From: Heptranchias perlo
Taxonomy: Eukaryota
Length of the DNA stretch: 64,000 nucleotides
Assembly: GCF_035084215.1 (NCBI RefSeq)
Contig: NC_090334.1
Span: 7,936,001-8,000,000 of the forward strand
Direction: 5' to 3'
Each line of letters begins with the position of its first letter. Position 1 is the stretch's first letter. The notes below the pieces were generated by a model, which was not told the DNA's origin, ran no database searches, and worked only from the letters and a program-made list of their open reading frames with translations. Of this stretch, positions 1 to 64,000 are shown piece by piece. Position numbers and translations under genes: made by a program.

Positions 1-530
1 GGGGGCCTATATAATCCTCCCACCAGTGATTTCTTTCCCTTGCTATTTCTTACCTCCACCCAAAATTGATTCGACATCTTGATCTTCTGAGCCAAGATCA
101 TTTCTCACTATTATACCAATTTCATCCTTTATTAACAGAGCTACCCCACCACCTTTACCTTTTTTCCCATCCTTCCGAAATAACCCTGAATATATAGCTC
201 CCAAACTTGGTCACTTTGCAACCATGTCTGTGTAATGACCACGAGATCATACCCATTTGTTGCTATTTGAGCTGTCAATTCATCTATCTTATTCCGAATG
301 CTGTGCGCATTCAGATAAAGAACCTTTAATTTTGTCTTTTTACCATTCTTTCCTACCCCAGCCCCATTTGCTGGTGGACTCTTATGTTTGTACGCTCAGT
401 CCCTTCCTGACACACTCTGTTTATCATTACCCCCATCACTTTCCTGTACTACTTCCTTGTCTTTTCTCTATCAATCTAAACGTCTAAACTTCGCCCCACC
501 TGAGCCCTCCAGCCCCTCTATTTAATTTAT
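1..530 (-). mobile_element. CR1 LINE 5' part (APE endonuclease N-terminus), degraded, inverted relative to the adjacent copy
   Basis: Minus-strand translation gives LKVLYLNAHSIRNKIDEL...YDLVVITQTWL...GGGVALLIKD...LYRPP with frameshifts, typical of the CR1 ORF2 endonuclease start. Confidence 0.8.
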
Positions 531-552
531 CCACCATAATCAAAACTATTAC

Positions 553-2113
553 AGAGTGACAAATCCCCAGGACCAGATGGTTTCCATCCCAGGGTTTTAA
601 AGGAAGTAGGTGAGCAGATTGCAGATGCCCTAACTATAATCTTTCAAAGTTCTCTAGATTCAGGAACTGTCCCTCTCGATTGGAAAATTGCACATGTCAC
701 TCCGCTTTTTAAGAAAGGAGAGAGAGGGAAACCGGGGAATTATAGACCAGTTAGCCTAACATCTGTTGTGGGGAAATTGCTGGAGTCTATAATTAAGGAT
801 AGGGTGACTGAACACCTCGAGAATTTTCAGTTAATCAGGGAGAGCCAGCGTGGATTTGTGAAAGGTAGGTCGTGCCTGACAAACCTAATTGAATTTTTTG
901 AAGAGGTGACTAAAGTAGTGGACAGGGGAATGTCAATGGATGTTATTTATATGGACTTCCAGAAGGCATTTGATAAGGTCCCACATAAGAGACTGTTAGT
1001 TAAGTTAGAAGCCCATGGAATCGAGGGAAAAGTACGGACTTGGTTAGGAAGTTGGCTGAGCGAAAGGCGACAGAGAGTAGGGATAATGGGAAGGTACTCA
1101 CATTGGCAGGATGTGACTAGTGGAGTCCCGCAGGGATCTGTCTTGGGGCCTCAATTATTCACAATATTTATTAACAACTTAGATGAAGGCATAGAAAGTT
1201 TCATATCTAAGTTTGCCTTTGACACAAAGATTGGTGGCATTGTAAGTAGTGTAGATGAAAACATAAAATTACAAAGGGATATTGATAGATTAGGTGAATG
1301 GGCAAAACTGTGGCAAATGGAATTCAATGTAGACAAATGTGAGGTCATCCACTTTCGATCAAAAAAGGATAGAACAGGGTACTTTCTAAATGGTGAAAAG
1401 TTAAAAACAGTGGACGTCCAGGAACATAGATCATTGAAGTGTCATGAACAGGTGCAGAAAATAATCAAGAAGGCTAATGGAATGCTGGCCTTTATATCTG
1501 GAGGACTAGAGTACAAGGGGGCAGAAGTTATGCTGCAGCTATACAAAACCTGGTTAGACCGCACCTGGAGTACTGTGAGCACTTCTGGGCACTGCACCTT
1601 CGGATGGACATATTGGCCTTGGAGGGAGTGCAGCGTAGGTTTACTAGAATGATACCCGGACTTCAAGGATTAAGTTACGAGGAGAGATTACACAAATTGG
1701 AGTTGTATTCTCTAGAGTTTCGAAGGTTAAGGGGTGATCTGATCGAAGTTTCTAAGATATTAAGGGGAACGGATAGGATGGATGGAGAGAAACTATTTCT
1801 GCTGGTTGGGGATTCTAGGAGTAGGGGGCACAGTCTAAAAATTAGAGCCAGACCTTTCAGGAGTGAGATTAGAAAACATTTCTACACACAAAGGGTGGTA
1901 GAAGTTTGGAACTCTCTTCCGCAAATGGCAGTTGATACTAGCTCAATTGCTAAATTTAAATGTGAAATGGATAGCTTTTTGGCAACCAAAGGTATTAAGG
2001 GATATGGGCCAAAGGCAGGTATATGGAGCTAGATCACAGATCAGCCATGATCTTATCAAATGGCGGAGCAGGCACGAGGGGCTGAATGGCCTACTCCTGT
2101 TCCTATGTTCCTA
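553..2113 (+). mobile_element. CR1/HER1-type LINE, 5'-truncated, RT to 3' tail
   Basis: DKSPGPDG, YRPVSLT, DFQKAFDKVPH, SGVPQGSVLGP, FAFDTK (mutated FADD), frameshifts, RVVEVWNSLP; ends in a (GTTCCTAT)n tail. Confidence 0.95.
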
Positions 2114-5100
2114 GCACTGGAAAGGGATAATGTTGTTGAATGGTTAATAGCAGAATCTATTTAAGGAACAACAGAGGAGCTATTATGGTACTAGGTGTAT
2201 ATTGTAGGCTACCAAATAGTAGGAAGGATATAGGGGAGCAAATTTCCAGGCAAATTATGGAAAGATGCAAGAATTATAGAATAGTGATAATGGGAGACTT
2301 CAATTATCCCAATATAGACTGGGATAGTAACAGTGTAAAGGGCAAAGAAGGGGAGGAATTCCTGAAATGTATACAAGAGAATTTTCTCGTTAAGTGTGTT
2401 TCCAGCCCAATGAGGAAGGAAGCAGTGCTGGATCTAGTTCTGGGGAAAGAGGTGGGGCAAACAGAACATGTTTCAGTGGGGGAGCATTTGGGGAACAGTG
2501 ATCATAATATCATTAGGTTTAGAATAGTTATGGAAAAGGACAATGAACAATCAAGTGTAAAAATACTTAACTGGAGAAGGCAAATTTCAGTGAGTTAAAA
2601 AGGGATCTTAACCTAGTGGATTGGCATCAAAAATTGATAGGCAAAACAGTAATTGAACAATGGGAGGCGTTCAAGGAGGAGATGGTTCGGGTTCAGAGTA
2701 GACACATTCCCAAGAGGGGAAAAGAAAGGGCATCCAAAGATAGAGCTCCCTGGACGACTATAGATATAGAGATTAAAATGAAACAGATAACGGCGGCTTA
2801 TGACGAATCAAAAGCAAATACTGCGGATGCTGGAATTCTGAAATAAAAACAGAAAATGCTGGAAGTACTCAGCAAGTCGGGCAGCATCTGTGGAGAAAGA
2901 AACAGAGTTAACATTTCAGGTCGATAACCTTTTGTCAGAACTGGAAGAAGTTATAGATTTAACCGTTTTCAAGCAAGTACAGAGCCAGGCAAAAGGGGAG
3001 GGAGGAAGGGGAGGGGAGGAAAGAACAAAAGGGAAGGTCTGGGATAGCGTGGAGGGCAGATAATTAAATGACAAAAGGGATGAAGGTGCAAGGCAAGGAG
3101 CGTTGTTAATGGGCAAGAAAAGAAACAAAGGAAGTTGTAATCAGCAGAACCATTACCAGCACCTGCTGTCCAAAAAAATGGAAGCAGTGGTTATGATCTG
3201 AAGTTAATTGAAATCAATGTTGAGTCTGGAAGTTTGTAAAGTGCCTAATCATGACAAATGGCTTATGACAAATGTAAGGTTCCTAATACAGTAGAGAACC
3301 AAGCTAAATACAGAAAGTACAGAAGAGATACAAAAAAGAGAATAAGAGGAACAAAGAGAGAATATGAGAATAGATTAACGGCTAACATAAAAGGGAACCC
3401 AAAAGTCTTTTATGAACATATAAATAGTAAAAGGGTAGTCAAAGCAAGGGTGGGGCCGATTAGGGACAAAAAAGTAGATCATCTTGTGAGCCAGAGGGTA
3501 TGGCTGAGGTACTCAATGAATGCTTCACGTCGGTCTTCACTAGAGAAGAGGATGCTACTAATGTAGCAGTAAAAGAGAAGGTAGTAGCGATATTGGATAG
3601 GATAAAAATAGGATAAAAATAGGAGGTACTTAATGGGTGGCAGTGCTCAAAGTAGGAATGTCACCCGGTCCAGATGGGATGCATCCTAGGTTACTGGAGA
3701 AAGTAAGGATGAAAATTGTCGGAGGCTCTGGCCGCAATCTTCCAGTCCTCCTTAGATATAGGGACGCTGTCAGAGGACTGGAGGATTCCAGATGTTAGAC
3801 TCTTGTTCAAAAAAGGGGAGAGGGTTAAACCTGGCAGACAATCTATCGTCGGTGGTGAGGAAACTTCTGGAGACAATAATCCGGGACAAAATTAATTGGC
3901 ACTTGGAAAAGTATGGGCTAATAAATGAAAGTCAGCACTGATTTGTTAAAGGAAATCGTGTTTGACTTACTTGATTGAGTTCTTCGATGAAGTAACGGAG
4001 AGAGTTGATGAGGGTAGTGAGGTTGATGGTGTATATATGGACTATCAAAAGGCATTTAATAAAGTACCACATTATAGACTTGTTAGCAAAATTGAAGTCC
4101 ATGGGATTAAAGGGACAATGGCAGCGTGGATATAAAATTGGCTACGGGACAGAAAGCAGAGTAGTGGTGACCGGTTGTTTTTCAGACTTGAGGGAAGTGT
4201 GCAGTGGTGTTCCCCAGGGTCGGTATATTAGGACCATTGCTCTTTTTGATACATATTAATGACCTGGACTTGGGTATACAGGATATAATTTCAAAGTTTG
4301 CAGATGACACGAAACTCAGATGTAGTAAACAATGTGGTGGATAGTAACAGACTTCAGGAAGACACATAGACAGACTAGGGAAACGGGCAGACACATGGCA
4401 GATGATATTTAACGCACAGAAGTGTGAAGTGATGCATTTTGGTAGGAAGAATGAGGAGAGGCAATATAAACTAAATGGTACGATTTTAAAGGGGGTGCAG
4501 GAACAGAGAGACCTGGGGTTACATATACACAAATCTTTGAAGGTGGCAGGACAAGTTGAGAAGGCTGTTAAAAAAGCATATTGGATCCTGGGCTTTATTA
4601 ACAGCGGCAAAGAGTACAAAAGCAAGGAAGTTATGCTGAACATTTATAAAACACTGGTTAGGTATCAGCTGGAGTATTGAGTTCTATTCTGGGCACCACA
4701 CTTTAGGAAGGATGTCAAGGCCTTAGAGGGGGTGCAGAAGAGATTTACGAGAATGATACCAGTGATGAAGGACTTCAGTTATGTGGAGAGACTGGAGAAG
4801 CTGGGGTTGTTCTCCTTAGAGCAGAGAAGTTTAAGACGAGATTTGATAGAGGTGTTCAAAACCATGAAGGGTTTTGATAGAGTAAATAAGGAGAAATTGT
4901 TTCCAGTGGCAGAAGGGTCGGTAACCAGAGGACACAGATTTAAGGTGATTGGCAAAAGAACCAGAGGCGACATGAGGAAATATTTTTTTAAGCAGCGAGT
5001 TGTTACAATCTGGAATGCACTGCCTGAAAGGGTGGTGGAAACAGATTCAATAATAACTTTCAAAAGGGAATTGGATAAATACTTGAAGGAAAAAAAATTA

Positions 5101-5225
5101 CAGGGCTATTGGAAAAGAGCAAGGGAATGGGACTAATTGGATAATTCTTTCAAAGAGGCACAGTGGGCTGAATGGACTCCTTCTGTTCTGTAACATACCA
5201 TGATATTACTATGATACTATGAATT
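2114..5225 (+). mobile_element. CR1 LINE (endonuclease to 3' tail), heavily frameshifted, carrying a Penelope-derived insertion
   Basis: IMGDFNYPNIDW, LDLVL and SDHN endonuclease motifs; RT fragments SGVPQG and FADDTK; IWNALPERVV; short-repeat tail. Confidence 0.92.
2809..3259 (-). mobile_element. Penelope-derived 3'/pLTR fragment inserted in CR1
   Basis: Terminus aaaacagaaaatgctggaagtactcagc...agcatctg; decayed hammerhead core on - (CTGACAA..GAAAtgTT, ~2903-2941); flanked by ggcttatgac(g/a)aat at 2795-2808 and 3260-3273. Confidence 0.65.
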
Positions 5226-5289
5226 CAGAGGCTGAAGGGGAAATGAAAAATGTCCATTGGTGTCCTTCTGAGATTGGAGATAAAGTATA

Positions 5290-8200
5290 TTCAAGAACCA
5301 AAGGACTAGTGAGAGGGAGGAACTGAAGGAAACCAGTATTAATTTAAAAAAATAGTGCTCGGAAAATTAATGGGGCTAAAGGCTGACAAATCCCCAGGGC
5401 CTGATAATCTACATCCCAGAGTACTAAAGGAAGTGGCCCTGGAAATAGTGGATACATTGGTGATCATCTTCCAAAATTCTGGAACAGTTCCAACAGATTG
5501 GAGGGTGGCAAATGTAACCCCACTATTTAAAAAAGGAGGGAGAGAAAATACAGAGAATTACAGACCAGTTAGCCTAACATCAGTAGTGGGGAAAATGCTA
5601 GAGTCTATTATAAAAGGTGTGATAACAGAACACTTGAAAGGCATTAACGGGAATGGACAAAGTCAGCATGGGTTTATGAAAGGGAAATCATGCTTAACAA
5701 ATCTACCGGAGTTTTTTGAGGATGTAACTAGTAGAATAGATAGGGGAGAACCAGTGGATGTGGTGTATTTGGATTTTCAGAAGGCTTTTGATAAGATTTT
5801 TTTTTCAATCGTTCATGGGATGTGGGCGTCGCTGGCGAGGCCAGCATTCATTGCCCATCCTGAATTGCCCCTGAGAAGGTGGTGGTGAACCACCTTATTG
5901 AACCGCTGCGGTCTGTGTGGTGAAGGTTCTCCCACAGTGCTGTTCGGAAGGGAGTTCCAGGATTTTGACCCAGCGACGATGAAGTAACGGCGATATATTT
6001 CCAAGTCGAGATGGTGTGTGACTTGGAGGGGAACGTGCAGATGGTGTTCCCATGAGCCTGCTGCTCTTGTCCTTCTAGGTGGTAGAGGTCGCGGGTTTGG
6101 GAGATGCTGTCGAAGACGTCTTGGCGAGTTGCTGCAGTGCATCCTGTGGATGGTACACACTGCAGCCACAGTGCGCCAGTGGTGAAGGGAGTGAACGTTT
6201 AGGGTGGGTGGATGGGGTGCCAATCAAGCGGGCTGCTTTGTCCTGGATGGTGTCGAGCTTCTTGAGTGTTGTTGGAGCTGCACTCATACAGGCAAGTGGA
6301 GAGTATTCCATCACACTCCTGACTTGTGCCTTGAAGATGGTGGAAAGGCGTTGGGGAATCAGGAGATGAGTCACTCACTGCAGTATACCCAGCCTCTGAC
6401 CTGCTCTTGTAGCCACAGTATTTATATGGCTGGTCCAGTTAAGTTTCTGGTCAATGGCGACCCCAGGATGTTGATGGTGGGGGATTCGGTGATGGTCATG
6501 CCATTGAATGTCAAGGGGAGGTGGTTAGACTCTCTCTTGTTAGAGATGGTCATTGCCTGGCACTTGTGTGGCCCGAATGTTACTTACACTTATCAGCCCA
6601 AGCCTGGATGTTGTCCACGTCTTGCTGCATGCGGGCTTGGACTGCTTCATTATCTGAGGGGAAGGTCATTGATGAAGCAGCTGAAGATGGTTGGGCCTAG
6701 GACACTGCCCTGAGGAACTCCTGCAGCAATGTCCTGGGACAGAGATGATTGACCTCCAACAACCACTACCATCTTCCTTCGTGCTAGGTATGACTCCAGC
6801 CACTGGATAGTTTTCCCCCTGATTCCAATTGACTTCAATTTTTCTAGGGGGTCCTTGGTGCCACACTCGATCAAATGCTGCCTTGATGTCAAGGGCAGTC
6901 ACTCTCCCCTCACCTCTGGAATTCAGCTCTTTTGTCCATGTTTGGACCAAGGCTGTAATGAGGTCTGGAGCCGAGTGGTCCTGGCGGAACCCAAACTGAG
7001 CAGGTAATTAGTAAGTGCCGCTTGATAGCACTGTCGCTGACACCTTCCATCACTTTGCTGGTGATTGAGAGTAGACTGATGGGGCAGTAATTGGCCGGAT
7101 TGGATTTGTCCTGCTTTTTGTGGACAGAACATACCTGGGCAATTTTCCACATTGTTGGGTAGATGCCAGTGTTGTGGCTGTACTGAAACAGCTCGGCTAG
7201 AGGCGCAGCTAGTTCTGGAGCACAAGTCTTCAGCACCAGAGCCAGGATGTTGGCAGGGCCCATAGCCTTTGCTGTATCCAGTGCAGTCAGCCATTTCTTG
7301 ATATCACGTGGAATGAATCGAATTGGCTGAAGACTGGCTTCTGTGATGGTGGGGTTATTGGGAGGAGGCTGAGATGGATCATCCACTCTGGCTGAAGATG
7401 GTTGCAAATGCTTCAGCCTTGTCTTTTGCACTAATGTGCTGGACACCACCATCATTGAAGATGGGGATGTTGACAGAGCCTCCTCCTCCCGTTAGTTGTT
7501 TAATTATCCACCACCAATCACGACTGGATGTGGCAGGACTGCAGAGCTTTGATCTGATCCATTGGTTGTGGAATCGCTTAGCTCTGTCTATAGCATGTTG
7601 CTTCCGCTTTTTAGCATGCATGTAGTCCTGAGTTGTAGCTTCACCAGGTTGGCACCTCATTTTTAGGTACGCCTGGTACTGCTCCTGGCATGCTCTTCTA
7701 CACTCCTCATTGAACCAGGGTTGATCCCCTGGCTTGTTGGTAATGGTAGAGTGAAGAATATGCTGGGCCATGAAGTTACAGATTGTGCTGGAATACAATT
7801 CTGCTGCTGCTGATAACCCACAGCACCTCATGGATGCCCAGTTTTGAGCTGCTCGATCTGTTCTGAATCTATCTCATTTAGCACGATGGTAGTGCCACAC
7901 AACACGTTGTATGGTATCCTCAGTGCGAAGACGGGACTTCGTCTCCACCAGGACTGTGCGGTGGTCATTTCTACCAATACTGTCATGGATAGATGCATTT
8001 GCGACAGGTAGATTGGTGAGGACGAGGTCAAGTAAGTTTTTCCCTCGTGTTGGTTCGCTCACCACCTGCCACAGGCCCAGTCTGGCAGCTATGTCCTTCA
8101 GGACTCAGTCAGTAGTGGTGCTACCGAGCCACTCTTGGTGATGGACATTGAAGTCCCCCACCCAGAGTACATTCTGTGCCCTTGCTACCCTCAGTGCTTC

Positions 8201-10180
8201 CTCCAAGTGGTGATCAACATGGAGGAGGACTGATTCATCAGCTGAGGGAGGGCAGTAGGTGGTAATCAGCAGGAGGTTACCTTGCCCATGTTTGGCCTGA
8301 TGCCATGAGATTTCATGGGGTCCGGAATCAATGTTGAGGACTCCCAGGGCCACTCCCTCCTGACTGTGTATCACTGTACCGCCACGTCTGGTGGGTCTGT
8401 CCTGCTGGTGGGACAGGACATACCCAGGGATGGTGATGGAAGAGTCTGGGACGTTGGCTGAAAGGTATGATTCTGTGAGTATGGCTATGTCAGGCTGTTG
8501 CTTGACTAGTCTGTGGGACAGCTCTCCCAATTTTGGCACAAGTCCCCAGATGTTCGTGAGGAGGACTTTGCAGGGTCTTCAGGGCTTGGTTTGCCTTTGT
8601 CATGTCCGGTGCCTAATGGTCCGATGCCGGGTGGTCCATCCGGTTTTATTCTTATTATGACTTTTTTTAAGCAAGATTTTACCACTGAGTGGCTTGCTAG
8701 GCCATTTCAGAGGGCAATTAAGAATCAACCACATTGCTGTGGGTCTGGAGTCACATATAGGCCAGACCAGGTAAGGACGGCAGGTTTCCTTCCCTAAAGG
8801 ACATTAGTGAACCAGATGGATTTTTACGACAATCCGGTAGTTTCATGGCCACCGTTACTGATACTAGTATTTTAATTCCAGATTTTATTTTTAATTAATT
8901 GAATTTAAATTCCCCAGTTGCCGTGGCAGGATTTGAACTCACGACTCCAGATTATTAGTCCAGGCCTTTGGATTACTAGTCCAGTAACATAACCACTATG
9001 CTACCGTACTCTTGTTGCTCCCACGCAAGAGGTTAGTGTGCAAAATTAAGGCACATGGGATTGGGGGCATATACTGGCATGGATTGAGAATTGGTTGACA
9101 GACAGGAAACAGAGAGTAGGAATAAACGGTCTTTTTCTGGATGGCAGGCAGTGACTAGTGGGGTACCGCAGGGATTAGTGCTTGGGCCCCAGCTATTCAC
9201 AATATATATCAATGATTTGGATGAGGGAACTAAATGTAACACTTCCAAGTTTGCAGACGACACAAAGCTGGGGTGGAATGTGAGCTGTGAGGAGGATGCA
9301 AAGAGGCTCCGATGTGATTTAGACAAGTTGGGTGAGTGGGCAAGAACATGGCAGATGCAGTATAACGTGGATAAATGTGAGGTTATCCACTTTGGTTGTA
9401 AAAACAGAAAGGCAGATTATTATCTGAATGGTGATAGATTGGGAAAAGGGGAGGTGCAACGAGATCTGGATGTCTTTGTACACCAGTCGCTGAAAGCGAG
9501 CATTCAGGTGCAGCAAGCAGTTAGGAAGGCGAATGGTATGTTAGCCTTCATTGCAAGAGGATTTGAGTACAGGAACAGGGTTGTCTTACTGCAGTTATAC
9601 AGGGCCTTGGTGAGACTACATCTGGAGTATTGTGTGCAGTTTTGGTCTCCTTACTGAGGAAGGATGTCCTTGCCATGGAGGGAGTGCAACGAAGGTTTAC
9701 CAGACTGATTCCTGGGATGGCAGGACTGACATATGAGGAGAGATTGGGTCGATTAGGCCTGTATCCACTGGAGTTTAGAAGAATGAGAGGTGATCTCATC
9801 GAAACATATAAAATTCTAACAGGACTGGACAGACTAGATGCAGGGAGGATGTTCCCGATCGCTGGGGAGTCCAGAGCCGGGGGTCAGTATCTCAGGATAC
9901 GGGGTATGCCATTTAGAACTGAGATGAGGAGAAATTTCTTCACTCTGGGTGGTGAACCTGTGGAGTTCTGTACCACAGAAGGCAGTGGAGGCCAAGTCAT
10001 TAGATGTATTCAAGAAGGAGATAGATATAATTCTTAATGCTAAAGGGATCAAGGGATATGGGGAAAAAGCGGGAACAGGGTACTGAGTTAGACAATCACC
10101 CATGATCATTTTGAATGGCAGAGCAGGCCCAAAGGGCCGAATGGCCTACTCTTGCTCCTATTTTCTATGTTTCTATGTTT
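5290..10180 (+). mobile_element. CR1 LINE split by a nested LINE (halves ~5290-5796 and ~9019-10180)
   Basis: Left half ends at DFQKAFDK; right half resumes at (V)P.KRL and continues through SGVPQG and FADDTK to a (TTTCTATG)n tail. Confidence 0.93.
5797..9012 (-). mobile_element. Near full-length LINE of a second family (APE + RT, CR1/L2/Jockey supergroup) with tRNA-like 5' head and poly(A) tail
   Basis: Minus-strand ORF pieces: DIAILTES..., WVGDFNVHH, NLLDLVLT..NDH, KAMGPANI, NYCPISLLS, ALDIKAAFDRVWH, GVPQGSVLGP, KSWNSLP; T-run at 5797-5805; A/B-box-like head at ~8925-9007. Confidence 0.9.
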
Positions 10181-10389
10181 GAGCATCATCTACATCTTAC
10201 TCATGTGATTCTTGTCCTGGGATTACTTGATGTTCATACAAGGTGCAAAAAATGAAAACTGTTCCCTTCTGACATTTTTAATTTTAATGAGCTTAAATTC
10301 ATCACCAAAAAAAAGTTATAGTCACAATCCATGTAAGACCAGCCATTGTTAGTAAACAGGTGTTGTTATTGCTACCATCTGTTTTACAG

Positions 10390-10443
10390 GCTGAAGAATT
10401 GCGTCCAGGTTACAGCAAATCCAACACGGTCTACATTGCAAAG
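10390..10443 (+). CDS. RMDN3: RMDN-family internal coding exon (AEELRPGYSKSNTVYIAK)
   Basis: ttttacag/...aag|gtaatc splice sites; 54 nt, phase 0; resembles the RMDN2/3 C-terminal AEELxPGxS..YxxK motif. Confidence 0.85.
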
Positions 10444-11017
10444 GTAATCTAGCTGCCAAATTCTTGGGTAGAGTTACTAGTTGAGTAACCCAAGGAACTA
10501 TAGGGTGCCAGCTGACTAAGGCACAAAATTACTGCCTTTCACTTATAGAAACTGAACAGATACAACTGCATCCAAAGTAAAGGAACTAAAAGCTACCTGA
10601 TCAAGAGCTACAACACCGTATTAATAATGATAATTGAGGTTTCATGGACCTATCCTGGTTACAGCAGTAGTTTCCTAACCAGGTGTTGGTTGTCATTAGA
10701 GTTTTTAAGTAATGTATATACCAGGCCTTCTCTGTTTCACCAGACTAAGTTTGTAAGAAGGAAGCAAAGCTAACCATGCCATCCTTACCTGCATCCTTCT
10801 AACACACATTCTGGTTTTACAGGAGCGACAGGGGTTGCCTGCGGGAGGTCATCTTGTCCTCCCCTTTCCATTACCTTCCTAAGTTTCCGTGGTGGCTTTT
10901 TTTTTCCTGCAGGAGCTATAGGTGAATGATGTTCCTGAGCACTCTCACTTCTGTGTCCCATCGGTGGCAAAATCTTCTTCAGTCATTCTGCATTGGAGAC
11001 ATACAGACCAGGAAAAA

Positions 11018-11291
11018 AGTGTAGTCACTGTTCTAATGTCGGAAACATGGCAGCCATTCACGCACAGTTAGGCCTCACAAACAGCAATGAGATAATGGCC
11101 AGATAATTTGACTTAGTGGTTAAGGGATAAATATTGGCCAGGACATTGGAAAGAACTCCCCTACTCTTCTTCGAAATAGTCTTATGGGATCTTTTGCACT
11201 CACCTGAGAGGGCAGACAGGGCCTCAGTTTAACATCTCATCCGAAGGATGGCACCTTCGACAGTGCAGAGCTCCCTCAGTTCTGCACTGGA
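11018..11291 (-). mobile_element. DeuSINE (SacSINE1-like) fragment
   Basis: Reverse complement of the family repeated about 11 times in the window (ccatgggatcttttac..cacctgagagggcagac...gacagtgcagcactccctcagt). Confidence 0.8.
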
Positions 11292-11727
11292 GGAAGGTCC
11301 CAGGTTCGATCTTCAGTATGTGCTGAGTTATCTCATCAAGTACCATAGAACTCTCTTTATATAAGAAATATGTTTTTGAGACTTGGCAAGGTGCCCTGAA
11401 TCATGAAAACCATATTGTGAATAATGTTTGCTTGTATGCATGGGACAAAGTGCATACCATAATTCTAAATTCCCTGTTACTATGCACATGCCCCACCCCA
11501 TTACTTTTCTTTACACAATTCTAAACAGTAACAAATTGTTACTTGGAGAAAAATGTTTGTCCAGTAATATAGTGAAACCAATGTCTTTGTTGCCTGGGTT
11601 TAACTGTTCTTCAAACGATAGTACTGTTGCTGTCGGGCAGTGGAAGGGGCACTGCATTTGGCCTCATCACCCCAGACTCATGGAGATACAAAGATCAGCC
11701 AGAGTTGTCACTCCTGATCACTAAATG

Positions 11728-13742
11728 CCAACCTTGGTTCAGTGATTGCACTCTCATCTCTGAGTCAGAAGGTCATGGGTTCAAGTCCCACTTCAGAATA
11801 CTTAATCTGGGCTGACACTTCAGTGCAGTACTGAGGGATATGCTGTGTTTTGGATGATGTTAAACAAAGACCCCACCTGCCCTAACAGATACACATAAAA
11901 AATCTTATGGCGCTATTCAAAGAAAGGCAGAGGAGTTCTCCCAGTGTCCTGAACAACGTTTATCCCTCAACCAGCATCTCCAAAACAGATTATCTGGTTG
12001 TTTATCTGATTGCTGTTTGTGGGACCTTAGGTGTGCAAATTGGCTGCTGTGGGCGCTAAATTGGGCCGTGTAGCGACCGTTGTTTCGGCGCACGCACGTT
12101 TCCAGCATGACGTGCGCCAGAGGCCATCTTGGTATAGGAGTTAGCGCAGACGCAGATAACGAATGCTGGAATCATGTAAGGTAGGGCGAAAATGGCTTCA
12201 ATCAGTGTGCAACGCTGATTTAAAGTGATAAGTCCCAAAATGGTGTCTAACGCTCAACTCAACACACAGTCTTAACCCCGACCATCTGAACATGTCTTAG
12301 AGTGCCTGGAGGACCCCCATAAGGGACTATGTAGGATTTACAGGTTAGTTGCTTCTGGCTGTGGAGATATTTGTAACTGTTTTTGGAGGTCTCCTAGATT
12401 TGAATACGCAGAGACTTGACCTAACATTTGGAGCCAGGACAAGCAGGAGTGAAGTTAGGAAATGCTTCTACATGCAAAGGGTGGGAGACGTTTGGAACGC
12501 TGTTCTGCAGATGGCAGTTGATGCTAGCTCAATTGTGAATGTTAAATCTGAGATTGATAGATTTCTGTGAACCAAGGGTATTAAGGGATATGGGGCTAAG
12601 GCAGCTATATGGAGTTAAGTCACTGGTCCAACATGATCTCATTGAATGGCGGAACAGGCTCGAGGGGCTAAATGCCACTGCCACTTGCTGCCTCTTGATA
12701 TGCGCCACCTTCTCCTGCAAGAAAGCGGAACGTGTGTCTGGGTGATGTGCCTGTCATGGTTGAATAGCTGCCAATGTGTGTGGCCTGTGAGTTGTGGGTG
12801 GGAGGATTGAAACAGTGGTAATGTGTAAGGGTGAGAGGAAGCATCTGGTGGTAAGAGTTGAGTACTGATGGAAAGAGTTTATTGGTATGTGGGTGATGGG
12901 GTGTGTAGTGCATGGTGCAGTTGGTAGGAGACACCACTTGACAGTTGACCTCACTCGCCTTGACCACTCATGTCAAAGCATTGAACTTGTTCCTGCACTG
13001 CATCCATGTTCATGATGCCGTGGGCCTGGCATTGACTTTGTCCCCCGCTGCTTCCCACTGCCTTTTGAGTATATGTCTGGAGGGCCTCTTGCCCCCCACA
13101 CCCCCCGCGGATATAGGATGCCCCTCCTTCTGTCCATCTCTTGCACCCAAGGTCTCTAGTGCATCAGCAGAGAACCTTGGTGCATGCACTCTCGCAGGCC
13201 TGGTACCAACTCAGATCGGTGAGGTCTGGCGTGCAGATTGGAGGATGTGGGATTTAGTAATGCACAACCTTTATTCAATGTTTGAACATAACCGATCAGT
13301 GTGTAAACATAGGGACGGGACCTGCATCTGTGTTTTACATATGCAATGTCTGATCTCCGTTCAGATTCCGTACAGAGAGTAGACTGTTATTTTCAGCAAA
13401 TAACGGGTACCAGCTACCTTTAAGAGATTTCTAAGAAACATACTCCCTTTAAGAGATTGCGCTCTCTCTGCTGGTGGAAAGTGCGAATTGCATTCATTCC
13501 ACGTGCAGGGCCTGGAAAGGAACGCTGATTGCAGGTAAGTCCTCGGGTGGGCCCAAACTTGAGTCCTACCTGCACAGGTGTCATTGGGCATGGGGTAATA
13601 GCACATCACGCTACCTGTGCCCAAAAATGGCTCCTATCCAATTTTCCCCCCAGTGTTTCCTTACATTACAACAGTGACTGCACTTCAAAAGTATTTAATT
13701 GGCTGTGAAGCACTTTGGGATGTCCTGAGGTGCTAGTTCTTT
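11728..13742 (+). mobile_element. DeuSINE (SacSINE1-like) split by a DNA transposon (halves 11728-12049 and 13653-13742)
   Basis: tRNA-like head (ggttcaagtccc); body breaks at aattggctgc and resumes at gtttccttacattacaacagtgac. Confidence 0.82.
12050..13652 (-). mobile_element. PIF/Harbinger-like non-autonomous DNA transposon with a decayed Myb/SANT-like ORF; contains a CR1 3' fragment (~12410-12675, +)
   Basis: Imperfect TIRs tgggcgctaaattgg / ccaattttcccccca; minus-strand ~12960-13200 reads APRFSADALE...KRQWEAAGDKVNARP..TWMQCRNKFNAL. Confidence 0.7.
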
Positions 13743-13884
13743 TTACCTAATGACTCCTTCTGGAAAGTGTGCATATGTGGATACTGGGCAAGGACGGGGA
13801 TCAGGCTAGGCTGGGCTGTCAACATTCCTGTCTAAAAGAGGTAATGGGGGCCTAAATAATTGAGTACTTGGCTTAGGGAAATAA

Positions 13885-14460
13885 GAGACAAAACCCTGGT
13901 TAGACCGCACCTGGAGTACTGTGAGCAGTTCTGGGCACCGCACCTTCGGAAGGACATATTGGCCTTGGAGGGAGTGCAGCGTAGGTTTACTAGAATGATA
14001 TCCGGACTTCAAGGGTTAAGTTACGAGGAGAGATTACACAAATTGGGGTTGTATTCTCCAGAGTTTAGAAGGTTATGGAGTGATCTGATCGAAGTTTATA
14101 AGATATTAAGGGGAATGGATAGGGTGGATAGAGAGAAACTATTTCCGCTGGTTGGGGATTCTCGGAATAGGGGGCTCGGTCTAAAAATTAGAGCCAGACC
14201 TTTCAGGAGATAGATTAGAAAACATTTCTACACACAAAGGGTGGTAGAAGTTTGGAACTCTCTTCCGCAAATGGCAATTGATACTAGCTCAATTGCTAAA
14301 CTTAAATGTGAGATAGATAGCTTTTTGGCAACCAAAGATATTAAGGAATATGGGCCAAAGGCAAGGTATATGGAGTTAGATCACAGATCAGCCATGATCT
14401 TATCAAATGGCGGAGCAGGCACGAGGGGCTGAATGGCCTACTCCTGTTCCTATGTTTCTA
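13885..14460 (+). mobile_element. CR1 3' fragment, close relative of the 553-2113 copy
   Basis: KTLVRPHLEYCEQFWAPHLRKDILALEGVQRRFTRMI; nearly the same sequence as 1545-2113. Confidence 0.93.
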
Positions 14461-15185
14461 AATGATCAAAATATTTAATCCAAGAGAAGCTTTAGTACAG
14501 TAATATATTGAAGATACTGGGATTTAACTGTTCTTCAAAGAATGCCAGTGTTGGTCAATCGCAGCAGTGAGGACACAATAGCTCATCTCACGTATGTATC
14601 ACTAAAATGAATTCAGTTAGACTTATGTTTGGGCCACAGACCAGTGCAGAGGAACAGGGCTGGAAATTTCAGTGAACTAGTTTCCCACAAGCTGGCAGCA
14701 GACAGCTGACCAGCCAGAGCTACATCAGATACCAATCTGGATTGTCTCCGAAGAGTGCGAACCAGTGAGGTTGTCCAAATGGTGCCAGAAATCGGAATTG
14801 CTCTGTTTCACTAGGGGCAATATAAGGGACGTGAGTATGTGACTGAACCCAGTGGAGCAAATGAGAAGCCTTGAGAGCGAGCATGAAGCCAGAAATTGTA
14901 TCACATAATTAATGGCATTTTTGACCATCCTGTTTCTCGATTCATGTAATACAGGGAAAGCCTAGAATATCCAGTTACGTATTTTGGGTTTGGTAATGCC
15001 AGTGAGTTCCTCACAAAGTCCTATAAGATCATACACAGCATGTCCCCTTCCTTAGATTAAAAACCCTTACTGTGCACTGATGATTTCCCCTATTACAGTA
15101 TATCAAGGAACTGACATAATTTTACATTTTACAGGCTATTATTAAAAGTACCCACTGAAGTAAAAGCAAATTCACATTTGCCAAA

Positions 15186-15370
15186 AATAAAAACAGAAAA
15201 CGCTAGAAATGCACAGTAGATCAGTCAGCATCTGTAAAGAGAAAAGACAGGTTATAGCATTTTGGGTGTGCACTCTTCATCTGCTGATGGTTGCACGCCC
15301 CAAACCTGTCTGTACTCTCCTCAGATGCTGACTGATCTGTTGCGTATTTCCAACATTTTCTGTTTCTATT
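15186..15370. repeat. Palindromic element made of two inverted Penelope-type termini
   Basis: aaaacagaaaacgctagaaat..agatcagtcagcatctg..agacaggtt pairs with aacctgtct..cagatgctgactgatct..atttccaacattttctgttt. Confidence 0.7.
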
Positions 15371-15543
15371 CCAGCATTCCTTTTTTTTTCATACTCTGAT
15401 GTCTGGCTTGTTCACTTATTTATCAACTCCCTTAAGATGTATGGGTATTCAAAAAATACAGGCTGCAATTTTAGCCCTAGCATTCTCAAGAAGTCCATTC
15501 TACTTGATGCATCTTTAACATGCCGCTGTTCTGGTATTCACAG

Positions 15544-15624
15544 TGCTACAGGGATCTTGGGAACAATGCAATTGCCCTACATTGGTTGGACTTAGCATCT
15601 AAGTTCCCTATCAAATCTAAAGAG
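15544..15624 (+). CDS. RMDN3: RMDN-family penultimate coding exon (CYRDLGNNAIALHWLDLASKFPIKSKE)
   Basis: ttcacag/...gag|gtaaga splice sites; 81 nt, in frame with the previous exon; resembles RMDN3 CYRELG...WWMKLALELP...KE. Confidence 0.87.
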
Positions 15625-16039
15625 GTAAGAATAATTCAGCACAGTATTAGCATCCTGTTTGTGTGAAACTCTTTAAAAAGTCTTCATGCTATTGAGATGG
15701 GCAGAAATTCTTATTTACAGATGAGTTGTGCCAATACAGGCCCATCTTAATTTCATAGTAAAGCTTTTCTGGACAGTTTTGCAACTTTGGACTTCATTTT
15801 AAAGTTCTATATAGAAACCAGTTTTGAAATACTAATGTATCTTTCCTTGAACACTCCACTATTATTTTTCATTGTGCCGTACCAGTGATATTGAGCATCC
15901 CTTCCACATTCTCATCTTTTCTAGAGGGACGCTGGCAGAGGCCCAGAGAAGGGGCTCCTGCCCAAGGAATGATGCTTGCCATGGACCTAAGCAAGAGAAG
16001 TGTACATTTAAAATGGGATTCGAACAAAATGTGGTACTG

Positions 16040-16320
16040 AGCCATACAGGCCAGGCTTGGTCTGTGCCTGGTTAGCTGATCTCACCTTGAATTAGGGGCA
16101 CTATAACCAACATCAGTGTCCAAGAGGAGGAAAAATCAGACAAGCTAACCCTTCCTGATCACTTTCCAGTAACTTCTGCTGGAAGAGTGTGCATGTGTAG
16201 ACATGGGCGAGGACAAGAACAGCTCAGTTGTGATTTTCCACCCATTCCTACTGGATGGGCAAATAACTGGCTAAATTGCAGAATCGGGCTTACATAAAGA
16301 GTGGCCTGAAACTGAAGGGC
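16040..16320 (+). mobile_element. Old, diverged SINE-like family; related copies at about 13745-13880, 17270-17700, 24600-24755, 25080-25200, 32330-32640(-), 42780-43050(-) and 60640-60950
   Basis: Recurrent motif cctgatcact..ccag..ctgctggaaagtgtgcatgtgtgga; the 60640 copy has a tRNA-like head (tagctcagtgg...ttcgaatcc). Confidence 0.5.
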
Positions 16321-16584
16321 TGCAAGTATCCACTGTGTTATAACTCCATAAGGTGGGGTGGTGGGGGGAAGGAGAGGTGGATCCAGCTAATGCGAGGTTG
16401 TCTTGAAGTTTCCAGTCTCCCAAGTACCATCCTACCCCTGTGAGGAAGCGCCTGCCCTCTGCTGGCTCCCTCCTGTCTCTTGGCTATGTGTAAATTTTCT
16501 GAAAGGTAGTCAGTCTCCTGTCACTCTAACACATACCTTTGCTTGTCTCCATATATCACAGGCCTATTCTTTCTCTTCATCTAG

Positions 16585-16641
16585 GACACAGATGCGCAGA
16601 AGGAGCTGGAAGAAATGCTAAATGTCCTCGTCCGCAGCTAA
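16585..16641 (+). CDS. RMDN3: RMDN-family terminal coding exon (DTDAQKELEEMLNVLVRS*)
   Basis: Pyrimidine tract plus ctag acceptor; in frame; resembles the RMDN C-terminal D..AQK(D/E)LEE motif; TAA stop. RMDN3 over RMDN2 is inferred from the retained Trp and linkage to CYP1C. Confidence 0.82.
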   Translation, partial: DTDAQKELEEMLNVLVRS

Positions 16642-19600
16642 GCACTGCCCTGTTAACCAGAAGGAGCGAGAGGGTCTTTGCAGAACGTCCTTGTGTTATG
16701 TAAACAAGTTCAACTTTAAATCCAACCTCTCCAGCTATTGTGGTATTTTATTCTGTCACTGAATAACCACAAATATCATAAATCATGTTAGCTTGGTCAG
16801 AGGTTGAGAATTTTTTCCAAATCCCAAAAAGGGCCACTCTTTTCTCAAATCCTTACATTAGAGGAGATAGACATTGGATCCCAATGAGTTGATAGTTTTA
16901 TTTTTCTTTGGCAGCAGAGACTTCCCATTCCGTGTGAAGAGTGTGACTTGCCTCCTTTATGTAAAAAATGTAATTTTCCATGGCTCCTATTCACATTCTT
17001 TCAACAAGTGCTTCAAGTGGGCTAATTTTAAGGGTGTTTCCTGCTATTTATTTAGATATATGTACATAACATGTACACACAGTTATAATGAAGACATTAT
17101 CTATTTTCAAGGGTATACTGCTTACAAGTTTCCAAAGCCACAGAAGAGGTGTTTCAGAAGTCTCTGTGACTTTGAGAGTTTGTATTATTAGTGTACTTAC
17201 CTCACCGCCATTTATAGTGCTTGTGCACCTTTGTGACTAACAAAGTGACTATGTATGTTTGGTGTGTGCTCCCTTTGGCTCAGCAGTGAGATCACATAAA
17301 CATTAATATTGAGATGGAACCTACCCAATGGCCATTTGGCGAAGTGAGTGTATAGCAGTCATTCAGAGCAGAATGAGCCAGGTTTGATTCTCGCTCTGTT
17401 GCATTAACTGAGCTCAGATCCAGCAGCAGTGGCAATGCGACAATTGGCCTTCAAGGCCCTGGGCTAAGGAGAGGAAAAGTCAGTTAATGTCTACGCTATT
17501 GATCACTGCTGGAAGTGTGCATGCATGTGGACATCCGGTGAGAACAGGATCAGGATCAGACCATGTCTGCCCTTGGCTTGCCAGCTTTTACCATATAGAC
17601 GCATTTGTGAAGATTTGCCATTTAAGTGTGGTATGGAAGGGGCACTCATGGAACTGCCCGAGTCAATACCTTCAGGAGAGGAAGGGAGAAAGTTGGCACA
17701 GATGGAAGAGAGATGTGTATTCTGGCATTTCGTAGCAAGAACTCGTGCTACTATATCTAAATTTGACTTAAGTGTAAGACTGTCTTATTACCATTGTCCA
17801 ATCTTGATATCATAGCATGTTAGCACAGTAAATTGTTCCTGGCTGAGACAGGGCCAGAATTCTGCCATCTGTCTCAATTCCACGATGGAGAATCAGATAA
17901 ATTCTCAGTGGCTGTTACCTTGAGCTGGGAGAAAGATTTCTGTTTACACTTCAAGTATATTTGAAATGTGGCATGTATTAAATGCCCTTTGCAGCTGTTC
18001 AAACCTGCATCTGTCACATAATATTGGCAAGTTAGCAAATAACTCAGTGCAGAGAGTAGCTTAGTAATGCTTTTCTACCCACCAAAGGCACTGTTTTCAT
18101 TTACAAGCACTGGCAGGAGCTGTATTGGCAGATAAAGTGGTCACACAGACGCAGAGCAGCTGCTTTGCTCTGTAGGCCATGTTTGAGTCATATAAGCACA
18201 CAAGGTCAGGGCCCTTGTACTTAAACAAGCAGCTGATTGGGTTTTCTTGGGCTCCTGTCATGCGGGAACAGGAATCTATTGATTGTTTTCATTTTAAATT
18301 GCTTTACCATCTGAAATTGTTCTCAATAAGGCCTGGACCGCAACTTACTTAGTTTTTAAGGGGGGGAATGTTAGGAGTTCCATTGACAAGGGAGCTCCTC
18401 TCCCAACAGGGCTGCCCAGCTCGCCAAGCACAAGTACACCCTCTCACGCACATGTTACACAGGTACTAAATCTACAGCGAAACACTTCAGCAGCAGGCCC
18501 AACATCAATCTGCACTGTCACCAACAGCATTTATACTGAATGAGAAATTCTGCTGCTGTATCAGTAACTGACACCTCTGTTGCCTGATGGGGAAAGAATA
18601 GACAACATGCACATTTTGCAATACTACAAAGGCACTTTGAGTTTTCAAAGAATAATTCATGATATCATGAACAGCAGCCAAAAATGCTCATCAATTGAGG
18701 GAAAGTAGACAATCAGAAAATCCATCCGACGTATTAAATTTCAGGGCATGTTCAATTTATCTCTCCCGTGGTCCCAAAACACACGATTACCTTTATATTA
18801 ATTTACTGCAAATAACAGCTTTATTATAACTTTTCATCTAACATGCAGCAGTTTTAACTCTCAGTGGCTGCTGTTTATATGATGATATTAACCACATCAC
18901 GTCTCTCCCAGCTCCATGTTCGGCAGCATTGTTTGCCCACCTAGTTTGAAAACTCCACCAGAACTCATTACTGAAATAATTATTGCTGGAGAGGGAGTGG
19001 AAGGCTGCCTTTACCTTCCACTTTCTGGTAACATAAACAAAAACTCCTAATTTGGATTACAGCTTCTATGATCTTAGTTATCTACATATTTTTGTCTCTG
19101 AAATCTCGTGTAAGAGCTTTCTGATTGGTTCAGTATAGTCTTCATACCCCAGCTTTCTAATTGTTGCAGTGTTTCCAGTGTGAAAAACAACCCAACAGAT
19201 AACATTAAAAAAAACATTTTGACTTTTGTGGTTGGGAGGTTATTAACTGTAGAATACAGTGAACCAGTCAGATACAAGGAGAAAGAATGTTGAGCTCCTC
19301 TTCACTGCCTAAATCTACACAGTGACCTACCAACCATGGAAAACAAGTAGCAAAGTAATAACTTACTGTGAAAGGTCCCATATAAAGTTGTTTTTCTTTC
19401 TCGCTAAGGCCCAACAACATATTTGCAACCCTCTGATCACCACCACTGTTTGTCTTTCCCTCCTGGGCACCCTCAACTTCCCTACTGCTCACCTCCTGGA
19501 CCTCCTTCCTGAGAGGCTTTGAGCCTTGCTAGTCACTCGCTCTGCACCCTCGAGTCTGACCAGCTGTCCACTTTATCCCTGACCCGTCCCCCTGTTCCGT

Positions 19601-22600
19601 GTCCTCTTCTCATGCCACCTTCTGTCTTATGAGCCTCAACACTTGACCGCTACATATTCCCTGCCTCAACCCTGCGCTCTTGTTTTCTCCTAACTCTCTG
19701 CTTATCCTGTGAGCAAGGCCACAGGAGATATACTGGTATATGTAATATTATAGACCTACCAGCATCCTACATATAATACGAATCTTCAAATTCTCTCCCA
19801 CTGAAAATAGTGGGAAATGAGCAGGGCAGCAAACCTCTGTACAGCTCACTATCACTAATATAATTGTTTATATTTTTGATTTGAACAGGCACTTGTCCCT
19901 TTTATATTTCCGACTCATTTGAATGGCTAAGCTACCTGCTGTTAGGTTTCTACCAGTGCCTCTAAAGTCAATGTCACTTGAATGAGCTAAAAACTACTGG
20001 AGGAGAGAAGAGGCAGAGAAACAACATACTGTGGGCAAGCACGGCCCTCCGTTTTAACTCCTCTCCCACATTTTCTGCACATGAGCTGAGGCATAACTGC
20101 AAGTCCTATTACTCTGTGGCACTGTAGCAGGCAGTTCCCAAGTTCGTGTTGCCAGGAGGTCATGCATATCAGGAATCCGTGGACACGCTGCGCACAATTT
20201 TCCAACCATTAATTTTAGTAGCTGTAAAATCAAGGGTAGCGCGCCCTTGGTTCCCGATAATACGCAGCCAGTGGGAGAGATTCCCACCAGCAGCATTAAC
20301 TCAGAAGATTGTCCCATGCGTGTTCAAACCATTGAATTGTTCTGTTAATTTTAAGAGCAGGAAGAAATGTCACTGGATCTCAAGAAGCATTAACTCGAAG
20401 GACAAGAACCTTCCGAGAATAGATCTTGGCACCACCTTCTGAACTGCACGTGGGTCAGTTGGTTTGGTGTGTACTACAAAAAGCTTACTGTACCAGAGAG
20501 AGAGTCTGGTCCAATGGTACTGGGATCGGTGGTCAGATGTGGGTGAGAGGGTGGCAAGGGAGAGTGCAAGGTATTTGTGAAAGGAGTCATTGGGATTTAA
20601 TTTTTACAGTTTTAAACACAAAGTTTTCATTCCTCTTGGTGCCTGAACCTCAGTGATCAGAATACTGGCATTGGTTCAGATGTCTCGACTGTTTTGAGCT
20701 AAACAGGCCCAAAGCCCACAGCCAAACTAACCACAAACTTTCCCGTGTAAAGTTTGAAGATAACATTTCTCACACATAAATTTTTCTATTAGAACAAGTT
20801 TGATTAATGTCAGTGGGTGCAGAACACATGGAATCTAGATTGTGTACAGAAACTGAACGTGACGGTGTCACAAAGGTATATCAAACTGGAGTAGTAGACA
20901 CAGTCAGCAGCTGAGGGATATCACTCTGAGAGTGACAGACACATTAGGAGAATCAGCATCATTGGGGACAGGGAGGAGTTAAATCATGAAAGGGGAACAG
21001 ACTGAGTTGCAAATTACTAGGTCCAGTGTTGAAATGTGGGGCCTTTATCCATACAGCAAGCCAGCTAACGTCTTTCTATATACCAAAAAGGTTGCTATGT
21101 GTCTGTGTGGCAGATGAGTTAATATTCTAGACGATAGATGCAGTTATCTTTGATATATGGTATAAGAGAAACAGCCCTTTGGACGAGGGGGTGTAGATTG
21201 ATAATGCACTCAAAGCGGCAATTGTTCCAAAGTGTTTCAAGCCAACTCTCTGTGGTCTAGCTGTCAGTGCGTGGTTCAGGGAATGCTTCTTCTATATGGA
21301 AACACATGGAGCTCTCCTTGTAATGGGTGATGCCTCTGATAACAGCCGTTATGCTGTGTGTCACAAGGCAGTGACATGGTGAGGGGTTCCGATGATTCGA
21401 CAAACTGTACTAGCACATTCCATCTTGTTAAAATGAAGCGCAGTGACATGTTGCTACACTGTCCCACAGGGTAGTACAACAGAGATTCTCCTTCAAAGGT
21501 CCCCCACAAGGTGAGCCAATGGAGGGAGGGAGGGAACAAGCAGCAACAAGGGTAGGGAACTTCAGACCAAGTCCACATGTGACACCATCTTATCTTCCAA
21601 CGTAAGGCCACCCAAGACTAGAGAGTGCTGTGGTGTGGGGAGGAATGGAGGAGAGAATTTTAGAAGTTAGGAGAAGCTAATTTGTGAAATGGAGGAGATA
21701 AATAAAAGTGAAAATTACAATTGATAAAATCTTGAATGACGACTGGTCACAGTTGATTAAATTAGTCTTAATAAAGTGTCTTTATCTGCCATCTAACAAG
21801 CAACTGCTGCTCAGTGCCAAACACATGAGATAATAGTGAGGAGCTCGGGTATTAGTCATGTTCAGGGCCAAGTAATGCAATGCTGTTGCCCAGGACTGCA
21901 GGGTAGATTCTGACTCTGGTTAGAAGGGCACAATCTTGATACATTGACTGCTGTCATTGTAAAGCTGCTGCATTAGGACCCAGAGGGGTTCTAAAACTCG
22001 AATTAACTGAGAGCAGAACTGATCATACACACAAGAGGCAGTGGATAACACTCTGCTTATTCAGTAGCATTGTGATGGAATCTTCTAAACTCTTATGAGG
22101 TATGTTTGCATCATGCAGTCTCTTGTTTTTGTTTTGCAAGAGTTAAAATTAGCACCAAGTATTTTGAATTTCCAGTTTTTGAATCTTAGGAAGTGAGTAC
22201 ATAATAATTGCAGCTGTAGATGTTCCACTTTCTAATACATTGAGTGCTGTCACTGGCATTTCAATAAACTGGGGGGGTGGGGATGTTGGTGAAATTTCCA
22301 CACTCTGTCCACTTATACTGTGACAAACACGCAGCAGCACAATTATCGATTCTGTTCTTCCAAACGTGAGTTGTGCCTGGACAGAGCAGTATTGGGATGA
22401 ATTACTGGTGGGTATTGGCTGTAGTGCAATATGTTGGTGACAGTACTGACATTGTTCAGCTTGTAATGCACTTTTTTAAAGCACTGCTGTGTAACCCATC
22501 ACTCGGTTTATAGAGTTCTCGGAACAATGATCATCCTGTACAGATTGCAGCACATCATGAGATCCCCATCCCTGACTACTAATCTACCAGATAGATTCTG

Positions 22601-23899
22601 GCATTCAGTTTTTAAAAAAATGAAGTAACTCTGAAGGCGGTGGTGAGCACGTCACCTTCTATTTAACGCTATTGAATTACTTAGCCCCTTCTCTTTCAAG
22701 CACAGAATCTCTACCTTTCTGTTTTCTTTTAATTAAAACATTTAGTTCTCTGATGATGAAGCAACAGGTTGCATATTAATATCCTCAGCCAGTCACCAGA
22801 TCATGTCCAAATGGAGATTGCTTCTAGCCACTGTTTAAACACAATGTTTTTATTTGCAGTTGAAACTGGAACATTCGTCTCAACCGAATCAAATCTTGAT
22901 CAAATTTTTCGTTTTAAAAAGCTATATTTTTTTGTACAGTAATTTACATTCCACCGTTAGCAAGAATGTTTTTTGTGATTCTTTTATATTCATCCAAGTT
23001 GTTTGGTCCTTTTTTTTAAATTGTATTTAAAAGAAATGCCTGTGCTTTTTGTGTGTGTGTGTATTTTTATTGTATGATGTCCTCACTAACTGGTGCTACT
23101 AAATTGAGACTATTTTCGTTCAGTTGGAAAAAGCCTGTTTTTTAAAAAAATCTAAGTGTTGAGGGAGCAGGAAGAGCATTTCCTCACCAACTGGCACCCA
23201 AATTTCCTAATACTTGCTCGTAAAGTTTCATGGCATCATGTGCCTGCTCTCTGTTCTTTTTAACCACAAAGGAAAAATGACACATCTTATCCCCAAATGT
23301 CTAATTTTTGCACATAGATTTTCTTTTGTATTATACAACTTGACCACCAAATCCTTCAGTTTCCTGAACACACAAAAATGCATCTAATGGGGTCTATGAT
23401 TAGTGAGCGAAGGGCTCACACAAAGCCCTCCACACAGCTAGTTTAATAACAGCAGCAAACGCAGCCCTCGCTAACATAATCCCCTGAGAATATCCTGCCT
23501 GTCCCACCCTCAGTGGCAATAACTTCCACCTCTCCTGCACAGTAACACTAATTAACATACACGATTAAAATCTTGCGTACTGAAATGAATAAGATTGTCA
23601 CTTTACTGCTGTCGTATATCTCATTTACAGTCAGCCTTGTTAATGGAGTAGAAACATTTAACCAGTCTCCCATTAATATCCCCAATATATTCAATAAATA
23701 TCTCACAGGTCTGAGGTGTAGTTACTTTATCAACAGGTAACACAACTTTTTCTGATACTTTTGTCTTGGTTTTCCCTAATCCACGATTATAACTTTGTTA
23801 TTTCCTGGAAGTACACTGAATTATCATTTGATAAACTTGATCACATCTAACTTGATAGTCCTTCAGTATGAACATTGTCCTGCATCACCAACATGGAAC

Positions 23900-24508
23900 T
23901 TTGAAAATTGGCCTCTGCCCAATTTCAGGCCCAGACATGTGTGCGAGAGGCCCGAGGACGGCTCGAAATTGGGCCTCAGACCTCATTAACATTTTATGCA
24001 CGAGCTGCCGGTGCCTGTCATGCATTTGAGGAGCATGAATGTCTGGTCGTTTGCCTTACCAGTAGCGACCCAAAGGTAAGTCCCAGGATGGGGGAGTGGA
24101 GCTGGCAGTGGTGGAAAGGGATGATAGTGACGACAGTGGAGTCGGGGAAAGAACTCCTGGTCCTTCCGGCTCCACAGGAAGGTTTATTATTTTAAAATCT
24201 CAAAACCCAACTTAAGTTGACGGCCGCATAAGAATCCTGAATGGGACAGGCATGATGCCTGTCTCACTCATCGCCGTTGAATTTCTGTTAGGGATCTAAA
24301 ATATGCGTTAGGCCCCTTATTTACATATTTAAGGGACGTAACCCCTGTTTTTGGTGCCGCCAAAGATGCCCGCAAAATGGTCTGACCTGATTTCATGTCA
24401 GATGTTTTTCAGGTATCCTTGTAGCGCAGGAGGCTTGGCCCCGACATTAGGTCTTGTGCCCGTTTTATGCTCATACGCCAGGTGCAACAAAGTCCAATTT
24501 TTACCCTG
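23900..24508. mobile_element. MITE-like element with Harbinger-like termini
   Basis: gaaaattgg...ccaatttttaccc ends resemble the TIRs of the 12050-13652 element; CpG-richer interior. Confidence 0.4.
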
Positions 24509-24756
24509 GAGCCTCCTGACCACTGATAGTGCAACTACCGAGCAACAAGCTTTTAAGTTCTGACCATCCCCTCCAGTTCAGGCATTGCACACAGACCACA
24601 AGAGTCTCAGGCTCCGTCCCTGGGCTATGCTAAATTAGGTGGTCTTAGCCAGGGTGGCAATAGAGAGGTTAATTGGCCACAGTGCCCCTGAGGGCAGGGG
24701 CCAGGACAATCGAGGATCAGGATCTCTGCTCCTGATTACCATCCAGCAGCCCCTGT

Positions 24757-25078
24757 GGAATAATGTAGTGGTTATGTTACTGGACTGGTAATCCAGAGAG
24801 CATAAGTTCAAATCCCACCATGGCAGTTTGAGAATTTGAACTAAAAAGCTTGTGGAAGTGATCATGAAGCTGTCGGATTGTCATAAAAGAGCAGGGGTTC
24901 AGTAATGTCCTTTAGGAAACCTGCCCTAAACTTAATTGTGGTAGAGTCTCAACTGTCCTCAGAAGTGGCTTAGCAAGACACTCAGTTGTATTGAACCACT
25001 ACTGAGGGCAACTAACAATGAGCAATAAATGCCAGCCTTGCCAGCAATCCCAATATCCTGAGTTTTACTTTTTTTTTT
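24757..25078 (+). mobile_element. tRNA-headed short element sharing 5' and 3' ends with the 5797-9012 LINE
   Basis: tagtggttatgttactggact..gttcaaatccc head joined to a gagggcaa..gcaataaatgccagccttgccagc tail. Confidence 0.75.
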
Positions 25079-25692
25079 AAGAAGTGCATGTGTGGAGGCT
25101 GGATGAAATAGAATCAAATATCCTGCTGACAAGTTCAGATGTGAAGAATGGATATTGGCATCTATAAAACCTGAGTCAACTTCAGGATTTAAGAATGGCA
25201 GGGGAGAAAACTGAGAGAAGAAAAGGGTGGCAGACAATTGTGACAAATGTTATAACATTCAATTTATGCCTGGATGGTGCTTCTGCTGTTACACAGTCTC
25301 AGCCTGATCGTTCTGTCAAAAGGAACAAGGTGGAGTGAAAAGAGGGGAGCCCATCTCACCAATAAAACTAGAAAAGTAGATGCAACATTTGTTTTACCTT
25401 TGAACCAAATGCCGGGAATTTCCTTGGGGATCTTCCAAATGGCTGCCATAACTTCAGCGGGATTCCCGTTTATTCCGTCTATTTTCCACCGAAGTTACAA
25501 TTGCTGATCAGGAGAACCCCTGAGGAAGTTCCCGGTGTAAGTTTATTAAGAGACCCACAGAAGTGGGTAAGTGCCTGTGGAGTTGAACCGTATGCGCTAG
25601 GTTTGATCCCTGGAAAAGAAGTAGGTCTTCTGTCCTCTTTGTTTTGCTGAGACCTACAATGGTGTTCCCCAGTCTGCCCCACAGTTCTAATG

Positions 25693-26125
25693 CAAGAAAG
25701 AAGTTGCATTTATATAACACCTTTCACATCCTCGGGACATCCCAAAGCGTTACATGGCCGACGAGTTACTTTTGAATTGCAGTCACTGTTATATAGGCAA
25801 ATTCAGCAGCCAATTTGCGCACAGCAAGGTCCCACAAGCAGCAAGTCAGATGAACAGCTAGTTAATTGGTTTTGGTGGTGTAGTTGAGATAAGTATTGGC
25901 TAGGACACTGGGAGAACTCCCCTTCTCTTTTTCAAATAGTAACATAGGATCTTTTACATCCACCTGAGCAGGCAGAGCCTCGATTTAATGTCTTACACAA
26001 AAGATTGCACACCCAACAATGCAGGACTCCCTCAGTACTGCACTGAAGTGTCAGCCTAGATTATGTGCTCAAGTCCAGAGTGGGTCTTGAAACCATAGCC
26101 TCAAATACTCAGAAGGGAGGATTAC
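25693..26125 (-). mobile_element. DeuSINE (SacSINE1-like)
   Basis: Starts aagaagttgcatttatataacacctttcac; full family body. Confidence 0.85.
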
Positions 26126-26744
26126 TACCAAACCTTAGCTTATCTTTTCTCTGTACAGATGCTGCTGACCTGCTGTGTGCATTTTCTCTTTTTGTCTGAT
26201 TCCCAGTGTTCTTTGTTTTTATCTCTGTAATTTTTGGGGGGGAATAATACACACAACGGCCTGTTTTAGTATATATTAAGACACCTTAGGCATCAGATGA
26301 TATTTAGGAATTGTTTTGAGTTTTACTCTGTTATTCAGAGTGTATTAATAATGGACTTTATGCCAAGTGCCGTGCTCAGTTGAGGCTGACTGGCGTAGTC
26401 AGCAGATGTGGCCTCTGACCCTATTTTTCAGCCATTCAGTACATGTCCAATTGACAACCCACAAGACACAAGTGGGCTGTTTAGTTCTCACCAGAGACTA
26501 GAAGACACAGCATGTCCAGTACGCTCTCTTCCCCCTCAGCCCACCCCTGCTCCAAAAAGGATGTGTGGAGGTTAGACAGCAATGAAAAAACAAGAAAAAT
26601 ATTGAAATCGTGTAAGTAATCACATTCGCCAGCACAGAATGTACTTTGAAAGCCTGTTTCCAAAACTGGTTCTAAAATAAACCATTGTTCCTGGACCTGC
26701 AAAATAGTAACTATTTTATGGGCGCAATCAGTGCAGTGAATGAG

Positions 26745-26780
26745 TAATAAAACAAATAACACTTCTGTTTCCTTTTTTTA
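26745..26780 (+). terminator. Candidate distal polyadenylation site for the RMDN transcript
   Basis: AATAAA at ~26745 (another at ~26676) followed by U-rich ctgtttccttttttta. Other AATAAA occur at ~21701, 21770, 22263 and 23693, so usage is unproven. Confidence 0.3.
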
Positions 26781-29056
26781 TTATTGGAGTTCGAGCAGCC
26801 AGAGACTGGAGCAGGTCTCAGTCCTGATTAATAGCAGAGTTGCTTTCACAGGAAAGTTTCTCCAGGATGGTGGGCACAGTATAGGTTATCCTGTCTGCGT
26901 TACTCCCATATATTACTCTGCAGGTCAACCCTCTTGGGAACCTCAACCTGCCCCCAGCCACCCAGAGATCTACACGTTCGCCTGTAACTCAGCCGGATCT
27001 CACTAGAAAAATACCAGTGCATTAACGACGCACACCGTTATTAATGTGTAAATCGGTCAGCACAGGGGATTAAGAGATAGGCCGTGAGTTGCGGGGTGAG
27101 TTACGCTGCTCCACCATTTGCTTCACACAAATGGCATCTCTCCCTTAGCCTCCCTGTTATTTTTAAGAACTTGCTGGATTTGCACATTAATTACCCATTA
27201 AGCTCACTACAGAAAGTTAAGTCTGGTAATTAACAATGTGATAATTGTTAATGCAATGCCAATCAGCTTCTTGCCCAGAAATTGAACAATTTAAACTGTT
27301 CAATCTAATTCCTGCATGTAATAAATTGTTGTTAAAGGTTTTAAAAATGTCAAATTTTTAATTTTTACAATTTTTCTTTGTCTCGTTTTCACTCTCTCTC
27401 TCAAACCAATCTTTCCCTCTTTATTTCTCTTTTTGTACCCTGATTTGACTCTAAATCACCCTCCTTCTCCATCGTTCCTCTGTTTCTTTCTCAATCCTTA
27501 AATCTCACTGGTTGAGGAGCTAGACTGTTGGTCTCACTGATGTCCCAGTTGCCTAGTTGCCCTCGCCGCGCTGTTATCAGCTCACATTTCCAACAAGTTA
27601 CAGTTCAAAACATTTTTGAGCTGAAGGGTGCAGAAAAAAAGTCTAACGGGGCACGCCGGGAGATGTCCTGCTCCAGCAAGATCCGGCCCAATATAGTGAC
27701 TGGGGATTTGTTGCGGTGCTAAGTTTTGGTCCCTGCTTGCACAAACTGGGTTTTAATCCACTTCCGTTTAATTTTTGACCAAACCAGCCTTCCTCGAGGA
27801 GATGCTAGCGAATGGAATGAGGTTCTATAAGCACCAGCTTTATGGTATCGATGTGCAACTGAACATTCCTCTGTGCTGAAAGCATTAACTGCCAGATGGG
27901 GTAGTTCCATGGGGAGTGGGGGAGGTCATCATAGACCAGCCCATGCTATGGGCCCAGTGTCCATTGTCCATCAGTTTTCCTCCCCCAGCCCAAAGCGCCG
28001 AGGACAGCTGTAGCAACCCGTACTGCCACCTTGGCTGAGATCAGGGAACTCAGCATGTGTGTAGATCAGTTTAACACCAATAAGTGCATTATCCGCTGAC
28101 CATTTTTAAAACCATTTATATTTTCTCTGGTCTACCCATTTTAAATTCCCCCTCCATTTTATATGGTAAATACCCCATTGAACATCTAGTCCAGCTGACG
28201 GTGCGCAGCCAGGTAGCATCTGCCAGTACCACTCCTCAGCTAGCAATTAAAGCATCCACCTCACCCTTCAATTCTCCCCCTTTTCTATAGGAAATTGTTT
28301 CACATGTATGGTCTGGGATAATTTATGACATAACTGACAGTGTGCCAATACAAGACAGTGCTCGTTCTTTCCAGGGGTTCCCCACTGACCTGATCTCAGT
28401 CAATGCCTAGGTTACGTGCTCATGTTTCCAGAATAGGGCTAATTGGTGCTGATAGGGAAACCCTGGGCAGGATTGTCCTGCCTGCGACAGGTGAGGACTG
28501 TTCCTTTGATCCCGCTTTAACCCTAGCCCATTTTCTTGGAACAGTGGTCAATTGTCAAGCAGGGCTGGGCATCCAGTGTGATCACTTCCACTGAGAGAGC
28601 CTGCCACTGTGAGGGAGGGAAATACCAGCAGTGCTGCAGACCCAGAAAAGGTTATTTAAAAGTGGCAAAGGAGCTACAGAGAGGAAAAGGGAAGATGCTT
28701 TAAGGTGTTGGCCAAGAAAATGTCTTAGAAAGTGCAGTTTTAGGGTGTCGAAGAGGAGAGAGAGAGAGGAGGCCTCTGCTACACTCTTTCCCTCCATTTG
28801 CAAACATTGGGGCGATGATCACCACTGCCCAGGCAGTCCCAGGGAGCACTGGTAAGAAGGTCAGATAGGAACAGGATGGTCTGAGAGCCTGGGCCCTCCC
28901 TCTTCTGACATTGACTCGTGATGGTGGGGGGGTCCAGCTGTCTGTGGTCCATCTCACCACACCATTTTCACATTGCTTCCCCCACAATCCTGCATGATTC
29001 GGGATGGAGTAGTGGAGGAAAATATAGCCCCCTGGGTTTTAAAAGGTCGTTATGGT

Positions 29057-29157
29057 GAGAATCTATGTTTAATGGGGTTCTGGTGGGGAGAACCCATGTT
29101 TAATGGGGTTCTGGTGGGGAGAACCCATGTTTAATGGGGTTCTGGTGGGGAGAGCCC
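29057..29157. repeat. 31-bp tandem repeat, about 3 copies
   Basis: Unit ggggagaacccatgtttaatggggttctggt. Confidence 0.9.
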
Positions 29158-29732
29158 CTCTTCAAATCAAATATTTTTGGGCTAACGAAATTGAAGGGGC
29201 AAGGTCATTCTGGAACTTGAATGGCCTCATGCCAGCAGTCAAAATGTAACAAAATGCAAAATGTAATCAAGTTTTTCTTTTGCTGGCAGATTTTTTTTGT
29301 CTCTGCTCTGTGCCGTATCTCATTGGCTATGGTAGCTTAGAATCTGATAGATGCTGTAATGTGGCCTCACACCCAGATATCAGCACTCCCTCTTCACCAT
29401 CCTTCCTTATCTGACAGCTGTCTGTATTACAGGCCGCTGCTGCCCCCAACTGTCCAGATCTCACACTACACATTCAAAAAAACATCCCATTCAAACAGGC
29501 ATTTAGGGCAACAAGTCCGACTAAGGCTAGTCGGAACATGTACCTTCTGACAATTCAAAGGATATACGTTTTGTAATAAAGTGCAAGATGTAGTATAAGA
29601 GTTAATGTCTTTGTGTATTTTTGTGAACTGCTTCACCCCTCCTCCAATTAACGACCGTTTTTAAACCCAGGCTTGATGTCACCTGATCAATACTGCTTCA
29701 TTAGCTTTACAGTCAATTTGAACTGTAGTCAC

Positions 29733-30722
29733 TTTTTTTTATTCGTTCATGGGATGTGGGCATCGCTGGCAAGGCCAACATTTTATTGCCCATCCCTAAT
29801 TGCCCTTGAGAAGGTGGTGGTGAGCAGCCGCCTTGAACCGCTGCAGTCCATGTGGTGAAGGTTCTCCCACAGTGCTGTTAGGAAGGGAGTTCCAGGATTT
29901 TGACCCAGCGACGATGAAGGAACGGCGATATATTTCCAAGTCGGGATGGTGTGTGACTTGGAGGGGAACATGCAGGTGGTGTTGTTCCCATTTGCCTGCT
30001 GCCCTTGTCCTTCCAGGTGGTAGAGATCGCGGGTTTGGGAGGTGCTGTCGAAGAAGCCTTGGCGAGTTGCTGCAATGTATCTTATAGATGGTACACACTG
30101 CAGCCATGGTGCTGGTGGTGGAGGAAGTGAATGTTTAGGGTGGTGGATGGGGTGCCATTCAAGTGGGCTGCTTTGTCCTGGATGGTGTTGAGCTTCTTGA
30201 GTATTGTTGGAGCTGCACTCATCCAGGCAAGTGGAGAGTATTCCATCACACTCCTGACTTGTGCCTTGTAGATGGTGGAAACGCTTTGGGGAGTCAGGAG
30301 GTGAGTCACTCGCCGCAGAATACCCAGCCTCTGACCTGCTCTTGTAGCCACAGTATCTATGTGCTGGTCCAGTTAAGTTTCTGGTGGGGGAATTCGGCGA
30401 TGGTAATGCCGTTGAATGTCATGGGGAGGTGGTTAGACTCTCTCTTGTTGAAGATGGTCCTTTCTGGCACAAATGTTACTTGCCATTTATCAGCCCAAGC
30501 CTGGATGTTGTCCAGGTCTTGCTGCATGCGGGCTCGGACTGTTTCATTGTCTGAGGGGTTGTGAATGGAACTGAACACTGTGCAATCATCAGCGAACATC
30601 TCCACTTCTGACCTTATGATGGAGGGAAGGTCATTAATGAAGCAGCTGAAGATGGTTGGGCCAAGGACACTGCCCTGAGGAACTCCTGCAATGATGTCCT
30701 GGGGCTGAGATGATTGGCCTCC
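29733..30722 (-). mobile_element. 3' fragment of the second LINE family
   Basis: GVPQGSVLGP, MFADDCTVF, YKAQVRSVMEYSP, KSWNSLP; T-run at 29733; homologous to 5797-6750. Confidence 0.93.
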
Positions 30723-30749
30723 AAACCCATCTGACAGCCACACAAAAAC

Positions 30750-31095
30750 AACAGCAACAACTTGCATTTATAGAGCGCCTTTAATAATGTAAAACATCCC
30801 AAGGTGCTTCATAGGAGCGATTATCAAATAAAATTTGTCACTGAGCCACATAAGGAAATATTAGGACAGGTGACCAAAAGCTTTGTCAAAAAGGTAAGTT
30901 TTAAGGTGTGTTTTAAAGGAGGAGAAATGTAGGGAGATGGAGCGGTTTGGAGATTGGGGTGGATTTTCAGAGCTTAGGGCCTAGGCAGCTGAAAACACAG
31001 CCGCCAATGGTGGAGCTAAGGGAGTCGGGGTTGCACAAGAAGCCAGAATTGGAGGAACGGAGGGTTGTAGGGCTGGAGGAGGTTACAGAGTTGGG
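30750..31095 (-). mobile_element. L2 LINE 3' end
   Basis: Minus STIGGCVFSCLGPKL; tail cttgcatttatagagcgccttt shared with the DeuSINE tails. Confidence 0.75.
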
Positions 31096-31478
31096 GAGTG
31101 TGAAACTTTGGTTTATCAATTTATACATGAATGATCTGAGTTTAGGAACTCGGAATAACATCAAAATTTGTCAATGGCACCAAATTGAGGGTATGGCAAC
31201 TTGCGAAGGTGACTGTGAAAAGACTAGGGAAAGACATAGGCTAGCAGGGTGGGCAGGTAAGTGGCAGGTGCAGTTCAATGCAGAAAAATACCAAGTATTC
31301 CAATTTGTTGGTAAGAATAGGAAAAGGAAATGTTTAGATTTTAATAATAGGGGAGCAGACGGACTTTGGTGTGTGGAGACATGGGTCATTAAAGGTGGCA
31401 GCTCAATTATAGGTCATTAAATGAAACAAATGGGTTTGTTTCTTGGATACAAAAGCAAGGAGGTAATGTTGAATTTGT

Positions 31479-31741
31479 CTGGGGCATCTAAGGTTTCTCT
31501 GCCTGAACACTATTCATTTGATGGCCTTGATAACGGGCAGTTGGAAAGATTATCTGTAATCACCGGGCATTGTTCTATGACTATATATGTGGTAATTTTC
31601 AATGAATCTCGACACTCACCTGACGAAGGAGAAAGCCTCCGAAAGCTTGTGATTTTCAAATAAAACTGTTGGACTATAACCTGGTGTTGTAAGATTCCTT
31701 ACATTTGTACACCCCAGTCCATCACCGGCATCTCCACATCA
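31479..31741 (+). mobile_element. Penelope-like element 3'/pLTR fragment
   Basis: Flanked by direct repeat tgaatttgt (31470-31478, 31742-31750); end ccccagtccatcaccggcatctccacatc matches the reverse complement of ~56581-56610. Confidence 0.8.
31616..31652 (+). ncRNA. Candidate minimal type-I hammerhead ribozyme
   Basis: tcac-CTGACGA-a-ggag(aaagc)ctcc-GAAA-gc-TT-gtga. Confidence 0.7.
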
Positions 31742-32664
31742 TGAATTTGTATAGGACCTTAGTTAAGCTGAATTTGGAGTACTGTGCACCCTATTACAGG
31801 CACAGCTTAAAAGCAATAAAAAAGGTGCAGTATAGATTCAGTAGGTTCTTACCAGGGATGAGGGATTGTAGATATGAAGAGATACTGGAGAAGTTAGACA
31901 AATTGTTTCCACTGGTCTGCAAGATAATGACAAAAAGAATTAAAGAGGATGTGCGGAAAATTAATTTAGGCAGAAGATGGTTTGAATGTGGAATTCTCTG
32001 CCGCAGACCGTCACTGAAGCACATCCCATAAATAACTTTTTAAAAGAATTAGGTAGTTGCCTGAGAAAGAGGAATATTAAAGGGGAGTGAGGGGGGGAGT
32101 GAGGGGGAGAGTGGGATTAGACGAGAATGTTGAGAAAAACATAGGTGCAGACTTAATGGACCGAATGGCCTGTTTCTGTGCTGGAACATTCCGTGACATT
32201 TGACGAATGAAATGAGGGCGATGAATGATATCAGACCTGCAGACACACGGTGTTCCGTGACTGTTGTTATAGTAATACCAGGTTATTGCTGTACCAGATA
32301 ATATGTTTCCTGGTGTACTGAAGGCACTGACTCTTGCCTGGTTACAGTTCCAGGGGCCACTTTTTTTACCTCAGTCAAATGAGGCTACTCTTCACGTACA
32401 AACCTTCACAGTAAATGTGAGCTGGGGTGGGGGCCTGACATCTGAGCCACATTCTGACCTCACATGACAACTACACAAGTGAGCTTGGGCACACTGGGTG
32501 GCAATAAGAAACAGGAATCCTGGCCACTTTCTGCAGGGCAGAAACACTGAGCCCAATTATAGCACCAATACTGCCACCCAACTGAGATCAGCCAACTCAT
32601 CAGGAAACCAGTCTGTGACCATATTGCTCAGGACCACAGCAGGGCTACAACAACCCACCAAGAC

Positions 32665-33630
32665 ACTGATCCACCAAACCATTGACTTGCCAAACTATCA
32701 AACCACTAAACCATTGACAAACTATTGACCCACCAAACTATCAACCTATCGAACCACCAAACCATTGACCCACCGAACTATTAAACCCCCAAATTATTGA
32801 ACCCACGAACTACTGACTCTCCACCACTGACTCACCAAACTATTGACCCAAACCATTAAACGCCCAAACTATTGACCAATCTTCATCGTCGCTGGGTCAA
32901 AATCCTGGAAGTCCCTACCTAACAACATAGGAGAACCTTCACCACACGGAGTGCAGCGGTTCAAGAAGGTGGCTCACCACCACCTTCCCAAGAGCAATTA
33001 GGGATGGGCAATAAATGCTGGCCTTGCCAGCGACGCCCACATCCCATGAACGAATAAAAAAAAATAACCATTGGCCCTCCAAACAATCGACCCCAAACCA
33101 TTGAATGCCCAAATTATTGAACCTGCAAACCATTAAACCCCCAAACTGTTGACCCTCCAAACTACTGACGCACAAACCATTGACCCATTAAACCACTGAC
33201 CCTCCAATCTATTGACCTGTCAAACTATTGACCCTCCACACTATTGACCCACCAAACCACTGACCCGCCAAGTTAATGATCCCCCAAACTATTGGCCCAC
33301 CAAACAACTGACCTCCCTGAACTACTGACCCCCCAAACTATTGACCCACCAAACTACTGACCCCCCAAACTTCTGAACTCCCAAACTATTGACCCTCCAA
33401 ATTAATGATCCCCCAAACTATTGACCCACCAAACTACTGACCCCCCAAACTATTGACCCTCCAAGTTAATGATCCCCCAAACTATTGACCCACCAAACTA
33501 CTGACCCCCCAAACTACTGAACTCCCAAACTATTGACCCTCCAAGTTAATGATCCCCCAAACTATTGACCCACCAAACTACTGACCCACCAAACTTTGGA
33601 CCCCTCCAAACTACTGACCCTCTAAACTAT
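32665..33630. repeat. Degenerate ~17-bp minisatellite (ccaaactattgaccc), interrupted by a second-family LINE tail at ~32880-33065 (+)
   Basis: Repeated accaaactattgaccc/actactgacc variants; insert ends cccacatcccatgaacgaataaaaaaaa. Confidence 0.88.
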
Positions 33631-33989
33631 CAGGGGAGGGTGCTGATTATAGTCAATGACAGAAAAACATTAAATAGCAGTTATTTACTGTAGAATACTG
33701 TCAGGCCAAGAAATACACTTAAAAAAATCAGACCAACTCTCAGGAATGTGATATAAAAATACATTTGTGTTATTAATATTCACGGTGGCAGTAATACAGT
33801 GGAATACATTAATTAGTAGAATAATTTACACGTATGGTCACGTACAGTGACAGTCAATTATATGAAACATATACATAGTGTATAACATCAATCTGGTGCA
33901 GTATTCAGGAGGCATTGTGACTAAATGCAGAGTGGAGCAAACAAAACACAAATTAACCAGGTTTTCAGGAGGCAGAGAAGCAAGAAGGC

Positions 33990-34297
33990 AAGGGTCAAGA
34001 ACCAGAGGACGTAGATTTAAGGTGATTGGCAAAAGAACCAGAGGTGACATGAGAAAAAACTTTTTTATACAGCGAGTGGTTAGGATCTGGAATGCACTGC
34101 CCGAGGGGGTGGTGGAGTCAGATTCAATCATGGCCTTCAAAAGGGACCTGGATAAGTACTTGAAAGGAAGAAATATGCAGGGCCATGGGGATAGGGCGGG
34201 GGAGTGGGACTAGCTGGATTGCTCTTGCATGGAGTCAGCGCAGACTCGATGGACTGAATGGCCTCCTTCAGTGCTGTGACCTTTCTATGATTCTATG
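33990..34297 (+). mobile_element. CR1 3' fragment
   Basis: RTRGRRFKVIGKRTRGDMRKNFFIQRVVRIWNALP; ttctatgattctatg tail. Confidence 0.92.
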
Positions 34298-34435
34298 TGG
34301 TCCAATTATACCTTGCTCGTCTTCACATCTTAATGATTAGTTACATTTCTGTTGTATTGACTTCACAGCGTCCAATAGGGTCAAATACATCACAGCAACT
34401 GGGGTGGGGGGTGTATTTGTGTGTATGTGTATGTG

Positions 34436-34612
34436 AAAACAGAAAATGCTGGCAATACACAACAGGTCTGTCAGCATCTGAAAAGAGAGGAATAAAATAG
34501 GTTAGGATTTCAGTCTGTCGTCAGAATTGGAGCTCTGACAAAGGGTTAACACTGAAAAACTTGCCTTTTTTCAGGTGCTGATGGGCTTTCCCCAGCATTT
34601 TCAGGTTTCATT
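34436..34612. repeat. Second palindromic Penelope-terminus element, decayed
   Basis: aaaacagaaaatgctgg..tcagcatctgaaaa versus ttttcaggtgctga..ccagcattttcag. Confidence 0.55.
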
Positions 34613-36057
34613 TCAATTTCCACATTTTCACTTTACCTTTTTATATCTATACGCATTTCATCCTTATATATGTATACATATTTTATCCTTATATATGTAT
34701 ACACATTCAAAGGCTGTACATAGAGAGCAATGGCAGGGCTGAGGTGCTGACAGCTGCTGTTTTGTTTCTCTTTTCCTGGACTTCTGTGTAGGTCATTTGC
34801 TGGTTATCGGGATGACTGCAGTACAGGTAAGGAGCACACAGGCAGAGTTCGACTAGCCCACCCTCACCATTCCCCAATCGAGCGAGCAGCATTCTGCTCA
34901 CTGGCCTTCAACTGGCTGTCCCATCAACTCTTTAAGGTTAAACATTTTAAAAAAAAAATATGGTGTTAAAGACAGCTCAGCAGGCTCACCTGGAGATAGC
35001 TGAAAGATTCAGTATGAATTTCAGGTGAACCAAGGATCGGGAGATCAAGCAGTCTTCAAAGAGTAATTAGTTATGTCCCTCATCCAGTGTGAGTGCAAAC
35101 TGAAGCATCACCCAGCACAGAGCAAGATGGGCAGTAGAATTGCCCTCACCACTCCTCTCACTACCCCGAAGAACATCCAAAAACATCTCCACCAAAACTC
35201 TGGGACTCGCCTCATCCCCACCCACAGAACTAAAGCAGAAGGAACAGAAATATAAGGCAGCATCGGCCTCTCAGAGTTGTCATGCTGTCTATTCACTCCA
35301 AGCCGGAACAGAGTGACTGAAGAGGGAAACACTCGGGAATACGTGGCCACAAAACACAGCAAAATTGTCAGTGTGGGCTTTAAGCTGGTGTCTGATGACC
35401 GGGATCACAGTTCGAGCTCAGTAGCTTGCGTGCTTCCAATATAACGGGCACTACAAAAATGTTACTTTAAAAAAATACAATATGCTTTTTTTTTAATACT
35501 ATTTAACTTTAATTTTTAAATGAACTGTTTACGATTTATGAAAAGGCAACAGGGCTGTTGAATGTTTAGGGGGCCCCCTCGCTCCCTCACGCCTCCCCGT
35601 GTGTTCGGAAATCACAGCGAGTCAGGAGAGGTTTGAAAATGTGTTTCGATATTTTTTGAACATTTCGGAGTGAGCCCGGGTCCCTGTGATATTCGCATCA
35701 ATAATACCGGGACCCGCAGGAATGAAATTCCTTTGTTCGCTAATTTAAAGGGGGCGTTTGGCCGGTTAACGCAGAATCTCTCTCTAAGTGTAATTTAAGT
35801 GACTCGTATCAAACATATCCCATAATTTACTTAAAAATACATTTCTAGCTAGCCTGATAAACAGCATATTCCAATACTGACAGCTAGGAACAAGGCTAAA
35901 TGTGGATTAATGTTCTTCCAAATGTGAGAAGTTGTATTTGGTGAATTGTCAAGTAGCAATCGTGATATATTGGTCTGGTAAGTCCTCATTCCTCTGTTGC
36001 TGTCTGGAGGACACTCCGTTTTCTCCATCTCTTCAATCTCTCTCTATCTCTCTGTCT

Positions 36058-37623
36058 TTATGCTGGTGATACTATCCCGCGGTACTTGTCCCTCAGTCTG
36101 ACCAACACGGTGAAGGACACCGGTTTGATGGTCAGCCCATAAGAACAGTCCATGCTCAGTTCTTCTGAAGGATTCGCCTCAAAGATGCATTGGTGGACTA
36201 GGATCGCCGTGAAGAGGAATATCTGGAGTTTGGACAGCTGCTCGCCGATACATCTCCTCTTGCCCACCGAGAAGATCATCACACTGCTCGTCAAGTCCCT
36301 GTTGATGCTCCCGTCCTCATTCAGGAACCTGGTCGGGTCAAATGTCCCGGGGTCCTTCCACTTGTGTTGGTCGTGGTTGACAGACCACTGGTTGATGAAG
36401 ACCACCGTGTCTTTGGGGATGTGGTAGCCGTTGATGTCCACATGGGAAGTGGTGGCATGGGGGATGGTCATTGGGACGAAGCTGGTGAATCTCATGATCT
36501 CGTAGATAAAAGCATCGAGATAAGGCAGGCGGGCTTTGTCCTCGGCTCCAGGGAGCCTCTCCCTGCCCACCACCTTGTCAATGTCCTCCTGGAGTTTGGT
36601 CTGGAGGTGCGGGTATTGGATCAGGTGGAAAAGGATCCAGTTCAGGGCTGTGGACGTGGTGTCCTGGCCGGCTCCCAGGATGTCGGTGACCGACCCTTCA
36701 ACGTGTTCCTTGGTGAGCCCATCCTCGTCCACCTTCCCATGCTCTATCACATCTATGAAGGCGTCGCTCATGTCCCTGGTGGTACCGGCTTGGAAGGTCT
36801 CCCGGTGTTGGACGATCTTGCTGCTGACAAACTCGAAGAACTCGCGGTTGAGCTCTTTAAAGTCCTGGTAGACGCTCCTGACGGGGTTGGGGAAAGCCTG
36901 GAGCCAGGGCATGGCGTCCACCAGGCTGCCGGCTCCCACCGTCTGGCCGAACTTGTCGTTCCTGCCCAGGAGCTTCTTGAACTCCAGGTCATCGTGGCTG
37001 TAGCGCCGGCCGAAGCACAGGGCGCACATGACATTGGCCGTGGCCACGGTCAGCTCCTGGGACGGCTCGAAGTGGCGGCCGTTTGCCCCCAACATCAGGA
37101 AGACCTGGATCAGGTCGCAAGCCTCGCCCACCACATGCTGCTCGAAGAGCCGCTTGGTCTGGGTGTTGGCCGTGGAGAAAGCCCGGACGGTGGAGTGGGC
37201 CAGGCGCCGGTGGACCTTCCATTGGCTGCTGTACCTGCCGAAAGCCATGCTCTTGCCTCCCGACACCAGGCGGAAGGAGGCGAAGTTAGGTCGGCCGGCG
37301 AACTGGACGTTGTGTTTGAGCAGAGCCTTCCTGATGGTGGCCTCCCCGTTCAGCACCACGATGTCGTGGAGACCCAGGCGGATCTGGAAGAGGTCGCCGT
37401 AGCGCCGGGCCATCTTCGTGAAGGTCAGGTGGGGCGAGCTGCCCAACTGCATGGCATTGCCCACCAGCGGCCAAGGGAAGGGGCCCGGGAGTGTCCTCGG
37501 CCCCCGCCTCCAGTGCCTCAGCCATCTACAGGCTTCCAGGCAGACGAGGAGGACCAAGGAGAGCAGCAAAGCGGGCTGCACCTGGAGCCTCCATTCCTCA
37601 GCCAGTCCCAGCACAGGATCCAT
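36058..37623 (-). CDS. CYP1C1: Cytochrome P450 family 1 subfamily C, intronless CDS, 521 aa (MDPVLG...VSPA)
   Basis: N-terminal hydrophobic anchor, LPGPFPWPLVGN, I-helix GAGQDT (1C-type, versus GASQDT in 1B1), EIMR (ExxR), FDPTRF, heme FSVGKRRCIG. The track ORF starts at a GTG (37725); the first in-frame ATG is at 37623. No stops or frameshifts; CpG-rich. Confidence 0.93.
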   Translation of the reverse strand: MDPVLGLAEEWRLQVQPALLLSLVLLVCLEACRWLRHWRRGPRTLPGPFPWPLVGNAMQLGSSPHLTFTKMARRYGDLFQIRLGLHDIVVLNGEATIRKALLKHNVQFAGRPNFASFRLVSGGKSMAFGRYSSQWKVHRRLAHSTVRAFSTANTQTKRLFEQHVVGEACDLIQVFLMLGANGRHFEPSQELTVATANVMCALCFGRRYSHDDLEFKKLLGRNDKFGQTVGAGSLVDAMPWLQAFPNPVRSVYQDFKELNREFFEFVSSKIVQHRETFQAGTTRDMSDAFIDVIEHGKVDEDGLTKEHVEGSVTDILGAGQDTTSTALNWILFHLIQYPHLQTKLQEDIDKVVGRERLPGAEDKARLPYLDAFIYEIMRFTSFVPMTIPHATTSHVDINGYHIPKDTVVFINQWSVNHDQHKWKDPGTFDPTRFLNEDGSINRDLTSSVMIFSVGKRRCIGEQLSKLQIFLFTAILVHQCIFEANPSEELSMDCSYGLTIKPVSFTVLVRLRDKYRGIVSPA

Positions 37624-38069
37624 GGGTTCGGGTTCAGGGGAGGGTCCCAGGGCTGGCTGGAGATCAGCTTCTTGGTGCAGGTCCTCTGCTGGGCTCTCAC
37701 TCTCTTGCAAATGTCTCGATCTCACCTTGTCTCAGTCTCTTGCTCAAATCTCAAACTCTTTTACACACCGACCTGCAGCTCCAGGTCCTCTGGAACGCTT
37801 TGGAGACGATTGCCCAGTCTCTGCACTTCTTCCCTGACTCTGATCCTTTCTTTATGGGAATATTATAGTTGTTTTCCACTCATTTGCTCCCTTTTCCCTT
37901 CTTGTTTTGCTGCTGTTTCGATCTTTTTGCAGAATTCTCTGTTGTCCCTGCGGCTGTTGCAGGGGCCGGCTTGCCTTGAGCTGGAAGGACTCTCCCCGGG
38001 TCAGGTCCCTCTCCCCGAGCCGGTCAGTGCTCCGCTCCGAGCCGCTCTGGATTCCGTCTGGGCTTTTTC

Positions 38070-38245
38070 TTGCCATTTAAAGAGTGCGGGGACCCGCGGA
38101 TTTCCCTCCCTTTCAAACTGTCTAACTTCATTCATCCTGTTACGTGATGTCAAACCAATGGGAATAAACGGCTATTGGGTTGCTAAATCCATTATTAAAA
38201 CGAAGGAGAGAAAATTCCCCTTTCTCCCCCAAGATAAGCGTGATC
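38070..38245 (-). promoter_or_regulatory. Putative CYP1C core promoter
   Basis: TTTAAA TATA-like at ~38076-38081 between GC-rich flanks; TACGTG 38141-38146; CCAAT boxes 38155-38159(+) and 38174-38178(-); GCGTG core 38238-38242. Confidence 0.55.
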
Positions 38246-38531
38246 TTTTTTGGCTCTGATTCCCGAGAGAGGGAGAGCGGTACCTCCTCTTAAAGAGGCA
38301 ACGCCAGCCTAAGAATCACCTTAAAGCGGCAACATTAGTACGAACCATACACCAGCCCTCTTCACCCTTAAATGTTTCAAAATAAAGACTAGGTAGAAAA
38401 AAATGACCATCATGTGCGAGATATATTCATTATGCAAGAAATAGCCTACAATGCGACCCAGAACTGTCAGTTTACAATGATGTTTAACGCATTTCCTAAA
38501 GTAGCTGGAGTTAGTTACAGGCAGTTCTTGT

Positions 38532-38925
38532 AAGAAAGAACTTGCATTTTTATAGCGCCTTTTACGACCTCAAGACGCCCCAAAGCGTTTACAACCAATG
38601 AAGTATTTGTGGAGTGTAGTCACTGTTGTAATGTAGGAAACGTGACAGCCAATTTGCGCACAGCAAGCTCCCACAAACAGCAATGTGATAATGGCCAGAT
38701 CATCTGTTTTAGGTGTTGGTTGAGGGATAAATGTTGGCCAGGACCCCCCCTGCCCTTCATCAAAATAGTGCCATGGGATCTTTTATGTCCACCAACATCT
38801 CATCTGAAAAATGGCACCTCTGACAGAGCAGCACTCCCTCAGCCTGCACTGAAATGTGAGCCTAGATTTTGCTGGAGTGTGGACTTGAACCGATACCTTC
38901 TGACTCAGAGGCGAGAGTGTTACTA
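38532..38925 (-). mobile_element. DeuSINE (SacSINE1-like)
   Basis: aagaaagaacttgcatttttatagcgcc...ggacttgaacc. Confidence 0.87.
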
Positions 38926-39652
38926 ACCAAACGACAGATGACATCTTGCAGATTCTGTACTCGAAGTTCTGAAGCTGCAGAGAGAGAGAGAGAGAGCTAC
39001 TGGCATTTAACCAGCCTGCTGCCATTGACTTATTGGAGAGGTAGATCTGGGGATCCTGGTTGCCTGGTTTGAAGGGTTTTGTCTGAAGTAGGAACTCAGA
39101 CCTTTAGCAAACACAGGAGAGAAGAGCACCCTCTCCCCATCCCGATCAGTTCTGACCAAGGGTCGAACCCCAGATGCTAATCTGCAGACGGAGGTGTTTA
39201 GCAGTTCCAGCATTTTCTGGTTTTATTTCAGATTTTCAGCATTTGCCATTTTTCTTTTTACTCCCAACACAATCTGTCCATAAACCTTCGAGTTATTGTG
39301 TTCACCTACATAACAGTGACAGCACTGGAAAACAATTGTATCATTGTATATGAAGCACTCTGGGTGTTAATGCAGGATGTGGTGTATAAATGCCACACTT
39401 TCTTTAGACCTGAGGTAAAAGTACAGCTTTTAACTCTCTGATCCACCAATTTCCTTAACTTACATTATAATTTGACTTTTGACTGCTGATTGGTGGGTAA
39501 ATGGATTTGAGGTACAGATCAACCTTGATCAAATTGAATGGCGGAACAGGCTCGAGAGGCTGAATGGCCTCCATCTGTTCCTATGTCCCGAAGAGATAGG
39601 GCTGGCCTGGTGGGGCAAATCTCTTTTTTTGGTGTAGATAATTAGCAACAAG

Positions 39653-40094
39653 GTGTCATCTGTGGCTCAGTGGGTGGCAGTCTCGCCTCTGAGTCAGAAG
39701 TCCCGCTCCAGAGACTTGAACACATAATCCAGGCTGACACTCCCAGTACAGTACTGAGGGAGCGCTGCACTGTCGGTGGTGGCATCTTTCGGATGAGATG
39801 CTAAACTAAGGCCCCGTCCGCCCTCTCTGGTGGACGTATAAGACCCCATGGCAATATTTGAAGAAGAGCAGGGGAGTTCTCCCTGGTGTTCTGGTCAATA
39901 TTCATCCCTCAACCAACATCATTAAATATAGATTATCTGGTCATTTGTTTAATTGCTGTTTGTGGGATCTTGCTGTGCAAAAATTGGCTGCCACATTTCT
40001 TACATTACAACAGTGACTACACTTCAAAAGTACTTCATTGGCTGTAAAGCACTTTGGGACATCCTGAGATTGTGAATTGTGCTATAGAAATGCA
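39653..40094 (+). mobile_element. DeuSINE (SacSINE1-like)
   Basis: tggctcagtgg head, family body, gctatagaaatgca tail. Confidence 0.87.
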
Positions 40095-40779
40095 GATGGG
40101 GAGAACCTCATCGGGGTAAGAGGGGGAACCACCTTGAAGTAATGTAGGAATAGGAGTTGGCCATTCATCAAGCACAACTGCCTAGGTCTTTTTGCTAAAA
40201 AGGAAAAGTTGCATAGAGGTAGATTAGTTGGTCAGACACTCTCCATTGACTCACTCTCTGCTGGCTGTACAAATGATTTTGAGAACTGTCTCCGCCCAGT
40301 TCCTGATGGGCATTGATGCAAAGCATAGAACTCTCCTTAATTCAGCGTTAAATTGGCAATCTTGCTTAGTTCGGCCACAATGACGACTAGTGTGGACAAT
40401 GTCACACTGGTGCAGTAGGGAACACTAGTCTGAGGTCGGGGTTAGGGCACATTTTTGGAGCAGATTACAGGGGGTTTTATTCTGCACCTGATCTGATGCT
40501 GGAACAGTTTCATTTTCCAGAATTAACACCGAGCACCTTTATGAGCACAAAATTTAACCCAAAAAAAAACACTTGCATGTAGCCCGTGGTCACAATTGGG
40601 ATTCCACATGTGATTGGTTCCTAATCTCAACTGTGCCATCATGGGTGGGAAGTGAGCGGTGCCAAGCAGTGCCCACCACATCCCCCTGGGAAACCAAGGG
40701 TAAATCCTAATGCCAGTCAACCTGAGCTGCTGCCACACACTATCCAGTTGCTGGATGCAGGGCAGCATTGGGAGAGGCT

Positions 40780-41140
40780 AGAGGGACTTGAAGGGGTAGA
40801 TACTGAGAAGATGTTTCCCCTTCTGGGAGAGACTAGGACTAGGGGTCACAGTTTAAAAATAAGGGGTCTCCCTTTTAAGACGGAGATGAGGTGAAATTTT
40901 TTCTCTCTGAGAGTTGTGAGTGTGGAACTCCCTTCCCCAGAGAGCGGTGGAGGCAGGGTCATTGAATATTTTAAGGCTGAGTTCGATAGATTCCTGATTA
41001 ACAAGGGAGTCGAAGGTTGTGGTAGGTAGACGGGAAAGTAGGGTAGAGGTCACAATAAGATCAGCCATGATCTCATCAAATGGCAGAGCAGGCTCGAGGG
41101 GCCGAATGGCCTACTCCTGCTCTTAATTCGTATGTTCGTA
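40780..41140 (+). mobile_element. CR1 3' fragment
   Basis: KMFPLLGETRTRGHSLKIRG; ttcgtatgttcgta tail. Confidence 0.9.
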
Positions 41141-42009
41141 AGCGAGGAGGTGGTTACTTCCTTTTCTGCATCAGTGCAGAGCCCACTCTGTCTGAGAAAT
41201 GAATCAGAAGATGGGAAGCAGAGCAAAATTAATCAAACATTTACAGGAAAAATACGAACTAAAAATGACTCAATGTATTGTAGTCGGAGGAATGTGGTGC
41301 TGCAGAGCAATGAGCTTGTGTCCATGATCCCTAATGCCACGTAACTCCTGATCTCCAGACACATCACAATAGGAAGGTGCTAAGTAGAAGTCCAGCATCT
41401 CCACATAGGAAGGGAGGCAAAACCAGAGGGGCTGATGTCCCTGAGCTTCTCTGGAGCACCTCTCAATGGGTAGTTTAAGGGCACTGCTGAGGGAAGACAT
41501 GGGCAGTGTACAGACTGAGGAAAGGCTAACAGGGGAAAAAGGGAGAAAGTAACTTTTTTAAAAAAGGGAATAATGTGAATGCGAGATGGGAATGAATAAT
41601 GTTTAAGGTGGGACTGGAGTTTAGCAGAGATGAATGTGTGTGTGTGCAGCCTTGGCAAGACTGAAGACAGGTCGCGAGATTGATGGACTTGACTTTTAGT
41701 CTTGTCCCTGCACAGTCCAGCTTCTCCTCAACTTGGCAAAGATGCACACACGCACATCCATTATTGCTTCAATTTCTCTCTCTCTCTGGGGGTGACACGG
41801 CAGTCTGCTCGTTCCATCAGATGGTTCGTTGTCCAGCTTCTACTTATTTCTGAGTCCCCGAAGGGTCTTATAACATGAACACAATTTGGAAAGGCAAACA
41901 AAATAAGCCCACAAGAAAAACTAGCGAGGAACTAGTTCTGGAAAAAGAATGTCTCTAAAATCCCCAGTGGTTATTTTGTAACCTTCCAATACATTTTATA
42001 TATAAATAA

Positions 42010-42578
42010 ATGTGTGTGAGTGTGAATATGTGTGTGTGTGAGAATGTGAGTGTGTGTATGTGTGTGTATATGTGTGTATGCATGCGTGTGTATGTNNNNN
42101 NNNNNNNNNNNNNNNNNNNNNNNNNNNNNNNNNNNNNNNNNNNNNNNNNNNNNNNNNNNNNNNNNNNNNNNNNNNNNNNNNNNNNNNNNNNNNNNNNNNN
42201 NNNNNNNNNNNNNNNNNNNNNNNNNNNNNNNNNNNNNNNNNNNNNNNNNNNNNNNNNNNNNNNNNNNNNNNNNNNNNNNNNNNNNNNNNNNNNNNNNNNN
42301 NNNNNNNNNNNNNNNNNNNNNNNNNNNNNNNNNNNNNNNNNNNNNNNNNNNNNNNNNNNNNNNNNNNNNNNNNNNNNNNNNNNNNNNNNNNNNNNNNNNN
42401 NNNNNNNNNNNNNNNNNNNNNNNNNNNNNNNNNNNNNNNNNNNNNNNNNNNNNNNNNNNNNNNNNNNNNNNNNNNNNNNNNNNNNNNNNNNNNNNNNNNN
42501 NNNNNNNNNNNNNNNNNNNNNNNNNNNNNNNNNNNNNNNNNNNNNNNNNNNNNNNNNNNNNNNNNNNNNNNNNNNNNN
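42010..42578. other. (TG)n-rich microsatellite followed by an assembly gap (N 42096-42578)
   Basis: Read directly from the sequence. Confidence 0.97.
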
Positions 42579-43304
42579 AGGATGGGTTTGATTTCCTTCT
42601 CACTACTCTTTATCAATAATTTTGATTCTAATACAAATTGTAAACTTTTAAATCAATAATTAAAAGGGTTACAAATTGTATTAGCTCCAAAGCTTTAATC
42701 AGCAGTGTCACCATCATGACTTCCTCCTTTCCCCCGCCCCCTCCATCCCAGTTTTTTCCCTGCTGCTCCTGAAGGCAATGACTCCGGCGAAGATAACATT
42801 CCACCAGTGTTGTCTGCCAACTCGCCATTCCCAGTGCATGAACCTGGGCGGTGGTTGGGCTGCAGGCTATTCAACTGTGGCCCAAGTCCGATCCTAACTG
42901 CACCAAGTGTGTACACACACACACACACACACACACATCCTAGCAGGAGTCACTGCGCAGCAGCTTAGCTGTGATATTGAGGCCGATCACAAACAGCTGA
43001 GATCAGCTAACAGCACAAACCAAAGACTAAAGGTGTGGACCTTTACGGTCTGTGATGCCTCAGGAATATAGCAGGCTTCAAATTTACTCAAAGAGTCTTT
43101 ATGGGGTCCAAAAACTTCTCAGTTATTGTGATTAACTTAATTGCCCATTTGTTTATTTTCTCTCCATTTCTATTGCTTATATTGAATATTTTTATTTAAG
43201 CGAGAAGATCTCCCGTGGCATTGCTCATGGCAAGTTGACTGATTTAATAATTGATTCGGACAGGAGTTTTATACCACGTAATGTGCAATACTAAAGCAAG
43301 ATCT

Positions 43305-43582
43305 AGAATATAGAAACAGGAGTAGGCTGTTCAGCTCCTTGAGCCTGTCCCACCATTCAATTAAATCACGGCTGATCTGTACCTCAACTCCATTTATCCT
43401 TTGCTCCGTATCCCTTGTCTAATAAAAATCTCCAATTGTCACCCACCATCCACAGCCTTTTGGAAGAGAGAGTTCAAACTTTCCACTATCCTTTATGTGA
43501 AGAAGTGCTTCCTGATTTCACTCCTAATTGGCCTAGCTTAAATTTTAAGATTGTGCCCCCTTGTTCTGGATTCCCCCACCAG
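43305..43582 (-). mobile_element. CR1 3' fragment
   Basis: Reverse complement of the CR1 tail (gaaacaggagtaggc..gagcctg) and the WNSLP-like region. Confidence 0.8.
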
Positions 43583-43689
43583 TTCCTTTAAGGCCACAAA
43601 GTCTAACTGTTAAGCGACCATAGGCTCATAGCAATCAGAGTTTAATTAGTGTTCGAACAGGGAACCTTGCAGATTGAAAAATATTTGAA

Positions 43690-44585
43690 AAACTTGGAAG
43701 GGTAGTAAACAGTGAGGAGGATAGTGATAGATTTCAAGAGGATATAGACAGGCTGGTGGAATGGGCGGACATGTGGCAGATGAAATTCAACACAGAAAAG
43801 TGTGAAGTGATACATTTCAGTAGGAAGAACGAGGAGAGGCAATATAAACTAGAGGGTACAATTCTAAAAGGGGTGCAGGAACAGAGGGATTTTGGGGTAT
43901 ATGTGCACAAATTGTTGAAGGTGGTAGGGCAGGTTGAGAAAACGGTTAAGTAAGCATATGGGGACCTGGGCTTTATAAATAGAGGCATAGAGTACAAAAG
44001 TAAGGAAGTCATGATGAACCTTTATAAAACATTGGTTCGGCCACAACTGGAGTATTGTGTCCAGTTCTGGGCTCCGCACTTTAGGAAAGATGTGAAGGCC
44101 TTAGAGAGGGTGCAGAAGAGATTTACTAGAATGATTCCAGAGATGAGGGACTTCAGTTACGTGGATAGACTGGAGAAGCTGGGTTTGTTCTCCTTAGAGC
44201 AGAGAAGGTTAAGAGGGGATTTGATAGAGGTATTCAAAATCATGAAGGGTCTGGACAGGGTAGATAGAGAGAAACTGTTCCCATTGGTGGAAGTCAAGAA
44301 CCAGAGGACGTAGATTTAAGATGATTGACAAAAGAACCAAAGGCGAGATGATGATAAATTGTTTTACACAGCGAGTGGTTAGGATCTGGAATGCACTGCC
44401 TGAGGGGGTGGTGGAGGCAGATTCAATCATGGCTTTCAAAAGGGAACTGGATAAGTACTTGAAGGGAAAAAATTTGCAAGGCTATGGCGATAGTGCGGGG
44501 GAGTGGGACTAGCTGGATTGCCGGCATGGACTTGGTGGGCCGAATGGCCTCCTTCCGTGCTGTAACCTTTCTACGATTCTATGAT
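43690..44585 (+). mobile_element. CR1 3' portion
   Basis: WADMWQMKFNTEKCEVIHF, YKTLVRPQLEYCVQFWAPHF, IWNALP, tail. Confidence 0.94.
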
Positions 44586-44696
44586 TTGCAAGTTTAAGGC
44601 CTGGATTTTCCTTTATTTTTAACAGTGTTTTGCCCCTGTAAGAAGGTATTAAATCTGGTGTGTTTCAGATGGACGTGTGTGAGACAAGTAAAAGGA

Positions 44697-45170
44697 GAAA
44701 GAACTTGCATTTATATAGCACCTTTCACATTCTCAGGACGTCCCAAAGCAATTCACAGCCAACAAAATACTTTTGAAGTGTAGTTGCTGTTGTTATGCAG
44801 ACAAACACAGCAGCCAATTTGAACAAAGAAAGGTCTCACAAACAGCAACGAGATAAATAACTAGATCATCAGTTTTAGTGATGTTGGTTGAGGGATAAAG
44901 GTTTGCCAGGACACTGGGAGAACTCCACTGTACTTATTTGAATAGTGCCGTGAGATCTTTTACATTCACCTGAGAGGATAGACTTAAACTTAGAATTAAA
45001 CTCAATTTAACACCTAATCCGAAAGACAGCACCTCCGACAGTGCAGCACTCCCTCAGCATTACTGAAGTGTCCACCTAGATTATGTGCTCAAGTCTCTGG
45101 AGTGGGACTTGAACCCAAGAACTGCTAATTCAGAGACAAGGATGCTACCCGCTGAGTCAAGGCTGACACT
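44697..45170 (-). mobile_element. DeuSINE (SacSINE1-like), full length
   Basis: Tail gaacttgcatttatatagc through head gggacttgaaccc...ctgagtcaaggctgacac. Confidence 0.88.
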
Positions 45171-45700
45171 TCAGTTACATGTAGATAGAAGGTGTTGAAA
45201 AAATAATTGGGGGAACTGTCTTCAAGGACTTAATATCTTGAACCATATCGAACAGTGAGAGAATTGAATGATAGTTTATGCCTGAGAGCATGGGTCTAAT
45301 GGCCATTGGCAGAGATATCACAGTGCAGCAAGAGGGAAAAGGATAGCAGAGAGCACAGGAGCAATTAGGCAGTGGATGTCCCATAACACAGTCACCAAAG
45401 GGTAAAGCAAGAGGTTCAAGATCACGAGGAAGGCGGTGACTGAGGTGCGGCAGTTGGTACCCATGTGCCATGCAGTACCACCGGCAGTGAAGATTATTTA
45501 ACTGCTGTGCCACAAGGCTCTTACAGGAACACAAAAGGGTATCACAATAAACTGCCCCTTCGTTTGGCTTTTGGATGCCTGACACTTATTTTTCAACACA
45601 ATCAAAGAATAACAACTTATCAAGATTGACCTGCATCAGTGCTGAGTCCTTCTTTGCTCGAGTCTCTGTGGGCTCCGTGCTTTTGGGGATAACCTGTTCT

Positions 45701-45710
45701 TTGCGTGAGA
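45701..45710 (+). promoter_or_regulatory. Consensus AHR/ARNT response element (XRE/DRE)
   Basis: TTGCGTGAGA, ~7.6 kb upstream of the CYP1C promoter; function untested. Confidence 0.35.
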
Positions 45711-45800
45711 TACTTCAAAAGATTATGTGTGAGGTGATTGGGCGTTGGCACTGATTAAAACTGGACGCTCAGGAATTGTGAGTTACTGCGATTTTGTTAC

Positions 45801-46004
45801 TGTTACGTTCGAATAACTGCTATAATTACTGTGTTAATAACTAACTGCCTTTATTTCCAGACCCGCTAGAATATTCTGCCAAAGAATAATAAATTAATAT
45901 GAGGAGTGTAATTGCTACTCCCATCGGGGGGGGGCATCTAGTGTTCAGTTAATAATATGCCCACACCATACATATCACCTTTAACCCTCCCCCGCAATAC
46001 AACA
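45801..46004 (-). mobile_element. Candidate 3' LTR of the Gypsy relic
   Basis: On -, purine-rich gggagtgggagg is followed directly by TGTTGTA...; AATAAA at 45850-45855; ends ...GTAACA. No partner LTR found. Confidence 0.4.
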
Positions 46005-46319
46005 CCTCCCACTCCCACCCCCACTCCCACCCCCACTCCCACCCCCACTCCCACCCCCACCCCCACTCCCACTCCCCACTCCCACCCCCACTCCCACCTC
46101 CACTCCNNNNNNNNNNNNNNNNNNNNNNNNNNNNNNNNNNNNNNNNNNNNNNNNNNNNNNNNNNNNNNNNNNNNNNNNNNNNNNNNNNNNNNNNNNNNNN
46201 NNNNNNNNNNNNNNNNNNNNNNNNNNNNNNNNNNNNNNNNNNNNNNNNNNNNNNNNNNNNNNNNNNNNNNNNNNNNNNNNNNNNNNNNNNNNNNNNNNNN
46301 NNNNNNNNNNNNNNNNNNN
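46005..46319. other. (CCCACT/CCCACC)n simple repeat followed by an assembly gap (N 46107-46319)
   Basis: Read directly from the sequence. Confidence 0.95.
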
Positions 46320-46409
46320 CCCTCAGAATTACTGGGTGAAGATAATCATTTCCAAGAATGAGCCTGGGTAACAGCTAAAAAAATCATTCAGTAAAGACAT
46401 TCAGCAACT

Positions 46410-46725
46410 ACATAAAATCATAGAATCTTACAGCTCAGTAGGAGGCCATTTGTCTATCCAATTAGTCCCATCCCCCCTGCTCTGTCCCTGCAAATTTTCT
46501 CCTCTTCAAGTATTTATCCAATTCCCTTTTGAAAGTTATTATTGAATCTGTTTCCACCACCCTTTCAGGCTGTGCATTCCAGGTCATCACAACTCACTAC
46601 GTGAAAAAATTTCTCAACCCACAGGTTCTTTTGCCAATGACCTTAAATCTGTGTCCTCTGATTACCGAGCCTCCTGCAGTGGAAACAGTTTCTCCGCATC
46701 TTCTCTATCAAAACCTCTCATGATT
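46410..46725 (-). mobile_element. CR1 3' fragment
   Basis: Reverse complement of the CR1 3' end. Confidence 0.85.
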
Positions 46726-46872
46726 TTTATTATTATTATGAATATTATCATTATTCAACATCTTCCGCTGACATGATCAAAAAAATAACCATAGCGCTCT
46801 CCCAGTCGCACACAGGAAAGATGGGTTTTGCCAACACTAGAATCTTAATGAAAATCACTACACTCTAACTAT

Positions 46873-47097
46873 CTGTAAGTCGAAATGATTTGGAGGCTTC
46901 CTTGACTTTTGACGATATCTTGGAGTAGGACTGACAATGGGCGAGGTGGGATTAATAACAGGAGCAGTAAATGGGACCACCTCAGGTTCGGTTTCAACAC
47001 TGCCAGGGTTCACAACATTCACAGAGACGCTACTGGAGAGTTCACAATATCCTGGGAGGTAGTTGGTTCCTTACACGTGGGAATAGGCAAAACATCT
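46873..47097 (-). mobile_element. Gypsy pol C-terminal tail, decayed
   Basis: P/T/S/V-rich linker ending PTPRYRQKSRKPPNHFDL, like the RYPxRxRKPPxRLDL end of Gypsy pol proteins. Confidence 0.65.
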
Positions 47098-47487
47098 TTT
47101 TAAAAGGTTAAGGGGAGATTTAATAGAGGTGTTCAAAATCATGAAGGCTTTTGATAGGGTAATTAGGGTGAAACTGTTTCCACTGGTAGGAGGGTCGGTA
47201 ACCAAAGGACACAGATTTAAGGTCATTGGCAAAAGAGCCAGAGGTGAGATGAGGACAATTTTATTTACGTAGAGAGTTGTGATGATCTGGAATGCACTGC
47301 CCAACAGGACGGTGGAAGCAGATTCAATAGTAACTTTCAAAAGGGAATTGGATAAATACTTGTCAAGGAAAAATTTGCAGGGCTATGGGGAAAGAGTAGG
47401 GGAGTGGGGTTAATTGGTAGCTCTTTCAGAGAGCCGGCACAGGCACGATGGGCTGAATGGTCTCTTTCTGTGCTGTAAGATTTTATG
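47098..47487 (+). mobile_element. CR1 3' fragment inserted in the Gypsy relic
   Basis: RLRGDLIEVFKIMK..IWNALP; ATCT duplicated at 47094-47097 and 47488-47491. Confidence 0.92.
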
Positions 47488-47511
47488 ATCTAAACCATTC
47501 TGAGGAGCTGG

Positions 47512-47982
47512 TAACCGTTACTTCCTGAGTATCAATTGTCAACTCCTGAACCTGCTTCTTTAACTGATGAAACATGTGGTATGAGCTTGTTGAGGGTGTT
47601 TCTCACTCTTTGAAACAGTTCCCGTGTTTTTTTGGATTTTAGGATCAGGAACTTGTGACCGCCTTCCGAAATCTGCGTAGGTTGGCATGAAGTCTGGGCC
47701 CCTGAACAGCATTGGTGAGGGGTCCAAAGGTCTTGTCATTAGTTTGGTCTGGTTCACCTGGTCAAGAACTAGAGCGCTGATTTCTGGCAAACCATTTGGT
47801 TTCTGGATACTGTCGGGAATGAACTGGAACCTAAGGAGAAATTCCCGGTCATGTCACTTCTTGCCCTCTGGATTGAACAATTTCCACTGTTCTTTTTTGA
47901 AGCCACAAACCAGACTCTCTTTGCTATTGGTTTTAGTGCTTTCACTTTCAGAAATGGTTTCCAAACCATTCTGTTCAGGTTC
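47512..47982 (-). pseudogene. EIF4G3: Intronless, disabled EIF4G3-like (EIF4G1/3 family) fragment
   Basis: Reads EPEQNGLETISESE...[70 protein letters not shown], then with frameshifts [38 protein letters not shown]. This matches the eIF4E-binding YDREFLL region and the start of MIF4G. Confidence 0.9.
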
Positions 47983-48570
47983 TACCACGGGTACAATTGG
48001 GCTTGCCCAGTCATAGAATAGAATCATTGTATCATAGAATGATACAGCACAGAAGGAGGCCATTTGGCCCATCGTGCCTGTGCCAGTTCTTTGAAAGAGC
48101 TATCCAGTTAGTCCCACTCCTCCTGCTCTTTCCCCATTGCCCTGCAAATTTTCCCCTTCAAGTATTTATCCAATTCCCTTTTGAAAGTTATTATTGAATC
48201 TGCTTCCACCGCCCTTTCAGGCAGTGCATTCCAGGTCATCACAACTCACTGCATAAAAAAATTCTCCTCATTTTCCCCTGGTTCTTTTTCCAATTATTTT
48301 AAATCTGTGTCCTCTGGTTAGCGACCCTCCTGCCAGTAGAAGCAGTTTCACCCTATCTACTCTATCAAAACTCGTCATAGTCACTGTGGTTGATTTTTTC
48401 AATTATCCTCTGACACTCCATGTGATCTTATTCACTGATATCCATTCCTGGGCTTAAACAAGTTTGGCTTCAGTCCCTCCTTCACATTAAAGTGAACTTG
48501 GACACCCTTTGTTGTACCAAGTTTCAGACTTGAAAACTATGCTGAAGAATCACTGCAAGAGAAGATTTTG
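47980..48570 (-). mobile_element. Gypsy pol fragment (RT N-terminus) split by CR1
   Basis: Removing the CR1 restores VFKSE/LGTTKGVQVHFNVKEGLKPNLFKPR../IIEKINHSD-WASPIVPVVEPE. Confidence 0.82.
48014..48378 (-). mobile_element. CR1 3' fragment inserted in the Gypsy RT
   Basis: Reverse-complement CR1 tail; AGTCA duplicated at 48009-48013 and 48379-48383. Confidence 0.92.
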
Positions 48571-48589
48571 AAAGGAATTGTTAGGAATA

Positions 48590-48920
48590 GTTAGAGACAA
48601 ACTTTTTTCACTGATGGGGGAATCTAGGACAAGGGAACATAACCTTAAAATCAGAGTCAGGCCATTTAGGAGAGAAGTTAAGAAACACTTCTTCATGCAA
48701 AGGGTGGTAGAAATGTGGAACACTCTCCCACAAAAAGCAGTAGGTGCTAGTTCAATTAATAATTTTAAATCTGAGATTGACAGATTTTTTTTGCTAGCCA
48801 AGGGCATTAAAGGATATGGAGCCAAGGCGGGTAGATGGAGTTAGGATACAGATCAGCCATGATCTCATTGAATGGCGGAACAGGCTCGAGGGGCTGAATA
48901 GCCTCCTCCTGTTCCTATGT
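48590..48920 (+). mobile_element. CR1 3' fragment
   Basis: KLFSLMGESRTREHNLKIRVRPFRREVKKHFFMQRVVEMWNTLP; gttcctatg tail. Confidence 0.92.
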
Positions 48921-48934
48921 AATCATTTCTGTAC

Positions 48935-49210
48935 AGAGAGGGGAGTCTCTCCATCAGGGTCCCTTTTAAAGTGGGGAGTCTCTCCACAGGGTCCATTTTA
49001 AAGAGGGGAGTCTCTCCATCAGGGTCCCTATTAAAGAGGGGAGTCTCTCCATCAGGGTCCCTATTAAAGAGGGGAGTCTCTCCATCAGGGTCCCTATTAA
49101 AGAGGGGAGTCTCTCCATCAGGGTCCCTATTAAAGAGGGGAGTCTCTCCATCAGGGTCCATTTTAAAGAGGGGAGTCTCTCCATCAGGGTCCCTATTAAA
49201 GAAGGGAGTC
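48935..49210. repeat. 33-bp minisatellite, about 8 copies
   Basis: Unit agaggggagtctctccatcagggtccctattaa. Confidence 0.95.
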
Positions 49211-49704
49211 ACAATCTGAATCCTTTTTTGAAGGCTATCTCTATTGTAAATCTTTGTAATTATTGACTTTTAAATGGAAGTAGCACCTGTGGGTATTTTC
49301 CCTGCCTCTCCGCGGGGAAGCAGCTAACCTGTGCCCAGCCGCACTGACAGAGATGGAGAGCTCAGGACCAGCACCAGTTTGAGAATCAGAGCGAGCTCCT
49401 GGACCAGCAACTCGTTCCCAATCAATGGGCTGAAACCGAGGGAATCCCCTGTTGTTCTGTGGGACAGCACCACCATGTGGTGAGAGGTGGGTTCACAGCC
49501 GGGATTCCGACAGGGTGAATTCTGGGTACTCCCCGGGGTACCAGGGAGGTCCTGATAGAAAAGAAATCACTGGTTGGAGCGCAGGAGGCGGGAATTGGAC
49601 CCGGCCTCCTGTCAAACAGCTATTTCTTTTTGCAAATTTGGACATTTTAAATTGCAAATCCTTACATTCTTATGCTGATGTTAACAGAGAGTGCTGCCCA
49701 CTCT

Positions 49705-50593
49705 CTCAGCCCGACCCCTCCTGCTCTCTCTCTGACCCCTCAGTAACCCAAACCCATCCCCTCCTGCTGTCCGTGACCCTCGGTAACCCCAATAACCCCG
49801 TCTGTTCTCTCTGTGACCCCTCAGTAACCCCAGTAGCCCCTGCTGCTCTCTCTCTGACCCCTTGGTAACCCCAGTAACCCCGCCTGCTCTCTCTGTGACC
49901 CCTCAGTAACCCCTTCTGCACTCTCTGTGACCCCTCAGTAACCCAGTAACCCCGCCTGCTCTCTCTGTGACCCCTCAGTAACCCCAGTAACCCGCCTGCT
50001 CTCTCTGTGACCCCTCAGTAACCCCTCCTGCTTGCTCTGTGACCCCTCGGTAACCCCAGTAACCCCTCCTGCTCTCTCTGTGACCCCTCGGTAACCCCAG
50101 TAACCCCTCCTGCTCTCTCTGTGACCCCTCAGTAACCCCTTCTGCACTCTCTGTGACCCCTCAGTAACCCAGTAACCCCTGCTGCTCTCTCTGTGACCCC
50201 TTGGTAACCCCAGTGACCCCTCCTGCTCTCTCTGTGACCCCTCAGTAACCCCAGTAACCCCTGCTGCTCTCTCTGTGACCCCTCAGTAACCCCAGTAACC
50301 CCTGCTGCTCTCTCTCTGACCCCTTGGTAACCCCAGTAACCCCGCCTGCTCTCTCTGTGACCCCTCAGTAACCCCAGTAACCCGCCTGCTCTCTCTGTGA
50401 CCCCTCAGTAACCCCTCCTGCTTGCTCTGTGACCCCTCGGTAACCCCAGTAACCCCTCCTGCTCTCTCTGTGACCCCCTCGGTAACCCCAGTAACCCCTC
50501 CTGCTCTCTCTGTGACCCCTCGGTAACCCCAGTAACCCCTCCTGCTCTCTCTGTGACCCCTCGGTAACCCCAGTAACCCCTGCTGCTCTCTCT
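49705..50593. repeat. C-rich minisatellite with mixed ~30/39-bp units
   Basis: ctctctgtgacccctcagtaacccc(agtaacccc)tcctg variants. Confidence 0.95.
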
Positions 50594-50964
50594 TGGATCC
50601 TTGCTGCCACTTGTAATTGTTGGTGGGTCATACACGGGTGACCTTCCTGTGCCTGAAGTGATGTAAATTATGGTGGGGGGGGGGTGGATGACGAGAGGGA
50701 ACACGTCAGGAACGTGATGTGAAACCCACCCTGTCATCTTAACCCCCACCAGCACCGGTCCTGTCAGGTTGGAGGTGGGGGGAGAGGGTGGGGGATTTAC
50801 AATCGGCCCTCTAAAACCTTCAAAGATCCAGGAAGAACCAAAAACAAAGAAACCTTCATTTTTCCATTAATGCGGGAATCCAGCATCATCTAACGGGATT
50901 GGCCATTAAAGCTACAAAGACGAGATATTTAGTTGTGGAACCAGAACTCAAAATATTACATAAA

Positions 50965-51290
50965 ATTACATCGAATGTACAGCACAGAAACAGCCAACAG
51001 CTCCACCCGGGCCTCTGCCCTCCCTCTTCATCTCACCCTATCAGCATATCCTTATATCCTTCTATTCCTTTCTCCTTCATGGGTTTATCCAGCTTCCCCT
51101 TAAAGACATCTATGCTAGTCACCTCAACCACTCCTTGTGGTAGCAGGTTCCACATACTGACCAATCTCTGGGTAAAGAAGTTTCTCCTGAATTCCCTATT
51201 GGATTTAGTAGTGACTATCTCATATTTTTGACCCCTAGTTCTGGTCTCCCCCAGAAGCGGAAACATTTTCTCTACATTTCCCTATTAAAC
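50965..51290 (-). mobile_element. CR1 3' fragment
   Basis: MFPLLGETRTRG..FRRNFFTQRLVSMWNLLP on -. Confidence 0.88.
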
Positions 51291-51739
51291 TTTCACAACT
51301 AGCAAACAGCCATTTTAATGTGCAACAAGATTCCAAAACCTCATTCCTGTCTGACATCACTCTTTACCAAACATCTTACAACCAAAACATCTGGACACTC
51401 AAATTCCTTCCTTCCTCCAGTACCAGATTTCACACTACACGCGAGTGTCAGTGACCTCATCGACTGATTAACACTTTAAAATGAGCTCTCTAAAAAATAA
51501 AAGCAGCTCAATTTTGAGAAACCAGCATGTCACAGAAATCACAGAAGGAATTCTCACTCCCTCCACTCAGCACAAACCGGGTGAAAAGGGCATTAAAATC
51601 CAATCGTTACACTTCCCACTCCTTTACTGCCCTGCGGCTGTTTTAACGCCGCTGATTGAGGAGCCCGCGTGATTCAGGCAGAAGCCTCCTGGATACATGT
51701 AAATCGGGGTCCTGTAACGGACAATCTCCTCATTGGTAC

Positions 51740-52385
51740 ATCATTGACCAGAAACTCAACTGGACCAGTCACATAAATGCCGTAGCTACTAGAGGTCAGA
51801 GGCTGGGTATTCTGCAGCAAATGGCTCACCTGCTGATTCTCCACCATCTACAAGGCACAAGTCAGGAGTGTGATGGAATACTCTCCACTTGCCTGGATGA
51901 GTGCAGCTCCAACAACACTCAAGAAACTCAACACCATCCAAGACAAAGCAGCCCGCTTGATTGGCACCTCATCCACCACCCTAAACATTCACTCCCTTCA
52001 CCACCGGCGCACTGTGGCTGCAGTGTGTACCATCCACAGGATGCACTGCAGCAACTCGCCAAGGCTTCTTCGACAGCACCTCCCAAACCCACGACCTCTA
52101 CCACCTGGAAGGACAAGAGCAGCAGGTACATGGGAACAACACCACCTGCACGTTCCCCTCCAAGTCACACACCATCCCGACTTGGAAATATATCGCCGTT
52201 CCTTCATCGTCGCTGGGTCAAAATCCTGGAACTCTCTTCCTAACAGCACTATGGGAGAACCTTCACCACACGGACTGCAGCGGTTCAAGAAGGCGGCTCA
52301 CTACCACCTTCTCGAGGGCAATTAGGGATGGGCAATAAATGCTGGCCTTGCCAGTGTCGCCAACATCCCAAGAATGAAAATATAA
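51740..52385 (+). mobile_element. 3' fragment of the second LINE family
   Basis: IDQKLNWTSHIN, MEYSPLAW, KSWNSLP, gggcaataaatgctggccttgccag tail. Confidence 0.93.
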
Positions 52386-52910
52386 AACAATCTGCTATTT
52401 TAAAATATGTAGTGATGTCGGCCACAGCCAGCTCCCTTCCGAATGATCGCAGCGAATCCGCACTCACTACACCAGCTGGCAGCTTGTTCCATCGATCGAC
52501 TGGGAGAGCCCTGGAAACTTCTCAACAAATGGGCTAACTCTCCATTCAATGGAGAGATGAATTTGATATGAACATATGAAGCATTGGTACAATAATAATA
52601 TTACACAGTGTAATTTTCAGGCTGATTGTAACTAACTTTCATCCTCAACTTTCATCAACAAAATGCTCCTTTCATTTTTCTTTTTACATAGAATTTATAG
52701 CACAGAAACAGGCCATTCGGTCCAACTGGTTTATGCCGGTACTTCCCCTGAAATGCACTATGCTATTCGCCTCAACTACTCCATGTGGTAGCGAGTTCCA
52801 CATTTTAAGTTTGACTTTTACCTGGATTATATTGCTGAAAAAAATTTGTGAAAAGTTTCTAAGGACTGTAAGAAAAAGAGACTGTAAATGAAAAGCCCTT
52901 CATATTCTAT

Positions 52911-53424
52911 ACAATGTAGTGTGTCCATCACTCCCCGTTCTCAATGTAGTGTGTACGTCACTCCCCGTTCTCAATGTAGTGTGTACGTCACTCCCCGTTC
53001 TCAATGTAGTGTGTACGTCACTCCCCGTTCTCAATGTAGTGTGTACGTCACTCCCAGTTCTCAATGTAGTGTGTACGTCACTCCCCGTTCTCAATGTAGT
53101 GTGTACGTCACTCCCCGTTCTCAATGTAGTGTGTACGTCACTCCCCGTTCTCAATGTAGTGTGTACGTCACTCCCCGTTCTCAATGTAGTGTGTACGTCA
53201 CTCCCAGTTCTCAATGTAGTGTGTACGTCACTCCCCGTTCTCAATGTAGTGTGTACGTCACTCCCCGTTCTCAATGTAGTGTGTACGTCACTCCCCGTTC
53301 TCAATGTAGTGTGTACGTCACTCCCCGTTCTCAATGTAGTGTGTACGTCACTCCCCGTTCTCAATGTAGTGTGTACATCACTCCCAGTTCCCAATGTAGT
53401 GTGTACGTCACTCCCCGTTCTCAA
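52911..53424. repeat. Highly homogeneous 30-bp minisatellite, about 17 copies
   Basis: Unit caatgtagtgtgtacgtcactccccgttct. Confidence 0.98.
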
Positions 53425-53667
53425 ATTGTCATTTTGTGCCTATGGTGAATTGCCCCAAAACTGCCTCCTGTATTTAGAAACATGCCTGGAGATTGTTACT
53501 TTTTGTCAGACTTCCCAGTAATTGATTCTATTCCCTGCACAAATCATGCCCTAAGCAAAGTTAAGCAGCTCCCGTGCCTCGATTCGTCTCAACTCCCATA
53601 TTTCTTTTCTGAGCGACTGTAGGAATCCCAGTGTAGAGTCTCGTTCAGTGTGAGCACACAGCAAAAA

Positions 53668-54620
53668 ATCAGGAGCGGAGAATCAGGAGAGGAGGATCGG
53701 GAGCGGAGGATCGGGAGTGGAGAATCAGGAGCGGAGAATCAGGATCAGGAGCGGAGGATCGGGAGCGGAGGATCAGGAGCGGAGAATGAGGAGCGGAGGA
53801 TCCGGAGCGGAGGATCAGGAGTGGAGGATCAGGATCAGGAGCGGAGGATCGGGAGCGGAGGATCAGGAGAGGAGGATCAGGAGCGGAGGATCAGGAGCGG
53901 AGAATCAGGAGCAGAGGATCCGGAGCGGAGGATCGGGAGCGGAGGATCAGGAGCAGAACGGGAGTGGAGAATCAGGAGAGGAGGATCAGGAGCGGAGAAT
54001 CAGGAGCGGAGAATCAGGAGCGGAGAATCAGGAGCGGAGGATCAGGAGCGGAGGATCAGGAGAGGAGGATCAGGAGCGGAGAATCAGGAGCAGAACGGGA
54101 GTGGAGAATCAGGAGAGGAGGATCAGGAGCGGAGGATCAGGAGCAGAACGGGAGTGGAGAATCAGGAGAGGAGGATCAGGATCAGGAGCGGAGGATCGGG
54201 AGCGGAGGATCAGGAGCGGAGGATCGGGAGCGGAGGATCGGGAGCGGAGGATCGGGAGCGGAGGATCAGGATCAGGAGCGGAGGATCAGGAGCGGAGGAT
54301 CGGGATCAGGAGCGGAGGATCAGGAGCGGAGGATCAGGATCAGGAGCGGAGGATCGGGAGCGGAGGATCGGGATCAGGAGCGGAGGATCGGGAGCGGAGG
54401 ATCGGGATCAGGAGCGGAGGATCGGGATCGGGAGCGGAGGATCGGGAGCGGAGGATCAGGATCAGGAGCGGAGGATCGGGAGCGGAGGATCCGGAGCGGA
54501 GGATCAGGAGCGGAGGATCAGGATCAGGAGCGGAGGATCGGGAGCGGAGGATCCGGAGCGGAGGATCCGGAGCGGAGGATCAGGATCGGGAGCGGAGGAT
54601 CCGGAGCGGAGGATCAGGAT
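53668..54620. repeat. Purine/G-rich low-complexity satellite built on ~14-bp ggagcggaggatca units
   Basis: Read directly; ORFs in all three + frames are repeat translations. Confidence 0.97.
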
Positions 54621-54691
54621 CTCTGCAAACTGTGTGCGGTGACCTCTGAGCCAGATTCTCTTAAGCCAAATTTAACCCTGTATTCCACTAG

Positions 54692-55042
54692 AACTTGAGC
54701 ACAAAATCCAGGCAGCCACTTCAATGCAAGGACTAAGGGAGTTCTGCACTGTCGGAGGTGCCGTCTTTCGGATGAGACATTAAACCAAGGCCCCGTCTGC
54801 CCTCCCACGGCAATATTCGAAGAAGAGCAGGGGAGATCTCCCCGGTGTACTGGACAATTTCAACCAATATAACTGAAACAGATTATCTGGTTATTATCAC
54901 ATTGCTGTTTGTTGGATCTTGCTGTGCGCAAATTGGCTGCCGTATTTCCTACATTACAACAGTGACTACACTTCAAAAAGTACTCCATTGGTTAGTAAAG
55001 TGCTTTGGGACGTCTTGAGGTTGTGAAAGGGATGACAGAAAT
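54692..55042 (+). mobile_element. DeuSINE (SacSINE1-like), 5'-truncated
   Basis: Family body and tail. Confidence 0.85.
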
Positions 55043-55442
55043 ACAGACTCTTTCTTTCTTTCGGCGCCGATTATCTGACAGATTATTTGTGTACAAAGTT
55101 TTACAGGAAAAGTCACCTCATGGTACCAATGTCTCCTGTCTGACTGAAATTAACTTCACAACCCAAGAAGGGTTAAATTCAATTTGTATTGTGCTTATGT
55201 TCATTCCCAAACCCAGGTTTTTGCTTTACTAACATGTAAGATCAACATTTGGGGACTCCCGATTATTCGCTATTCACCATTATCAATTAGGGGGACAGTT
55301 CTCTCTATTATCACAAACTGAAGTAGGAACCGCCATTGAATATCATCCATCATTAAAGTTGTAGTCATCACTTTTATCAATGCTTCGCTCAGTCTCCTGA
55401 AATCTCCTGTACCCACATACTGCAGAGTTGTTTACTGAGTGA

Positions 55443-55740
55443 GGTGTCAGCCATGGCTCAGTGGTCGCACTCTTGCCTCTAAGTCAGAAAGTTGTGGGTT
55501 TAAGTCTCACTTCAGAGGCTTGAGCAGGAAATCCAGGCTGACACTTCGGTGCTGTACTGAGAGAGTGCTGCACTGTCGGAGAATCCGTCCTTCGGATGAG
55601 ATGTCACTTGGATGTAAAAGATCCCACAGTGCTAGTCAAAGAAGAGCAGGGGAGTTCTCCCCGGTGCCCTGGCCAATATTTATCCCTCAACCAACACCAA
55701 AAACAGATGATCTGGACATTGATTTCATTGCTGTTTATGG
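55443..55740 (+). mobile_element. DeuSINE (SacSINE1-like), 3'-truncated
   Basis: gtgtcagccatggctcagtgg head plus body. Confidence 0.85.
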
Positions 55741-56577
55741 GGGGAAAGAAAAATATCAGGGTGAATTGGGAAGAGGGTCTCTGTCCCTGTTACAACTTAG
55801 AAATGATTTTACAATCAGATTTGGCAAAGAGAGAAGCAATATATACCCACAATGCTTACAAACCCCTACAATTTTTGCTCTAATTCTCCGCTGTACAAAT
55901 AATGGATTATTGGGTTAACCTGCGGCTTAAGTTATGACAAGTCAGTTCTCCCCGGCACTTTCAGTGTAATTACTTGTCATAGGCCAATATTCAGGGCTCT
56001 TTTTGAGTGATCAGGTTTGTCTGGGTTCTGTCAGCGGTTTTGCAGTGAGGTTCCATATTGATCATCACAATCTTCATGAGATTCACACTCTCGGGAATCC
56101 AGTCAATCGAAGTTCCTCAGTTCAGTATTTTATTATTACGTGTACTTCGACTCCAAGCCCTTTGCTTCCTTGGAAAGCAGGAATTGTATATTATTTCCCC
56201 AAATGTGGTGGTGTATTTTCTGGGGGCTGGATAAAACACAGCAATCTTTTTTTGACTGTAATTTCAATGTTCTGATTCTTGCAACAGAATTCCCAATCTT
56301 CCAATTTTTTTATTTGAAACCAGTAGTTCTCCCAAATTAACGATTTCTTTTTGCGGGGCGGGGGGCGGGGTGAGGGGATTGGGGAAACGAAGCAATGCTT
56401 TTTGATCGCTAATTTTCATTCTTCAATTCTCTCTCACAACAAACTACATACATATTAAAGCTCAGGATTGGCCAGAATACCTGCAGCACAGGGGAAAAAA
56501 AGCAAGACTTGCATTTCTATAGCGCCTTTCACAACCTCAGGATGTCCTGAAATGCTTTGCAACCAATGAAGTGTAGC

Positions 56578-57485
56578 CATGATGTGGAGATGCCGGTGAT
56601 GGACTGGGGTTGACAATTGTAAACAATTTTACAACACCAAGTTATAGTCCAACGATTTTATTTGAAATTTACAAGCTTTCGGAGGCTTCCTCCTTCCTCA
56701 GGTAAATGTCAGGAACTCCTCGAAGCCTACGCATTTATAAATCACAGAACAATACATGGTGATTACAGATAGTGTTTGCAACTGCCCGTTGCCAAGGCAA
56801 TCACTGTGTTCAGACAGAGAGGTGTTACCTACAGAGCCCCCGAATATACAGTCAACAAAAAAAAAAAAGAGAGAGAGAGAGGCAGAAACATCCGGAAGGC
56901 AGAGAAAGCCAGCAAATGACCCGTTATATTAAAAACAGATAGCTTTTGTTCGCTGGTGGGGTTACGTGTAGCGTGACATGAACCCAAGATCCCGGTTGAG
57001 GCCGTCCTCATGGGTGCGGAACCACACCTCACCACACAACCCTGCCACGGTAACCTCTGCAAGACATGCCAGATCATCGACACAGATACCACCATCACAC
57101 GAGAGGACACCACCCACCAGGTGCACGGTTCATACTCCTGTGACTTGGCCAACGTTGTCTACCTCACACGTTGCAGGAAAGGATGCCCCAGAGCATGGTA
57201 CATTGGCGAGACCATGCAAACGCTGCGACAACGGATGAACGGACACCGCGCAACAATCGCCAGACAGGAGGTTTCCCTCCCAGTCGGGGAACACTTCAGC
57301 AGTCAGGGACATTCAGCCACTGACCTTCGGGTAAGCGTACTCCAAGGCGGCCTTCGAGACACACGACAACGCAAAATCGTCGAGCAGAAATTGATAGCCA
57401 AGTTCCGCACCCATGAGGACGGCCTCAACCGGGAAGTTGGGTTCATGTCACGCTACACGTAAGCCCACCAGCGAACAAAAGCTAT
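56578..57485. mobile_element. Penelope-like element: inverted pLTR (-, 56578-57022) plus GIY-YIG endonuclease C-terminus (+, ~57023-57462)
   Basis: ORF PCHGNLCKTC...NVVYLTRC..CPRAWYIGET..LRQRMNGH...EQKLI..F.T...GLN; 84-bp inverted repeat 56939-57022 / 57402-57485. Confidence 0.92.
56667..56707 (-). ncRNA. Candidate minimal type-I hammerhead ribozyme
   Basis: atttac-CTGAGGA-a-ggagg(aag)cctcc-GAAA-gc-TT-gtaaat. Confidence 0.72.
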
Positions 57486-58464
57486 GTGATAATGACCAGT
57501 TTTAGTGAGGTTGGTTGAGGGATGAATATTGGCCAGAACACCTGGGGGGAACACCTGTGCTCTTCTTCAAAATAGTGCCATGGGATCTTTCACATCCACC
57601 AAAGAGGGCAGACGGGGCCTCGGTTTAACATCTCATCCTAAAGACAACACCTCCACCAGTGCAGGACTCCCTCAGTACTGGGCTGAAATGCTCGCCTAGA
57701 TTTTGTGTTCAAGTCTCTGGAGTGGGATTTGAACCCACAACATTCTGACATCAGCAGTGAGAGCGCCACCCACTGAGCCAAGTTGGTAAGGACACCATGA
57801 AATAAATCATGACATTTCTGGCTCAACATTCAGCTACCTGCAACTTCAAAGCCCTTTAAAGACGAGGAACGGCTGAACGGACTAACCATTCAGTTCCTGT
57901 TTTATGTGAGCACTGAGTTCCAGCTGCACTGTTCAAGTACTAAGACCACATTTTTGAGCACAGACCTCAGTGATTTTATTTTAGCTTTTGATGAGCTAGT
58001 GCTACAGGTGATTCCCTGCTGCTTTATCGCACCACAGTGGGCATACACCAAGACCCGGTGCCTGATAATATACAAGAGTGATTGGGTCAGCCTTACCGTG
58101 GGATTGCAAAGACTCTTTCTTGATCCATGGCCAGGAATCCTCTCAGGTCTTGTCTGATCAACAAGTGGACAGCACAATGTGTGTTGGTCTCTCTGGTGGA
58201 TTTGTGATCCATTCTTTGTGTAAACTTGACAAAATCCCAACAGCAACACAACCACAAACTACCCTGTAAAGAAGGAGGTTCCCATACCTTTGCTTTGAGA
58301 AAGAAGCAACTTTTGTGGTGAAATCACTGGTGCCCAGTCCAAATAAACCCTCAGAGTGTGTGCATCGTCATTGTAACATCCGCACCTCTCCCCCATCCAG
58401 CTCCTCACTAATATCAGTCCTTTCAAATAATGCAAATCCATTTAAAGGAAGGCTGCAGGATTGG

Positions 58465-58863
58465 ACCAGGATGGTTGCACTCCAGAGGCTTGAGCACGTA
58501 ATCTAGGCTGACACGCCAGTGCAGTACTGAGGGCGTGCTGTACTGCCAGAGGTGCCGTCTTTTGGGTGAGATGTAAACTGAGGCCCCGTCTGCCCTCTCA
58601 GGTGGACATAAATAATCCCATAACACTATTCAAAGAAAAGCAACGGATTCCTCCTGCTGTCCTGGCCAACATTTATCCCTCAACTAACCTCAACGAACTA
58701 TAAAAGAAACAGATTATCTGTTTGTGGGAGCTTGCTGTGTACAAATTGACTGCTGCGTCTCCTACACTTACAACAGTGACTATACTTCAAAAGTATTTCA
58801 TTGGCTGCACAGCGCTTTGGGACGTCCTGAGGTTGTGAAAGGCCCCATATAAATGCAAGTTTT
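58465..58863 (+). mobile_element. DeuSINE (SacSINE1-like)
   Basis: Family body; tail atataaatgcaagt. Confidence 0.85.
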
Positions 58864-59325
58864 TCCATATTTATTCTGCTGCTAAAGTGCATCTATATGT
58901 AACAGTGTCTCTAGTTAAGGCCACAAAGTGTATTTGCTGTATTTACTTAAGGTCAAGTAGAGGTTAGTTGCTTTCAGCAGATCTTGAGGCCAGAAAGGTT
59001 GTTGTAGCTTTATACACTTAAAAAGAAGTGTGACCCCTGAATTTAGTTGGAAGTTAATTTCTTTTTCCCGGGAGATTGGAAATGCCTGGATTTTTAAAAA
59101 AAGATTGTTTTGTATCACTAACATAGTATAACACTTTGGAGTGTGACAGAACTCACCAGATATCAAGACTTAGTACTAGCAGATCTCCCATTGCTGGTGG
59201 TAAATCAGATCACATGCTGTTTAAATACAAGAGGATGACACCATGTAATGGCCAATGTATTATTCTGCTGCTGAAGGGCAGCTGTGTGCAACTTTCCGTG
59301 TCCCTTTACAGTAGGTGTATATTTG

Positions 59326-59676
59326 GGGTACGGTGGTATAGCGATTCTGTTACTGGCCTAGTAATCCCAAGGCCTAGACTAATAATGCAGAGAATATGAG
59401 TTCAAATCCCACCATGGCAGTTTGAGAATTTGAATTCAGTTAAAAAAATCTGGAAATAACAAAAAAGCTGGTCTCAGTAAAAGTGACCATGAAGCTGTCG
59501 GATTGTCATAAAAAACCAACTGGTTCACTAATGCCCTTTAGGGAAGGAAACCTGCCGTCCTTACCCGGTCTGGCCTAGATGTGACTCCACATAACATGTT
59601 GACCTTTAATTCCCTCTGAATGGATGAGTGAGCCACTCAATTAAAGAAGAAGGGCCATCACCACCATCTGCTCAAG
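59326..59676 (+). mobile_element. tRNA-headed short element sharing ends with the 5797-9012 LINE
   Basis: Colinear with the reverse complement of ~8685-9007, then joined to LINE-3'-like caccaccatctgctcaag. Confidence 0.78.
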
Positions 59677-60052
59677 ACTTAACAGAGGTGTTTATAATTA
59701 CGAGGGGTTTTGACAGAGTAAATAGGGAGAAACTGTTTCCACTAGCAGGGGGGTCAGTAACCAGAGGAGATCGATTTATGATAATTGGGAAAAGAACCAG
59801 AGGCGAGATGTGGAGAAATTTTTTTACGCAGCAAGTTGTTCTGATCTGGAATGCGCTGCCTGAAAGGGCGGTGGAAGCAGATTCAATTGTAACTTTCAAA
59901 AGGGAATTGGATAAATACTTAAAAAGGAAAAACTTGCAGGGCTATGGGGAAAGAGCTGGGAGTGGGATTAATTGGAGAGCTCTTTCAAAGAGCTGACACA
60001 AGCATGATGGGCTGAATGGTTCTCCTTCCATGCTGTAAGATTCTATGATTCG
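59677..60052 (+). mobile_element. CR1 3' fragment
   Basis: EKLFPLAGGSVTRG..IWNALPE; tail. Confidence 0.92.
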
Positions 60053-61074
60053 TTGACCTATCTGATAGATTTTGAGGATTTATAGACTGTCAAACCTTTG
60101 GAATTTGGGGGCCAACATTTTTGGAAAGGTGACAATTTAAACAAATACAAATACCCTCTAACAGGAAAACGGCAGTTAATCTAAGTCTGAAAGAGCAGAG
60201 GATATATAGGAAATAACCTTTTTAAAAATAAACAACAATTGATAAGATGTAGAAAAGCCAGGATTCCTCGCAGTATCCCCAGCAATAGCCCAGCTTTATT
60301 CCTCGAGGATTCCATTCCGTGCAGCTCTCGTCCTTTGCATCAAAGAGGTGTAATTAATTGGATAACACTTCAACAAACTGACTAATAGTTTCCCTCATAG
60401 TCAGCTTTGTGCCGTTTGTCATTCCAGTGAGTAACAGTTTCAACTCGGCCTGTGCTTTCTGCAAGTAACCCAAAAGGTTGAACTGAGATCGGTGGCACCT
60501 CATTAGAGACACAATATCCCTTCTTGTTTGCCAATGCTAACTAGTTGAAATATTTCAACTCTCAGGCCTCTGCTTAGCACATTTTGTGTGCGCAGCATTT
60601 GTTGAAAATATTATGTTACATAGAGGAGATAAAGAGAAAAGAGGGGGATATATAGCTCAGTGGATGAGTGTCATACTGAGTTATATAGAATAGAAAACCC
60701 CAGCTTCGAATCCTGGTTTCTGCTGAGGTAATTGATCTCACTTAGGCTGCCAATAGGAGTAAATACACTTAACCTCAGGGCGGAGGAGTTAACCAGAGCT
60801 CCCATGTCTGATCGGCACCGAGTGACCCCTCCTGGAAAGTGCATGTGAGAGCATGGTGGCACGCTCAGCTACGACACCTTGGAACAGCCAAATATTCAGC
60901 TGACACCCGCTGTGCGTGATGAGTGAGGTACGCAGACAATGTATGGGAAAGGAACTGAACCGCAGCAAGAACAGAAACATCAAGACAGGAAGGGTCGAGA
61001 GAGGAAAACAGATCTCATTCTTCTCCCAAAACAAAAGAAAATCGCAACAGGGGGTCAATCACAAAACAAGAGTT

Positions 61075-61660
61075 CTCCTGAACTCTCAAAACTTGTATAC
61101 AACCTTGGTTAGACTACACTTGATGTACTGTGCACAGTTCTGGTCTGAATATTACAAAAGGGATATAGAGGCACTGGAGAAGGTGCAAAAAAAGATTTAC
61201 AAGATGATCCCAGAACTGAGGGGTTATGACTATCACCAAAGACTGAACAAGCTGGGGGTCTTTTCTCTAGATAAAAGGAGACTGAGGGGTAGCCTAATAG
61301 AGGTCTTTAAAATTATGAAGGGCTTGATAGGGTAGTCAGAGTGAAGATGTTTTCACTTGTGGGGGAGTCCAAAAGTAGATGCCATAAATATAAGAGAGTC
61401 ACTAATAAATCCAAGAAGAAACTTCTTTACCCAGAGTATTAGAATGTGGAACTTGCTACCACAAGGAGTGGTTGAGGTGAATAGTACAGATGCCTTTAAG
61501 GGGAGGCTAGATAAACACATGAGGGAGAAAGGAATAGAAGGATTTGCAGATAGGGTGAGATGAAGTAGGGAGGGAGGATACTCATGTAGAGCATAAACAC
61601 CAGCAGGGACCGGTTGGGCCGAATGGCCTGAATATATGTTGTACATTCTATGTAATTCAT
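61075..61660 (+). mobile_element. CR1 3' portion
   Basis: LYTTLVRLHLMYCAQFWS..ALEKVQK; MWNLLPQGVV. Confidence 0.9.
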
Positions 61661-62194
61661 GTAACATTACTGAATTGGCACAGAAACTAGCCATGGATCC
61701 CGATAGGTCAAGCCCCAGACTGCAATCGGATGCTGGTAGGTTCTCCTCTGGAGTACTTTTCTGCTGACTCCTTTAAGAGCTGGCGATGAGTCAGGGTGAC
61801 GGCTGTCAGCCTGACAACAGGAATTCATTCCTCTGTTTATCTAACAGCTCTTCATCTGGAAATGCTTGGCACAGAGTTGAGTAAGAGCGTGTCTTTGGTG
61901 GGACTTGCACTGCGCAGAGCAGCCAGATGGTGTGAATGGAACAAATTCTTATTGGCGAAGCACGTAGAAGAGAAAGCTTCTGGGTTCAGCTAAGTATTGT
62001 TGGAATGAGTGAGGGGGACAGAAAAGCAGGAAGAGACTGGGAATTGATAATCTACTGCTCTTAATTCAAATGATTGATCCCTCATTTTTCAAAGCACTAA
62101 ATTCCCGCCTTGCTGCGTTATTCATGCTGCTTAGTTAATTTAACTTTTTTTTAATGCAATGAGTATTAACATCGACGTGTCAGTCAATGACTGT

Positions 62195-62416
62195 GTCAGT
62201 CCGAGTCAGTCCATGAGTTACCCCGAGTCAGTCCACGAGTTACACCGAGTCAGTCCACGAGTTACCCCGAGTCAGTCCACGAGTTACCCCGAGTCAGTCC
62301 ACGAGTCGCACCGAGTCAGTCCACGAGTCGCACCGAGTCAGTCCACGAGTCACCCCGAGTCAGTCCAGGAGTCGCCCCGAGTCAGTCCACGAGTCGCACC
62401 GAGTCAGTCCACGAGT
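62195..62416. repeat. 22-bp minisatellite, about 10 copies
   Basis: Unit ccgagtcagtccacgagttacc and variants. Confidence 0.95.
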
Positions 62417-63064
62417 TGAAGGCAGGATGGGACTTACAGCAAACAGTCATTTTACTGAAAACCGTATATTTTAGAGCAGAGTTTATTTTACAGAAAACAA
62501 TGAATTTTACAGCGAAGAGAATCTATTTACTCAGCATAGAGCAAGCAGAGTCTATTCAAACAGAATCTCTACGAACTACACCAAACAGAACTCATGACTG
62601 AAACCACAGTAGAGTCTCTCGATAAAAGCAGGATTATTTCTCCACCAATTGCAGTGAGCGGAGGATGGTTATATAATACAAATTATGTGCATTAAAATCA
62701 ATCTCAGTCACTTACAGCAGTGCGGTCTCCAGGCGTGATTGACAGAGGAATTACCCAATCATCTCCACTCTGGCTGGGACTTGTGGTGTCATGGTATGCA
62801 GCCTTATATTTAATGCAAAAAAATGCCTTCAAGTCATCAGAAGTAGACTATAAACTAATTTTCAGGAGGAAGGGGAGAAGTAAGAGAACGGAACAGGCAG
62901 TTTGGGAGGGAATTTAAACTCCAGGGCCCTGAAATACTGCTTCAGCTTATCTTCTAGTGTTGAAATAAAAGTGGGGACCCTAAGTCTGCCTGAGCAGAGA
63001 GACACAGACTCTGTCCCAAATTAGGGGTCAGGAATACGCAAGGTGTGTGCATCGCACTGGTAAG

Positions 63065-63312
63065 GGTGGGACGTGCAAGAAGCCAGAGTTGGAGCAACAC
63101 TGAGTTCTTGGAAGGTGGTAGGGCAGGAGGAGGTTACAGAGATAGGGAGGGGCGAGGCCATGGAGGGATTGAACATGAGGATGAGAATTTTAAAATCGAG
63201 GTGTTGGTGGACTGGGAGCCAATGTCGGTCAATGAGCACGGGGGTGATGTGTGAACGAGACTTGGTGCGAGTTCGGATACGGGCAGCAGAGTTTTGGATG
63301 AGCTCTTTAAAG
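63065..63312 (-). mobile_element. L2 LINE fragment
   Basis: ELIQNSAARIRTRTKSRSHITPVLIDRHWLPVHQHLDFKILIL (L2 HITPVL..LHWLP motif). Confidence 0.88.
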
Positions 63313-63444
63313 GGCGTGCTGGGCAGAATTCTGGGCAAGCCCGGGAACTCCCCCAACACCCTTGACATTGGGGGTGGGCAGGCAGAAGATTCACCAATTC
63401 CGCCTCCCCCCCCACCCCCCAGAAAACATTTGTAATAGGAAGAA

Positions 63445-63903
63445 GGAAGACTTGCATTTATATAGCGGCTTTCAAATCCTCAGGACATCCCAAAGTGCTT
63501 TACAGCCAATGAAGTGTTTTTGATATGTAGTCACTGTTGTAATGTAGGAAACATGGCAGCCAATTTGCACACAGCAAGCTCGCACAAACGGCAATGAGAT
63601 AATGTCCAGATACTCTTTTTAAGTGGTGTTGGTTGAGAGATAAATATTGGCCAAAACGTTGGGGAGAACTCCCCTGCTCTTCAAAATAGTGCCATGGGAT
63701 CTTTTACGTCCACCTGAGAGGGCAGACAGGGCTATGATATAATGTCTCATCCAAAAGACAGCACCTCCGACAGTGCAGCACTCCCTCAGTACTGCACTGG
63801 AAAGTCAGTCTAAATTTTGTGCTCAAGTCTCTGGAGTGGGACTTGAACCCACAACCTTCTGACTGAGATGCCGGAGTGCTACCCACTGAACCAAGGCTGA
63901 CAC
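63445..63903 (-). mobile_element. DeuSINE (SacSINE1-like), full length
   Basis: Tail gacttgcatttatatagc through head gggacttgaaccc...ccactgaaccaaggctgacac. Confidence 0.9.
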
Positions 63904-64000
63904 ATTGTAGGATGCTAATAGGGTGGAATCCAGGCACTGTCCCACTTTCCAGTCTCCCAACCAGGGGATCTACTTCATTTAAGCTTTGGCCCAGGTCGGA

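What the first reader, a model, noticed from the sequence alone, without database searches (positions are those of the whole stretch)
45801..48570. Gypsy retrotransposon relic carrying a captured EIF4G3-like mRNA segment in place of its RT/RNaseH/integrase core
Seen: excising two CR1 insertions, each with a short duplication (AGTCA, ATCT), leaves a minus-strand reading of Gypsy RT start (LGTTKGVQVHFNVKEGLKP..IIEKINHSDWASPIVPVVEPE), then ~470 bp of eIF4G sequence ([49 protein letters not shown]), then a Gypsy-like pol end (RYRQKSRKPPNHFDL) and a candidate PPT/LTR. The RT-to-eIF4G join is in frame. Known: YDREFLL is the YxxxxL-phi eIF4E-binding motif, and LTR elements can capture host mRNA by template switching. 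Inference: this is a chimeric non-autonomous element that once encoded a pol-eIF4G fusion bearing the cap-complex docking motif. Whether it was amplified or affected translation is unknown. This copy is dead (stop, Y>H change, frameshifts).
Basis: partly seen in the sequence, partly recalled or inferred. Interest (0 to 1): 0.8.

Follow-up and report, generated by a model that had tools for sequence, protein, structure and literature searches.

The report
Retrotransposon family carrying captured EIF4G3
This is a dead copy of a jumping-gene family in a cartilaginous fish whose copying enzymes were replaced, in frame, by a spliced piece of the host translation-factor gene EIF4G3 including its cap-complex docking motif; the hybrid spread to at least 50 places, likely using the enzymes of its intact parent, and whether the docking motif helped it is untested.

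Summary
Confirmed and extended. The window holds the 3' two-thirds of a decayed Ty3/Gypsy element in which most of pol is replaced by about 450 bp of spliced EIF4G3 mRNA (parts of five exons, four introns absent). It is not a one-off: 50 of 51 loci examined carry the captured exons, most with the same junctions, several with paired LTRs, gag and protease. An RT/RNase H/integrase-bearing parent family of the same age shares LTR, gag, protease and tail. One longer copy (L130) preserves an earlier stage, so the capture was trimmed twice; all four junctions keep the frame, and all show short microhomologies. A second species holds the chimera. Copies decayed neutrally (omega 0.87) and the tree is a star, so selection on the eIF4E-binding motif can be neither shown nor excluded. 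The mechanism is known (LTR-mediated retroposition). This scan noted similar shark/ray Gypsy captures of other genes on other DNA (unchecked notes), one of them 4E-T. No paper on an eIF4G capture appeared in my search listings.

The parts
48379..48530 (-). Gypsy RT N-terminal stub, first part (5'-truncated; small internal deletion)
   Evidence: 67-69% identity to un-interrupted copies L031/L037; those copies hit Gypsy polyproteins P0121/P0123 here
48014..48378 (-). CR1-type LINE 3' fragment, later insertion, 5-bp duplication (AGTCA on +)
   Evidence: absent from other copies; 7 hits within the window; CR1 label from recalled ORF2-end and tail motifs
47980..48013 (-). RT stub, second part (WASPIVPVVE), up to the 5' chimeric junction
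   Evidence: RT-bearing parent copies continue into RT core at this point
47528..47979 (-). captured spliced EIF4G3 mRNA: end of exon A, exons B and C, end of exon D, start of exon E; in-frame internal deletion across C/D
   Evidence: 81-86% identity to four host exon pieces (the D remnant was not hit in this copy); host exons lie 2.5-7.6 kb apart
47833..47853 (-). YxxxxL-phi eIF4E-binding motif position, here HDREFLL behind a stop codon (broken in this copy)
   Evidence: PF21140 hit E 1.5e-5, below its cut-off, in copy L025
47488..47527 (-). 3' chimeric junction and start of the Gypsy pol C-terminal tail
47098..47487 (+). CR1-type LINE 3' fragment, later insertion in opposite orientation, 4-bp duplication (ATCT on +)
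46771..47097 (-). rest of pol tail (ends RYRQKSRKPPNHFDL at about 46872) and 3' untranslated part
   Evidence: 71-73% identity to copies; shared with RT-bearing parents
   Evidence: absent from other copies; similar to the other two inserts
45978..46413 (-). 3' untranslated end and polypurine tract, split by an N run (46107-46319) and a G-rich microsatellite
   Evidence: 46320-46413 is 83-86% identical to copies, where a short G/A run precedes the LTR
45801..45977 (-). 3' LTR, TG...CA
   Evidence: matches both LTRs of L031 and L037

Best explanation
This is a decayed member of a non-autonomous Ty3/Gypsy family in which RT core, RNase H and integrase are replaced in frame by spliced EIF4G3 mRNA, likely through microhomology-guided template switching inside the particle, and which was likely copied in trans by its co-active intact parent with the EIF4G3 piece riding mainly as cargo. 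Shown: spliced origin, shared junctions, at least 50 dispersed loci, LTR pairs, gag-zinc knuckle-protease retained, parent family of equal age, one longer earlier form. Inferred order: (1) double switch parent-mRNA-parent replaced RNase H and integrase (form kept in L130); (2) a deletion removed the RT core; (3) a second deletion removed about 145 nt of exons C/D, giving the common 2.9-kb form. Inferred: an unbroken reading frame was favoured (stable, translated RNA supplying Gag in cis), but binding of eIF4E was not what drove the spread. All copies then decayed neutrally, roughly 100-250 million years ago by a borrowed clock.
For: Exon joins exact: B|C 39 of 42, A|B 30 of 44, D|E 20 of 31 copies. 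Same 5' junction spacing in 28 of 37 and 3' junction in 24 of 26. Microhomologies of 4-10 nt at the junctions, read by eye. Parent copies with RT, RNase H, integrase remnants; chimera and parent unsorted on a star tree and differing at 6 of 2304 columns at p<0.01. Variation among copies neutral: class-matched omega 0.87, stop-creating transitions as frequent as silent ones; motif intact in 16 of 37 copies, no better kept than its neighbours. Same anatomy described by Tan et al. 2016 (PMC5131818, passages).
Against: Four junctions all keep the frame, while random shared 4-6-mers are in phase only 18-37% of the time: about 1 in 27 to 1 in 81 by chance, and Gag-protease would not need read-through into the captured part. 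Both deletions spare the 4E-binding exon. The twice-trimmed form outnumbers the two other forms (one copy each) and is of the same order as the parent. Neutral decay after insertion says nothing about the active master copy.
Confidence: 0.62

Rival explanations
1. The captured motif gave the element an edge. The single polyprotein Gag-zinc knuckle-protease-RT stub-EIF4G3 piece-tail would carry the bipartite eIF4E-binding region but lack nearly all of the MIF4G domain and the PABP site, so it would act like a 4E-BP or, held on element RNA by the zinc knuckle, would grip eIF4E on the cap and tip the RNA from translation towards packaging.
For: All four junctions in frame; stop-free stretches in different natural copies overlap in one phase from zinc knuckle to the pol stop; the captured region covers the whole eIF4G1 peptide stretch matched in PDB 5t46_B; none of the fixed element-versus-host residue differences falls on Y, L or phi positions except one CpG artefact inside the motif region; copy number of the order of the parent's.
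Against: No purifying selection measurable: host-versus-column dS 0.17 is mostly explained by the host branch, and 6 non-CpG residue differences lie on the element side. Star tree leaves little time for selection. Unchecked scan notes list captures of unrelated genes (RABEP1, RBM25, SUDS3, CLIP1) that also amplified, so a 4E motif is not needed.
Confidence: 0.24
2. The capture happened in another host lineage (or from a since-lost EIF4G3 copy) and chimera and parent entered or burst in this lineage together; the in-frame state and residue differences were inherited from that earlier history.
For: Gypsy parts of chimera and parent are almost identical by column, yet the captured part has 6 non-CpG residue differences from the host, two shared with chimaera, coelacanth and primate but with none of six shark/ray proteins.
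Against: Element and host share residues that the six other shark/ray proteins lack (by eye); host silent divergence about equals copy divergence; the two ancestral-looking residues are single transitions and may be convergent or reflect capture before the shark-ray split.
Confidence: 0.1
3. One-off processed pseudogene inserted into a Gypsy relic, or copies made by segmental duplication.
For: None found.
Against: EIF4G3 replaces rather than interrupts pol; flanks of different copies share nothing beyond the LTRs; LTR pairs and a few target-site duplications; copies on more than 20 contigs.
Confidence: 0.01

Closest known systems
LTR-mediated retrocopies / pseudo-LTR retrotransposons of animals (Tan et al. 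2016, PMC5131818; passages seen)
   Same: Part of the internal ORF replaced by spliced mRNA; microsimilarity at switch points (median 6 bp there); both LTRs kept; further rounds of retroposition.
   Different: In the passages seen, multi-site cases are two young Drosophila retrocopies; here at least 50 old copies, an earlier stage preserved, two later in-frame deletions, and fusion in frame to gag-protease.
CrocERV29 (KIT-ligand) and CrocERV31 (nectin3) gene captures (PMC4299795; passages seen)
   Same: Old vertebrate LTR elements that captured host mRNA and were copied (nine and six copies).
   Different: Those are retroviruses with whole captured ORFs under purifying selection; here a Gypsy element, a fragment fused into pol, no selection detectable.
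Maize Bs1 (as described in PMC5131818 passage)
   Same: LTR element carrying pieces of host genes and amplified.
   Different: Plant element with three genes' fragments; not compared by sequence here.
4E-BPs and eIF4G bipartite eIF4E-binding region (PMC6061780; passages seen)
   Same: The captured part holds the canonical YX4L-phi motif and the following linker/non-canonical stretch without the rest of eIF4G, as a 4E-BP does.
   Different: No binding or repression shown; all examined copies are broken; not a 4E-BP homologue.

Membership tests
Ty3/Gypsy LTR retrotransposon (parent family) | domain order gag-protease-RT-RNase H-integrase | tested here: met
   parent copy L132 hits P0121/P0123 in that order; those proteins carry the Pfam domains
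Ty3/Gypsy LTR retrotransposon (parent family) | paired LTRs with TG...CA ends and polypurine tract | tested here: met
Ty3/Gypsy LTR retrotransposon (parent family) | target-site duplication | tested here: inconclusive
   5-6 bp duplication seen by eye in 3 of 14 pairs printed (L039, L006, L094); old copies
Ty3/Gypsy LTR retrotransposon (parent family) | tRNA primer-binding site | not tested
   a TGG-starting site follows the 5' LTR in several copies; not matched to a host tRNA
Mag-like clade of Ty3/Gypsy | RT phylogeny with clade references | not tested
   label recalled from gag and pol-end motifs; nearest intact relatives are unnamed
LTR-mediated retrocopy (chimeric non-autonomous element) | captured part is spliced mRNA | tested here: met
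   four introns absent, joins exact
LTR-mediated retrocopy (chimeric non-autonomous element) | internal ORF replaced, not interrupted; microhomology at switch points | tested here: met
LTR-mediated retrocopy (chimeric non-autonomous element) | further retroposition as a unit | tested here: met
   50 loci, shared junctions, unrelated flanks
Functionally retained captured gene (as CrocERV KIT-ligand) | purifying selection or intact ORFs in copies | tested here: inconclusive
   omega 0.87 after insertion, no intact copy among those examined, no internal branches to test
eIF4E-binding protein (4E-BP-like action) | binds eIF4E and competes with eIF4G | not testable with these tools
   motif present by descent only

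The most novel reading that the evidence does not exclude
A vertebrate retrotransposon turned a stolen piece of eIF4G into a working part: a Gag-protease polyprotein ending in an eIF4E-binding module that gripped the cap complex, was trimmed twice in frame around that module, and let an enzyme-less parasite match its autonomous parent in copy number. If the 4E-T capture noted elsewhere in this scan holds, shark Gypsy elements recruited YxxxxL-phi motifs twice.
Probability: 0.22. Interest if true: 0.85.

Novelty: new member of a known kind. Interest (0 to 1): 0.52.

Why it matters
It is an unusually complete fossil record of gene capture by a vertebrate Gypsy element: donor gene, intact-type parent, early chimera and trimmed successors all lie in one genome. 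It shows that host coding fragments can be amplified about 50-fold in this way and offers a countable test (frame retention, cargo identity across chondrichthyan captures) of whether such cargo is selected. If the eIF4E-binding motif was used, it would be a retrotransposon-encoded translation-factor decoy, for which my searches showed no precedent.

Tried and rejected
Protein searches for an annotated or intact chimera: RT-EIF4G3 junction, longer proteins (host eIF4G proteins only among the 120 listed of 1083); protease-RT-EIF4G3 stretch (3 plain Gypsy proteins); EIF4G3-tail stretch, near lengths (none of 137 candidates) - weak negatives. One search covered an intron by a coordinate mistake and tells nothing. 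Sequencing runs: no RNA holder listed on record; low-depth contigs in guessed-RNA runs may be DNA, so expression is not shown. Runs X13, X15, X17, X20, X21 gave no listed piece bridging a junction at 80% likeness; old copies can fall below that, so no absence is claimed. Other cargo in this Gypsy family: 14 further tail-bearing loci were parent-type or truncated, none with a shared foreign insert. EIF4G1 as donor rejected (70-76% versus 81-92% for EIF4G3). Exon skipping as cause of the C/D deletion rejected: breakpoints lie inside exons. Rfam: no match in 44000-50000. No complex prediction was run: a near-host eIF4G peptide would pass by likeness to solved structures.

Full report
Observation. 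Window 47638-47853 matches human eIF4G1 chains in the PDB, including the short chain 5t46_B (E 4.8e-10). A junction-spanning stretch of copy L025 finds chondrichthyan EIF4G3 as best full relatives. The window copy is 5'-truncated, carries three CR1-type inserts rather than two, and ends in a 177-bp LTR at 45977-45801. The nearest gene seen is a single-ORF cytochrome P450 family 1 gene about 8 kb away.

Family. A search of the own genome with 47510-48020 gave 41 matches at 40 places, 72-81% identical apart from the window itself (75 candidates, 40 scored); a second copy as query gave a largely overlapping list. Of 51 candidate loci gathered, 50 hold EIF4G3 exon pieces; this is a lower bound. 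Fuller copies are about 2.9 kb: LTR, gag, zinc knuckle, protease, RT stub, EIF4G3, pol tail, purine tract, LTR. Coverage by other copies drops to zero outside the LTRs in the six loci plotted. Nine chimeric LTR pairs with at least 119 aligned bases differ by K2P 0.16-0.33; two pairs with short alignments were left out; three parent pairs gave 0.10, 0.11, 0.21. A 5-6 bp target duplication was visible by eye in 3 of 14 pairs.

Donor. The host EIF4G3 gene lies at G000:C35 (duplicate on C160), EIF4G1 at C13. Nine copies inspected match five EIF4G3 exons mostly at 81-92% and EIF4G1 at 70-76%. The exons are 7.6, 5.0, 5.8 and 2.5 kb apart in the gene, and the copies join them as spliced mRNA would: modal spacing in 30 of 44 (A|B), 39 of 42 (B|C) and 20 of 31 (D|E). 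Between C and D about 145 nt are missing; of 32 copies with both sides, 20 show +3, 6 show 0 or -3, and 6 differ (two later insertions, L130, three small indels).

Parent. Copies in which RT runs on past the junction exist (33 matches of 33 candidates); remnants of RT, RNase H and integrase in Gypsy order are seen in L132, L124, L136 and others. On the shared protease-RT stretch 29 chimeric and 12 parent rows form a star with no sorting (bootstrap not settled, rows under 430 bases left out). Across 2304 columns of LTR, gag, protease-RT and tail only 6 differ between the groups at Fisher p<0.01, and divergence from the column's commonest letter is 0.12-0.15 versus 0.13-0.16. The chimera therefore spread in the same burst as its parent, which is the likely source of RT and integrase (inference).

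Steps of the capture. L130 keeps the whole RT up to a K-V-E motif, starts EIF4G3 near the start of exon A, keeps most of exon D, and has the common 3' junction; it shares most diagnostic letters with the main family. L022/L160 has the common 5' junction, keeps the 5' part of exon D and ends in parent-type integrase tail, likely a recombinant. Genome searches with the parts lost from the main form found only these two copies besides the host gene. Shared letters at junctions, read by eye: about 10 nt at the L130 junction, 5-7 nt at the common 5' junction, 6 of 7 at the 3' junction, and about 4 nt, less certain, at the internal deletion. All four keep the codon phase: 28 of 37 copies at the 5' junction, 24 of 26 at the 3' junction. 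Against this, L130 has its own 31-nt out-of-frame deletion in C/D, probably later. Stop-free stretches of different natural copies overlap in one phase from zinc knuckle to the pol stop; the upstream part of gag was not checked in this way.

Selection. Over 158 codons, 41 copies differ from the column yardstick by 10.8% and from the host by 15.2%; class-matched omega among copies is 0.87 and stop-creating transitions are as frequent as silent ones. The YxxxxL-phi motif survives in 16 of 37 copies. Host versus yardstick: 15 silent and 13 replacement codons; 4 replacements fall on the host branch, 1 is unresolved, 8 on the element side, of which 2 are CpG artefacts. Host silent divergence about equals copy divergence, so capture came shortly before the burst and there is almost no stem on which to see selection. 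The 6 remaining differences are unexplained; two are the residue found in chimaera, coelacanth and primate but in none of six shark/ray proteins.

Age and spread. With whale-zebra shark dS 0.06-0.11 over about 50 My (PMC13100897, passages), copy divergence gives roughly 100-250 My; this is a borrowed clock. In run X9 (organism B, a relative by EIF4G3 words) one 632-nt contig bridges the RT-EIF4G3 junction with more than 80 letters on the RT side and appears to lack the exon D part; run X5 (organism A) has a short bridging contig; run X13 (organism C) holds a tail piece only. Whether these are RNA is a guess of the tool.

What is known. Tan et al. 2016 describe this anatomy and mechanism across animals (PMC5131818, 12 of 33 passages). 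Crocodilian ERVs captured KIT-ligand and nectin3 and kept them under purifying selection (PMC4299795, 12 of 15 passages). The bipartite eIF4E-binding mode and 4E-BP competition are from PMC6061780 (12 of 55 passages). Searches listed no paper on an eIF4G-carrying retrotransposon; I saw titles and abstract starts only, subscription journals and repeat databases were not searched, and supplements of Tan et al. were not read. Earlier notes of this scan report Gypsy captures of RABEP1, RBM25, SUDS3, 4E-T, CLIP1 and KMT2D in other genomes, several called shark or ray; I could not check them. None matched this sequence.

Verdict. A real, amplified chimeric Gypsy family with an unusually clear history; a new member of a known kind. 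Passenger cargo in a frame-preserving element 0.62, working eIF4E-binding module 0.24, capture in another lineage 0.10. Interest 0.52.

Noticed in passing
window 36058-37731 (-): Single 557-codon open frame of a cytochrome P450 family 1 gene (best PDB match CYP1B1, E 6e-198); intronless, as recalled for fish CYP1C genes. The element lies about 8 kb upstream.
   Followed up: partly
run X9 record 27 laid on L037:2929-3445: A 1244-nt contig of organism B at depth 162 (host EIF4G3 contig 111) derived from this family's gag and LTR; could be an abundant transcript of a deleted copy or a co-opted gag piece.
   Followed up: no
L097 (G000:C4:19.91 Mb): A cargo-free deletion form that appears to join the same RT VKP site directly to the integrase end, suggesting this site is a switch hotspot.
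   Followed up: no
G000:C160:17000-42000: Small contig duplicating the EIF4G3 exons of C35 at 100%; probably an unmerged haplotype.
   Followed up: no
host EIF4G3 exons B and C versus proteins: The host keeps two residues shared with chimaera or coelacanth where the sampled rays and galeomorph sharks share a derived state.
   Followed up: no
window 48937-49200, 49700-50500, 52890-54700: Several minisatellites (33-bp unit beside the element's 5' break; G-rich arrays) that give long repetitive open frames.
   Followed up: no
L095 oriented 5430-7427: A 666-codon stop-free stretch inside a 4-kb insertion in a chimeric copy, probably a younger LINE.
   Followed up: no
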